DNA of 64,000 nucleotides from Macrostomum lignano (taxonomy: Eukaryota): contig NIVC01002566.1 in NCBI GenBank assembly GCA_002269645.1, forward strand, positions 97,205-161,204. The letters run 5' to 3'. Below the pieces are notes generated by a model. It was not told the origin of the DNA and searched no databases. It worked only from the letters and a program-made list of their open reading frames with translations. Shown in pieces: positions 1 through 64,000 of the stretch (within the stretch, counting starts at the first letter, position 1; the number at the start of each line of letters is the position of its first letter). Made by a program: the position numbers and the translations under genes.

Positions 1-14
1 TTCGAATTGCAACA

Positions 15-1089
15 ATGGTGGCTACTGAGAAGCTCATCTTCGTCTGCCTTCTGGTCATGGCGTCTCTCGCTGCTGCTGAGGTGAGCTGACACTTGGCAAG
101 CGTTTAGGTGAGGGGGGGCGGTTCGACTTTGACGGTGCTGTAGTGTCTTGAGCCCTGACATTGGCCACTGAACCAGCCCTGACAATGGCCACTGAACCAG
201 CCCTGACATTGGCCACTGAACCAGCCCTGACATTGGCCACTGAACCAGCCCTGACTATGGCCACTGAACCAGCCCTGACTATGGCCACTGAACCAGCCCT
301 GACAATGGCCACTGAACCAGCCATTACAATGGCCATAAAATTGCTGTCGCTTTTCCAGAAACTGGAATCGCCCGAGATAGAAGAGGAGGTTAAGGCTGTA
401 GACAGGCAGCGTCACAGGCACCATGGTCACCACCGTGAAGGCGCTCTGCCATCGAGCCGCCACCGCAGCCCCCACGGGCATCATGCTAAGCACGGACGGC
501 ACCACCACGCCAAGCACGGGTCCAACGTTGACAGACGAGCCGCCCTAGCCGACTTCAAACGCGCCGCCCTTTCGGACTTCAAACGTGCCGCCTTAGCCGA
601 CTTCAAACGTGCCGCCCTTTCGGACTTCAAACGCGCCGCCTTAGCCGACTTCAAACGTGCCGCCCTTTCGGACTTCAAACGTGCCGCCCTCTCGGACTTC
701 AAACGCGCCGCCCTAGCCGACTTCAAACGTGCCGCCCTTTCGGACTTCAAACGCGCCTCCCTCTCGGACTTCAAACGCGCCGCCCTAGCCGACTTCAAGC
801 GCACGCCCGGGCACCGCAAGCAGCACCACAGTCAGGCCAGCGAGAGCAGGATGTCGCACAACAAAACCAAGTCCCAGGTAAGTAGCACCAAAAAAGGTTG
901 AAAAAATCAATTTTACGCATATAACTGTCTGTGTATAGAACGGTCCTCTATTTAATTCAATTGATCATCATCCTGCAGTCTCACCACCCGAGAGACAGCA
1001 GCGGCAAGCGGTCCTACTACTGGGACGTCTGCAGCCACTGGATCAACGGTCGGGAGCGCCTCTACGTGTGCAAAAAGCAGATCCGTTAA
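15..1089 (+). CDS. Secreted multicopy neuropeptide-like precursor, 231 aa; exons 15-80, 359-877, 979-1089
   Basis: Exon 1 encodes signal peptide MVATEKLIFVCLLVMASLAAAE, then GTGAGC donor at 81. Acceptor ttttccAG at 358, donor CAG|GTAAGT at 878, acceptor ctgcAG at 978; all phase 0, giving a continuous ORF to TAA 1087-1089. Contains 11 hexapeptides (5 AALADF, 5 AALSDF, 1 ASLSDF) each flanked by KR/RR. Confidence 0.85.
152..335. repeat. 24-bp minisatellite (gccctgacattggccactgaacca), about 7.5 copies, in intron 1 of the precursor gene
   Basis: Direct tandem periodicity. In-frame TGA at 149-151 and the acceptor at 358 place it in the intron. Confidence 0.9.
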
Positions 1090-2180
1090 AGTTTGAAGAC
1101 TGACTGACTCAAGCGACTGTTTAGAGATAAATGACTGTGAGAGTTGACGGAGACAGGTGAGAGTTGGTTGAGAAGGCTAAATATAGTGTAAAAACAAGTT
1201 TATTATCGAAATTATAATTCCCGTCATGTGATTAAACTATAATCTTCAAAATCATAGAGCCGGTTTGGCAACTAAAAAATTTTTTTTATTATTATCTTCT
1301 CACATAATATTGTGATTCAGTTTTGTTTTAATTGTGACTTTCTGTTGTTTTATTTTAATCGGAATCATCGCTTGGCGAGAGTGATTTATTCACTTGTGTC
1401 CAATATTAACCTTGAAAGAATGTTTTGTCTTGTTTCAATTGTAATGCCGGTTGAAGGTAATAATATTATTTATTCAAACACCTTTTTTTCGCCATCAATA
1501 TAATCAAATCCGAAAGTTTGCTTTTGGTGAATCTTTTCTGTTTAACTAACTCGTCACTAAAACTTCTCTTCTTAATACACTGCGCTCCCAAGCAGAGTGA
1601 AACAAACAAAAGGAAATAAAACCGACCGACGTGAGTCTGCACCAGGACTCAATTAACCGAATCGCATTGGTCCCAAAAATGTAAAGTTTTATCAAGGTGT
1701 TGCTTTTATTGATTATTGGTCAGACGGCGATGTCTTCAATTAATTTCAACTCAAATCTCCACTTCCGATTTTAGAGATCTTCAAAACAGATTTCCAAGAG
1801 ATCATCTTCAGCAGTTTAATTTAACACAATTTATTTTATTTAATCTTTGATTAATTGTAAGTTTGCTTTAACAAAGTCGATTTGCATTGTCTTTCTACTT
1901 TGCCTATTGTTGCTAGCGCACTAGAATTGGGATTATTAAAAAGACAAAAATGACTCCCCGACATCTGTCTGTACTTTCTCTATTCATCCACTCTGTCTCG
2001 CTGCTTTTTGGCTTCTAAAACAAAATAGAAGGTGAGGACCGCATGACTGACAACTGGGAGATGAAAGGGATTCGATCCGCATGAATGATGTAGCTTGTTC
2101 CAGCGTATACCACCGGTTCTGATATCCTGCCTTAACAAAGAGATGACTGCAGCAGTTTCGGGAATTGCCAACCCCCACGG

Positions 2181-2598
2181 CATCAATCGATTTGATCAAT
2201 CAATAATCGCACCAATCGATTTGATCAATCAATAATCGCATCAATCGATTTGATCAATCAATAATCGCATCAATCGATTTGATCAATCAATAATCGCATC
2301 AATCGATTTGATCAATCAATAATCGCATCAATCGATCTGATCAATCAATAATCGCATCAATCGATCTGATCAATCAATAATCGCATCAATCGATTTGATC
2401 AATCAATAATCGCACCAATCGATTTGATCAATCAATAATCGCATCAATCGATTTGATCAATCAATAATCGCATCAATCGATTTGATCAATCAATAATCGC
2501 ACCAATCGATTTGATCAATCAATAATCGCATCAATCGATTTGATCAATCAATAATCGCATCAATCGATTTGATCAATCAATAATCGCACCAATCGATT
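2181..2598. repeat. 29-bp minisatellite (catcaatcgatttgatcaatcaataatcg), about 14 copies
   Basis: Near-perfect tandem units, each centred on the palindrome ATCGAT. Confidence 0.95.
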
Positions 2599-3519
2599 AA
2601 TAATGGTATCATCTCATAAAACAATAAAACATTCAATCATAGAACTTTAGGCACAGGTAAAATCAAGCAGTTTATAAAACTCGATAAGCAGCTGTGCTCG
2701 AAAAACTGCATGCTATACAAAGTTTACTATCCTTATTTCAATTTTCCCCTCCCCCAAATTTAGGAACAAACATTCATATACATGCACACGGGCAAGAATA
2801 ATGGATACAGAAGCTATAATACAACGCTTACGTCAAACCGATCGCATGACACAGCAGATGACGCTATCCCATCATCGGGAACCGCCCCCCACCGTCACCG
2901 GGCCTTCCTTACATTTCAATTGAGCCCTAAAATCCAGCTAGCTATAGAGAGAAAAGCCAAGCGAAACAAAGCATCAAAGAATGCGAGACAAACATGGAAG
3001 TCACCAGTCCAGGTTGGGATTAGATAGATAGATAGATGGGAGACACGATAAAAGGCATGGCTGCAAAGAGAAAGGCATTTCAAATAAATTTAGCAAAAGC
3101 CGTTGAATACTTGGGCCAGCAGCCAGAGCAGAAGAGAGACTGTATGGCTTTGGCCAGCTCAATGCAGTGAATGAGTTGGCAATTGTTGCTGTTGCCATTC
3201 TCCTCCACAAGCCATGGCCAACACACAACCGCCGCACCCAGTCCCACAGCTGGGAAACAACTCTGCTATTTCGGGCCATGGTTGAATAATTCAGAAAGGC
3301 AGAACGGCATTCTGCTCTGGTGGAGATGGGAGCTGGGAGGCTGCAGGTAGGAGAGGGAGGAGGCCAATGCAGCTCAACTAAAAGCTGAGAGGGATTTTTC
3401 AAGTTTGTTTTTTACAAACATTTTTTCTAACACTTCGTAGCGTTTGCGTGTGAGCTACTGATATACCTGTGTTAGTAGTATTTGAGGCTTTCGCTGAAAC
3501 TACAAAGGCTGAGGACGAT

Positions 3520-4187
3520 CTGAGACGCTGGCCAAGCAACTGAGGATCCAGGAGGCTGGAAGCCCAGCACCTGAGGATCTGGGAGGCTGGCCCAGCAACT
3601 GAGGATCTGAGAGGCTGGCCCAGCAACTGAGGATCTGGGAGGCTGGCCCAGCAACTGAGGATCTGGGAGGCTGGCACAGCAACTGAGGATCTGGGAGGCT
3701 GGCCCAGCAACTGACACTGGGAGGCTGGCCCAGCAACTGAGGATCTGGGAGGCTGGAAGCCCAGCAACTGAGGATCTGGGAGGCTGGCCCAGCAACTGAC
3801 ACTCTGGGAGGCTGGCCCAGCAACTGAGGATCTGGGAGGCTGGCCCAGCAACTGAGGATCTGGGAGGCTGGCCCAGCAACTGAGGATCCGGGAGGCTGGA
3901 AGCCCAGCAACTGAGGATCTGGGAGGCTGGCCCAGCAACTGAGGATCTGGGAGGCTGGAAGCCCAGCAACTGAGGATCTGGGAGGCTGGCCAAGCAACTG
4001 AGGATCTGGGAGGCTGGAAGCCCAGCAACTGAGGATCTGGGAGGCTGGAAGCCCAGCAACTGAGGATCTGGGAGGCTGGCCCAGCAACTGAGGATCCGGG
4101 AGGCTAGAAGCCCAGCAACTGAGGATCTGGAAGCTGGCCCAGCAACTGACACTGGGAGGCTGGCCCAGCAACTGAGGATCTGGGAGG
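3520..4187. repeat. 28/31-bp minisatellite (caactgaggatctgggaggctggcccag)
   Basis: Tandem units; reverse complement of the array at 43381-43778. Confidence 0.95.
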
Positions 4188-5049
4188 GTAGCAGATTAAC
4201 TAAGGCAAAATGGTATAAAACTGATTAAGTACTGAAGAGGAAATTTGTTTAATACACATCTCAGGCACACTACATGCTTTTAAAATTGATGTATTGTGCA
4301 GCACATGACCATTAAAATATGCTAAATTTATATTTCACTCAATAAACCAAGTTCGGCATATTATGAAGATACTGATTGTATACAAACAAGCCGGTACTGA
4401 CAATATTATAACAAAAAACTGAATACATACAAACGAACCAAGCCACTTTCTTAAATAAAAATAAAAAGTTCGCATTGACCTGCACAGAACCAGTGTTTGT
4501 TGCATGCAGGAATCGGTAACTTTCACAGGCAATGTTGCAATACACTATTTTATAAATAGAAAAACACAATTCCTTCGGGTTACATTAAAGTTATGAACAG
4601 AAAATTCGTATAGCCGTATATTCGTATAAAAACATATAGCCTAGAAAAAATAAAAAAACTTCACCACAAAAGCTCAATGTGTAAAATTAGGGAAAATTCT
4701 CAGATAATAAACACACAAAACTCGGCTGGCTACTTACTTGCAAGAGAAGTCGCAGTAGTCAGTAAGGAAAAATATATGTAATTGTTTTATTATTGAATTT
4801 CTACATATATCTGCATATGTTATGTTACATAAAAATGAGAAAACTAATTAGAAAAAGTTAGGCACAAAATAAGGTGTGTAAGATTTTATTGTGCAATTTT
4901 TACCTTTATGCACCTTGTGTTTTCCGCTTTGAGTGCAGCTGGTATACAGGATCTGGGTATACAGCTGCAGCTGTATACCGAGCAAGAAAGAAAAGGGTGG
5001 CCAGCCAGGCCGATAAACAGTCCGGTTTTACTTTTGCCCGCTTGTGCCA

Positions 5050-5365
5050 GACTTTGATTTCTCTCCTTACTGCTCTCTCATTGGCTGAGCTAGCTTGGGC
5101 CTGCCCCTAGGCTGAGTTTCGTCTGTCTGACTTTGATCTCTCTCCTTACTGCTTTCTCATTGGCTGAGCCAGATTGGGCCTGCCCCTAGGCTGAGTTTCG
5201 TCCGCCTGACTTTGATCTCTCTCCTTACTGCTTTCTCATTGGCTGAGCTAGATTGGGCCTGCCCCTAGGCTGAGTTTCGTCCGCCTGACTTTGATCTCTC
5301 TCCTTACTGCTCTCTCATTGGCTGAACCAGATTTGGCGTGTCCATAGGCTGAGTTTCGTCTGTCT
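5050..5365. repeat. 79-bp tandem repeat, about 4 copies
   Basis: gactttgat recurs at 5050, 5129 and onward; each unit carries ctcattggctg. Confidence 0.9.
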
Positions 5366-5452
5366 TGCGCAGACAAACTACTGAGAAAAAATACTCTACC
5401 TATTAATTTGCGAGTGACATATTTGTGGCATTGCTATACTAATCACAGGCTA

Positions 5453-5721
5453 ATTGTAACACGATATAAATGTGTAAAGCGTGCACTAAACACTAAAAGC
5501 ATTTAATGCACGCTAAAAGCGTGCTTAAATGGCTCGTGATCGCGTCTTGGCCGGAGTCATTTAATGCACGAGAAATATATATCGTGTTACAATACTACTC
5601 AATACTTGGTTAACACGTTTTAAATATAGGATTCAATACTTGGTTTTGAGTGCTTAAATGTCTAGGTCACGAGTGCGCGAAGCCGAGACTCAAAACCAAG
5701 TATTGAATATTATATTTAAAA
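5453..5721. repeat. Two adjacent inverted-repeat (MITE/foldback-like) modules: 5453-5593 and 5618-5721
   Basis: Perfect 16-bp IR attgtaacacgatata/tatatcgtgttacaat; 34-bp IR with 2 mismatches (5618-5651 vs 5688-5721). Confidence 0.65.
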
Positions 5722-6043
5722 CTACAATGCTTAAACGTTTGCTTTATTTAAGAATAAAGAAGTTTTATAGTTAAAGCTTTAAACAATTTATCTACTACTA
5801 ACCCCTGCTAATTTCATAAACTGCCGATATCGGAGCTATAATAAAAAGCCACTAAAAGCTAAAATACGACAGGTGCATAACTATAAACCAGTTCGAAGAA
5901 AAACGGAGAACACAATATACTTTAAAAAACGTCTCACCATGAGTTTATTTAGCTACAAAATTACCAAGGCCATTAACAGTACAATACCAACTCTTACTGT
6001 GTGCGCGTGTCTTTGTGACCCAAACAATCTAAATATAATTTAA

Positions 6044-7787
6044 CTAAGATTGGTCGCCGCGCACTTTGTCTCTGGCCGTAGTTGAAGTCGATCCGCCGCC
6101 GGCAACGGCTCTGTCCGCATCGGCACCAATCGAAGCGTTCATCGCTTCCAATTCGTCATAGAGAAAGCTTCTCAACCGGAGCAGGTACTGCGGAAACAGT
6201 TCAATATCGTTGTGGCCGGCGCCTTCAACCCACAGCGGGTCAACTGAGCGGGGCAGGCGCTCATAGATGGCCAGCCCGTGCGCGATGTTGATCACTTCGT
6301 CTTCTGTGCCGTGGATCACCAGGCAGGGAGAGTGGATTCTTGGCGCCTTCTCGATGCTGACGGCAACAAAATAGGGCGGGTTCGTTGAGGGTGGGATGGT
6401 CGATCTGTGCTTGAGGGCTTTTAAGCAGAAACAAGTTTATTTTCTGGAATTTAGCCATAGTGCTGAAGACAGACCCTGAAGCCACAGCCTCTAAAGCCAC
6501 AGCCCCTGAAGCCATTTCCTCTGAAGCCACAGCCCCTGAAGCCACAGCCCCCTCAAGCAATTTCCCCTGAAGCCACAGTCCCCTGAAGCCACAGTCCCCT
6601 GAAGCCACAGTCCCCTGAAGCCACAGTCCCCTAAAGCCACAGTCAGGGCCACAGTCCCCTGAAGCCACAGCCACCTGAAGCCACGGTCCTCTGAAGCCAC
6701 AGTCCCCTGAAGCCACAGCCCCCTGAAGCCATTTCCCCTGAAGCCACAGTCCCCTAAAGCCACAGTCAGGGCCACAGTCCCCTGAAGCCACAGTCCCCTG
6801 AAGCCACAGTCAGGGCCACAGTCCCCTGAAGCCACAGTCAGGGCCACAGTCCCCTGAAGCCACAGTCAGGGCCACAGTCCCCTGAAGCCACAGTCCCCTG
6901 AACCACATTTCCTGAAGCCACATCCCCTAAAGCCACGCCCCTTGAGGCCACATTTCCTGAAGCCACATCTCCTGAAGCCACAGCCCCTGAAAAACGGCCA
7001 AAGCAGCTCACTTGGGAAAGGCATCGAAGAACCATGTCCGGCTGGTGTCCGGAAAAGCCACCCTCAGTCCGGACAGCAGCGGGCTGTGCAGCACAACTCC
7101 TGCAGGGTTGACCCGGGTGGCCAAATCCACAGTTGGCACTGTGCCAATGGACTGGCCATAGAGTACAATCTCTCCTGGGGACAGATTGTACCTGCCAATC
7201 AACTGTTGCCAGGCGCAGTCAATATCGGCGTACAGATTCTTCTCGAGCGGCTGGCCAGTGCTGGCCCCGTAGCCTGAGTAGTCGTAGCTGAACACATTCA
7301 TATTGAGTTTACGGCCGAGATCAATGAGAAAGCCGCTCATTTGGCCCAGATCCACCGCGTTACCATGGGAAAAGAGCAGAGTGTACTTTGATCCTTTTCT
7401 AGAACGTACGGTACGAATCAGTACGCAAGCGATTGTGCTGCCTCTAGCCGTGTTGGCGGTGAAAGCTTCCAGACAGTCGGCCTCGTCCTCTGTGAGCTGC
7501 ATCGCTGGCGGGGCGGCGGCCGGATCTTCCATGTCTGGCGGATTAATCTGGAATCTGGGACTGTGCATGTCGCCAACTAGCGAGTAGGTCGGCCTGGGCG
7601 GCAGGAAGGCCAACTTGGCGGCGATGCGCGACGGTAACGGCGGCCAGCAGAACAGGCGGCAGAGGTCGCGGCAGGTCATGGAGGCGCCGCCGCCGCCGCG
7701 CGCCCCGGCGCCTTCATCCTCGTGAGGCACGTACTGACCGGCGGCCGCTGACGGCGCCGCTCCGTGGTGACGTTGGCGACTGGACAT
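6044..7787 (-). CDS. ABHD17: ABHD17-family depalmitoylase, copy 1, 362 aa; exons 7787-7012 and 6356-6044
   Basis: Motifs [27 protein letters not shown] (nucleophile Ser), HGTEDE (Asp), GAGHND (His). Phase-2 intron AA|gtgagc...tcag|C rebuilds DAFPNIEK. Confidence 0.93.
6474..6991. repeat. 16/28-bp minisatellite (gccacagtcccctgaa) filling the ABHD17 copy 1 intron
   Basis: Tandem units; same family as 10081-10561. Confidence 0.92.
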
Positions 7788-7811
7788 GGAAGGCTAGCGG
7801 AGTCGAGATAG

Positions 7812-8250
7812 GTTAAGGTTGGGTCAAGGTAGGTCAAGGTGGGTCAAGGTAGGTCAAGGTGGGTCAAGGTAGGTCAAAGTAGGTCAAGGTAGGTCAAGGT
7901 GGGTCAAGGTAGATCAAGGTGTGTCAAGGTGGGTCAAGGTGGGTCAAGATAGATCAAGATGGATCAAGGTGGGTCAAGTGGGTCAAGGTAGATCAATGTG
8001 GGTTAAGATAGGTCAAGATGGGTCAAGGTAGATCAATGTGGGTCAAGATAGGTCAAGGTGGATCAAGGTGGGTCAAGTGGGTCAAGGTAGATCAATGTGG
8101 GTCAAGATAGGTCAAGATGGGTCAAGGTAGATCAATGTGGGTCAAGATAGGTCAAGGTGGGTCAAGGTAGGTGAAAATGGGTCAGAATAGGTCAATATGA
8201 CTAAAATAGGTCAAGATACGTAAATATGGGTCAAGTTGTGTCAGTGTGAG
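7812..8250. repeat. 10-bp tandem repeat (r-ggtcaaggt) immediately 5' of ABHD17 copy 1
   Basis: 10-bp periodicity, degenerating towards 8250. Confidence 0.9.
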
Positions 8251-9263
8251 TCAGAATGGGTCAAAGGCATAGCCGGTGGATTAGTTTAAAATCGAATAGA
8301 AGACCTCCACGTCCTCAGTTGATGGTGCAGTTGCGCCCGACCTCAACTTAGCTGCTGGGTGTGCGCATGCAAAAACGAGATGAAATCGATTTAATTGCAA
8401 AATCTACCCACCATAAATTTTGTACTTTGAAAAGTTAAAATTGACACAGAATCAAAGAAATGATTTACAGCTTGTCCAATTAGTAAATTTAACTGTATCC
8501 AAATGATTATTTAAAAGAATATCTATTGAAATATTCAGAAAAAATTGTTTTAAAGTCTAACAGACTGGCGCTCGCTTGACTAATAGTTAGGAGAGTATTG
8601 TAACAAGTTAAATTGACAACAGATTTTTAAATACAAAAAACAACACTGCTTATTCCTGTTACGAGTCTATAAATGTCATATAATGGGTAAAACCAAAAGA
8701 AAAATATGAAATGTAGTTCGCATTCCAAGGAATCAATATGATTGAATGCAGAAACCAGAGAGAGACATGATGTGTGTGTGTAAAGACCATATTTACAAAG
8801 GGAATGCCTATTCAATATTAATACGAGATTTTTCCAAAAAAATTTTAAAAGAAAGCTCTAAAACCGTAAAAAAGCAACTTTAAACGAATACTCTCAGTAC
8901 TTTTAGAATAAACATATTTTAATAAAAAACTCTGGACTTTATAACCATTTACAAATTATAATTTTAATATTTAATATCATATTTTATAGTACATAACAAC
9001 TTTTAATTTAAGTACGCGTGTACTTGTCAAGTACATATGTACTAGTTTAAAACAAAAGTACACGTCACAGTTTGTTACAAAAGTACACAAGCACAGCAAT
9101 AATATTGGACACAGATTCAAGTGCAAATAGTACAATTATATACAGGAACCAATTCGCCTTGAAAATCTGTACATAATAAGTTAATTAAAATAAATATTAC
9201 AATACTTGGACAAGACAAATGCTTTAAACAAGTGAATTGGTAACAGGCAATTCAGTAATCAAA

Positions 9264-11261
9264 CTAGATTAAGCCTCTATGCTCGCAATCCACTGCTACA
9301 TCACCGTTTCCAATGTCTCCTCGACTGCCGCCGTCTCCAGTCTGCTTCTGGGCATCCCGCTGCTGTTGCTGCTGCTGCTTCTGCAAATGGTCCAATTCTC
9401 TATGTAGAAATGAGCGCAGCCGCTCCAGGTACTGCGGGAACAGTTCGATATCGTTGTGCCCGGCGCCTTCGATCCACAGCGGCTCAACAGCCGGCTGAGG
9501 CAGCCGATCGTGAAGGGCCAGGCCGTGAGCAAAATCAATCACCTCGTCCTCGGTGCCGTGAATGATGAGGCAGGGCGAACGGATTCTGGGCGCCTTCTCG
9601 ATACTGCGGGCCGATTGTGAAAGTTTTAGTTAGTACACGTGCACTTTAATTTCAAGTACTTTAAGTTCATATGTACTTCTAAATAAAAGTACACGCGCAA
9701 TTTTTAAGCCAGAATTTGCACATTGATCTAACAAAAGTACACGGTGAAACGTTATATTGACTATAGCATGTCACTGCTAAGGACAGCGAATTACTGTCTA
9801 AATCTAGGACACCATAACTATAAACTTCGCCCGTACTATTATGAACAAAGAAAGACTACACGCTCGCATATAAGATAGCGAAAGCGGGTTCAGTGAGGCG
9901 CCCCTGATCTTGCCTTCTAAGCCCAGACTGCCCAGTTATTAAGCGGAAAAAGCTGTCTAGCTGGATTATAGGCATAGAGAAGACGGCTAGCAAATATGAT
10001 GAATTTAAAATCACATACAGACTTGCAAAGTGCACTACATACGACTGTTCCAAAAAACTTCAATCCAATAGCAGTCTGATTCAAGCCACACCCCTGAAGC
10101 CACACCCCCTGAACCACATCCCCTGAAGCCACCCCGGGCCTGGGCCACAGCCCTTGAAGCCACAGACGCTGAAGCCACACCCCTGAATCACATCTCCTAA
10201 AGCCACACCCCCTGAACCACATTCCCTGAAGCCACACCCCCTAAACTACATCCCCTAAAGCAACACCCCCTGAAGCCACCCCCGGCCCTGGGCCACAGCC
10301 CTGAAGCTACAGCACCTGAAGCCACAGCCCTTGAAGCCACAGACGCTGAAGCCACATCCCCTAAAGCCACGCCCCTTGAGGCCACATTTCCTGAAGCCAC
10401 ATCTCCTGAAGCCACAGCCCTTGAAGCCACAGACGCTGAAGCCACATCCCCTAAAGCCACGCCCCTTGAGGCCACATTTCCTGAAGCCACATCTCCTGAA
10501 GCCACATCTCCTGAAGCCACATCTCCTAAAGCCACATCCCTTCAAGCCACAGCCCCTGAACAACGGAGAGCAGCTCACTTGGGAAAGGCATCGAAGAACC
10601 ATGTCCGGCTGGTGTCCGGAAAAGCCACCCTCAGTCCGGACAGCAGCGGGCTGTGCAGCACAACTCCTGCAGGGTTGACCCGGGTGGCCAAATCCACAGT
10701 TGGCACTGTGCCAATGGACTGGCCATAGAGTACAATCTCTCCTGGGGACAGATTGTACCTGCCAATCAACTGTTGCCAGGCGCAGTCAATATCGGCGTAC
10801 AGATTCTTCTCGAGCGGCCGGCCAGTGCTGGCCCCGTAGCCTGAGTAGTCGTAGCTGAACACGTTCATATTGATCCGTCTAGCTAGGCCAATTAAAAAGC
10901 TACTAATCTGACCCAAATCCACGGCGTTACCGTGAGAGAAGAGCAGGGTGTATTTTGACCTGGCGTGCGCCCCGGCGCTAACCATCATACAAGCTATTGT
11001 GCTGCCATTCGCTGTGGTGGCCAGAAATGCGTCTAGAAATCGGGATTTATCCTCGTTGGAGAATTGGAACTCGGCTCGGTCGCTCAGGTGCAATTGAAAG
11101 GCAGGCGAGGCAACCCCGTGACGATCTGCTGCCGAGGTAGTTGCGTCAGCGCTGGTCACAAGAGAATAAGTTGGCTCGGGCGGTAGGAAGGCCAATTTAG
11201 CGGCAATGCGGGATGGCAAAGGGGGCCAGCAGAACAGGCAGCACAGATCCGCGCAAGACAT
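9264..11261 (-). CDS. ABHD17: ABHD17-family depalmitoylase, copy 2, 340 aa; exons 11261-10579 and 9603-9264
   Basis: [15 protein letters not shown]-terminal Cys cluster, GQSIG, HGTEDE, GAGHND. Same intron position as copy 1 (AA|gtgagc...gcag|T). Confidence 0.94.
10081..10561. repeat. 16-bp-family minisatellite (gccacatcccctgaa variants) in the ABHD17 copy 2 intron
   Basis: Tandem units; shares unit variants with the copy 1 intron near the donor. Confidence 0.92.
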
Positions 11262-11387
11262 GCTTTGTAGTTAATTCCTTGGCTCCGTATCGTATATATA
11301 ATATTTATCTTTTATCCACTTCTTGCTGCACAACTGAACTGGAATAAAACAGTAAAAATCAGGCCAATTTAAGGTCATGTTTTTCTA

Positions 11388-11562
11388 CATGTGGTGGCGT
11401 CGCCACACACACCCTCAATTACCCCAGCTAATGCTGGCATCCATTTTACAGCTGGGTGAACTGAGCAAGTGTCTTGCTCAAGGACACAAACTTTACCAGT
11501 GGGATTGGGAATTGAAACCCCAACCTTGAACTCTTGAGTCTAATGCCCTAACCACTAGGCAA
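11388..11562 (-). mobile_element. tRNA-derived CORE-SINE, degenerate
   Basis: Minus strand: A-box-like TGCCTAGTGGTTAGGGC, B-box-like GGTTTCAATTCC, then core gtgtccttgagcaagacactt...cagctgtaaaatgg resembling the MIR/CORE domain. Confidence 0.7.
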
Positions 11563-13754
11563 CAATCCTCTCGCTGATACTTATTATCAATATTTGAAGC
11601 TGATAATAATAATAAAATATTAAAAGTCTGTCTAAATTAAATTTGAAACTTTCACCTAATGAATTAGAAATATTTAAGATTTACTAAAGCTATTCATGCA
11701 AAGATTTAGCATACAGTAAATATTTACTTTAAAAAATCATATTACAGGCTTAAGCTTTCTTATTAAACCCAGAATTTACCAAAAAAACTTTAGGTTTTCA
11801 ATTTTTCTAGGTAGTGGATAATTAGATATAATTAGATAAAACTAAGTCCCATATTTGAGTTGCATCATTGGTCACAACTAGGGTTTAACTGTGTTTGCCC
11901 ACTAATTTGAACGGCAGTCAATTGACATGCAAACCAGACTCTAGAAGGTTACAGAAAATTCCAGTGTACAAATGACCCTTTCAAAGTTAGCATACAAATT
12001 TCAGCATACAAATCCCTATTGGAATAAATTCTGAAAAATTGTGAATATATATCAAGGGTCAAAGGGGTGCCAAGGGGTCACTCTCCAATGTACATAGGCT
12101 ATGTCAATGGGTCACTTTAAAAGTCACTCACACAAGTGGTCACAAATAGCATAGTGCCAACTCCTGACTCCTGCCTGGCAGAAAATGTGCCACATTGCAA
12201 GGTCATTTTGAAAATATGCCAGACAGCCATCTGCTATTTAGCAACTTTTTCCAATAGAAATACAAATTCATGCCATGCATTAAGATTTTAATTTAAATTA
12301 ATATTTTATACAAAAAAATAAAAATATGTAACACTATATGTATAACAGTCAATGATGAAATTTTAGCTTTTTTATAATTAACATTAAAAAATAGACCCTA
12401 GTGAAAATTACTGGTAAAAACTTTAATTATACATTATTATTTTTAGAGGTATAAAATTTAATATTTGTTGAAAACAAGAACTTTTACAATATTTTTAGAC
12501 CTTGCTTAGAAAAACCTTTCTTAGGAAACTTAAATTGTAATAACTAAATGGCCTTTTTAGTGAACTTTTGACATGCATTTTAGGAAAATTTTGTTTTTGG
12601 TGTATACTGGCATATATTCCACACTCTGGATCATCCGATTCATGTAGTATATACCCAAAAATGGCCTTGCACACAAAAAGTAGGTGAGCACAGTTGGCAT
12701 GTATAACTGCTAAGAGAATGGAAGGTGTGCACCTTATAGAATCACATGGAAGAGTTATTGTTGAGTGGAAAAAAATATGGAAAAAGTTCATTTTAAGCAT
12801 AAATTTCAAACTTTCCAGTTTTTTAAGCTTGTAATAAGGCATTCAAACAAATATTTGCATGTATCAACTTTTTGTTATAAATAGTATCAGCAAAAAAGCT
12901 AAAATTCAACCAAATTATCAGCCAAAAAGGGTCCCTTATACAATGCTATAAAGGTTCTTTATTGTTTCAACATAAAAATGGTCCTTTATTATTGCAACAT
13001 TGGCATAGATTTGACAGTGAGTATACATTCAAAATGTTTTTATGAGCATTTATAATTATTTAATTTTTGTTTGAACATGCAATTAGCATAATTTAGAATA
13101 TAGCATTCATTTAGCTAAGATAGGATTCTTGTTCCATCATATAGTAGACCCTAGCATGCAAACTCTTATATCAGATTTGTTAGATTACTAATATAATTAC
13201 TTACTTTGTATAATATAATATACAATAATTTGAATAAAGATTGATATAAAGAATAAAATAGATCTCAAAAAATAAATAATACTTTTGACTATAGCTAACT
13301 TTTAAATGCATACCCAAACAAAATTTTAAGAGTTTACAAATGCACAGCACAAAAATGTGGTGCTTTTAAAAAACTGGTGCTTTTTTAGGAAAATCTACTT
13401 GTGAAAAACAAATGACCTTTTGAGGAGGAATTTTTTGTGTACATTTTAGGGAAATTTTTTGTTTTTGGCATATACTAGTATATATTTAACTAAGATGGGA
13501 TTCTTGTTCCAGTGTACACTACTATACAATCTAGACCCTGGCTTGCAAACTTTACTAATGACTAGATAATTACAATACTTTGCAGCATTCTTTCGTTTTA
13601 CAATCCCCTTATATTTGTCCTACAGAACATGGCACTTTTGGTATATGATCCCCTATCTAAAAGACAGGAGTCTTGTTTGCATATCAATGGAGTATATTTG
13701 AAGCACAATTACCCTAATTAATTGTAAGCCACAATTCTTGGCAAGAGTAAGGGC

Positions 13755-14520
13755 ATCTCTATATTCACTTTCATTATACAATCATTCAAATATTGGAAAT
13801 GTATAGAAAGGGATCAGATAACAAAACTTGGGCTTTTCATCAATTTCATAATACAATGCCCCAAGTTCAAAAATTTGTTTGTAGGGGATTGTATACCATG
13901 TCTAAACCCTTGTCTAGGCTACCTGATGGAGATTCCACAAAAGTAAGTCATGATTTTTTGGCATCCCTCCTTTCTCTTTTTTAAACCCCCCTCTCACTTT
14001 TGTTATACGATCTCCGACAGCGTGAAACAATGTTGTCTGTACTGTAAAGGGATCATAAAATGAAAGTGAGGGGGTCAGGTATGGAATTATTAAATAGTAT
14101 ATGAACTATCTTTATTTCATATATAAGTATGATACCTTGATTTCATTTTTGATATACAATCCCCTATAAACAAATTTTAAACTAGGGGGATCATATTATG
14201 AAATTGATGAAAAGCCCAAGTTTTGTTATCTGATCCCTTTCCATACATTTTCTCCATTTAAATGATTGTAAAACGAAAGTGAATATAGAGTGGCTCTTTT
14301 AAAGAGAAACTTGGTTTTTTCAACACATTCTACTCACTAGGCCTAATAAACCCATTAAACTTACGCATTCCCCACCTAATAAATTTCTAACTTGGGGGAT
14401 TGTATTACAAAATTGATGAAAAGCCCAAGTTTTGTTATCCGATCCCTTTGCATACATTTTCTCCATTTAAATGATCATATAACAAAAGTGAATATAGGGA
14501 GATCCCTCTCTTGCCAAGAA
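13755..14520. repeat. Three related ~140-bp units: 13755-13897 inverted relative to 14152-14290 and 14380-14520
   Basis: aagggatcagataacaaaacttgggcttttcatcaatttc and its reverse complement gaaattgatgaaaagcccaagttttgttatctgatccctt; inner IR about 13984-14075. Confidence 0.7.
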
Positions 14521-15807
14521 TCTTGTTGTGGCTTTGTTTGAATGCCTCATTTTGGTTGAATTCCACTTCAAATAGACATCAATTGAAACTGCCTTAATGC
14601 AGTGCCTTTGACTTATGGATACTGTTTCGTCTTCATCTGGTTTCTATTCTTTGACTGCATCTTTTACATGGGGATCAAAAGTGCCTAAGATTCTAGGAAT
14701 AGGCCTAGGGATCATAAAATGAAAGAATGCCTACTTTGCTTGATAACATATAGTATATGCATTAGATAACAATGCACACAAACAAAAACAGAAACCTAGA
14801 GTCTAGACACTTTTTACTTCTGAGACTCCAGCTTCCAGTGAGAGAAGTCATTAATAGATAGGCCTAGAAGCCATCATGTAAGTATTAACTGAATTCAAGT
14901 TTATCTTTTGCATCTGCACAAGTGCACCAAAGGCCTAGGTTCTCATTGGTTCACAATAAATGTATTATGTCAATTGTTAGTGCAAACAAAGGTTACAAAG
15001 GGATTCTAATGAGCATACTATATTTTTGACATACCATTAAACCATATAGAGTATAGACTGACAGTATACATATTGAACATCAAGAAAAAGAATATAATGG
15101 TAATAAAATTAATTCGAAAACTGCAAAATTATATAAAGGAACTAACTAGGCCTGGACCTGCTAAATGCCGTAATTACAACTAGGCCTACAAGACTCAAAA
15201 GGCTAATATTATAACTGAAAACCTGAACAACGCCTTAGGCCCTACTTAAATATTATTATCAGGTGCTTCTCTGTTTTATAAGCATTAATACAAGTTAGGA
15301 AAGTTTTTTTCAGGACAGTCTCCAAGTCAAAAATCAGTCAAGCAGCTCTGAATCTGATATTTGCAGAACCCACCTGGCCTCGAGTCCTCGACGGCGTTGG
15401 TCACTTTTTCTTTCTGTTTCTTGTAATTTCTTAGAATATGTTATTTTTAATCTTTTGCTTAAACATTTAAACAAAAAAGTAATTGAATAACACACATACT
15501 AAATTTAACCACAATATCAATCAATGAATATAATATTTAAAAAAAGGAGTGGATAATATCGAAAAATACGACGCTGTAATACGGGGTACCATCAGGGTCT
15601 GGTCCCTTGAAAGAAGTAACTACTAATAACTGCTGAATAATCTAGCTAAGAAAGCTTGTCCTTGGCTACATGTAAGTTTCTAACTGATTTGTCCACACCA
15701 GTTTTACAGGACAGGTGCCATAAAATGCACAACCTATATTCATAGCTTTAGTCAACTTACTAAGTTACTATTCTTACTAAGTCTTACTAACTTACTAAGT
15801 TACTAAG

Positions 15808-16720
15808 TTTATTCTGGTGCTTGACTGGGTGCTACGGACTGCTCTGCCTTCCAACGACGACGGCTTCCTGCTGCGGCGACGCGTGGGTCGACGCCAACCG
15901 GAGAGACGGCTCAGCGTGCTTGGCTACGCCGATGACCTCGCCCTGCTGTCCTCGACCGTCGAGGGCGCCCAACGACAGCTGGATAGGCTGGTTGCCGTTG
16001 CGGCGAGCGTCGGCCTGGTGGTCAACACGCAGAAGACCGTCGTGCTATGCGTGCCGGACGACACCGAGGCTGCAATCTTCTGCCGAGGCGCTGACGGACA
16101 GGCGAGTGAGCTTCCAAGATGTCAGCAGTTCGTCTACCTCGGCGGTCTGGTTCCCGACGTCCGCGAGGATCTGCGGCGTCGCCGAGGACTTGCTTGGGCT
16201 GCCTTTCGTTCTATAAGGTCAGTCCTGCAGTCCGAGGCCCTACCGGACCGCCAGAGGGCGGCGCTGTTCCAGGCGGTGATCGAGACCGTCCTGTTATACA
16301 ACGCCGAGACCTGGACGCTGACAGACTCGCTCGAGGCTCAAGTCGACGCGGCGCACGCTGGCCTGCTGCGCGCCGCCTTCAAGATCGGCAACGAGCGAGT
16401 CACCAACACGGCGCTCTATCATCGCGCCGGCCTGGCCCGTCCTAGCGATCTGCTGCGCCGTCGGCGACTCCAGCTGGCAGGCCACGTCATCCGCGCCGAG
16501 GCCTACTGTCCGGAGCCGGTGCAGGAGGTGCTGCTACTTACGTTGCAGGCACCCTACCGGCGGGGACAGGCGAAGACTCGGCGCTACGTCGACTGTCTGC
16601 TGGCTGACGCCGGCGCCCCGGACTCTGCCGGCGGTGCGGCTTTTGTTCGCGCCCAAGCTTTGAAGCGCGCCATCTGACGCTGCTTTTGTGAACTGGCAGC
16701 GTACTCTGTTGTTGTTGTTG
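15808..16720 (+). mobile_element. 5'-truncated non-LTR retrotransposon (RTE-clade-like), C-terminal part of the reverse transcriptase
   Basis: Uninterrupted frame FILVLDWV...LGYADDLALL...KT...FVYLG...LLYNAETWTL...AGHVIR to stop at 16677. (GTT)n tail 16707-16720; 10-bp TSD taagttacta (15796-15805, 16721-16730). Confidence 0.9.
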
Positions 16721-17715
16721 TAAGTTACTATGGAAAATCTTGATAGCCATTCAATTGTTAGACTGTCACTGTTTACTTTATAGATACATGTACTTAGTTA
16801 CACAGTAAACTTCAATGACTTAGAATCCGTAATAATACTTGGTAGGATTTAAAAAATGGTTCGAGCCTAGTTTAAGAAATAATACAAACTGAAATAAAGC
16901 AACATTATTTAACGTATTATAATATATTTTTTTAGCACAAACTGGTTAAATTTTATTCATAAAACGAGCATTCATGTACAAATACGGCAGTGATATAAGC
17001 AGAGGGTGACTACCACCAGTAATATTACCTATTATTATTATAATTAAACACTAATTTTAAAACTTTTTGTTTTTAAAAACTAGATACTAAGAAGACGGAA
17101 GAATAATTAGCCAACAACAGCGCCCTATACCTGATCTGAAGAAGTCAGAATGGATGACTTAACACAGATAGGAGTATAGGAGTATTTTTATAATGAGCTG
17201 GATATGGTGTCTTATAATTACAGTAATAACAGCCGCAAACAAACTACTATATGTTTTAGTACTCTGAAATTTGTTTTACACTGAGTGCATATAGATTAAC
17301 AAATACGCTTGTAATAGATTTTATTAACAAATGCACACATAAACGCGAGAACAATGAACTTACAGTAATTATAATATTAAAAACAAACTAATAAAAATAG
17401 AAAGATTTTATTAAAATAAACACATACATTGCAACAACCTTCTTCCAAAACTGGACTTTATAAAGGCCACTCGGCATACTGTGTGCGTGAATTACCTTTA
17501 GTAGTAGTTTAATCATATTAGTCTAAGCCTATTTTAAAACGTCTTTCACAAAAATAGCTCAGCACACACTTAGCATACTACTCAATTGATATAGTAGTTG
17601 ACTCTACGAGTTACTATAAGCTGTATAGCAACTTCTGCGTATTATAAACCAGTCACTTTGACTTAAGCAGCGCTAGCCTGTGTTAAAAGAGTACAATCAA
17701 CAGTTCCAACCAGAA

Positions 17716-20700
17716 TCAGAGACGCCAATACGCAACATTTTCAGCGTGCTCATTAGAGCCCAGATGATCCTCCAATTCTTTCAGGTCGTGCAGAAACAGG
17801 CCGGCATTGCCGCACGAGTCGTAGCACACCGGACAGACAAAAGCCCAGCCATCGTCGCGTCGCGATTGTACAGCCCGATTCAGGCACTGCAGTTGATCGT
17901 TTAGAAACTGTCGCCATCGCAGTACCCAGGCATCCCAACCGGATTTGTTATAATTGGCGTTGGCGCCGTTATCAGCCAATAACTGGCCACCGGCACCGGT
18001 AGCTAACAGTCTACCCTTATTCGCGCCAATATCCTGAATGGCATTGTGCAGCGAATAGATGGAGCAATTGGCAATCTGGTTTGTAGGCGTGCCCATAGTT
18101 ACGCCAAGCCGGCGAGGCCAGCCCCAGTAGTCGGCATTCGGACCGGCTGTCTCGAGTGTTTTCGGCACCAGAGGATAAGCGGTCTTGAAGAATAGCTGAC
18201 GCAATAGACTGCGCAGCATGTTCTGGCGATTGCGCAGGTTAACAAGATCGCATTCCACCAGTTGCAGACTGCTGCTGCCGCCGCTGGTAAAGTGTTTGTG
18301 GGGGGGGGGGTAGCTCAAGTAAATGTGAGATTCACAGACGACCGTTTGGCCCTTAGTGACGAATTCTCGAGGGAAACTTCTTACCCTAGCAGCTTGAGGT
18401 AATTCTGGTCATTCCGCTGACTGCAGCAAACACTCATGCACACGCTCACACAGGGTGTACAACAACCATCAAGGCCAATGTTTAGTCCACACAAGCCCCA
18501 AATAAATGCTGCCTTGCCGCGTATGGAATAGGTATTTAGCAACAAAAAAACAAATATATTTTTAAATAAAATACTACTGCATGTAGCTTTTGACCCTGTA
18601 GTCAAGTGCTACATTGTTCATTATTTAAGGAAAATGATGTTCAAAGCAAAAAAGAATCCACCTTCAGAGCCCAAGATATCACATTCATCCTCTATGAGCT
18701 TTGGCATCGAAGCATCTAAGCGTCTCTTATGAGCCACAGCATTTCAGCGATCCCCCCACGAGCCTTGACATCTTAGCAATTCCACCTATGAGCCTTGACA
18801 TTTTAGAAATTCCCCCCCCCCCATGAGCCTTGACATCTTAGCCATTCCCCCCCACAAGACTTGACATCTTAGCAATTCTCCCATGAGACTTGACATTTTA
18901 GAAATTCCCCCCCATGAGCCTTGACATCTTAGCCATTCCCCCCCCCACAAGACTTGACATCTTAGCAATTCCACCTCTGAGCCTTGACATCTTAGCAATT
19001 CCCCCATGAGCCTTGACATCTTAGCCATTCCCCCCACAAGACTTGAAATCTTAGCAATTCCCCCCCACAAGACTTGACATCTTAGCCATTCCCCCCACAA
19101 GACTTGAAATCTTAGCAATTCCCCCTATGAGCCTTGACATCTTAGCCATTCCCCCCACAAGACTTGACATCTTAGCAATTCCACCTATGAGCCTTGACAT
19201 CTTAGCAATTCCCCCATGAGCCCTGACATCTTAGCAATTCCCCCTATGAGCCTTGACATCTTAGCCATTCCCCCCACAAGACTTGAAATCTTAGCAATTC
19301 CCCCTATGAGCCTTGACATCTTAGCAATTCCCCCATGAGCCTTGACATCTTAGCAATTCCCCCTATGAGCCTTGACATCTTAGCAATTCCCCCATGAGCC
19401 TTGACATCTTAGCAATTCCCCCATGAGCCTTGACATCTTAGCCATTCCCCCCACAAGACTTGAAATCTTAGCAATTCCCCCCCCACAAGACTTGACATCT
19501 TAGCCATTCCCCCCACAAGACTTGAAATCTTAGCAATTACACCTATAAGCCTTGACATCTTAGCAATTCCAACTATGAGCCTTGACATCTTAGCAATTCC
19601 ACCTATGAGCCTTGACATCTTAGCAATTCCAACTATGAGCCTTGACATCTTAGCAATTCCACCTATGAGCCTTGACATCTTAGCAATTCCAACTATGAGC
19701 CTTGACATCTTAGCAATTCCACCTATGAGCCTTGACATTTTAGAAATCCCCCCATGAGCCTTGACATCTTAGCAATTCCCCCCATGAGCCTTGAGATCTT
19801 AGCCAATCCCCACGAGACACGAGTCTTGTGCTTAAATTGCTCATCACATACCTAAATAATATTTAATTATGTTTTTGACATCAGTAGCACAAAGTATCTG
19901 CAGAGCAACTGACTCACCGATCGCCAAGCATAAAATTAGCCTGCATTCGAATTTGATTAACTCGAACTAAATCAGAATTGTCCAACAGCACATCCGGCTG
20001 TACTAATAAATCGTGCGCCGGATCAACTGGCTGGCCATCGATAGCGCCCATGCCGCACAGGAAGCCGGTGTAGTGCGTGAGGCCATGCGGATTGCACCGC
20101 GGCTCCATCTGGGGCGCGAACAGCAGGCACAGCAGCGCAGGCAGGCCCGGTATATGGGGAAACAGAGTCGTATGACTCAGCAATAATCGATTCTGATTCT
20201 TCGAATCGAGCATCACAGAGCCGGCAATGAGCAGCCGGTCTGTTGGATTCTGCGGCTCGGGATCGATGGCAACAGAATTGACGGAATCCGCATCCAGACC
20301 GATCTGTTTCCGCCTGTAACTGTTGCATAGGCCGCGAAATTTAATCTCAAACGGATGGCTAGGGCCGCGCGGCGTGAAATAGCCCCGGCCGAATACTGGC
20401 GCCCCGGCGGTCAGCTCGAAATTTCGAACTAGCACGTCGAGTTCCGACCGATCGAATAGCCGACCGTAACTGCCATTGCCGCCAGAGGTGGAGGCGGCGG
20501 AATTAGTGTTGCCATGGCTGGTTGTGAATGTCCGCCTACGATGGCTATTATCACGACGGGACTCGTAGCATTCCGTGGCGGATTCGGCCAGCGACAGGTC
20601 GAAGCCGTCCTGTATACGGGGCGCACCGATTCGGCGAAGTATTTCGGACAGAGTGGCCGACGCCCAGTCCGGCATGTTGCGGCAGGCCGAGCCCTGTAGA

Positions 20701-23700
20701 GTTGACGGCTTATAAATATAGGTGATACCACGGGGCCTGTGAGGGTTGCTTTCACAAACGCGAAATTTCACAACCGCTAAATCACCTACTTTCACAACCG
20801 CGAAACTTCATAACCGCGAAACTTCACAACCGCTATTTTTTTTGCAGTCACTTTCATAAACGCGAAACTTCACAACCGCTAAATCACTCACTTTCATAAA
20901 CGCGAAACTTCACAACCGCTAAATCACCCACTTTCATAAGCGCGAAACTTCACAAACGCGAAACTTCACAACCGCTAAATGTCATCTACTTTCACAACCG
21001 CGAAACTTCATAACCACTAAAAAGACTGCAGTATATGAAAGTATGTGCAAAATTTTTAGCGGTTGTGAAGTTTCGCGTTTATGAAATTTAGCGCTCATGA
21101 AAGTAGGTGATTTAGCGGTTGTGAAGTTTCGCGGTTGTGAAGTTTCGCGTTTATGAAAGTGACTGCAAAAAAGTTAGCGGTTGTGAAGTTTCGCGTTTGT
21201 GAAGTTTCGCGTTTATGAAAGCAAGTGCTTTTAGCGGTTATGAAATTTCGCGTTTGTGAAACCCACCCGCCTGTGATACCCTGATACGCTTCAGTGTGAC
21301 TGTGGTACCCTGATATGCTTCAGTGTGACTGTGATACCCTGATATCCTTCAGTGTGTGCCTGTGATACCCTGATATCCTTCAGTGTGACTGATACCCTGA
21401 TATCTTTCAGTGTGTGCCTGTGATACCCTGATATCCTTCAGTGTGACTGATACCCTGATATCTTTCAGTGTGTGCCTGTGATACCCTGATATCCTTCAGT
21501 GTGTGCCTGTGATACCCTGATATCCTTCAGTATGACTGATACCCTGATATGCTTCAGTGTGACTGATACCCTGATATGCTTCAGTGTGACTGATACCCTG
21601 ATATCCTTCAGTGTGACTGATACCCTGATATCCTTCAGTGTGACTGATACCCTGATATCCTTCAGTGTGTGCCTGTGATACCCTGATATCCTTCAGTGTG
21701 ACTGTGATACCCTGATATCTTTCAGTGTGTGCCTGTGATACCCTGATATCCTTCAGTGTGTGCCTGTGATACCCTGATATCCTTCAGTATGACTGATACC
21801 CTGATATGCTTCAGTGTGACTGATACCCTGATATGCTTCAGTGTGACTGATACCCTGATATCCTTCAGTGTGACTGATACCCTGATATCCTTCAGTGTGA
21901 CTGTGATACCCTGATATCCTTCAGTGTGTGCCTGTGATACCCTGATATCCTTCAGTGTGTGCCTGTGATACCCTTCAGTGTGTGCCTGTGATACCCTGAT
22001 ATCCTTCAGTGTGACTGTGATACCCTGATATCATTCAGTGACTGTGATACCCTGATATCCTTCAGTGTGACTGTGATACCCTGATATCCTTCAGTGTGTG
22101 CCTGTGATACCCTGATATCCTTCAGTGTGTGCCTGTGATACTCTGATATCCTTCAGTGTGTGCCTGCGATACCCGGATATCTTTCAAAGCGTGATCCCTA
22201 ATCGTTCAGGAGTGACATTGGGAGTGATACACCAGCGAAAATACACCTGGAGAAAATGCCTACCTGCACTAAAATCATGTTAAGAGTTGGAACTTCGTCG
22301 TCAATAAGGGCTGTTTTGTCCTTAATCATGCTGACTCGAACGCGAACAACGTCGCAAACAATCGAGAAAATACGGCAGTGAACTAGCAGCTTGTCTGTTC
22401 TGCTGTGGATGGTAGAAAATAGCCTGCTACTGAGAATCTTTCTAAACAGGCTAGACTCTTTGCAGGTCCATTCGCCGTCAAAGTGAGTGAATCCGCGCGG
22501 CTTAATCTCGGCTAGTTTGATTTCGACAGCCAACGGAGGGTACTCTCGCAGATTTTCGGGCATGCTGCATAATTCATTGACAAGCACGCTGCCAGTGTTG
22601 CCGTAGTCGATAAATCTGACTAGAATCTTGCCAGCCTGCGGCGCGCCGAGCACGCAGCAGCGATAATAGTCTCCTTGGTAGGGAGCCAAAGCCATGAGTC
22701 CGACAAATGGCTCACTACTCAATCGAGTTTTAGTGCAACTCTGCAGCTGATTTAGCATCTCGTGCTCCATGCCAAAGAAATCTTTCGGAATGCCGTAAAA
22801 GTGCCCAACATTTACAACATGTGTTGGTTCAACAAAAAAATTTTGTTCTGAACCAAGACATGCAAGCGGCGATTTCGGCCCATCATTAGCCGCACTGGCA
22901 GCGAGTCGGTCGGGCCTCTTGGAGTAGAACTCCTGCAAAACCGACATAAATTTGCTGCGCTGATTGGCATCCCGGTAGCGCAATCGAAAGACGGCCATTT
23001 TTCCGGCCTTCAGCGCCAGCAGTACCGACGGATGAATTCGGCCAACCAAGGAAGGCAGGCCGCAGGCCGTGTCAGGATTAGACTTGGCCTCGGTGTCCAT
23101 GACGTGCTCAACGTCGAAGCTGACAAAACATTTTGAATTCTCACTGGATACGCTAGGCTCGCCGAGCACTTTGTGCATGCAATATTTTTTAACTAAATCG
23201 GCCAATTGGCGACGATATAAATCGCCTTCGTTAAGCGGAAATCCGCTAAACATGACAGTATTGCTAGGATCATGGCCGGCAAACTCTTTACTGGCGCCGG
23301 TCTCTCCGTAGGCGGACGTGTCTCTAATAAAGAAATTTGGATAGAAGGCGCCAGCCAGTACGATCGGCAATAAAATTTTGTCAACTTCGTCTTGCGGTTC
23401 CTTGGCGTTGGCGCCTTGACGCGAATTGGTTGGACGAATGTTAAATTTTTCTAATCGGCGAAGCAAATCAGTGTGCAAACTTTCCACTTCTTTTAACGCC
23501 CTCGGATCAATAAATTTGGCCCGGCACCAGCGAATCACTTCCATATCGGAATGGAAAACGCCCGATTGGCGATTCTGTAGAAAATTCTTAAATGCGCTGC
23601 ACATTGCGACGCTGTCCGAGCAAGAGCCTTGTGAGTAGATTAGTTTTTCCTCAAATGAGTAGATAGCCTGGTCCGGCTGGAAATCGACAATAGGCCTGAA

Positions 23701-26700
23701 AAATAGGCTTTTACTACTGCTCATGCAAGCGCCAATGATCACTCCGTCTTCTAGGCAGCCAAAGATGAAGCTGAGCACAATCAGCTTGCCAACAAGAATG
23801 TCAACAGGTAGATGAGCAATTACCCGGCCTAGAAAAGTCAATTCGCCGTCAAAATGATCGGCAACATTGCTTGATAGAGCGGAAACAAGTTTCAATCGAA
23901 TAACACTTTCGGCAATTCTAACTGGCGACGGTGGATCGATAGCAGCGGTTAAGAAGCTTAACGGCGCCTCGCCCATGAGTTTCACTTTGAGAATGCAATT
24001 CTCAATTGGGCAACGAAGCATAGCTGACGGTTCAAACTCCTCTAATTCAGCATCAATCTCTGGGGTAATTAGCCGGTAACAAACGCCTGACTGTAGGCGA
24101 CCAGCGCGACCCGAGCGCTGCTTCAAGTTGCTTTTTGATGCCCAACCAACGCGTAGACTGCTCAGCGTTGAGTTGTCATCCTTGCACAGATACTTAGTCT
24201 GGCACAGGTCGATAACGTAAACAATGTCTTCAATGGTAATAGAAGATTCGGCTATATTAGTAGCGAGAATGACTTTGCGCTTAAATTCGTAGTTGTTGAA
24301 CGCTCTTCTCTGCTGGTCAGCGCTGACAGTCGAGTGTAGTGGTATTATCTCCCAATCGTGGGGATCGATGCCGACGCATTTGGACGGATCCTAGAAATTA
24401 AAAATTAAGCACGTCATGTAAGTTTATCAATTTTTTACTTTCTATAGAAATTCTACATAGTGCTTGTTACAAGCGGTTTGTTTTATAGTCATTGCATTTA
24501 ATTGAACCTTCCAATTTCGTGATTGTTAGTGGGCTAGCTGCTCTGGGTAAGAGTCTTTAGACGTAGAGCATATTCAGGGTACTGATGAGGGTTGCTAGCG
24601 AGACACCCAGCCATTGTTATGGCCATAGACATTTTAAGTCTTTGTAACTTATTGCTAGATTTACAAATCAGTTTATAAAACGAAACTCAACAGTTTGCAT
24701 TTGCATAGTTTTGGCCATAGACAATAGTAAACAACCTTTTACTTGCGCAACACTCGGCCGAGCCGGCCGATTAGCAAAAATACCCACCCAAAATGCGGAC
24801 ATCTTAATAATTAGATAACGAGTTATATAGCCTTAATAATACAGTCATAGTTACTCCTGCCGTTTACTTAAAACAGCATCAATTTTTGCTTACGTTTTTT
24901 AAGTAAGTCACACGACCGGTGTACTTTCGGAGGTTGCGCATGTATGTTTATTACTACAGCATAATTGTCTAATTTCTCTAGAATAAAAAAGTAATCTTAA
25001 ACTTTCTTGCATTTTAGAACTCTGCGACGCTTTAATATAAAAATTACTAACCTTGAGATAGTCGCTCAACGATATAATATCGTACAGTCCGGGTAGAAAA
25101 ACTAGCACAGCGCCAGAATCGAAGCTGGCTATTAATCTCTTAATTAGTTCCTTTTTGTGCTCGTTAATCTCAAAATCGTCCGGATCAACGTCCTGGGGAG
25201 TTAATCTGGGCAATTGAACATCGTTCTGCCTCGGCTGAACGTTGTTGACGCGTTCAATAGCGTCGTAATAATAATACGTCTCTACATCATAGGGCGCCTC
25301 GGAGACCCTAATAGTGTCCAAGGTGTCATCGGCCTTGTCGCTGCACAGGTAACGACGGATTTTTGCGTCATCCATTGTGGCGCTCATGACGACAAGCTTA
25401 GTTCCTGTTCCCGATGCGCCCATTAGCTGTTTGATAACTAATAGGCACATGTCCATCTCAAGGTCGCGCTCGTGCGCCTCATCTAGAATAATATGACTCC
25501 AAGAGTCTAGCCGCTTGGAGTGAATCAGCTTCTCCAGCAGGACACCAGTAGTGACGTACAGAATGCAAGTATCCTGGGATTGCTGATTATCTAAACCGAT
25601 TTGATAACCGCAACGGGCATTTTTGGCCCAATTTCTTTGCTTACAAATCCAATCCGACACTGAGACAGCGGCAATACGACGCGGCTGCGTAACAATAATA
25701 TTAACCGGCTGTTCCTTGTCAACGGCATTGTCTAGAATATACTGCGGCACTTGGGTACTCTTGCCGCAGCCAGTATTGCCTTGAATAAACACAATATCGC
25801 TGCATTGCAATGATCGCAATATGTCCTCTCTGTGCTGTAGAATTGGCAGCCGTTTATAACGGGCCGGATCCCATGGCAGGTCGCTGCTGCGCGTCACAAT
25901 TCTAGGCGCGGCAAGGCCTGAAGGCTGGGCCTCAACAATAGTGTGATTGGTTTGATCGCGCAAACTAGTGATATTAGTAAGGGTTTCCAAGGCGCTAATG
26001 CTGGCAGATTCTGGCCGGATTTGTTGCCGCTGAAACCGCTGCTCCCGCAGTTGTTGCTCGTATTCGGCGGCGGTTGGGCCGTCACTACTAGCAGTAGCAC
26101 CGCCATCTCTAGATGTTGCCGCGATGTTACGTGTGAGAACGTAATTATTTATGCCGAGCGATTCAACTTGTCTGACAGCCTGCAGTTGAGAAGTTCAAAT
26201 AGGAAACAAATTTAGCTAGAATTTCTACATCGACGAAGCCTAAATTTATGCTCGTAATAAATAAGAACACGATAAGTTGAATGATTAGAGAGTTCTCAGT
26301 GAAGGACCAGAGGGAGCCCAAAGAAGGATTAGAGGGGGCCCAGAGAAGGACCAGAGGAAACCCAGTGAAAGATCAGAGAGAATCCAGTGAAGGACTAGAG
26401 GGAATCCAGTGAAAGATCAGAGAGAATCCAGTGAATGATTAGAGAGAATCCAGTGAATGATTAGAGAGAATCCAGTGAAGGACCAGAGGGAATCCAGTGA
26501 AGCACCAGAGAGAATCCAGTGAAGCACCAGAGGGAATCCAGTGAAGCACCAGTGGGAATCCAGTGAAGCACCAGAGAGAATCCAGTGAAGGACCAGAGAG
26601 AATCCAGTGAAGGACCAGAGGGAATCCAGTGAAGCACCAGTGGGAATCCAGTGAAGCACCAGAGAGAATCCAGTGAAGGACCAGAGGGAATCCAGTGAAG

Positions 26701-27232
26701 CACCAGAAGGAATCCAGTGAAGGACCAGTGGGAATCCAGTGAAGGACCAGAGGGAATCCAGTGAAGGACCAGAGGGAATCCAGTGAAGCACCAGAGGGAA
26801 TCCAGTGAAGGACCAGTGGGAATCCAGTGAAGGACCAGTGGGAATCCAGTGAAGGACCAGAGGGAATCCAGTGAAGGACCAGAGGGAATCCAGTGAAGGA
26901 CCAGAGGGAATCCAGTGAAGGACCAGAGGGAATCCAGTGAAATACCAGAGGGAATCCAGTGAAGCACCAGTGGGAATCCAGTGAAGCACCAGAGAGAATC
27001 CAGTGAAGGACCAGAGAGAATCCAGTGAAGGACCAGAAACAGGCACGAGTCAGTTAGGAAGACAAGCCAAAATTAGCTAAATTAAACTTACCTGAGCATA
27101 AGCGGGCGAATTGTCTAATCCTTGGCTTCTATCAGTCTGAACAGCAGGTTGGGGCCGAAAATTCTTAGGCTCCGTTGAAATACGTGTCAGCCCAGTTGGA
27201 TTAAAGGTTTCACCATGGACAAAGGTGCGCAT
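17716..27232 (-). CDS. TDRD9: Spindle-E/TDRD9 DExH-box Tudor RNA helicase; exons about 27232(or 27268)-27092, 26179-25052, 24390-22264, 20693-19918, 18283-17716
   Basis: GNTGCGKSTQVPQ, TQPRRIAA, DEAH, SAT, FLPG, ATNIAESSITI, QRSGRAGR, HA2 region, Tudor (APYQGDYYRC...FIDYGN) and a C-terminal CxxC...H...H finger. All junctions are GT-AG with matching phases (0,0,0,2). Exact start codon uncertain. Confidence 0.92.
18735..19815. repeat. ~30-bp minisatellite (atgagccttgacatcttagcaattcc[c]n) in TDRD9 intron 4
   Basis: Tandem units with variable C-runs. Confidence 0.95.
20743..21268. mobile_element. Non-autonomous foldback-type DNA transposon with TIRs built from subrepeats (MULE/Phantom- or Merlin-like)
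   Basis: Left half is ttcacaaccgcgaaac subrepeats, right half their reverse complement. Termini gggt.../...accc; exact 8-bp TSD gcctgtga (20735-20742, 21269-21276). Confidence 0.8.
21269..22190. repeat. 27/29/31-bp minisatellite (gtgataccctgatatccttcagtgtgtgcct) in TDRD9 intron 3
   Basis: Tandem units running to about 70 bp from the donor at 22263. Confidence 0.95.
26295..27036. repeat. 22-bp minisatellite (agagggaatccagtgaaggacc) in TDRD9 intron 1
   Basis: Tandem units. Confidence 0.95.
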
Positions 27233-30200
27233 CAACTGGTTGACAAACGCTGGATCACCAGCAGCAAACTGAGACCTGCACACAAGTCAAGTTGAGTGAA
27301 TATGTTAAAGGGCTTTTTCTAATAAAAATAAAACAATCTTCATTGAGGCGGCCAGAGGCCATGTGACTAGGAGTCAGTGTATCTGATCCTTATTATCAAA
27401 GTGCTAGGTTTTTCTATCTGAAAAAAGCACTTGTCAAAGCTATTGCTAGTTTTTCAACCAAAAAGATACCTTAGATGTGGATCTCTGAGTTAAAGAAAGC
27501 TAGAGTGAATCATAGTGTATTCAGTGAGATTTGTAGTTTTCTTAGCCAGCTATAACATGCAACTAACAGCAACAATATCAATACTTCTGTTGTGTCTGAG
27601 ACTAAAGTTATTTATGCCCATATCTTGTGCAACATTCTTAATGTTATAAAACACTCAATCTCATGGCAAATTTTTATTCTACTTAACTACTTGACAAAAC
27701 TCGACTCAAAAAACTCAGCTTGAGTTCGTCTAGGCTCTACTGTATAGCTTAGCTTACGGAGCCAATTGCTAGACTCAGGGGTGTAGCCAAGGGGGGGTCA
27801 TGGGGGACATGACCTCCCCTCCCAGCCAGCTGATCCAGGCCAAATTTTCAGGCCCCTCCCCCATTGCAAAGGCCTAGCACCCCTGCCCCTAGTTGCTGCT
27901 GTGAGCCTGTGACTAACTGTGACCCCCCCCCCCAGAAGGAAATCCAATATGCTAATAAATACCAAATATATTAACTTATACAATACTTCAATTTGTCAAT
28001 TTTGAAACATTGCTATTAGACTAGTGTTTTCAATTTTAATATTTAATTTTAATTGGATGAAGTTAAAAAATAAAAAGATGTTTATATATCTAAAGAACAA
28101 AAACAAAACTTGTGCATTTTTGTTAAAATTTCAAATTTTTACTTTGTAAAAAACAGGGAAATCAGTTCTGCATTAAATAGTTATCAAATTTTATATTTAT
28201 ATATGCATAGAAAAGTATTGTGATTATTACTAATGTAATTGTTTCTTTTTTGGTGCATGGTAAACACCAAAATATTTTATACTCTGGATCATGTTGGATG
28301 CATGCTAGAATATATACCAGGGAGTTTTTTGTTTGTACACTTATTGAATGTCATCCTCACCAATTAAATGCTATATACACCATTGACAATAATTAAGATG
28401 CCTACAAAAAAAGCAAAAAATATATGCAAAAATATGTTTAAAAATGCACAAGAAATTATATAGCTTAAGAAAAAATTTATAACTATAGGCATTAGTATAA
28501 AACTATTTTATAAATAATTTTGGTACAAAAATATTTTTGTAAATTCTCTCTTTTTTGTAGTAAAAATAAATAATATAAAGTAAATTTACAAGTAATTTCA
28601 GAAACTCAAGACTGTCCCACTATACAAGCATACTATACCACATTCTATGCCATCAAGCTATTACATAGCATAGTATATGATTATGCTATATATCCAAATG
28701 TAGGCCAAAAGTTTTAGCCAAACCAAATACACACTGGAATTTTCTAGTATAATACATACTATCTAGAGTTTAAAAATTTAAATGTATATACTAAAAAGCC
28801 TACAATGATTTTTATACCAAAATATACACCAAAATTCTTAAATATACCCTGGAAATTTCTAGCATAGATGCCTCTTGCCTGACTATAGAATAAATAAATA
28901 TGATAAAAAATGATATGTTAATAAAATTATAAAAAAATGAAAATGATAATCTTCTATCGCAACAAGTAAAGATTGCAATCCTAGGATCCTAATCTCAAAT
29001 CATTTTTAATTTTAATAAATTGCAATCAATTTATAAATTTATTTTTCATATAGGCCTCCATTATAATAAAACTACTGCTATTTATTTTATTTGTATCTTT
29101 TACTTTTATACACATCAATTAAGTTCAATTGTACATTGTTATTGCACTATGTAAACATTGCAAACTATATGTACTATATGCAAACATGGATGCGCACAAA
29201 TTTGGTGACAGAAATTTATCATAGATAAATTTAACAAAAGCAAATAAAATGTTTTTTTTATGGCTAAAGAAAAATTAAAGTAAATTACATTAACATAGTT
29301 AAAAGGAAATTTTAATTCTTGCAAAGACAAGGAAACCATAGTCCCAATCATGCTAGGTATGTGCCTGAACAAATATTAAATAATTACAAATGCACACCAA
29401 AAAACTTTTTGCATGCTTATTCCCAATATTATACTGGTGACAATAAAGTGACATTTTTTACATTGTGACACTATATGACCTTTTTTAAATTGCATAAAAG
29501 AACCTTTATAGCAGATAATTTGATTGACTTTCATAGTTTTTCAGTGATACTATTTATAGTAGAAAATTGATATATGCAGATTTGTTTAAAAGCTTAATTG
29601 CAAGCTTAAAAAACTGGAAAGCTTGAAATTTACACCTAAAAATGATTTTTTCATATTTTATTCTATTTAACACTAACTCTTCTATGTGATTCTATAAAGT
29701 TCACACCAAGTGTGCATACACAGTATTTTCTTAGGAGTGATATATGCCAACTATGCATATCAACTTTTGGCATGCAAGGCCAATGCACCCCTAAATTTTT
29801 GGGTATATACTATATGATCCGGAGTGTGGCAAGAAAAAAGCTTTTAAAACCCACAACTAAATAATTAAAAGATAAAACAAATTCAATTAAAAGGAAAAGC
29901 TTATATGCATTATAGAATACTCTTGTACCAAAGGAATTATCTAAATTATACATTGGTGTTCTACTATAAAGGGAGGTCTATGTGCTATAGTTAGAGCCAT
30001 AAATAAAACTATAGCTTATTCCAATTCTTTGTATTCTATAGCCATAGGGACCCCAATATTACCATATTCCCTTGGTTTGCATAGCTATAGTTTTAACAAT
30101 AAGTCTAAAAAACAAAATATTTGGAATTAGGAAGATAGCCTAATAACAACTGTAAATTAAAGTAGAAAATAAAATAAATATCTGATTGCCTTTGTAAGAT

Positions 30201-30539
30201 TATATTTTATCTTTTTTATAGAGTAACAAGCTGTTGAAACCTGTAGATTTTAAACATGGGGAATTCCAATCCCCAGAACTACTTTGGCATGTATTCTGAA
30301 ATCTAAGGCCATACACAAATAAAAACTTGTTTATAGTTAGTAGAATAGAGGTAGACATTAAATGGAGCACATTTGTATAAAATTAGGGTTTGAGGCAAAC
30401 ATTGATATTGTTGGCTGGGGTACTGCACAGAATGTTAGGCAAGGTCTGTCTGACTCTAAAACAGGTATTGGCAAACTCTGGCCTTTCCCTGACTCTCTCT
30501 ATGTCCCTTGGATCCTTTAAAATTTTTATTGTCTTTTCT

Positions 30540-31660
<1,121 letters not shown>

Positions 31661-32015
31661 AGCCATGAGCTAGATTCTTTATCTGGCCTTTGAGGTAAAA
31701 GTCTGCCTATCCTTGCTTGGAAAGCCAGTTTGTGGGACATAGTACTTTCATGGTTGTTCTCATGCTTTGATCACATCATCTTTCTTGCCAATTTGCAGCC
31801 CTGAAAAGAATTTGTGTATCTTTAGCTCCACTGCAGTCTGCATTAGTCCAACAACCAAGGAAATACGCATTTCTTAGGAGGCCATTTAAAATTTACATAG
31901 TACCTTTAAAAGAAACCTAAAATTTCCATGGTGTGCCTAATTTAGTAGGGTTATACTGCATTGCATTGCATCACTTTTTTATAAATCTTTTGCTTTTACA
32001 AACCATGCTGGATTC

Positions 32016-33174
32016 TAGTGTTCCGCCGCCGCGAGTTTTGACCTCCGTAACCGTAACCGTAGCCGTAAGAAAGAAGCAACTTCCGTAGCCGAATTTTGCC
32101 GTCATTACGGGCTAAAAAAGTCCATAACCGTAATTTGCTGTAACCGTAGCCGTAATGTATAACACAAATTGATATTTTTGTATGAAAAGTAGGGCAGACA
32201 GAAAAGGACAGATAAAAAGGATAAAAGGATAGCAATAAAACCTACTTGTTGTTCGTTCATGCATTAATATTCATTTATTTTTTTGTAAATATAATATCTT
32301 TATCGAAGTATTCTATAGCATTGTTGTATGCAATTGTGTGCTTGGTGCCTTTTTCAGTTTTCTGTGTCGTGATTCTGTTTTGTTTCGCTACAATATGAAT
32401 ATATGACTGACGTGCCAAGGTCAATGTGTATGTTTAATATTATTAAATAAATATATGAATTTGTTCAAATAAAACTGCTTCAAAATTTCCGATGACTAAG
32501 AAATTGCATGTTACATTTTTCATTTTCATTTTATTGCATTGTCTATTGTATTGTCTTCTTTGGTTTCAATCAATTTTCAATCATAATTCATATTCTTATC
32601 CTATTAGTATTTATTTAGTATTTCCTTATTAATATTCTTTCATCCTTATCCTCATAATCTAAATCTAATATCCTATTTTTATGCTAAGGAGCTAAATGCT
32701 ACATATGGCTAGGAAATAAGAATGCCAGATTCTTAGTCTCTTGTAGGCTTTGACTGGCTCTCTCTGTCTCGCTGCTATCATGCTATCGCTATGCTATGCT
32801 ATGCCGTATGCCTAATGAGAAAATTTGTGAAAAAATTCGTTTTTCATTTTCATTTTCATTTTCATTTTCATTTTTCATTTTCGTAGATATTTAGAAACTT
32901 AACAAATGTAAAAAATAATAATAACTAGTAAAACAAAATGAAAACTGGTTGAAGTTGATATAAAAAAATTCTTTTATAACACTAAACAGTTAAAAATAAA
33001 TAATTTTTGTTACGGCTACCAATTACGGCAAGTCTAGAAAAATCTCCGTAATCCGTAACCGTAACCGTAAGCTCAAAATATGTCCGTAACCGTAATCCGT
33101 AATGAAAATACGGCTTCAAAAGTGTCGTAGCCGTAATTTGCCGTAGCCGTAGCCATAATTACAGCGGAACACTA
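32016..33174. mobile_element. Non-autonomous hAT-type element, copy A
   Basis: Perfect 11-bp TIR tagtgttccgc/gcggaacacta, exact 8-bp TSD ctggattc, dense subterminal ccgtaa/ccgtag motifs. Confidence 0.88.
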
Positions 33175-33812
33175 CTGGATTCCCTTGATTTGCCAATTGC
33201 CATCCACTGTTAAACTGCTGCAGAGTTTGCCAATACAAAGGGGAGGGCTGTGGTTAGAATTTCTCACTAAACTGTAATGGCTAATTGTAGCCTCTCAACT
33301 CTCAAGGTCCAGAGAAGGCTATAAATAAAGTTATTCCAAAACACTATACATTTGCTATGTACATTTGGCCTTATCGCCTGACCCTTGGTCTGGCTCTGGG
33401 GGAATGAGTGAGTAAGTGGCACAAACAACAGAAAAAGCAGACAAACTTCACACGCTTACAGTTTCTTTTTTGAATGAGTTACAGAGTTGTAACTTTACAT
33501 TTAGACAGAGAATGAGTCAATGAAGAATTGTGTCAAATTTGAAGTCAATTGCTTTGCGTGGAGCAAACTTAAAGCAGCCATTTTAAAGGTCATTTTAAAA
33601 CCTATTTACACCCTTTGCCCAGATTGGGAAAGAGAGAAGGGCAGGCAAAGGTTGGGGTGGCTGTCTTGCTGACAAAAAACAGTCTAACTTGAAAAGAGGC
33701 TAGTAAAAGAAACCTAAAATTTCCATGGTGTGCCTAATTTAGTAGGGTTATACTGCATTGCATTGCATCACTTTTTTATAAATCTTTTGCTTTTACAAAC
33801 CATGCTGGATTC

Positions 33813-34932
33813 TAGTGTTCCGCCGCCGCGAGTTTTGACCTCCGTAACCGTAACCGTAGCCATAAAAAGAAGCAACTTCCGTAGCCGAATTTTGCCGTCA
33901 TTACGGGCTAAAAAAGTCCATAACCGTAATTTGCCGTAACCGTAGCCGTAATGTATAACACAAATTGATATTTTTGCATGAAAAGTAGGGCAGACAGAAA
34001 AGGACAGATAAAAAGGATAAAAGGATAGCAATAAAACCTACTTGTTGTTCGTTCATGCATTAATATTCATTTATTTTTTTTGTAAATATAATATCTTTAT
34101 CGAAGTATTCTATAGCATTGTTGTATGCAATTGTGTGCTTGGTGCCTTTTTCAGTTTTCTGTGTCGTGATTCTGTTTTGTTTCGCTACAATATGAATATA
34201 TGACTGACGTGCCAAGGTCAATGTGTATGTTTAATATCATTAAATAAATATATGAATTTGTTCAAATAAAACTGCTTCAAAATTTCCGATGACTAAGAAA
34301 TTGCATGTTACATTTTTCATTTTCATTTTATTGCATTGTCTTCTTTGGTTTCAATCAATTTTCAATCATAATTCATATTCTTATCCTATTAGTATTTATT
34401 TAGTATTTCCTTATTAATATTCTTTCATCCTTATCCTCATAATCTAAATCTAATATCCTATTTTTATGCTAAGGAGCTAAATGCTACATATGGCTAAGAA
34501 ATAAGAATGCCAGATTCTTAGTTTCTTGTAGGCTTTGACTGGCTCTTTCTGTCTCGCTGCTATCATGCTATCGCTATGCTATGCTATGCCGTATGCCTAA
34601 TGAGAAAATTTGTGAAAAAATTCGTTTTTCATTTTCAAGAAGTTTCGTAGATATTTAGAAACTTAACAAATGTAAAAAATAATAATAACTAGTAAAACAA
34701 AATGAAAACTGGTTGAAGTTGATATAAAAAAATTATTTTATAACACTAAACAGTTAAAAATAAATAATTTTTGTTACGGCTACCAATTACGGCAAGTCTA
34801 GAAAAATCTCCGTAATCCGTAACCGTAAGCTCAAAATATGTCCGTAACCGTAATCCGTAATGAAAATACGGCTTCAAAAGTGTCGTAGCCGTAATTTGCC
34901 GTAGCCGTAGCCATAATTACAGCGGAACACTA
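33813..34932. mobile_element. Non-autonomous hAT-type element, copy B
   Basis: Same TIR and the same TSD ctggattc (33805-33812, 34933-34940). Confidence 0.88.
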
Positions 34933-37383
34933 CTGGATTCCCTTGATTTGCCAATTGCCATCCACTGTTAAACTGCTGCAGAGTTTGCCAATACAAAGGG
35001 GAGGGCTGTGGTTAGAATTTCTCACTAAACTGTAATGGCTAATTGTAGCCTCTCAACTCTCAAGGTCCAGAGAAGGCTATAAATAAAGTTATTCCAAAAC
35101 ACTATACATTTGCTATGTACATTTGGCCTTATCGCCTGACCCTTGGTCTGGCTCTGGGGGAATGAGTGAGTAAGTGGCACAAACAACAGAAAAAGCAGAC
35201 AAACTTCACACGCTTACAGTTTCTTTTTTGAATGAGTTACAGAGTTGTAACTTTACATTTAGACAGAGAATGAGTCAATGAAGAATTGTGTCAAATTTGA
35301 AGTCAATTGCTTTGCGTGGAGCAAACTTAAAGCAGCCATTTTAAAGGTCATTTTAAAACCTATTTACACCCTTTGCCCAGATTGGGAAAGAGAGAAGGGC
35401 AGGCAAAGGTTGGGGTGGCTGTCTTGCTGACAAAAAACAGTCTAACTTGAAAAGTGCACAATGCTGTTCAGGATTAACTTTGAGACTTGAAATTTTTTAC
35501 AATTGTGCCAAAATAGTTGAAGATTGTCTGTGTCAAATTTGAAGAGAATCGGTAAAAGTGGAGCGGCACTATGGAGGATTTAGTGAAAAATTGTGCATTT
35601 TAAGCAGTTTTTTGCACTTTTAGGTAGGAAGAAGACTTGAGTCTAGTAAATTTAAAGGTAGCCTAAGACATTCTCTGTAGTGAGTTTAGGGTAGGTGTAA
35701 AGTTTAGTGTCATTTGGTTAAGCAGTTTGGGAGTCCATAGTGATCAAAATTGTCCATAAACAGACCAAGACAGAGTTTTGATTTTTATATGTAGAGATAT
35801 ATAGAATACTTATTTTTATAGAGTAATGGCAATCTACGGAATATAACAACTACTATATTTCCATAGTCATATATGCCCAACCTCAAAATTTTATCTGTCC
35901 GGTGAAACTTAGTTTTGTCCAGATTTGCAACTTATTTCTTTTAAATTTCAACTTAGTTCCCTAATTATGACTTAATTTTTACTTTGTATATGACTTTTCT
36001 TGCCTTTTTTCTTTTTTTCTCTTTTTCTTTTTCTTACTTTTTCTTTAAATTTTTTGTTTTTATCATTTTAAATTTTGCAATTTCCATAGTCATAGCCATA
36101 AGAATAGCTATCTACTGATTCTACTATAAGCTATAGTTGCTATAGGCATCTATTTTACCATATTTGCTATAAGATCTTATAGCTATAACTATGGCAAAAC
36201 ACTATATACAACTATTTTTTCTTATAGTCAAAAGGGTAACATTTGAAAATGCAGCAATCATAATATATTTGTAACAATTATAAGTTCACATATATTAGAC
36301 TTTTGTATTCAAAATATTTTTGATAAAATTTATAAATAGTTAAAATTAGACCTAGATTTGTGTAGGCATATTTGGTAACCTTGTGAAAAATTTACCAATA
36401 GCAGTAATATTAACTTGTGATCTATTTTATGATTCTTAGCTAACAATAAAAAAGCTTTATGAATATTAATAGACCAATAACTAAGGCAAAACATATTAAA
36501 AGTTGAGTATTGACTCATTGAGACTAAAACAATAACAACTTTCTATGTTGATAATGAAATTGAAAACTCACTATGTCTATTAATATTTTTTGGAAAAAAA
36601 ACTGCATTGTAAAATCTTCTAAGAAATGGGGTTTCCTATCCTGTGATATCTGAGTAGTCCTTAGTGTATTACTCAAATGTAGAATGCTAATACAACTCTA
36701 AAATCTACATTTCTAACAAAATTCATTTTAACAAATATGTATCTTGACAAATATATGTAAGTCTAATACATATAGATTTGTAACTATTATGACTGTCATT
36801 TTTTTGACTAGGCCTATTGCCTTGTTGACTATTACTTTTCTAACTGTTGCTCAGGATAGAATTCTTGTTCAGGGGTAGGAAAATGCACACGTATGTTTTT
36901 AAAGCAGCGTACAAGCGCGCACACCTGCTGTAAAAATGAGTCATAATGTAGATCATGGCTCATGCGCTAAAATGAAATTTCTAGTTTTTCAATTTTATAC
37001 TGATGTAAATTAAAAAGTTGTAGGCCCTACTTTAAATATAAGTAGCTTGAACACTAAAAAAAGCTTGAACACTATATTTTTTAGAGAAAATATTCTTTAA
37101 AAATTATAACTTTCACTAAACTTCAAAGTAGCTGTTTTTGCTAAAAACTATTATTCTTTGTTGCCTTTTTGATTGGTTCCTATTGAGTCCTATAGTATAG
37201 CTAAACAATACTTCATTCTTATTAATGAATGCTTTACTACTTTGCCAAGAATGCTGAATGCTGACACACATACTAGCCTTTGTTTAAGAATAATAATGTT
37301 GTGATGAGCGCATTTTTATAATCTTTTGGCCTAAGGTAGCTATGACTATAACTTAGAATCTACAATTCTACACCTAGACTAGA

Positions 37384-38019
37384 GGGATGCCCATCAAAAT
37401 GGCCACACGCGGAACGGCCACACGACAAAACAGCCATACCATCAAAATGGCCACATGACAAAATGGCTACATAAAACAAAAAGGGTTGCAGATCAACTTT
37501 GTTCTATTTGTTATGTTAAGGAAGCTTCATTATACTAATTATTTTTAGCTGGTTAAAATGGTTCACAAAGTATCACAAAGTAAAATTTACCACAAAAGTT
37601 AAAAAGTTAAGAGCTTGAATGTCACTTGAAGTTGCACTAAAAAATTCCTGTTGCAATTATCTCCAGCAGCTGCTTAGCAATGATCTCCTGCGCCAGAAAT
37701 CGGCTCATGCCTGGATCACACAGGTGTGCGTTTGTTGGCAGCTTTTCTTCTGTTGGCAGTACAACTTGCCATGACTAAGTAGCTTTTGCTAAGCTGGCAC
37801 AACTTTGACCTCCTTTGTAAGCAGCTGCAGTAGCTAGTACAGAGGGTACTGGCTATGCCGGCGTCCTCTTGTATTAATCCTCTGGTGCCAGCCTTCAATG
37901 TCGTTGTTAGTTTGGATTATTACATTGTGTGGCCATTTTGTCATGTGGCCGTTTTGACGGTGTGGCCGTTTTGTCGTGTGGCTGTTCCGTTCCGCATGTG
38001 GCCGTTTTGACGGCACCCC
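37384..38019 (-). mobile_element. Mutator-like (MULE) deletion derivative with subrepeat TIRs
   Basis: ~90-bp imperfect TIRs of aaaatggccacac subrepeats. Internal decayed frame QTNNDIEGWHQRIN...PLY*LLQLLTKE resembles the MULE transposase C-terminus. Flanks gactaga/aactaga. Confidence 0.78.
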
Positions 38020-39180
38020 AACTAGAGTCATAGAGAGTTGTGAAATAAACCAAAAATATCAAGCTGGTCTAGACTCTAGTTAGTTAGGCATAAATATTAG
38101 TTCATTAGGGCCTAAGAAAGTTAAACAATAAGTTAAAAACCATTAGGGCCTAAGGCATATTAAAAATCATGAAATAGGCCTATAGTGCCTGGTAGATATT
38201 TTTTACGAAATACAATAAAATAGATTAAAGATAACAAATTCAAAACTTACATTTTTTACTGTCTAGGTTACTAGGCCTGCCTAGGCCCTAGGCTTATTTA
38301 TGACAAGCTAGTCAATCAGATTAGGCAAGACAAGAGAGTATGCATTCAATGAACTAAAGAAAGACGAATTTTAGGATCAGAAGATTAGTATATTTGGACT
38401 ACTAAATTGGAAACAAGAACAAGAAGGAGCGGTAATAATATATTATCGTTTAAAACAGCTTTTACTGATCGAACTGTGCAGATTGATTACTTGGCCGTCG
38501 AGCATATATTCTCGACCTATGATTTTAAACCAACTTTCAAAGTAATCAAACAATTTATTATATTAAAAGATAAACAAATTTTAATCTTCATGCATTTAAT
38601 TGTTTGTAAAAATTGAATAATTTTTAGTAAAATAATTACAATAAAAAATTAAATTATTTTATGTTTATTATATACATTTTTCCTATTGATTTTATTGCTA
38701 TTGAAAGTAAATGCAAAAATAAATATTTGTAAGAAAGAGAAAGTTCTAAAGATTTAGTAGGTCTAAACTACATGAAACTGCAACTAACAAGTTTTATTTA
38801 GCTCAGTTGTTTATTAATTAATAAATGAAAGGATTATGCTCATTTATATATCTTGCAGCTGTTTTGATATATTCCTCGTAACTTTGGCCTCAAATCTGAA
38901 ATCAATCACGGACGTAATATTTTATGAGTTTGGTATTGTACACGTTAAACTCGTCTTTACTCTTTCATAATAATTATATCAGTGTACGTAGGCCTAGTAT
39001 ATAGATAATTTAGGGTCGGTGAAAATTCCTTTCGAAGAAACGCTTTGGAAAATTTAATCAATGTTTTTGTTATGATTTCAGTATTTAATTTTCATCTGTA
39101 ATATTCCACTGATAGTGATGTGATAAGCTTATTTAGGTCAAATGAAAGATAAACTTGACATAAATGCCATTCCCCATGTT

Positions 39181-39347
39181 TAGTGGCGCAGCCAGGAATT
39201 TATTTCGAGGGGACCCATTCAGCACCCTGAGCAGGGGGTATAAGGAGGAGGGACTTTTTTTCCAGAATTCCAGGGGGAAAAGCAACTTTCTGTCTGAACT
39301 TTGGGGGGGAGGGGGGCTAGGCTGCGCCCTCCTTGGCTGTGCCACTG
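39181..39347. mobile_element. hAT-type MITE
   Basis: 14-bp TIR tagtggcgcagcca/tggctgtgccactg (2 mismatches); 8-bp TSD cccatgtt/cccatggt. Confidence 0.72.
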
Positions 39348-39434
39348 CCCATGGTAAATATTTTCATTTAAATTTGCACTTATTTCTACTAGGCCTAGGC
39401 TACAATGCAACATAATTCAATAGCCAAGTAGGCC

Positions 39435-40320
39435 AGGTGCCACTGAATTTGTCAACATTTAATTCATCAACTCTGTTGATGAATTTGGCTACCTTAATAG
39501 GCACTGTTGGCGAATTTAGTTATCTGATTAGGCCTGTCCAATATACATGCAGTCTAAAAAATATACTGAAGAAATGAAATTAAGAAAAGACAAAAGCCAA
39601 TTTCGAAAGTAAAACGAAGGCAAATGGTTACATGGTAATACAAACCCATGGTTATTTGTGTATTCATTGTTTATGCAAAAATATAAAGTTAAAATTGCAG
39701 TTAAAATGAAACAAAAAGAATTCTTAGAAGTTCTTAGAAAGAGTCTGAAGAAGTAAAAACTAAAATTAAAAAACTAAAAATTCAATTCAGCATGCTGCAC
39801 CTTTAAAGAAGCTCCACAGGTGTCAGCTCCTGATCGTCATACCTGCAGTACAGTGATTTCAATCAATTGTCTATTTGATGATATTTAGCACGCTTCACTT
39901 GGCCATTTTCACCCTGTAGAACGAGCTGGGCCTGTACATCTGCCAACAGAGCCTCTTTGTGGAGCAGTTCAAATAGCACGTACAGCTGTAACTGGCCTCT
40001 GTAGGTGTGGGTCTTCAAACGACGGTGCCAGCCTTCGACCTCATTGCTAGTTGCACATTCAAGTTGGGTTTGTGTATTCTGATGTATGAAGGCTCTTCAA
40101 TCTTCCAAATATACTATCTTTCTATATACTAAATCTTTTAATTTAAAAGAAGTTTACATTATTGAGATACAAAACAACTTTTATGTCTTTTAGTAATTCT
40201 GCCTCATTTTGCTGAGGAATTCTCTCAGCTTGTTTTAACTGTTGACGAATTCAACTTCCTCCAATTTCTCACATTTTGGGTCTGTTGACAAATTAGATGT
40301 TGACAAATTCGGTGTAACCC
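39435..40320 (-). mobile_element. Mutator-like (MULE) deletion derivative
   Basis: Exact 9-bp TSD aagtaggcc (39426-39434, 40321-40329) and ~30-bp TIR containing gaatttgtcaaca. Minus-strand remnant ATSNEVEGWHRRLK...QLQLYVLFELLHKEA with two in-frame stops (about 40060-39790). Confidence 0.85.
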
Positions 40321-40769
40321 AAGTAGGCCTATCCATTTGCACAAACAACAACATTTGTAGAATACTCAGTAAATATCTAATGCAGTAGGCCTACCCAACA
40401 TGTCAATTTGATAGAGGTTAGAATTTTCAAAGAATGTTCTGCTCTAGAGTAAAATCTGCTATTTGTATGCACCTCATTGTAAATCGGTCCCCTTCTTGCA
40501 TTGGAACATGTCTATCAGATTGTGTTTTGGCTTTGATAAGGTGCATTAATAAGGCATACATAGGGCAAAGCATTGTCTTTCCCTTTTAGTCTTTCCCTTT
40601 GAAGAAAGCCCATCTACTTGTCCAAATTAATAAAATGCCATGCCATGGGATAGACCAGATCTTTGATATGCTCTATTGGCAATAATTCAACAAATATGCC
40701 CCTATATTCAATTTTGCACTCTTAAGCAAGCTTTAAGCAAGCCATGGCAATTGTTTTCTGCAAGAGTGG

Positions 40770-41260
40770 AAAAAATGATATTGCACTTGATAATCCATGG
40801 GTTATTGCACCTTATAAACCAATGATTATTGCACTTGATAAGCCAAGGATTATTGCACTTGATAAGCCATGGGTTATTGCACCTTATAAACCAATGATTA
40901 TTGCACTTGATAAGCCAAGGATTATTGCACTTGATAAGCCATGGATTATTGCACCTTATAAACCAATGATTATTGCACTTGATAAGCCAAGGATTACTAC
41001 ACTTGATAAGCAATAGATTATTGCACTTTGTTAATAAGGGAATATTGCATTAGATAAACCTAGGAATATTGCACTTGATAAGCCAAGGAATATATTTCAC
41101 TTGATTAGCCAAGGATTATTGCACTAGATTAGAAAGGGCTATTGCATTAGCTAAGACATCAATGTTTGGACTTGATGAGTAAAGGATTATTGTACTAGAT
41201 GAGAAAATGATTATTTCACTAGGTGAAAAGCTAATTATTGTGCTAGCTATGACATAGATT
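40770..41260. repeat. 24-bp minisatellite with a 72-bp three-unit higher-order repeat
   Basis: gcacttgataagccaaggattatt variants cycling in threes, decaying rightwards. Confidence 0.88.
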
Positions 41261-42703
41261 GTTGCACAACCTGAAAAAGCAATTATTGTATTTATGGAGA
41301 TAACATTTGCACTAGCTACTTGCTATTGGAGGGATGCTTGCTCTCAAGAGGGGGGGTACTTGCTTTTTGGGAGAGGAGGGTACCTGCTACATGTATAAGA
41401 TTCTTTCTATCTAGGGATGCTTGCTATTTAGGGATTCTTGCTATCTGCAGGATGCTTGCTATCTGCTAGATGCTCTCTATCTAGGTGGATGTTTCAATGT
41501 CTGGGGGATGCTTGCTAGATCTACAGAATGCTTGCTATTTGGGTGGATGTTGCTATCTGGGTGGATGCTTGCTATCTGCAGTTGCTTACTTTTGGAACGG
41601 GATGCTTGCTGTCTTGGGAATATTTTCTATTTAGGAGGAATGTCTGTTATCTTTGTGAAAACTATATTTTGTTGTTTTTTAATTTTAGAAAAAAAAGAGA
41701 TTCATAGCAAACATCTTTGTCCATGACTATTTTACATGAATAAGGCAATTTTTAAAAGTGAGGAAAGAATTGGTGTTTAAGAAAATGTGCTTTTTTAATT
41801 GTTTTCCATGAACTATTTTTGCTCCTTGCTTATTGGGCACCCCAAAGGGGCACCCCAACTTTTTTTAACTTGCAAGCATAGTGGTTACTTCCGTTTGAAC
41901 AGAGAACAGAGGACATATGCTCACACTTTTAATCTAGCAAAAATTTGATAAACTTATTCTTTATAATATTATTGCAAGCTTTGCAGTCTGTTTTCTTGTC
42001 CTTATATCTAACTAATTGTAGCAATGAGAAAAAAGATAATTATTGTCTTTAGAAGCCTAGAATACATATTTTCCAGTCAAAGTTGTTAATCAAAGTCTGT
42101 TTTATAAACTCATCAATTGTGTCTCATGATATATTTTTTGTGTGATAGCGTGCATTATTGCACCAACTTTAGTTATGGTAATTAGCATCCTTTTTTTTCT
42201 AAGCTGGATACCATTAAATTCAAGTATTATGTAGCTCATATTTTTATTTTAAGTAATTGTATATATAAAATTTAATTTTATAGCTAATGGGACTCTGAAG
42301 TGATACATTTTAACAATAAAAGTTTCTACCTAGTTTGAATTTATTTCCCAACCAATCAATGTGCTCCAACAAGCAAAAGCTGAGGACATGACGTGAAAGT
42401 AGTTGTGTATTATCTAAATCATTTCCAATGCTGAAGACTAAAAATGCTATAGAAACCAATGTTGAATTCAAGCAAGAAGCTTTCCCTCAAGGCAACACCT
42501 TGAGATTTTCAACATTCAATAGTTACCTGCCTTCTCTATTATTACAGAGCATAGTAGTAAAGAGTCCTTATAAGACTGTAAACGTCCTGTGGCTACTGTT
42601 TCTAAACTTGAATTCATACAGAATCAAGACATCTGCCTGAAATAGCATTAAAATACTATTAAAACATTTTACAGAGCTTATTTAAAGGCCTAGATCTCAT
42701 ACA

Positions 42704-43174
42704 ATGGCCAGCACTCTTGACACCCTGCTCAATAAGCAGCTGACTGGCGATGCCGGCACAACCAATGGTGACGCCAATCTGTCACCTCAGGAGCGCAGCA
42801 TTTTGCAGCTGTACGCAGCTACAGAAGAGAAACGAGCCGTCTGCTTGCGTCAGCACGCCCAGCAGAGCGAGAAAATCACCGATAGTGTTGTTGATTGCAA
42901 AGTGACGCTACAGTTAATTGCTAGGCGTAGAGGCGAATTGGATCGATTGAGAAGCCTACTGAACAGTAGTAGCGATAGGGACATTGGCGTGCAGCTTCGT
43001 CTATTGGACAATCGCTCTGAATGCTTGGATCGAAACGAAGACTTAACGCTGCGTCAGCTTGAGGAGCTGCGCAAACAGGCTCGGATGTTGGATGAGCAGA
43101 GACTAAACATACTGCACATGGAGGAGGTCAGGGACAGTATAATTGGAAAGTTTGTCAGCCACGGTTCCGACTGA
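42704..43174 (+). CDS. Uncharacterised 156-aa probable coiled-coil protein
   Basis: ATG-initiated, non-repetitive ORF, GC-richer than its flanks, with a heptad-like L/E/R/Q-rich sequence. No family recognised. Confidence 0.6.
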   Translation: MASTLDTLLNKQLTGDAGTTNGDANLSPQERSILQLYAATEEKRAVCLRQHAQQSEKITDSVVDCKVTLQLIARRRGELDRLRSLLNSSSDRDIGVQLRLLDNRSECLDRNEDLTLRQLEELRKQARMLDEQRLNILHMEEVRDSIIGKFVSHGSD

Positions 43175-43380
43175 TTGATTCAAGTTCCAGATTGAAATAT
43201 TTGCAAAAAAAGTATATGTGTATTCCAGCTTCGTCAACTGTTTATAGCCGAACACTTCTGTAAATTAAATTTCTCAACGATATTAGCTTGCTTCCATCAA
43301 AATATAACTTCCAAATTTTCCTTTGTCTGTTGTCGTCCAAAATGTTGTCTTTGTTTAATGTTTAACCCACCATCCAAAAA

Positions 43381-43778
43381 CCTCAGTTGCTGGGCCAGCC
43401 TCGCAGATCCTCAGTTGCTGGGCCAGCCTCCCAGAGTGTCAGTTGCTGGGCCAGCCTCCCAGTTGCTCAGTTGCTGGGCCAGCCTCCCAGATGCTCAGTT
43501 GCTGGGCCAGCCTCCCAGATGCTCAGTTGCTAGGCCAGCCTCCCAGATGCTCAGTTGCTGGGCCAGCCTCCCAGATGCTCAGTTGCTAGGCCAGCCTCCC
43601 AGATGCTCAGTTGCTGGGCCAGCCTCCCAGATGCTCAGTTGCTAGGCCAGCCTCCCAGATGCTCAGTTGCTGGGCCAGCCTCCCAGATGCTCAGTTGCTG
43701 GGCCAGTATCCCAGATGCTCAGTTGCTGGGCCAGCATCCCAGATGCTCAGTTGCTGGGCCAGCATCCCAGATGCTCAA
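43381..43778. repeat. 28-bp minisatellite (ctcagttgctgggccagcctcccagatg), about 14 copies
   Basis: Tandem units; reverse complement of the 3520-4187 unit. Confidence 0.95.
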
Positions 43779-44221
43779 GTTTTCCCCGTTTTTTTAAATT
43801 TCCGTTTTCACAGCTTTTCGATTTGGTGCAGGGTTCATTTTCATGTTTTAATTTTTTGATTGACAATGTTTGGCTTGCAACACAGGTAATTATCATTGTA
43901 CCATAGCTTTATCGCTAGCTGCCTGCTTAAAACTATTTGGCTTGAGTCTTTCAATTTGATTAATAAAAGTGGAAGTTGTTATTGTCTTAATTGCTGTCTT
44001 AATAAATAGCGAAATTCCTTAATTATTGTTGTTTTTACGCTGTCCTTCATTTGCCGGAGATTCGGAATGAAACTAATTAAATAAAATATTATTTTTGACT
44101 TGATTTTTCATTTGGTTAATAGCGTGTGTTTTGTTTCAGCAACTGTTTTATTTGTTAATCTTTTTTGTTTTGATGACTTCATCTTTTTGGAAAGTGTCCG
44201 ATTCTGGGTTTAATTTTTCCT

Positions 44222-45925
44222 CCTTAATGCTCAAGTACCCCTTACTTGAAGCCTCTTTAAGGATTAGAGTCTCCTTAATGCTTAGAGTCTCTCCTTAATG
44301 CTTAGAGTCTCTCCTTAATGCTTAGAGTCTCCCCTTAATGCTTAGAGTCTCTACTTGATGCTTAGAGTCTCTCCTTAATGCTTAGAGTCTCTCCTTAATG
44401 CTTAGAGTCTCTCCTTAATGCTTAGAGTCTCTACTTAATACTTGGAGTCTCTCCTTAATCCTTAGAGTCTCTCCTTAATCCTTAGAGTCTCCCCTTAATG
44501 CCTAGAGTCTCTCCTTAATGCTTAGAGTCTCTATTTAATACTTAGAGTCTCTACTTGATGCTTAGAGTCTCTCCTTAATGCTTAGAGTCTCTCCTTAATG
44601 CTTAGAGTCTCTCCTTAATGCTTAGAGTCTCTCCTTAATACTTAGAGTCTCTATTTAATACTTAGAGTCTCTCCTTAATGCTTAGAGTCTCTCCTTAATG
44701 CTTAGAGTCTCTCCTTAATGCTTAGAGTCTCTCCTTAATACTTAGAGTCTCTATTTAATACTTAGAGTCTCTATTTAATACTTAGAGTCTCTCCTTAATG
44801 CTTAGAGTCTCTCCTTAATGCTTAGAGTCTCTCCTTAATGCTTAGAGTCTCTCCTTACTGCTTAGAGTCTCTCCTTAATGCTTAGAGTCTCTCCTTAATG
44901 CTTAGAGTCTCTCCTTAATGCTTAGAGTCTCTCCTTAATGCTTAGAGTCTCTCCTTAATGCTTAGAGTCTCTCCTTAATACTTAGAGTCTCTCCTTAATG
45001 CTTAGAGTCTCTCCTTAATGCTTAGAGTCTCTACTTAATCCTTAGAGTCTCCCCTAATCCTTAGAGTCTCCCCTTAATGCTTAGAGTCTCTACTTAATAC
45101 TTGGAGTCTCTCCTTAATCCTTAGAGTCTCCCCTTAATGCCTAGAGTCTCTCCTTAATGCCTAGAGTCTCTCCTTAATGCTTAGAGTCTCTATTTAATAC
45201 TTAGAGTCTCTCCTTAATGCTTAGAGTCTCTCCTTAATGCTTAGAGTCTCTCCTTAATGCTTAGAGTCTCTCCTTAATGCTTAGAGTCTCTACTTAATAC
45301 TTGGAGTCTCTCCTTAATCCTTAGAGTCTCCCCTTAATGCTTAGAGTCTCTCCTTAATGCTTAGAGTCTCTCCTTAATGCTTAGAGTCTCTACTTAATCC
45401 TTAGAGTCTCCCCTAATCCTTAGAGTCTCCCCTAATCCTTAGAGTCTCTCCTCAATGCTTAGAGTCTCTATTTAATACTTAGAGTCTCTACTTGATGCTT
45501 AGAGTCTCTCCATAATGCTTAGAGTCTCTCCTTAATACTTAGAGTCTCTATTTAATACTTAGAGTCTCTCCTTAATACTTAGAGTCTCTCCTTAATGCTT
45601 AGAGTCTCTCCTTAATCCTTAGAGTCTCTCCTTAATGCTTAGAGTCTCTCCTTAATACTTAGAGTCTCTATTTAATACTTAGAGTCTCTCCTTAATGCTT
45701 AGAGTCTCTCCTTAATGCTTAGAGTCTCTCCTTAATGCTTAGAGTCTCTCCTTAATGCTTAGAGTCTCTCCTTAATGCTTAGAGTCTCTCCTTACTGCTT
45801 AGAGTCTCTCCTTAATGCTTAGAGTCTCTCCTTAATGCTTAGAGTCTCTCCTTAATGCTTAGAGTCTCTACTTAATACTTAGAGTCTCTACTTAATGCCT
45901 GGAGTCTCTTCTTAATGCCTGGAGA
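44222..45925. repeat. 20-bp minisatellite (cttagagtctctccttaatg), about 80 copies
   Basis: Tandem units. Confidence 0.97.
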
Positions 45926-46000
45926 TTCCTTCCTTCCTTCTTGACATTTAAATCCGCAAATTTGTTTAAATGCTTGAATCGAACATTTCTCTTTCCGTAG

Positions 46001-47047
46001 ACCTCAGCCATCGCTGCAGCAGTGGCCGCTGGCGGCTGCTGCCTTCTGACGTTTCTAATAATCCGTCGACATCAAAAGAACCGCCGGCGACTTCACGATT
46101 TGCCATCAGCACTGCAATCTGCAATACACAGCGACTGCGGCTTCAGTGGCGCCGGTATTGTGGTCACAGGCGCCGGGGCTGGCTTAGGCGCGGAGCTAAT
46201 TAAACACCTGTTAGGCACTAATTTGCCAGCTCTGATTGTGGGTACTAATAGGCCAATGCCCGGCTGTCAAGACTCTATTGAGGACAATCCAGACGAAGTG
46301 CTTCGACGTCTGTTTGTCGATTTTGGCGATGTGAAATCCATTCGACAATTTGCCGATCGTCTGACTGAACTGTTTCGTCAGCGAGGTGTTCGGTTGAGCC
46401 ATCTGGTTTGCAATGCCGGAGTCTTCTTTCCGGCCGAGCCGCTGTCGCGAGACGGTCTGCCAATGCATTTGGCCGTGAATTTTATTGCCAACGTGGAGCT
46501 TGTACGCCTGTTGCTAGGCAATGGCTTGTTAGAGCCGGGATACACCCGCGTATTGTTGGTGTCCTCTTCTCTTAGCAGTAGAGGCGTTGCTACGGAAGCT
46601 AGTACACTTATAGACGTTGCTAAGGATGTTGCTAAGGATGTTCCTAAGGATGTTGCTAAGGACGCCCGTGGGCTCAAAACTCAATCGTCTGCCGCACTCT
46701 ATGCAAATAGTAAACAATGTTTAAATTTGTTGGCTCAACATCTGCATAAAAATCTTGGCGTTCACGCTTGCGCCGCATTCACTGGCGGTCCAGTTGCTAC
46801 CAGGTTGCTACGGCCGCCATGGATACCCAGATTTTTACAAGCGCCGTTCCTATGGCTTTTATCGTTGGTATTTCAATCGCCAGAAGTGGTTGCTGCGGAT
46901 CTGTTTGGGCTGATGTGCCGCCCAGATGTGACTTCCGGTCGGGTCTACTCTGCCGGTCGGCAGGCCGACTGGCCGCTGGAACTTCCGGCTGATCGTTTGG
47001 CGGAGTTCGTCGCTGATTACGAGCGGCTGCTGATGAGAATTGAGTGA
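46001..47047 (+). CDS. Short-chain dehydrogenase/reductase, RDH11-14/WWOX-like, with an N-terminal membrane anchor; 5' start not in this exon
   Basis: TGAGAGLG Rossmann motif, CNAGV, SSS, YANSK (YxxxK). Hydrophobic N-terminus TSAIAAAVAAGGCCLLTFLII directly follows the acceptor ctctttccgtAG (45999-46000); no in-frame ATG before the Rossmann motif. Confidence 0.85.
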   Translation, partial: TSAIAAAVAAGGCCLLTFLIIRRHQKNRRRLHDLPSALQSAIHSDCGFSGAGIVVTGAGAGLGAELIKHLLGTNLPALIVGTNRPMPGCQDSIEDNPDEVLRRLFVDFGDVKSIRQFADRLTELFRQRGVRLSHLVCNAGVFFPAEPLSRDGLPMHLAVNFIANVELVRLLLGNGLLEPGYTRVLLVSSSLSSRGVATEASTLIDVAKDVAKDVPKDVAKDARGLKTQSSAALYANSKQCLNLLAQHLHKNLGVHACAAFTGGPVATRLLRPPWIPRFLQAPFLWLLSLVFQSPEVVAADLFGLMCRPDVTSGRVYSAGRQADWPLELPADRLAEFVADYERLLMRIE

Positions 47048-47083
47048 AACTCCAAATTTTCTGTTTGTTTACAATGAATAGCG

Positions 47084-47181
47084 ACAGTAAATAAATTACA
47101 GTAAATAAATTACAGTAAATAAATTACAGTAAATAAATTACAGTAAATAAATTACAGTAAATAAATTACAGTAAATAAATT
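47084..47181. repeat. 14-bp tandem repeat (acagtaaataaatt) x7, each unit containing AATAAA
   Basis: Starts about 40 nt after the SDR stop codon. Confidence 0.92.
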
Positions 47182-47284
47182 GAGGAGTCATTTTCTTGAC
47201 CTAATTTTGGCACCGTTTTATGGTTTCATTTTTTAAATTGTGTATCTAATTTTATATCTTTTTGCGAAATATATTTACAATGTA

Positions 47285-47445
47285 CACAGATAAACAAACA
47301 GACAGATTCTAGGACACTAAGACAGGCGGACAGACAGCCAGACAGAGACACAGACAGACAGACAGACAGACAACCAGACAGACAGACAGACACACAGACA
47401 GACACACAGACAACCAGACACACAGACAACCAGACAGACAGACAC

Positions 47446-47488
<43 letters not shown>

Positions 47489-47573
47489 CACAGACAGACA
47501 CACCGACAGACAGACAGACAGACACACAGACAACCAGACAGACAGACATATAGGCAAATAGACAGCAGCCAGG

Positions 47574-47627
<54 letters not shown>

Positions 47628-47700
47628 CACAGACAACCAGACAGACAGACAGACAGACAACCAGACAGACAGACATATAGGAAAATAGACAGCAGCCAGG

Positions 47701-47734
<34 letters not shown>

Positions 47735-47870
47735 CACAGACAACCAGACAGACAGACAGACAGATAGGCAAACAGACAGACAGCCAGACAGACAGACAGA
47801 CAGACACACACAGACAACCAGACAGACAGACATATAGGCAAACAGACAGCAGCCAGGCAAACAGACAGCA
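47285..47870. repeat. (GACA)n-type compound microsatellite
   Basis: Direct reading. Confidence 0.95.
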
Positions 47871-47930
47871 GCACACAGCAGCTATTCACTCCGCAGTCCA
47901 ACACATTCCAGCCTATACGCAGCTCCAGCA

Positions 47931-50900
47931 ATGCAGTTCGCATTAACAGCTCGCCAGCTCTTCCAGTCTGGCTGCCGCAGTCAGCTGCAATCGCGCCGAG
48001 TTGATGCCGCGGGTGCATCGGCAGCTGTGGCTTTAGCCATCAGATACAGAAAGTACTGCACAGCCGCTCCAGCTGCTAAGGTGATTGATTTGTAAACATG
48101 CAGGCATCCCCAGTTGGGGGGGGGCTGCGACTACTAGTCTAAAGTTACTACATTTGAAACTCATAATTAAAAAGGTTCTGGCAGTTTACTTAGAATTTAC
48201 TTTGTTCCCATCGCCTCCGTCTGTTTCGCCAGAAGCCCAGCCGGCGAGGCTACATTGTCACCTGCGCTGTGGGTTCCAACGCCAAGCAGCAGCGGCGGCA
48301 ACCCGCTGTGCTGAGCGACGCTTGCGCCGATTTGCAGCGGCGCTTTGGTCGCGACGTTGCCGCTATGGTCGAGTCGGCCGCTCGGCCGGCCAAGCCCGGC
48401 CAGCTGCTGCTGCTGCCCGGCGGTCTCGGCCGCGACGCCGATGGATTCGTTGTCGACCTGTGCGTTGTAGGCATCGCGGCCGATGCTGAACACGGCGGCT
48501 TAGCCGAACGGGTGACAGCGGGAGCCGAACCGTTGGAGCCTTGGGAGGCTCGCGACGACAGACGATCGGTGGTTCGACAGGCTGTGACGGCGCTGCGGGA
48601 CCTCGGATGTCGGCAGGTTAGCGCCAGTGTCTATGGGTTAAAGTAAAATCCGTGGTTTACTGATGCGTGTACATTGGGTAAAGTACAAATCCTATGCTAT
48701 TTTTGTGGTCTAGGTTAAAAAGTACAAGCCGTAGGCTAATCCTAATAAAAACGGTATCTAGACCAAACAGCGTCCCAGAAAGCGTCGTTTCAGAGTCGCT
48801 GCAGGTAACACAGGTAAAGTGACTCTAGACTACTCTAAAACGACGAGATTTCGCGATACAAGTCGCCAAAAAGTAGTCAAAATGATGCGCTCGTGACTCA
48901 ACAGTCGCCTCTCCGTCGCATTGCAGTTGTTTGAGTCGGTAAAAAGTCACAAGAGTTAAAGCACAATTTTAAGCACGTTGGGATTAGGTTAAAGCTCAAA
49001 TGGTAGATCTTTATGCGTGGGCGTGGGTTAAAGCTCAAATGGTAGATCTTTATGCGTGGGCGTAGGTTAAAGTACAAATGATAGATCTTTATGCGTGGGC
49101 GTAGGTTAAAGTACAAATAGTAGATTTTTATGCGTGGGCGTGAGTAATGTAGGTAACTGTAATCGAACTTTGACCAATAAAATAATGGCCTGCCAATGTC
49201 TCCCAGGTGATGCTGGACTCCGGCATCGCGCCATCTGGCGCCGAAAACGCCGACGCAGCCGCGGACGTCGCCGAAGCGGCTCAGTCGTCCGCCCTAGTCT
49301 ATCGCCGCGCCCCGCCGAAGCGGCCCCTAGTAACGGACGACGCCGATGCGGACGAGACGGCGCCAACTTTAATTGGCCGTATCCATGGCAACTCCGGCAA
49401 CAATTCCGAAGCTTGGGACTACGGCTTGACGCTAGGCTTAGCGGAGGCTCGAGCTCGGGACCTCATGGAACGGCCGGCGAATTTGTGCACGCCGAGCTGG
49501 TTCTGCCAGCAGGCGGTTGAAGCGGCCGCCGCGCTGGGACCCAGCGTTGAGGTGGCGGTGCACGATGAAGACTGGATCCGCGAGCGGGCGATGGGTGGCC
49601 TACTAGCCGTTGCTAAGGGCTCGAAAGAGCCACCAAGGTTTCTAGTTGCCAAGTGAGCTAATTGAGTGTAACTTTTTTCTGTTCAATTTTCAATCACTAG
49701 TTGCTCCCATTTTACAGCTTGGTGAACTAAAGCAATGCAGAGTTAAGTGTCTTGCTCAAGGACACGAATTGCTCTGAGTGGGTCGAGAATCGAACCCCCG
49801 ACCTTTAAGTCGTGAGTCGGACGCTCTAACCAGCAGGCTAAAACCCCTTAAGAAAATAGGAATTATTATGATTCTGTGAAATTTATCATAGCAACGGATA
49901 CTATGCTTGGTAAATCCCCATTGTGGTAAAGGAACAGTTTGTCATGAAGTAATTGTTTTTTATAATAAATAAACGAAAACACTTCTGTATTTTTATGTAT
50001 ACTGTTTTGTTTATTTTTATCATTAAAAATGAAGGACAACTTTAAATTCGATATTTTTACTCAAAATCCTAACTACACTACTGACAGCAGAAATATCAAG
50101 ATTTCACTATATTTTTTTCTAAATTAAGGAAATATGACGCAACCATACTAAAAATACTCGTAAACGATTTCAGATACAACGGGCGACCGGAGTCGCTAAA
50201 TGAGGGCGGCGGTCCAGCCGTTGCAGATGTCTGTCTTATCGGCAAAGGCGTCACCTTTGATTCCGGCGGTATTAGTATTAAACCGTCGGCTAACATGGCC
50301 GATATGCGCGGTGATATGGGCGGAGCGGCGGTCGCTTTTAGCTCATTTTTAGCCGCCTGCCAACTCGGCCTGCCGCTCAGACTGGCTCTGTGCGTGCCGC
50401 TGTGCGAGAACATGCCCGACGGCGCCGCCGTAAAGCCTGGCGACGTTATCGACCTGGCTGGAGGTCGCGTTACCTGTCGAGTTGATAACACTGATGCCGA
50501 GGGTGAGAGCCTTGTCTTTTGGTTTGAGTGGCCAACCTAGGAGATATATTTGATTCACATTGGCATAAAGTTCCAATTCACATTGTGAGAAAACTTTCAT
50601 TCACATTAGGAGAAAACTGCCATTCACATTGGGAGAAAACTCCCATTCACATTGGGTGAAAACTCCCATTCACATTGGGAGAAAACTCCCATTCACATTG
50701 GGAGAAAACTCCCATTCACATTGGGAAAAAACTCCCATTCACATTGGGTGAAAACTCCCATTCACATTGGGAGAAAACTTCCATTCACATTGGGTGAAAA
50801 CTCCCATTCACATTGGGTGAAAACTCCCATTCACATTGGGAGAAAACTCCCATTCACATGCGCTTACACCTGCACTGCAATAACAGGCCGCCTAATCCTC

Positions 50901-51978
50901 GCCGACGCGCTGCACTTCGCAGCGAACAGCGGCGCCCAGCCGCCTCGCCTAATCGTAGACCTCGCCACCCTGACTGGCGCCATCGCCGTCGCCCTTGGCG
51001 GCCAACGAGCCGGCCTATTTGCCAATCGGTCCGCACGCCTCACTGGCTTTGAACGGCGACTGCTAGATAGCGGATTTAATAGGGGCGACCCGCTGCACCA
51101 GATGCCCACTGACAGGCGGTATCGGGCCGCTGTGCAGGATAGATCTGGTGAGCCTCTGGCTTTGAGTGGGAATCCAGATTTGACATGGATTGCGGACTGA
51201 GCGGAGCGGATTAGGGATAGGGTAGAGAGAGAAAAGTGGGAATTAGTAGGGCAGAGAGGGGAAAGCGGGGATTGGAGGGTAAGAGAGGGGAGAGCAGGGA
51301 TTGGAGGGTAAGAGAGGGGAGAGCGGGGATTGGAGGGTAAGAGAGGGGAGAGCGGGGATTGGAGGGTAAGAGAGGGGAGAGCGGGGATTGGAGGGTAAGA
51401 GAGGGGAGAGCGGGGATTGGAGGGTAAGAGAGGGGAAAGGACATTAGAGAGGGCAGACAGGGGAAACGGGGGATTAGAGAAGGGAATGCGGGGGATTAGA
51501 GGAGACATAGAAAGGAAAGCGGGGATTAGAGAGGGTAAGAGAAGGGAAAGCGGGGGATTAGAGAGGGCAGAGAGGGGAAGCGGGGATTGGAGAGGGCAGA
51601 GAGGGGAAAGCGCGGGGATTAGAGAGGACGTAGAGGGAATTTGAGAAACATGCAGCTGAGTCAGTGGGCGTGGAAAGTGAACCCCAATTTCCAGGTGTCC
51701 AGTCCGCGAAATGCCCACCCCCAAAACCCGCAGGCCTGGCCGACCTCTCTAACATCGGCACCCCGGATCGCATGGCTGGCGCCTGCACCGCCGCCGCGTT
51801 TCTGTCGCATTTTGTACCGCCGTCGATTCCTTGGATGCACATCGACATGGCCGGAGTGATGGACAGCGACGGCGGCGGCGGCAGCGGCGGCGGTAAGAAA
51901 ATGAGCGGACGTCCCACCAGAGCCGTGGTTGACTTTCTGCGCTCTCTGACCATTGAAGGATTCCCTGCTGGGAAGTGA
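47931..51978 (+). CDS. LAP3: M17 leucyl aminopeptidase (LAP3-like), 617 aa, with a mitochondrial-transit-like N-terminus; exons 47931-48080, 48233-48616, 49207-49652, 50174-50502, 50887-51147, 51695-51978
   Basis: GKGVTFDSGG, DMGGAA, CENMP, NTDAEGRLILADAL (split by intron 4), DLATLTGA, WMHIDMAG. All introns GT-AG with phases 0,0,2,1,1; total 1854 nt in frame. Exon 1 is Arg/Ser/Ala-rich with few acidic residues. Confidence 0.92.
48986..49142. repeat. 39-bp tandem repeat x4 in LAP intron 2
   Basis: ggttaaagctcaaatggtagatctttatgcgtgggcgt(g/a) units. Confidence 0.9.
49700..49845 (-). mobile_element. tRNA-derived CORE-SINE in LAP intron 3
   Basis: Minus strand: A-box TAGCCTGCTGGTTAGAGCG, B-box GGTTCGATTC, core gtgtccttgagcaagacacttaactc...agctgtaaaatggg; related to 11388-11562. 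Confidence 0.78.
50561..50858. repeat. 23-bp minisatellite (ttcacattgggagaaaactccca), about 13 copies, LAP intron 4
   Basis: Tandem units; many contain the stem-loop TGGGAG-AAAA-CTCCCA. Confidence 0.93.
51205..51640. repeat. 29-bp purine/G-run minisatellite (ttggagggtaagagaggggagagcgggga), LAP intron 5
   Basis: Tandem units with degenerate flanks. Confidence 0.9.
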
Positions 51979-52019
51979 CAGACATTGCGGATATAGACTT
52001 TGTTTTGATGCCTTTGATC

Positions 52020-52625
52020 CTGCTGTACTTTTGAAGACCCTGTTGTACATCCGAATATCCTGTTGTACACCTGAACATACTTTTGTACATCTGAATACCC
52101 TGTTGTACACCTGAACATACTTTTGTACATCTGAATACCCTGTTGTACATCTGAAGATCCTGTTGTACATCCGAATATCCTGTTGTACATCTGAAGATAC
52201 TGTTGTACATCTGAAGATCCTGTTGTACATTTGAATATTCTGTTGTACATCTGAAGATACTGTTGTACATCTGAAGATCCTGTTGTACATCTGAAGATCC
52301 TGTTGTACATCTGAATATCCTGTTGTACACCTGAATATCCTGTTGTACATCTGAAGATCCTGTTGTACATCCGAATATCCTGTTGTACATCTGAAGATAC
52401 TGTTGTACATCTGAAGATCCTGTTGTACATCTGAATATTCTGTTGTACATCTGAATATTCTGTGTACATCTGAATATCCTGTGTACATCTGAATATCCTG
52501 TTGTACATCTGAAGATCATGTTGTACACCTGAATATCCTGTTGTACATCTGAATATCGTGTTGTACATCTGAAGATCATGTATAACTTAAGGTTCTGTTG
52601 TACTGTACATCTGAAGAATCTGTTG
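52020..52625. repeat. 20-bp minisatellite (tgttgtacatctgaagatcc) just 3' of the LAP stop
   Basis: Tandem units. Confidence 0.95.
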
Positions 52626-53094
52626 TTCACCTATTCTTCTTTTTTCTCTAAATTAGGCTCTAACTAGTTGAATAAGCTCGTATTTATAAAATATATAAAG
52701 TAGCTGCAAAAAGATAAAAGTTACTTTATCTAATTATAGACTTTTATCTTCAAACGCGTATTTATATTTTTCAACTGGATTATTTCTAGCAGTAATGAAT
52801 GATGCTACTGTCAGTAGGGTAAAAGTAAAACGCTGCCTTTATGCATTATGAAATACACGTTAGACAGAAAAAGATCAGCATCAGCATTGTCGGGCTTCGG
52901 TTTTACTGAAGCATGCATTTCCACTCTCAGCAAGTTTTTTGTGGAAGCAAAAATTTCTGGCCAACTGTTTGGTCTTAATAATTTTTTTCTTGGCTTGTCT
53001 TCTAATGGAGGGAAGCCGCAAAAATCTCAGAATTCCGGTCATAACTGGATCTAAAATTTATAATCTTGTCTCTTTCCCTGTGTCTAATTTAATC

Positions 53095-54135
53095 TGTACT
53101 CCTTGTTTCTAATCTCTCCCATGTAGATCTATTCCCAGTGTCTAATCTCTCCCCTGTGAATCTATTCCCAGTTTCTAATCTCCCCCTGTCGATCTATTCC
53201 CAGTATCTAATCTCTCCCTGGTAATCTATTTCCGTTTTCAGTGTCTAATCTCTCCCTTGTCGATCTATTCCCAGTGTCTAATCTCTCCCTTGTCGATCTA
53301 TTCCTAGTGTCTAATCTCTCCCTTGTCGATCTATTCCTAGTGTCTAATCTCTCCCTTGTCGATCTATTCCTAGTGTCTAATCTCTCCCTTGTCGATCTAT
53401 TCCCAGTGTCTAATCTCTCCCTTGTCGACCTATTCCTAGTGTCTAATCTCTCCCTTGTCGATCTATTCCCAGTGTCTAATCTCTCCCTTGTCGATCTATT
53501 CCCAGTGTCTAATCTCTCCCTTGTCGATCTATTCCTAGTGTCTAATCTCTCCCTTGTCGATCTATTCCCAGTGTCTAATCTCTCCCTTGTCGACCTATTC
53601 CTAGTGTCTAATCTCTCCCTTGTCGATCTATTCCTAGTGTCTAAATCTCTCCCTTGTAGATCTATTCTCAGTGTCTAATCTCTCCCTTGTCGATCTATTC
53701 CTAGTGTCTAATCTCTCCCTTGTCGATCTATTCCCAGTGTCTAATCTCTCCCTGGGAATCTATTTCCGTTTTCAGTGTCTAATCTCTCCCTTGTCGATCT
53801 ATTCCTAGTGTCTAATCTCCCCCTTGTCGATCTATTCACAGTGTCTAATCTCTCCCTTGTGATCTATTCCCAGTGTCTAATCTCTCCCTGGGAATATTCC
53901 TAGTGTCTAATCTCTCCCTGGTAATCTATTCCTAGTGTCTAATCTCTCCCTTGTGATCTAAATCCAGTGTCTAATCTCTCCCTTGTCGATCTATTCCTAG
54001 TGTCTAATCTTCTCCTTGTAGATCTATTCCCAATGTCTAATCTCTCCCTTGTCGATCCATTCCTAGTGTCTAATCTTCTCCTTGTAGATCTATTCCCAAT
54101 GTCTAATCTCCCCTGTGAATCTATTCCTAGTGTCC
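53095..54135. repeat. 33-bp minisatellite (gtgtctaatctctcccttgtcgatctattccta)
   Basis: Tandem units. Confidence 0.95.
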
Positions 54136-55474
54136 CAATATTTATTATATTTATTTATACTGTAATTTTCTCTATCGGCAACTCATGCAGCAGAGAATTA
54201 AGTTAATACCGTCTCACCTGCACCAGTTAATCCATCAATTTCTCTCTCAATAGAAAGCTCTATATTAATACGAAAGATTAAAATGAGAGCTCAGTCTACT
54301 GCAGCCTTGTGTCGGAAGTTGGAAGGCTTGCGGTTATCCGGAAGTCGCAAAAAATCTACCTTTCTGAAGGAATATAAGTCTGTCACGAAAACATATAGTT
54401 GATTGAAGAATAAGTTCTTGGATGCGGAAACCTTTATAATATCATTTCTGAGAAAATTGTATAACAATTCCAAGGGCCTGTAGTTTGAAGCACGCACGCT
54501 GACAATAAGTTTCCGTCTTATCTCCTACCGTGGATCTATCCGTGGATCCCTACGTTCTCGCGGAGATGGACTGGAATCCAAAATTTCAGAAGTGAAAAAA
54601 TTACAATAAGATTTTGGATCTAGTGGGAGCTAAGATTCTAATCTAGATATTAAGCGGTCCATGGTGACTCGCAGAATTTAGAGGAAGTAGCAAGTCTGTT
54701 TCTAGTCCAGTAATTTGAGAGGTCCATGGCGATTGGTGACTCGCACCATTTTAAGTACATGTAATTCACTAGCTAGCCTTCCAGTCCAGGTGTTCTTCTG
54801 AGGTCCATGGTCACTCGTAAGATTTAAGATTTAGAGACTGAAGTCTGTTTCCATTCCAGGCAGCGTTCCGAGGTCCATGATGACTCGCTACTTGAAGAAA
54901 AGTTTGAATAATCTACTTTCAGTCCAGTACCTATACTCCCTGCAGTCCAGTTCTATCCAGAAGTCCTCGGTGTATCCCTTTTTTCTGTGGCAGCATATTC
55001 CATTCTCAATTTATCAGCAACCCGGCGACTTTGAGCTAAGGCAGGTATAAATATAAGAGGCCAGAAAGGCCGTGAATGTGGGAACACCAATAGAGGACGC
55101 TATTTTATAAGAATTCCATAGCAGGAAGTGACATGGCATGGCTATATTTACAGTCGTGTTTGACTGCACGCGGTTTGAATTTCAAAAGAATTAAAAAATT
55201 ACACCGAAATAAAGCTGAGAGGGCAGACGGGAGGGAGCGAGGTACAGAAGCAATCGCCTCATTCATTTTCTCAAGGGAGCTGGTAGCTGTCTGGATATGG
55301 AGTGTTTTCTGGCTGACGTGACCTTCCTGCGATCCCTCAACTCGTCTCACCCGACTACTCAAGTGTCAGATTCAGGGGGATATATACGAGGGTCGTTGAC
55401 GTCACGGAAAGCATTGAAGGTCGGAAAATCCTTTCAAAGCAGATATGCCGAAGTGAAGGACAACCGAGATGGGA

Positions 55475-55780
55475 AATGATGTGGAACAGAGATGGGGAAA
55501 TTATGGGAAACTGAAATGGGGAAGTGATGGGAACAGAGATGGGGAAAATGGTAACAGAGAATGGGAAGTGATGGGAACATAAATGGGGAAAAGAGATGGG
55601 GAAGTAATAGGAAACAGAGATAGGGAAGTGGAAGTGATAGGAACAGTGATGGGGAAATGATGAGAATAGACATGGAAAAATGATGGGAACAAAGATGGGG
55701 AAATGATGGAGAACAGGAGGGGAATATATCGGTAAAGGAGGAGCCAAAAGACAGGGCGATGGACGTGATGGGAAAAATTG
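55475..55780. repeat. Degenerate purine-rich repeat (gatgggaacagagatggggaaat-like)
   Basis: Loose ~22-bp periodicity. Confidence 0.7.
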
Positions 55781-56204
55781 GAAAAATTGCCCCTAAGTTT
55801 CTTGTTAGTTAATCATTTATGTGAAGGAAATGGAGTGTGAGCCGGGGACCAGTTTCGGGGCATATTAATATCGATTAGCCTCGTTCAGCAGGTGAATGAA
55901 ACGGCCTTCAGAAACAGCTTGCGCATAACAGCTTCACAGGTTTTTCAATACTCTCCATTATTCTTGGACTTGGCTTTAAAGCTAAGGTCCGCAATCGGGC
56001 ATGAGGAGGAAAATCCAGCATCTAATTAGGATCCGTGAAGCAGAGCTCATAGACTTTACTCAATAGTAAAGCTTCCTGATTCCTTTTTGCTTTATTAAAA
56101 TCCGATTGCTTGCTTGCAATTTGCTTCGGCGAAAGTTAATTAAAGGAAGCAATTAATTAGAATCAAAAAACTAGCTGACGAATAGAAGCGAAAATATATA
56201 TCTG

Positions 56205-56610
56205 TTGTGCTTTCTTACTCTTGTGTTTTCTCTTGTTTATCTCGCTTTTTCTCATGTGTTTATCTCGCTTTTTCTCTTGTGTTTATCTCACCTTTTCTCT
56301 TGTGTTTATCTCCCCTTTTCTCTTGTGTTTCATCTCGCATTTTCTCATGTGTTTATCTCGCCTTTTCTCATGTGTTTATCTCGTCTTTTCTCATGTGTTT
56401 ATCTCGCCTTTTCTCATGTGTTTATCTCGTCTTTTCTCATGTGTTTATCTCGCATTTTCTCATGTGTTTATCTCGCCTTTTCTCATGTGTTTATCTCGTC
56501 TTTTCTCATGTGTTTATCTCACCCTTGTTCTTGTGGTTATTTCCCCTGTTTATAGCACTCTTATTTTCGTGTTGTGTTTATCTTATTCTCTCCCTCTTGT
56601 GTTTATCCCA
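56205..56610. repeat. 23-bp minisatellite (tttctcatgtgtttatctcgcct)
   Basis: Tandem units. Confidence 0.92.
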
Positions 56611-57104
56611 CCATAAATTAAAAAGCTGTGAAAATCATTCTAAACACAGATTATGCCTGTGAGCTGCAGCTTTCAAGTAACAATTTTGTTGGCCTGCCCA
56701 GAGACTTATAAAGTCCAGCGCTGCATGATCAGTCCGCAGTGATTGCGGGGCTGTCTGAACCACAATTTATTGGCAACAAATTTGAAATGCTTGCTTCAAC
56801 ATACTAGAAGCTATTCACTTCTCCTCTGCTCTCCTCTTCATCAATCCAGCATCACTCATATTTTCCTAATGAGGTGCTGAGCATTGGTTGACTCTATATA
56901 TCTACATCTAGCTCGTAAAAAAACATTTTTGCACTTTTTGCGGCCGCTTTTTTCCGCTCATAATAATGCTTCTGTTTGACTGAGTTTTATGTGCATTTGG
57001 GCCGCCAGCTATTAATAATTAAAAATATTCCATATAATAATTATAGTATATTGGCAACGTTTGCATGCTGTTCAATTTCTGAACCAAGTGGGAAAAGAGA
57101 GAGA

Positions 57105-57930
57105 GTCAGGCAGAATTTGGGGAGAGAGTCAGGCAGAATTTGGGGAGAGAGTCAGGCAGAATTTGGGGAGAGAGTCAGGCAGAATTTGGGGAGAGAGTCA
57201 GGCAGAATTTGGGGAGAGAGTCAGGCAGAATTTGGGGAGAGAGTCAGGCAGAATTTATGGAGAGAGTCAGGCAGAATTTGGGGAGAGAGTCAGGCAGAAT
57301 TTGGGGAGAGAGTCAGGCAGAATTTGGGGAGAGAGTCAGGCAGAATTTGAGGAGAGAGTCAGGCAGAATCTGGGGAGAGATTCAGGTAGAATTTTGGAGA
57401 GAGAAGACAGACACAGGGAGGGGGAGAGTCAGATAGACACGAGAAGAGAGTCAGACAGACACGAGGAGAGAGTCAGACCTGCAGACACAGGGAGGGGGAG
57501 AGTCAGACAGACACGAGAAGAGGGTCAGACAGAGACGAGAAGAGAGTCAGACAGACACGAGGAGAGAGTCAGACAGACACGAGGAGAGAGTCAGACAGAC
57601 AGAGGAGAGAGTCAGACAGACAGGAGGAGAGAGTCAGACAGACACGAGGAGAGAGTCAGACAGACACGAGGAGAGAGTCAGAGGAGAGAGTCAGACAGAC
57701 ACGAGGAGAGAGTCAGACAGACACGAGGAGAGTCAGACAGACACGAGGAGAGAGTCAGACAGACAGGAGGAGAGAGTCAGACAGACACGAGGAGAGAGTC
57801 AGACAGACACGAGGAGAGTCAGACAGACACGAGGAGAGAGTCAGACAGACACGAGGAGAGAGTCAGACAGACAGGAGGAGAGAGTCAGACAGACACGAGG
57901 AGAGTCAGACAGACACGAGGGGAGAGTCGG
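57105..57930. repeat. Compound minisatellite: 23-bp gagagagtcaggcagaatttggg (to about 57400), then 22-bp gaggagagagtcagacagacac
   Basis: Two adjacent arrays sharing the core gagagagtcag. Confidence 0.92.
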
Positions 57931-58437
57931 ACAGAAAAAGGAAACTCAGGCAAAGGGCGGACATTCTCCGCCCAAAGCAATTTCAAGAGAATAAAAAAGA
58001 GTTAATTGATTTGTTAATCTTTTAAATTTTCAGTTTCAGCTAAAATTTCTTTAGTCATTGTATACCTTTGTCTGCTTCATGTGTTCGTCTGCGCGAGAGA
58101 AGAGAGAAACAGGAGATGAAGAGGCGACGCAGAGAGGCTGCTCGGCGCCTTCATCACTGGAAGTGATCAATAAAAATATTGATTGGGTGAAAGGCGTGCG
58201 ACAGGCCCTGGGGTGGCGAAGTCAGTCAGTCAGCTTCACCTCCTGCCTCTCTCTGCCACTTGCTTCTCTTCTCGGGCTGAGCACAGTGCATTGGCTGATG
58301 TTATGAATTTGCGCTTTATTGCTAATTTCCACTCAAAGCACTGCTCTCGTATAGTCTAGTCTGATTTGAACTGCTCAGTTTAATGCATTTACATGAGCAT
58401 GTAGACGGATTGAACTCTTACATTGACTGTGCACTTT

Positions 58438-58926
<489 letters not shown>

Positions 58927-59584
58927 CAGTCCATCTACTTAAGCAAGTATTTATATGAAGTAGGCCCACGCTGGAAAGCCTGATGCAGTGCTCAGTAGAG
59001 CAATACTTCTTTCAACCCTGTCCCTCAGCCTGCCAAATCCCAACTCCCATTTCAATCCTGAGCCGCGGCGGCCGGCCTATCCTCCCTCATTCCCGCCGCT
59101 CGCGAAAGTCTGTCTCCATGTCGATTAGAGTTTTTCCGCTTTCGACCCCGGAGAGATTGGAGACTGGGTTTGGAAGCGGAATTGAAGGGCGGAGCGGTTT
59201 AAATTAAAAGCAACCGCAGTGAAGAGAAAAGGCCTTCTTGGGTTGCCTTCTTTTCTTCCCTTTTCGCCCTTTCCAACTCTTTCGGTTGGCAAGCTTCCAT
59301 GCAGTTCCAGAACCAAGTGAAATCCGGCTAGAGAAGTGTCGACCGTTTCTCTAAGCTGGTCAACTTGAGATGGCGAAGAAGTTTCTTTTCGGTTGCAAGC
59401 AAGCAGTAAGAAAGCAAATATGCGCTGCAAACATTTCTGGTCTAGTCGTGTGTGCAGAGCTGAGGCCTGTAGCTGTCTCGTTCGCGTTGCGTTTCTTCGT
59501 TTAGAAATGAAGCTTAACTAATCTTGCTTTCTATCTGGAGCCTCTGTCTCTAAATCTCCATCTAGATGTCTCTCTCTCACCCGG

Positions 59585-60490
59585 CATCACCTGCATGCAT
59601 CTCACTCCCCTTAAATCTCTCCCCTTCATCTCTCCCTTTCATCCCTCCCCTTCATCCATCCCCTTCATCTCTCCCCTTCATCTCTCCCCTTGATCTCTGC
59701 CCTTCATCCATCCCCTTCATCCATCCCCTTCATCCATCCCCTTCATCCATCCCCTTCATCTCTCCCTTTCATCCCTCCCTTCATCCATCCCCTTCATCTC
59801 TTCCTTCATCTCTCCCCTTTATTTCTCCCTTTCATCCCTCCCCTTCATCTCTCCCTTCATCTCTCCTCTTCATCTTTGCCCTTCATCTCTGCCTTCATCT
59901 CTCCCTTCATCTCTGCCCTTCATCTCTCCTCTTCATCTCTGCCCTTCATCTCTCCTCTTCATCTCTACGTTTAATCTCTGCCCTTCATCTCTCCCTTTCA
60001 TCTCTGCCCTTCATCTCTCCTCTTCATCTCTGCCCTTCATCTCTGCTCTTCATCTCTGCCCTTCATCTCTCCCCTTCATCTCTCCTCTTCATCTCTACGT
60101 TTAATCTCTACCCTTCATCTCTCCCTTTCATCTCTGCTCTTCATCTCTCCTCTTCATCTCTACGTTTAATCTCTGCCCTTCATCTCTCCCTTTCATCTCT
60201 GCCTTCATCTCTCCTCTTCATCTCTGCCCTTCATCTCTCCTCTTCATCTCTGCCCTTCATCTCTGCTCTTCATCTCTGCCCTTCATCTCTCCCCTTCATC
60301 TCTCATCTTCATCTCTACGTTTAATCTCTGCCCTTCATCTCTCCCTTTCATCTCTGCTCTTCATCTCTCCTCTTCATCTCTACGTTTAATCTCTGCCTTC
60401 ATCTCTCCCTTTCATCTCCCCCCTTCATCTCTGCCCTTCATCTCTGCCCTTCATCTCTGCCCTTTATCTCTCCCCTCTATCTCTCCACTC
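59585..60490. repeat. Pyrimidine-rich ccttcatctct-based minisatellite
   Basis: Variable 12-14-bp units. Confidence 0.9.
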
Positions 60491-61696
60491 AATTCACTCG
60501 TACCTTACATCCCTTCGCCCTTAAAAATAATATTTCTGTTGTCCGAGTTTCTATCGATATATTTGCGCAAGCAAATCGTTCATCGTTAGGCCTAGGTCAA
60601 AGCTATTCGATTCTAAATGCAGGACTAGCGCGTTTGGCCGTTTCAAGAACAGCCAACTGCATGCATGCTTCCACTTTGTCGCAATTGGAAATCAATGGAG
60701 GCCTTGATGCTTCATACTTGTCTCTTGTCCTTGAGTTGAGCACTAGGTAACTCAACTCACGCTTAGGAAGTAAGCACCTGCCGTGAGATATTATTCTTTT
60801 TTACATAACAAAAATAACTAACACCGTGTAAAAACGAGCTGAGAGCAAAATTTGAATGCCAATAATATGATAGCTGCTGCTACTTAGTTGGTGTATTTTC
60901 TTTTACTTTATCGTGGATTTTGCCACAATTAACAAATAATTAAAGTCTGGTGATCCAATATTATGCCTATAAAATACTATAACAATAATAAGTGTCAACT
61001 AACTTCGAAGGTTAAATAGTGGAAGATTGGTAAACGCTACTAGAACTACCATTGTGGGTGTAATTATTTTTATCAAATAGTCAATCATTGCAGAGATAAC
61101 GTTTCAGCTTAGACTGAGGTTTAAATCCAGCTGTTTCTGTAGCTTGGTTTAGCATATATAATTGATCTCATTGATAAGGCCTGTAATTGATATGCTGGCT
61201 TTGAAGTTCCATAAAATAGCCGACTTTTAATATTTGAGTAAATTTTATTCATTTTTGCCTTAATAAAACAGTTTTTACGACCTACTGGTCCTCTGCCGTT
61301 TTCTAAAATTGAATTTAAAAATCGATTAAAAGTGGCTGTCTATCTACCAACTGATTGCTAATACTGATTGTCCTTAACAGTATTTTCAAATTGGGTTACA
61401 ATATTAATAACTTGCGTATTTTTCTATTTTTGCTTAATCTGTTGCTGTATAAAGTTTGCTAATTTAAAATTTAATACGACAGGGGAGAGTTCATACATAG
61501 GGTCGAAATCGAGGTCAAATATCTGGTGACTCGTTGCTCGGTTGTTATGCTAGAACTCGTTCACACCGACACTAACTGAGTCCGAGTTGTGCTCGATCAC
61601 ACTGCGTAATTCAGTTTTCCAGATAGATTCCAGCTAAGTACGAGAGGTTAACACTGGACTCAAGCATTGAGTCTGACTAAATATCAAACATTCGGC

Positions 61697-63280
61697 TTAG
61701 GGTCCATCATACTCAGCGCCATCGTTAGCCTCGCCAGCGGCCGAGCGCTGTCGCACCTTGTGCACGCTGATGCTCGGCTTGCCGCGCTCAGCGCCAGCGA
61801 TCGGCGTCAACTCACCAGTGACATCAGCGCTGCAGCCGTCGTACGCGACGCTGCTGTCGCCGCCTCCAACAGCGTTGATAGCCTGAATTGTCTCGTCGCT
61901 ATCGTCGCCTGAGAGATAGATTTTCAAGAAGCAGCAGAGCAACAGGAAGTGCACCCCGGCGTCCAGGCTGAAGACCATTCCAGGAAACATGTCCACGGTG
62001 GCGGCGTAGATGGGCGTAAACAGAGCCGGCCCGATCAGGTTGGCCAGGGCTTCCGCGCAGGATAGCAGCGAGAAAGTCTGACGATTTCCGCCTCGTCCAC
62101 CAGCTTGGAGGTCATGGATTTTGTGGCAGACACAATGAACCCAGCGAAGCAGCCGAGAACGGCGCTGGCAAACAGTAGCCACGTTTTCTGAGCAAGGCTG
62201 GTGATCACCAGGCGAATGATCTTCATCAGGAGGCCCACCATGACCAGAACGGAGTCGCGAGGCTTCATAAAACGCGTCAGCAGCGGCAGGATGAGCACAA
62301 GGTTGAGTCCCATGCAGGCGTAGTACACGGACAGATAATAGCCATAGTACTGACCTGGCCAGTTGAATGGAGCGTGCTCCACCAGCAACAAGAGCACGTC
62401 CTGCTCTCCTTGCTTGCAAATCTGGTTGACGCACAGGGAGACGAACAAGAACACGAGCATCAGCTGCTGGGGACGTCGCTGCAGTAGGAAGCCGATGGAG
62501 TCCCGCACAGAGAGGCTCCTGGTGGCGGTGTTCACACACGGACACGCCAGCTGAAGACAGCCGGCATCGTCAGAGGACTCCACGGACTCGACTACAAGCA
62601 GTACGATGATCAGCTCGAGCACTAGGTTGACAACCAAGATGACGATCAGCATGGAGTGGACGCTGCCGAAGCTCTGGAACACTCCGGTGAACAGGGAGCC
62701 CAGAAAGATGCCGAAGAAATTCATCGCCAGGAGGCGGCCAAGAAGCTCCGTTCGATCCTCGCGGCTGCTTGTGTCGGCCACGTAGCTGCTGCAGGCCATG
62801 GTCATGACCGTAGACTTGCCGAAGAAGCCGTACACAGTAGCACCGACCATCACCCAGACGAGAGTCGCGGCGCCTCCGACCGCGCTACGACAGTGAAGCA
62901 GCCGACAGCGAGAACAGCGCCAAGAGGAGGCAGCATCATCGGGTACTTGCGACCCACGCGGTCGCTCCACGATCCGGCGAACAAGCAGAAGAACACGGCC
63001 GGCAGGTTAAGCAGAATCCGGTACGCCAGCAAGTAGTTTGAGGCCTTCCGCTGCAAATCGTTCTCTTCTTTGCTGGTCATGCGACGCCGACCGATTGAGT
63101 GCCAGTCGCCTGGCTGCTGTGAGTCGCACACAGGCGGGGAATGCCCTCTCCCAGGCACACCTGCTGGTAGATGAATATCCGAATTGACGGCTGCAGCAGA
63201 CTCTCCGAGGCCTTGTAGAGAAAGAACACCAGCATCACCAGGTAGGACGAAATGCGGCGCTTAGCCGCGTCCGTCAGCAT
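61697..63280 (-). CDS. SLC46: Intronless SLC46/PCFT-like MFS transporter, about 528 aa, broken by three single-base (-1) frameshifts (assembly error or young pseudogene)
   Basis: Joined frames read VFFLY...IYQQVC...QRKASNYLLAY...GSWSDRVGRKYPMMLPPLG...SYVADTSSREDRTELLG...SKLVDEAE...IYAATV...FPG. Shifts at about 63137, 62883 and 62082; no premature stop on the homologous path. Confidence 0.8.
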
Positions 63281-63408
63281 CCTTGCTGGCCTCCTCTCGT
63301 AGACGGATCGGGGAGCGCGCGGCGCCCCGACTCGGCTTGAGACTCTACGGGGAAAGATGAAGAAGTTGTAGAAGCAGCGCGAGAGAGAGACAGATGGAGG
63401 GGATATGC

Positions 63409-63585
63409 CTTTTATAGCTTTAGAGCTTGCTACACCAATGACAGATATGGCGGAGCCAGGGAGAGTCGGACGCCCGGAGATTGAGCGGCGCAGAAGGGCG
63501 AAGTATAAAGAGGATAGCGAGGGAGAGCAGATGGGGGATTTGGTTAAGAAGGCTGCCAGGCTTGGGAGATGAGAGCTCAGCCAAT
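63409..63585 (-). promoter_or_regulatory. Candidate proximal promoter of the MFS gene: TATAAAAG (63416-63409) plus CCAAT boxes at 63435 and 63581
   Basis: Canonical TATA box about 130 nt upstream of the ATG, with a pyrimidine-rich initiator-like tract about 25-30 nt downstream of it. Confidence 0.5.
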
Positions 63586-64000
63586 CCCATTGTTGGCTTC
63601 TGCCTCTCAGATCTGTCAGCCCGCGATGGCAGCGAACGCTTGGCCCTTCACAGAATCATTTGAGTTGGAGGGGCTTGGTTTGAGTTTTCTTCTCAACCCA
63701 GCAAGCTGGCAGCATCCTTGGTCGAGAGTTTCTGGCACCCCAGTTCTAAAAAATAATATTCTTGTTTCTCCTCTCTCTCTCTCGCCTGTCCTTGCATGTT
63801 TCTCATACATTTGTTCACATGCATACTCCTCAGCTTTTCATCGCGTGTGTCTCTTGTTTCATTGGGCCAATGTGTGTGTGTTTGGCAAATAATAGTCTTC
63901 TGTGTCTTCTTAAAATACCGAGTTAGACTCAGTTACGCAGTTACTAAAATTTTTTCAAGTACTAGAAGTAGACTTACAGAACCGCTGATGCAGTGACGCA

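Follow-up and report, generated by a model that had tools for sequence, protein, structure and literature searches.

The described peptides that come closest to those encoded by the gene analyzed here form the family "AxxxDF" (named ASWLDF), known from nemerteans and brachiopods (Thiel et al. 2021, bioRxiv 10.1101/2021.03.03.433790, Supplementary Material 1). The nemertean peptides are ASWLDF, ASWLDM, ATWLDF and ASWIDT; in the brachiopods Lingula and Glottidia, AKFNDF is present in copies arranged back-to-back with KR (KRAKFNDFKRAKFNDFKR), and mass spectrometry of Lineus larvae has detected the linker peptides located between the dibasic sites of the ASWLDF precursor (Thiel et al. 2021, bioRxiv 10.1101/2021.03.03.433790). 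Our literature search returned no report of a receptor for this family, and the sources searched contained no earlier report of a flatworm member. Non-amidated multicopy peptides with dibasic flanks are also known from acoels and nemertodermatids, namely AWDF and LWDY, which have been confirmed by LC-MS/MS (Thiel et al. 2018, PMC6188537). In Platynereis, the multicopy, non-amidated and lineage-restricted WLD precursor possesses Cys-containing end regions (Conzelmann et al. 2013, PMC3890597), and the WLD peptide affects ciliary beating (earlier work cited in PMC3890597).

The analysis concerns a stretch of 64,000 nucleotides of Macrostomum lignano DNA on contig NIVC01002566.1, referred to here as the window. 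Splicing and translation of positions 15-1089 (forward strand) reveal a complete three-exon gene, with exons at 15-80, 359-877 and 979-1089. Both introns have GT..AG ends and phase 0, the length of each exon is a multiple of 3, and the borders read GAG/gtgagc and ttttccag/AAA for intron 1 and CAG/gtaagt and tcctgcag/TCT for intron 2. The spliced CDS of 696 nt encodes 231 aa, and this predicted protein matches, with 100% identity from end to end, an NCBI model of M. lignano (P0002, BOX15_Mlig019341g1) that is labelled there only as "hypothetical protein", while its UniProt siblings are called "secreted protein" or "conserved secreted protein". The NCBI models of the M. lignano assembly were obtained from a genome-guided RNA-seq transcriptome with the use of StringTie, TACO and TBONE (genome paper). 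As the NCBI model is derived from RNA-seq and identical to the 231-aa prediction, both splice junctions are indirectly supported by transcripts. These results agree with the three-exon, phase-0 model proposed in an earlier note on this DNA, the borders being canonical and the product equivalent to the full-length NCBI protein. The same note had stated that the list of open reading frames conceals the gene, and indeed the listed ORF 161..901 joins an intronic repeat to exon 2, with exons 1 and 3 absent. Taken together, the sequence and the public models indicate that the region is a real, expressed three-exon gene, encoding a 231-aa preproprotein of the predicted multicopy-peptide type.

The DNA of the window is identical to contig NIVC01002566.1, where the gene bears the name BOX15_Mlig008925g1, and a second, nearly identical locus is located on NIVC01002999.1, from which it is distinguished by one intron indel, one synonymous change CGT>CGC and a few changes in the 3'UTR; this fits the known redundancy of the M. 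lignano assembly. Older UniProt models (P0003, P0004, P0005 and P0011) also correspond to this gene, but are disrupted by frameshifts or fusions that stem from the assembly. The product annotated for the window locus has 207 aa and conflicts with the underlying DNA. We rejected it as a splice isoform, since 72 nt can be deleted in 90 ways to give the 207-aa product, and none of these deletions has GT..AG ends; more likely, the transcript was collapsed or the product represents an allele with another copy number. The identifiers Mlig019341 and Mlig008925 had no match in the paper texts or genome-paper supplements searched. The gene is already present in public databases, but it is unnamed.

Coding exon 1 (15-80, + strand) encodes MVATEKLIFVCLLVMASLAAA followed by E, i.e. 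a predicted signal peptide of aa 1-21 (window 15-77) plus one residue, and its start codon is found in the context aacaATGG. The predicted signal peptide comprises an n-region with Lys6, a 12-residue hydrophobic core LIFVCLLVMASL with a Kyte-Doolittle 11-mer mean of up to 2.95, and A-A-A at positions -3 to -1, followed by E (AAA/E). The exon 1 sequence MVATEKLIFVCLLVMASLAAA forms the start of every Macrostomum model, two of which are called "secreted protein" in UniProt. Intron 1 (81-358) holds a 24-bp minisatellite at 151-335 (7.7 copies according to Tandem Repeats Finder), which lacks stop codons in the frame of exon 2. Exon 2 begins with an N-terminal spacer (359-538) that has an acidic start (ESPEIEEE), continues as a His-rich region (14 His in 61 aa) and ends with RR (533-538). 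The peptide array (539-802) is followed by the start of the C-terminal spacer (803-877), which is basic and His-rich (TPGHRKQHHSQASESRMSHNKTKSQ), and then by the phase-0 intron 2 (878-978), which is AT-rich and has 101 nt. His-rich, net-basic spacers are unusual among proneuropeptides.

Exon 3 contains the end of the spacer (979-1011, SHHPRDSS-G-KR, with Gly-Lys-Arg at 1003-1011) and a C-terminal peptide at 1012-1089, SYYWDVCSHWINGRERLYVCKKQIR, whose coding part spans 1012-1086 and whose stop codon is at 1087-1089. This peptide possesses two Cys residues 13 residues apart and an internal KK (SYYWDVCSHWINGRERLYVC-KK-QIR), and the sequence Y-W-D-V is found within it. Two of these features, namely the G-KR at 1003-1011 and the two-Cys peptide at 1012-1086, were absent from the earlier note. 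G-KR is the canonical signal for cleavage plus amidation in PAM/PC processing, and DSS-G-KR is a possible candidate amidation site. The two-Cys C-terminal peptide is partly conserved in the paralogue described below and may be a second product of the precursor. The order of parts proposed earlier, i.e. signal peptide, spacer and dibasic-flanked paracopies, is borne out by translation of the spliced CDS.

The array in exon 2 (539-802) translates into exactly eleven in-frame 24-nt units arranged back-to-back, each consisting of a hexapeptide and KR, with RR preceding the first. AALADF is present five times (starts at 539, 587, 635, 707 and 779), AALSDF also five times (563, 611, 659, 683 and 731), and ASLSDF once (755). 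KR ends all eleven units, all eleven hexapeptides are bounded by dibasic sites (RR or KR on one side and KR on the other), and Gly precedes KR in none of the eleven, so that the composition and the flanks of the hexapeptides and their lack of an amidation signal, as claimed earlier, are confirmed. Tandem Repeats Finder detects the array at 535-802 with periods of 24, 48 and 72, and the motif GACTTCAARCGNGCC occurs 10 times, as compared with 0.01 times expected from shuffles.

Comparison of the units with each other reveals 7 variable nucleotide positions per 24 nt, of which 5 are synonymous and 2 cause the Ala/Ser replacements. The synonymous variants include the Leu codons CTA/CTT/CTC/TTA, the third position of the Ala and Ser codons, AAA/AAG and CGC/CGT. 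For the whole array pS is 0.344 and pN is 0.053 (pN/pS 0.15); the excess of synonymous over nonsynonymous variation (Fisher P = 0.003; binomial P = 0.016 against 26% silent among random changes) is supportive, short of conclusive, because the sites are few and the copies are related through higher-order duplications of 48 and 72 nt. Tandem repeats account for 23% of the window (27 arrays) and for 15% of the M. lignano genome (genome paper); as the window is rich in them, an open-frame minisatellite alone is no evidence of a gene, and it is the coding evidence that sets this array apart.

Stronger support for selection than the test within the array comes from a second M. lignano gene, which encodes the same hexapeptides and KR sites within diverged flanks. 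This paralogue is contained in a fused UniProt model (A0A1I8IA06, P0010, residues 73-262), and has no counterpart among the NCBI models; tblastn did not find it in the 64-kb window. Its signal peptide is 39% identical to that of the window protein and its spacers 34% and 40%. The array consists of one isolated copy followed by RKR and of nine copies arranged back-to-back, all ten hexapeptides (AALADF, AALSDF or ASLADF) conform to A[AS]L[AS]DF and have dibasic flanks, and across both M. lignano genes the pattern fits 21 of 21 hexapeptides. The spacers of the paralogue are also His-rich (15-37% His), and it retains the motif YWD[VI]C..NG.E after the last KR (SYYWDVC…NGRE in the window gene vs QLYWDIC…NGEE in the paralogue). 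Precursors of bioactive peptides usually evolve in this manner, peptides and cleavage sites being retained while the spacers drift. The claim of protein-level selection made in the earlier note is thus upheld both by pN/pS of 0.15 with Fisher P of 0.003 and by the diverged paralogue that keeps the same peptides. As judged from these patterns, selection is acting at the peptide level, with the hexapeptides as its apparent product.

In order to place the precursor among known families, we carried out an all-against-all HMMER scan of 1.84 billion representatives, and filtered the matches for short peptides flanked by KR. The filtered set yielded the ASWLDF precursor of Lineus longissimus (P0053, NCBI LOC135500346). 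Most of the HMMER matches were spurious 8-residue periodic repeats, and unrelated ones, e.g. MVRAMLHD, scored equally well or better; as the KR periodicity of 8 residues inflates the E-values, these were dropped as evidence of homology. A Pfam search (E<=1) found no family for the window protein, its M. lignano paralogue or the Lineus precursor. The assignment to the AxxxDF family is made because of the peptide motif, the flanks, the arrangement of copies and the exon layout. Ala1, Asp5 and Phe6 (in some species of the family Met or Thr) are found in 11/11 hexapeptides of the window gene and in 10/10 of the paralogue, and position 3 is hydrophobic or aromatic throughout (Leu in Macrostomum, Trp in nemerteans, Phe or Val in brachiopods). 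The Lineus gene was mapped on its chromosome, with coding exons at 3001-3087, 5380-6015 and 6284-6367 of the sequence L003 and both introns in phase 0; as in the window gene, the signal peptide is encoded by exon 1 and a short tail by exon 3, with all copies located in between, in exon 2. Such a match of three-exon, phase-0 layouts is weak evidence when taken alone. The match to the family as a whole consists of three fixed positions of the hexapeptide plus the general architecture.

Two further, uncharacterised precursors, one from JGI/IMG (P0061) and the other from Logan SRR22388065 (P0109), possess a predicted signal peptide and 5-6 back-to-back, KR-flanked hexapeptides ASWADM and ASWSDM. 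These ASW[AS]DM proteins resemble the Macrostomum precursor in the alternation of Ala and Ser at position 4, in Ala1 and in Asp5, and differ from it in Trp3, Met6 and the C-terminal tail (…KQLA.LA…), and they bridge the Macrostomum and ASWLDF motifs. The earlier note had described the hexapeptides as apparently novel and belonging to no named family; our findings do not support this view, since the peptides match the A-x-x-x-D-F family, the HMMER scan found the Lineus member, and the exon layout is the same. We found no paper that names AALADF or links Macrostomum to AxxxDF, in a literature search that did not extend to the surveys McVeigh 2009 and Koziol 2016. Two text matches to AALSDF, one inside the Aplysia apALNP peptide SYADSKDEESNAALSDFA and the other in one HBV paper, were rejected as chance.

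The alternative that survives best is that a convertase-processed multicopy precursor was invented in the Macrostomum lineage, and that its A-x-x-x-D-F peptides are convergent with the ASWLDF family, in which case the view of the earlier note that the family is novel would hold. Short peptide motifs easily arise independently, and the similarity to the ASWLDF precursors is confined to the hexapeptide: outside the paracopies we detected none, the only invariant columns of an alignment with the family being A, K-R-A, D and K-R-A of the repeat. Within the hexapeptide, positions 2-4 are occupied by AL[AS] in Macrostomum, SWL in nemerteans and KFN in brachiopods, and the Macrostomum repeat has no Trp; what is common to them is the length of the peptide, residue 1, hydrophobicity at position 3 and Asp-Phe at the C-terminus, together with KR flanks, the lack of Gly and, as in Lingula, the back-to-back copies. 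The precursors linking both motifs (ASW[AS]DM) and the exon layout and intron phases of the Lineus gene also speak against independent origin. The character of the spacers, which are His-rich and net basic in Macrostomum vs acidic linkers in the nemertean and brachiopod members, favors convergence; however, spacers of proneuropeptides normally diverge, and even between the two Macrostomum paralogues their identity reaches only 34-40%. The window gene lacks the tail ALGSWIEAK...IKVIREMLLKDK of the nemerteans and possesses the two-Cys peptide in its place. This tail is nemertean-specific, being absent also from the brachiopod sequences, and hence is no family-defining trait. Independent invention would also agree with the phyletic distribution, as none of our sequence searches found an orthologue in other flatworms, and the strings DFKR, ADFK and SDFK are absent from the planarian prohormone supplements (Collins 2010). 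On balance we regard convergence as unlikely, and lean towards the window gene being a flatworm member of the AxxxDF/ASWLDF family by true orthology.

A less likely alternative concerns the function rather than the origin, namely that the gene encodes a non-neural gland product, such as a pheromone or seminal-fluid polyprotein, a component of adhesive or mucus, or a host-defence precursor whose active parts would be histatin-like His-rich regions; processing would then be due to a protease of the furin/Kex2 type, or there would be none. Kex2-processed repeat polyproteins do exist outside nervous systems, e.g. the fungal alpha-factor, and the link of the window gene to neurons is itself inferred. 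Moreover, the His-rich composition of both spacers has been kept in the paralogue despite their divergence, which suggests that the spacers have a role. However, the part that is strictly conserved is the hexapeptide with KR and not the His-rich stretches, the precursor is small (231 aa) and devoid of structural or adhesive domains according to Pfam, and the nearest relatives in terms of the motif are proneuropeptides from neuropeptidome screens, with dibasic processing confirmed by MS in Lineus larvae. We therefore consider a gland product improbable, and favor a signaling precursor. It can hardly be maintained that the array is a neutral minisatellite in a chance open frame and the gene model an annotation artefact, as could be proposed from the repeat content of the window, the adjoining intronic 24-bp repeat that is likewise open in frame, and the inconsistency of the annotated 207-aa product with the DNA, given that the model obtained from RNA-seq and the 231-aa prediction coincide, the splice sites of both introns are canonical, the predicted signal peptide is good, the variation is concentrated at synonymous sites, the paralogue with diverged flanks has identical peptides, and the peptides fit a described family.

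Precursors in the regulated secretory pathway are cleaved by PC1/3 or PC2 on the C-terminal side of RR or KR and then lose the basic residues through carboxypeptidase E; without Gly before KR, the C-terminus of such a hexapeptide stays a free acid. The M. lignano homologue of PC2 (RNA815_2403.2) shows a nervous-system pattern in ISH and its RNAi is lethal (PMC4490696). If the window precursor follows this route, its signal peptide (aa 1-21) would direct the preproprotein to the secretory pathway, a prohormone convertase would cut after RR82 and after every KR, and a carboxypeptidase would strip the basic residues. Each precursor would thus yield 11 free-acid hexapeptides, with predicted [M+H]+ of 607.31 for AALADF, 623.30 for AALSDF and 639.30 for ASLSDF. 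The likely co-products would be His-rich spacer peptides, a possibly amidated ...PRDSS-NH2, and the C-terminal peptide SYYWDVCSHWINGRERLYVC, which would be looped by a disulphide. The hexapeptides would then serve as intercellular signals via a receptor, and such signaling is their most likely mode of action. The identity as a "neuropeptide" and the cleavage of the precursor are what we infer from the encoded protein. We are confident that the gene works like a convertase-processed precursor of multicopy signaling peptides. The best explanation of the observations as a whole, that of an expressed flatworm AxxxDF-type preproprotein gene whose released hexapeptides act as signals, is in our opinion probable.

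M. lignano is a transgenic and RNAi-tractable flatworm model, in which very few neuropeptides have been named. If the window gene indeed belongs to the AxxxDF peptides, this orphan family of spiralians extends to Platyhelminthes, and M. lignano becomes a system in which the function of these peptides (by RNAi and reporter lines) and their receptor can be tested; both AALADF and AALSDF are very easily synthesized. A broader scenario can be put forward only tentatively, and we find it rather doubtful as a whole. According to it, AAL[AS]DF is the first platyhelminth AxxxDF member and signaling by short free-acid "…D-F" hexapeptides, to which ASW[AS]DM and possibly AWDF/LWDY of acoels would also belong, would be ancient in Spiralia or even in Bilateria, while the same Macrostomum precursor would also give rise to His-rich peptides that bind metals or sense pH, and to a disulphide-looped YWD[VI]C peptide.

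Among the other systems compared, pedal peptide/orcokinin resembles the window precursor only in being multicopy and non-amidated with a hydrophobic C-terminus. Pedal peptides, e.g. those of Lineus, have 13-20 residues, an N-terminal xFDxIG and a C-terminal GF, all of which are absent from the window hexapeptides, so the likeness suggested in the earlier note fails on both length (six residues) and signature motifs. The WLD precursor of Platynereis is, like that of the window, multicopy and non-amidated, with a Cys-containing end region; its peptides have 10-11 residues (WLDNSQFKDED), KK flanks and an N-terminal motif, and lack A-x-x-x-D-F, and we rejected it as a relative because it represents another peptide type. 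The acoel AWDF and LWDY peptides resemble AAL[AS]DF in that both types are multicopy and non-amidated and end with Asp and an aromatic residue; the Y-W-D-V in the C-terminal peptide of the window gene is a further point of likeness. The resemblance noted earlier holds for the C-terminal Asp-Phe and extends no further, as the Trp-Asp-aromatic core is absent from AAL[AS]DF, and acidic linkers lie between the copies (GMAWDF) in acoels. With the AxxxDF family the window gene has in common a signal peptide and many non-amidated hexapeptides A-x-(hydrophobic)-x-D-F located between KR (KR or KK in the family), with copies that follow each other directly, as they do in Lingula and Glottidia. The outcome is useful as an annotation and contributes modestly to the evolutionary picture, and the window gene does not constitute a new kind of system when set beside these described peptide precursors.

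The protein annotated by NCBI for the locus BOX15_Mlig008925g1 (window 15-1089) is 207 aa long and contains eight copies of the repeated peptide, whereas the DNA encodes eleven copies and a product that is 24 aa longer. The annotated protein could be reproduced by 90 different 72-nt deletions, not one of which has GT..AG ends, and interpretation of this protein as a splice form was therefore rejected; it probably reflects either a transcript that was collapsed or an allele differing in copy number. A second copy of the whole locus is present on contig NIVC01002999.1, and its comparison with window positions 1-1215 reveals only a handful of differences. There the gene is preceded by an ankyrin-repeat gene and followed, on the opposite strand, by a gene for a 331-aa abhydrolase, which is likewise found downstream on the contig of the window. 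The DV1 assembly has duplicated-chromosome redundancy, and this second copy fits that pattern.

Intron 1 contains a 24-bp minisatellite (151-335; 7.7 copies, 95% matches), whose period equals that of the coding array, and comparison by eye of the minisatellite with the coding unit revealed no convincing sequence similarity. The minisatellite contains no stop codon in the exon 2 frame, in which it translates into MATEPALT repeats, and for this reason ORF callers merge it with the gene, in agreement with the earlier note, which had ascribed the misleading ORF track to fusion with an intronic repeat.

A divergent paralogue of the precursor is located outside the window, within a fused UniProt model of 900 aa (A0A1I8IA06) that bears the name "Inhibitor_I29 domain-containing protein". 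We found no counterpart of this paralogue among the NCBI Mlig_3_7 proteins, where it may be unannotated. The spacers of the two precursors exhibit only 34-40% identity, yet their His-rich composition is retained: in the gene under study (359-538 and 803-1002) the first spacer has 14 histidines among its 61 residues and the second has 6 among 36, and in the paralogue the counts are 8 of 55 and 10 of 27. Spacers of proneuropeptides are normally acidic, and strongly His-rich ones are unusual. Metal- or pH-dependent granule sorting, or a histatin-like activity, are possible roles. The C-terminal region (979-1086) contains DSS-G-KR, which may serve as an amidation site. Behind it lies a peptide with two Cys, SYYWDVCSHWINGRERLYVC-KK-QIR, and the precursor may thereby yield a second bioactive peptide; the pattern KR-x-x-YWD[VI]C..NG.E is kept in the paralogue.

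Multicopy precursors of ASWADM/ASWSDM peptides were found in animals represented by public read sets and metagenomes, namely in Logan SRR22388065 and in a JGI/IMG contig. They have in common a C-terminal "…KQLA.LA…" tail and probably belong to the AxxxDF family as additional members without a name.

Tandem repeats make up 23% of the window (1-64000), distributed over 27 arrays whose periods range from 2 to 257, including 82 repeats of a 20-bp unit (44270-45918) and two oppositely oriented arrays of one 28-bp unit (3517-4187 and 43382-43777). Seven neighboring exon-sized ORFs have Pfam matches (7008-7787, 10575-11261, 22198-24126 and 24908-25990 on the minus strand, 46022-47047 on the plus strand, 62035-62970 on the minus strand and 15817-16677 on the plus strand), among which there are no peptide-signalling families. 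The families matched are two tandem alpha/beta-hydrolases, a Tudor domain adjoining a DEAD/DEAH helicase (an arrangement that resembles TDRD9), a short-chain dehydrogenase, an MFS transporter and a reverse-transcriptase fragment.
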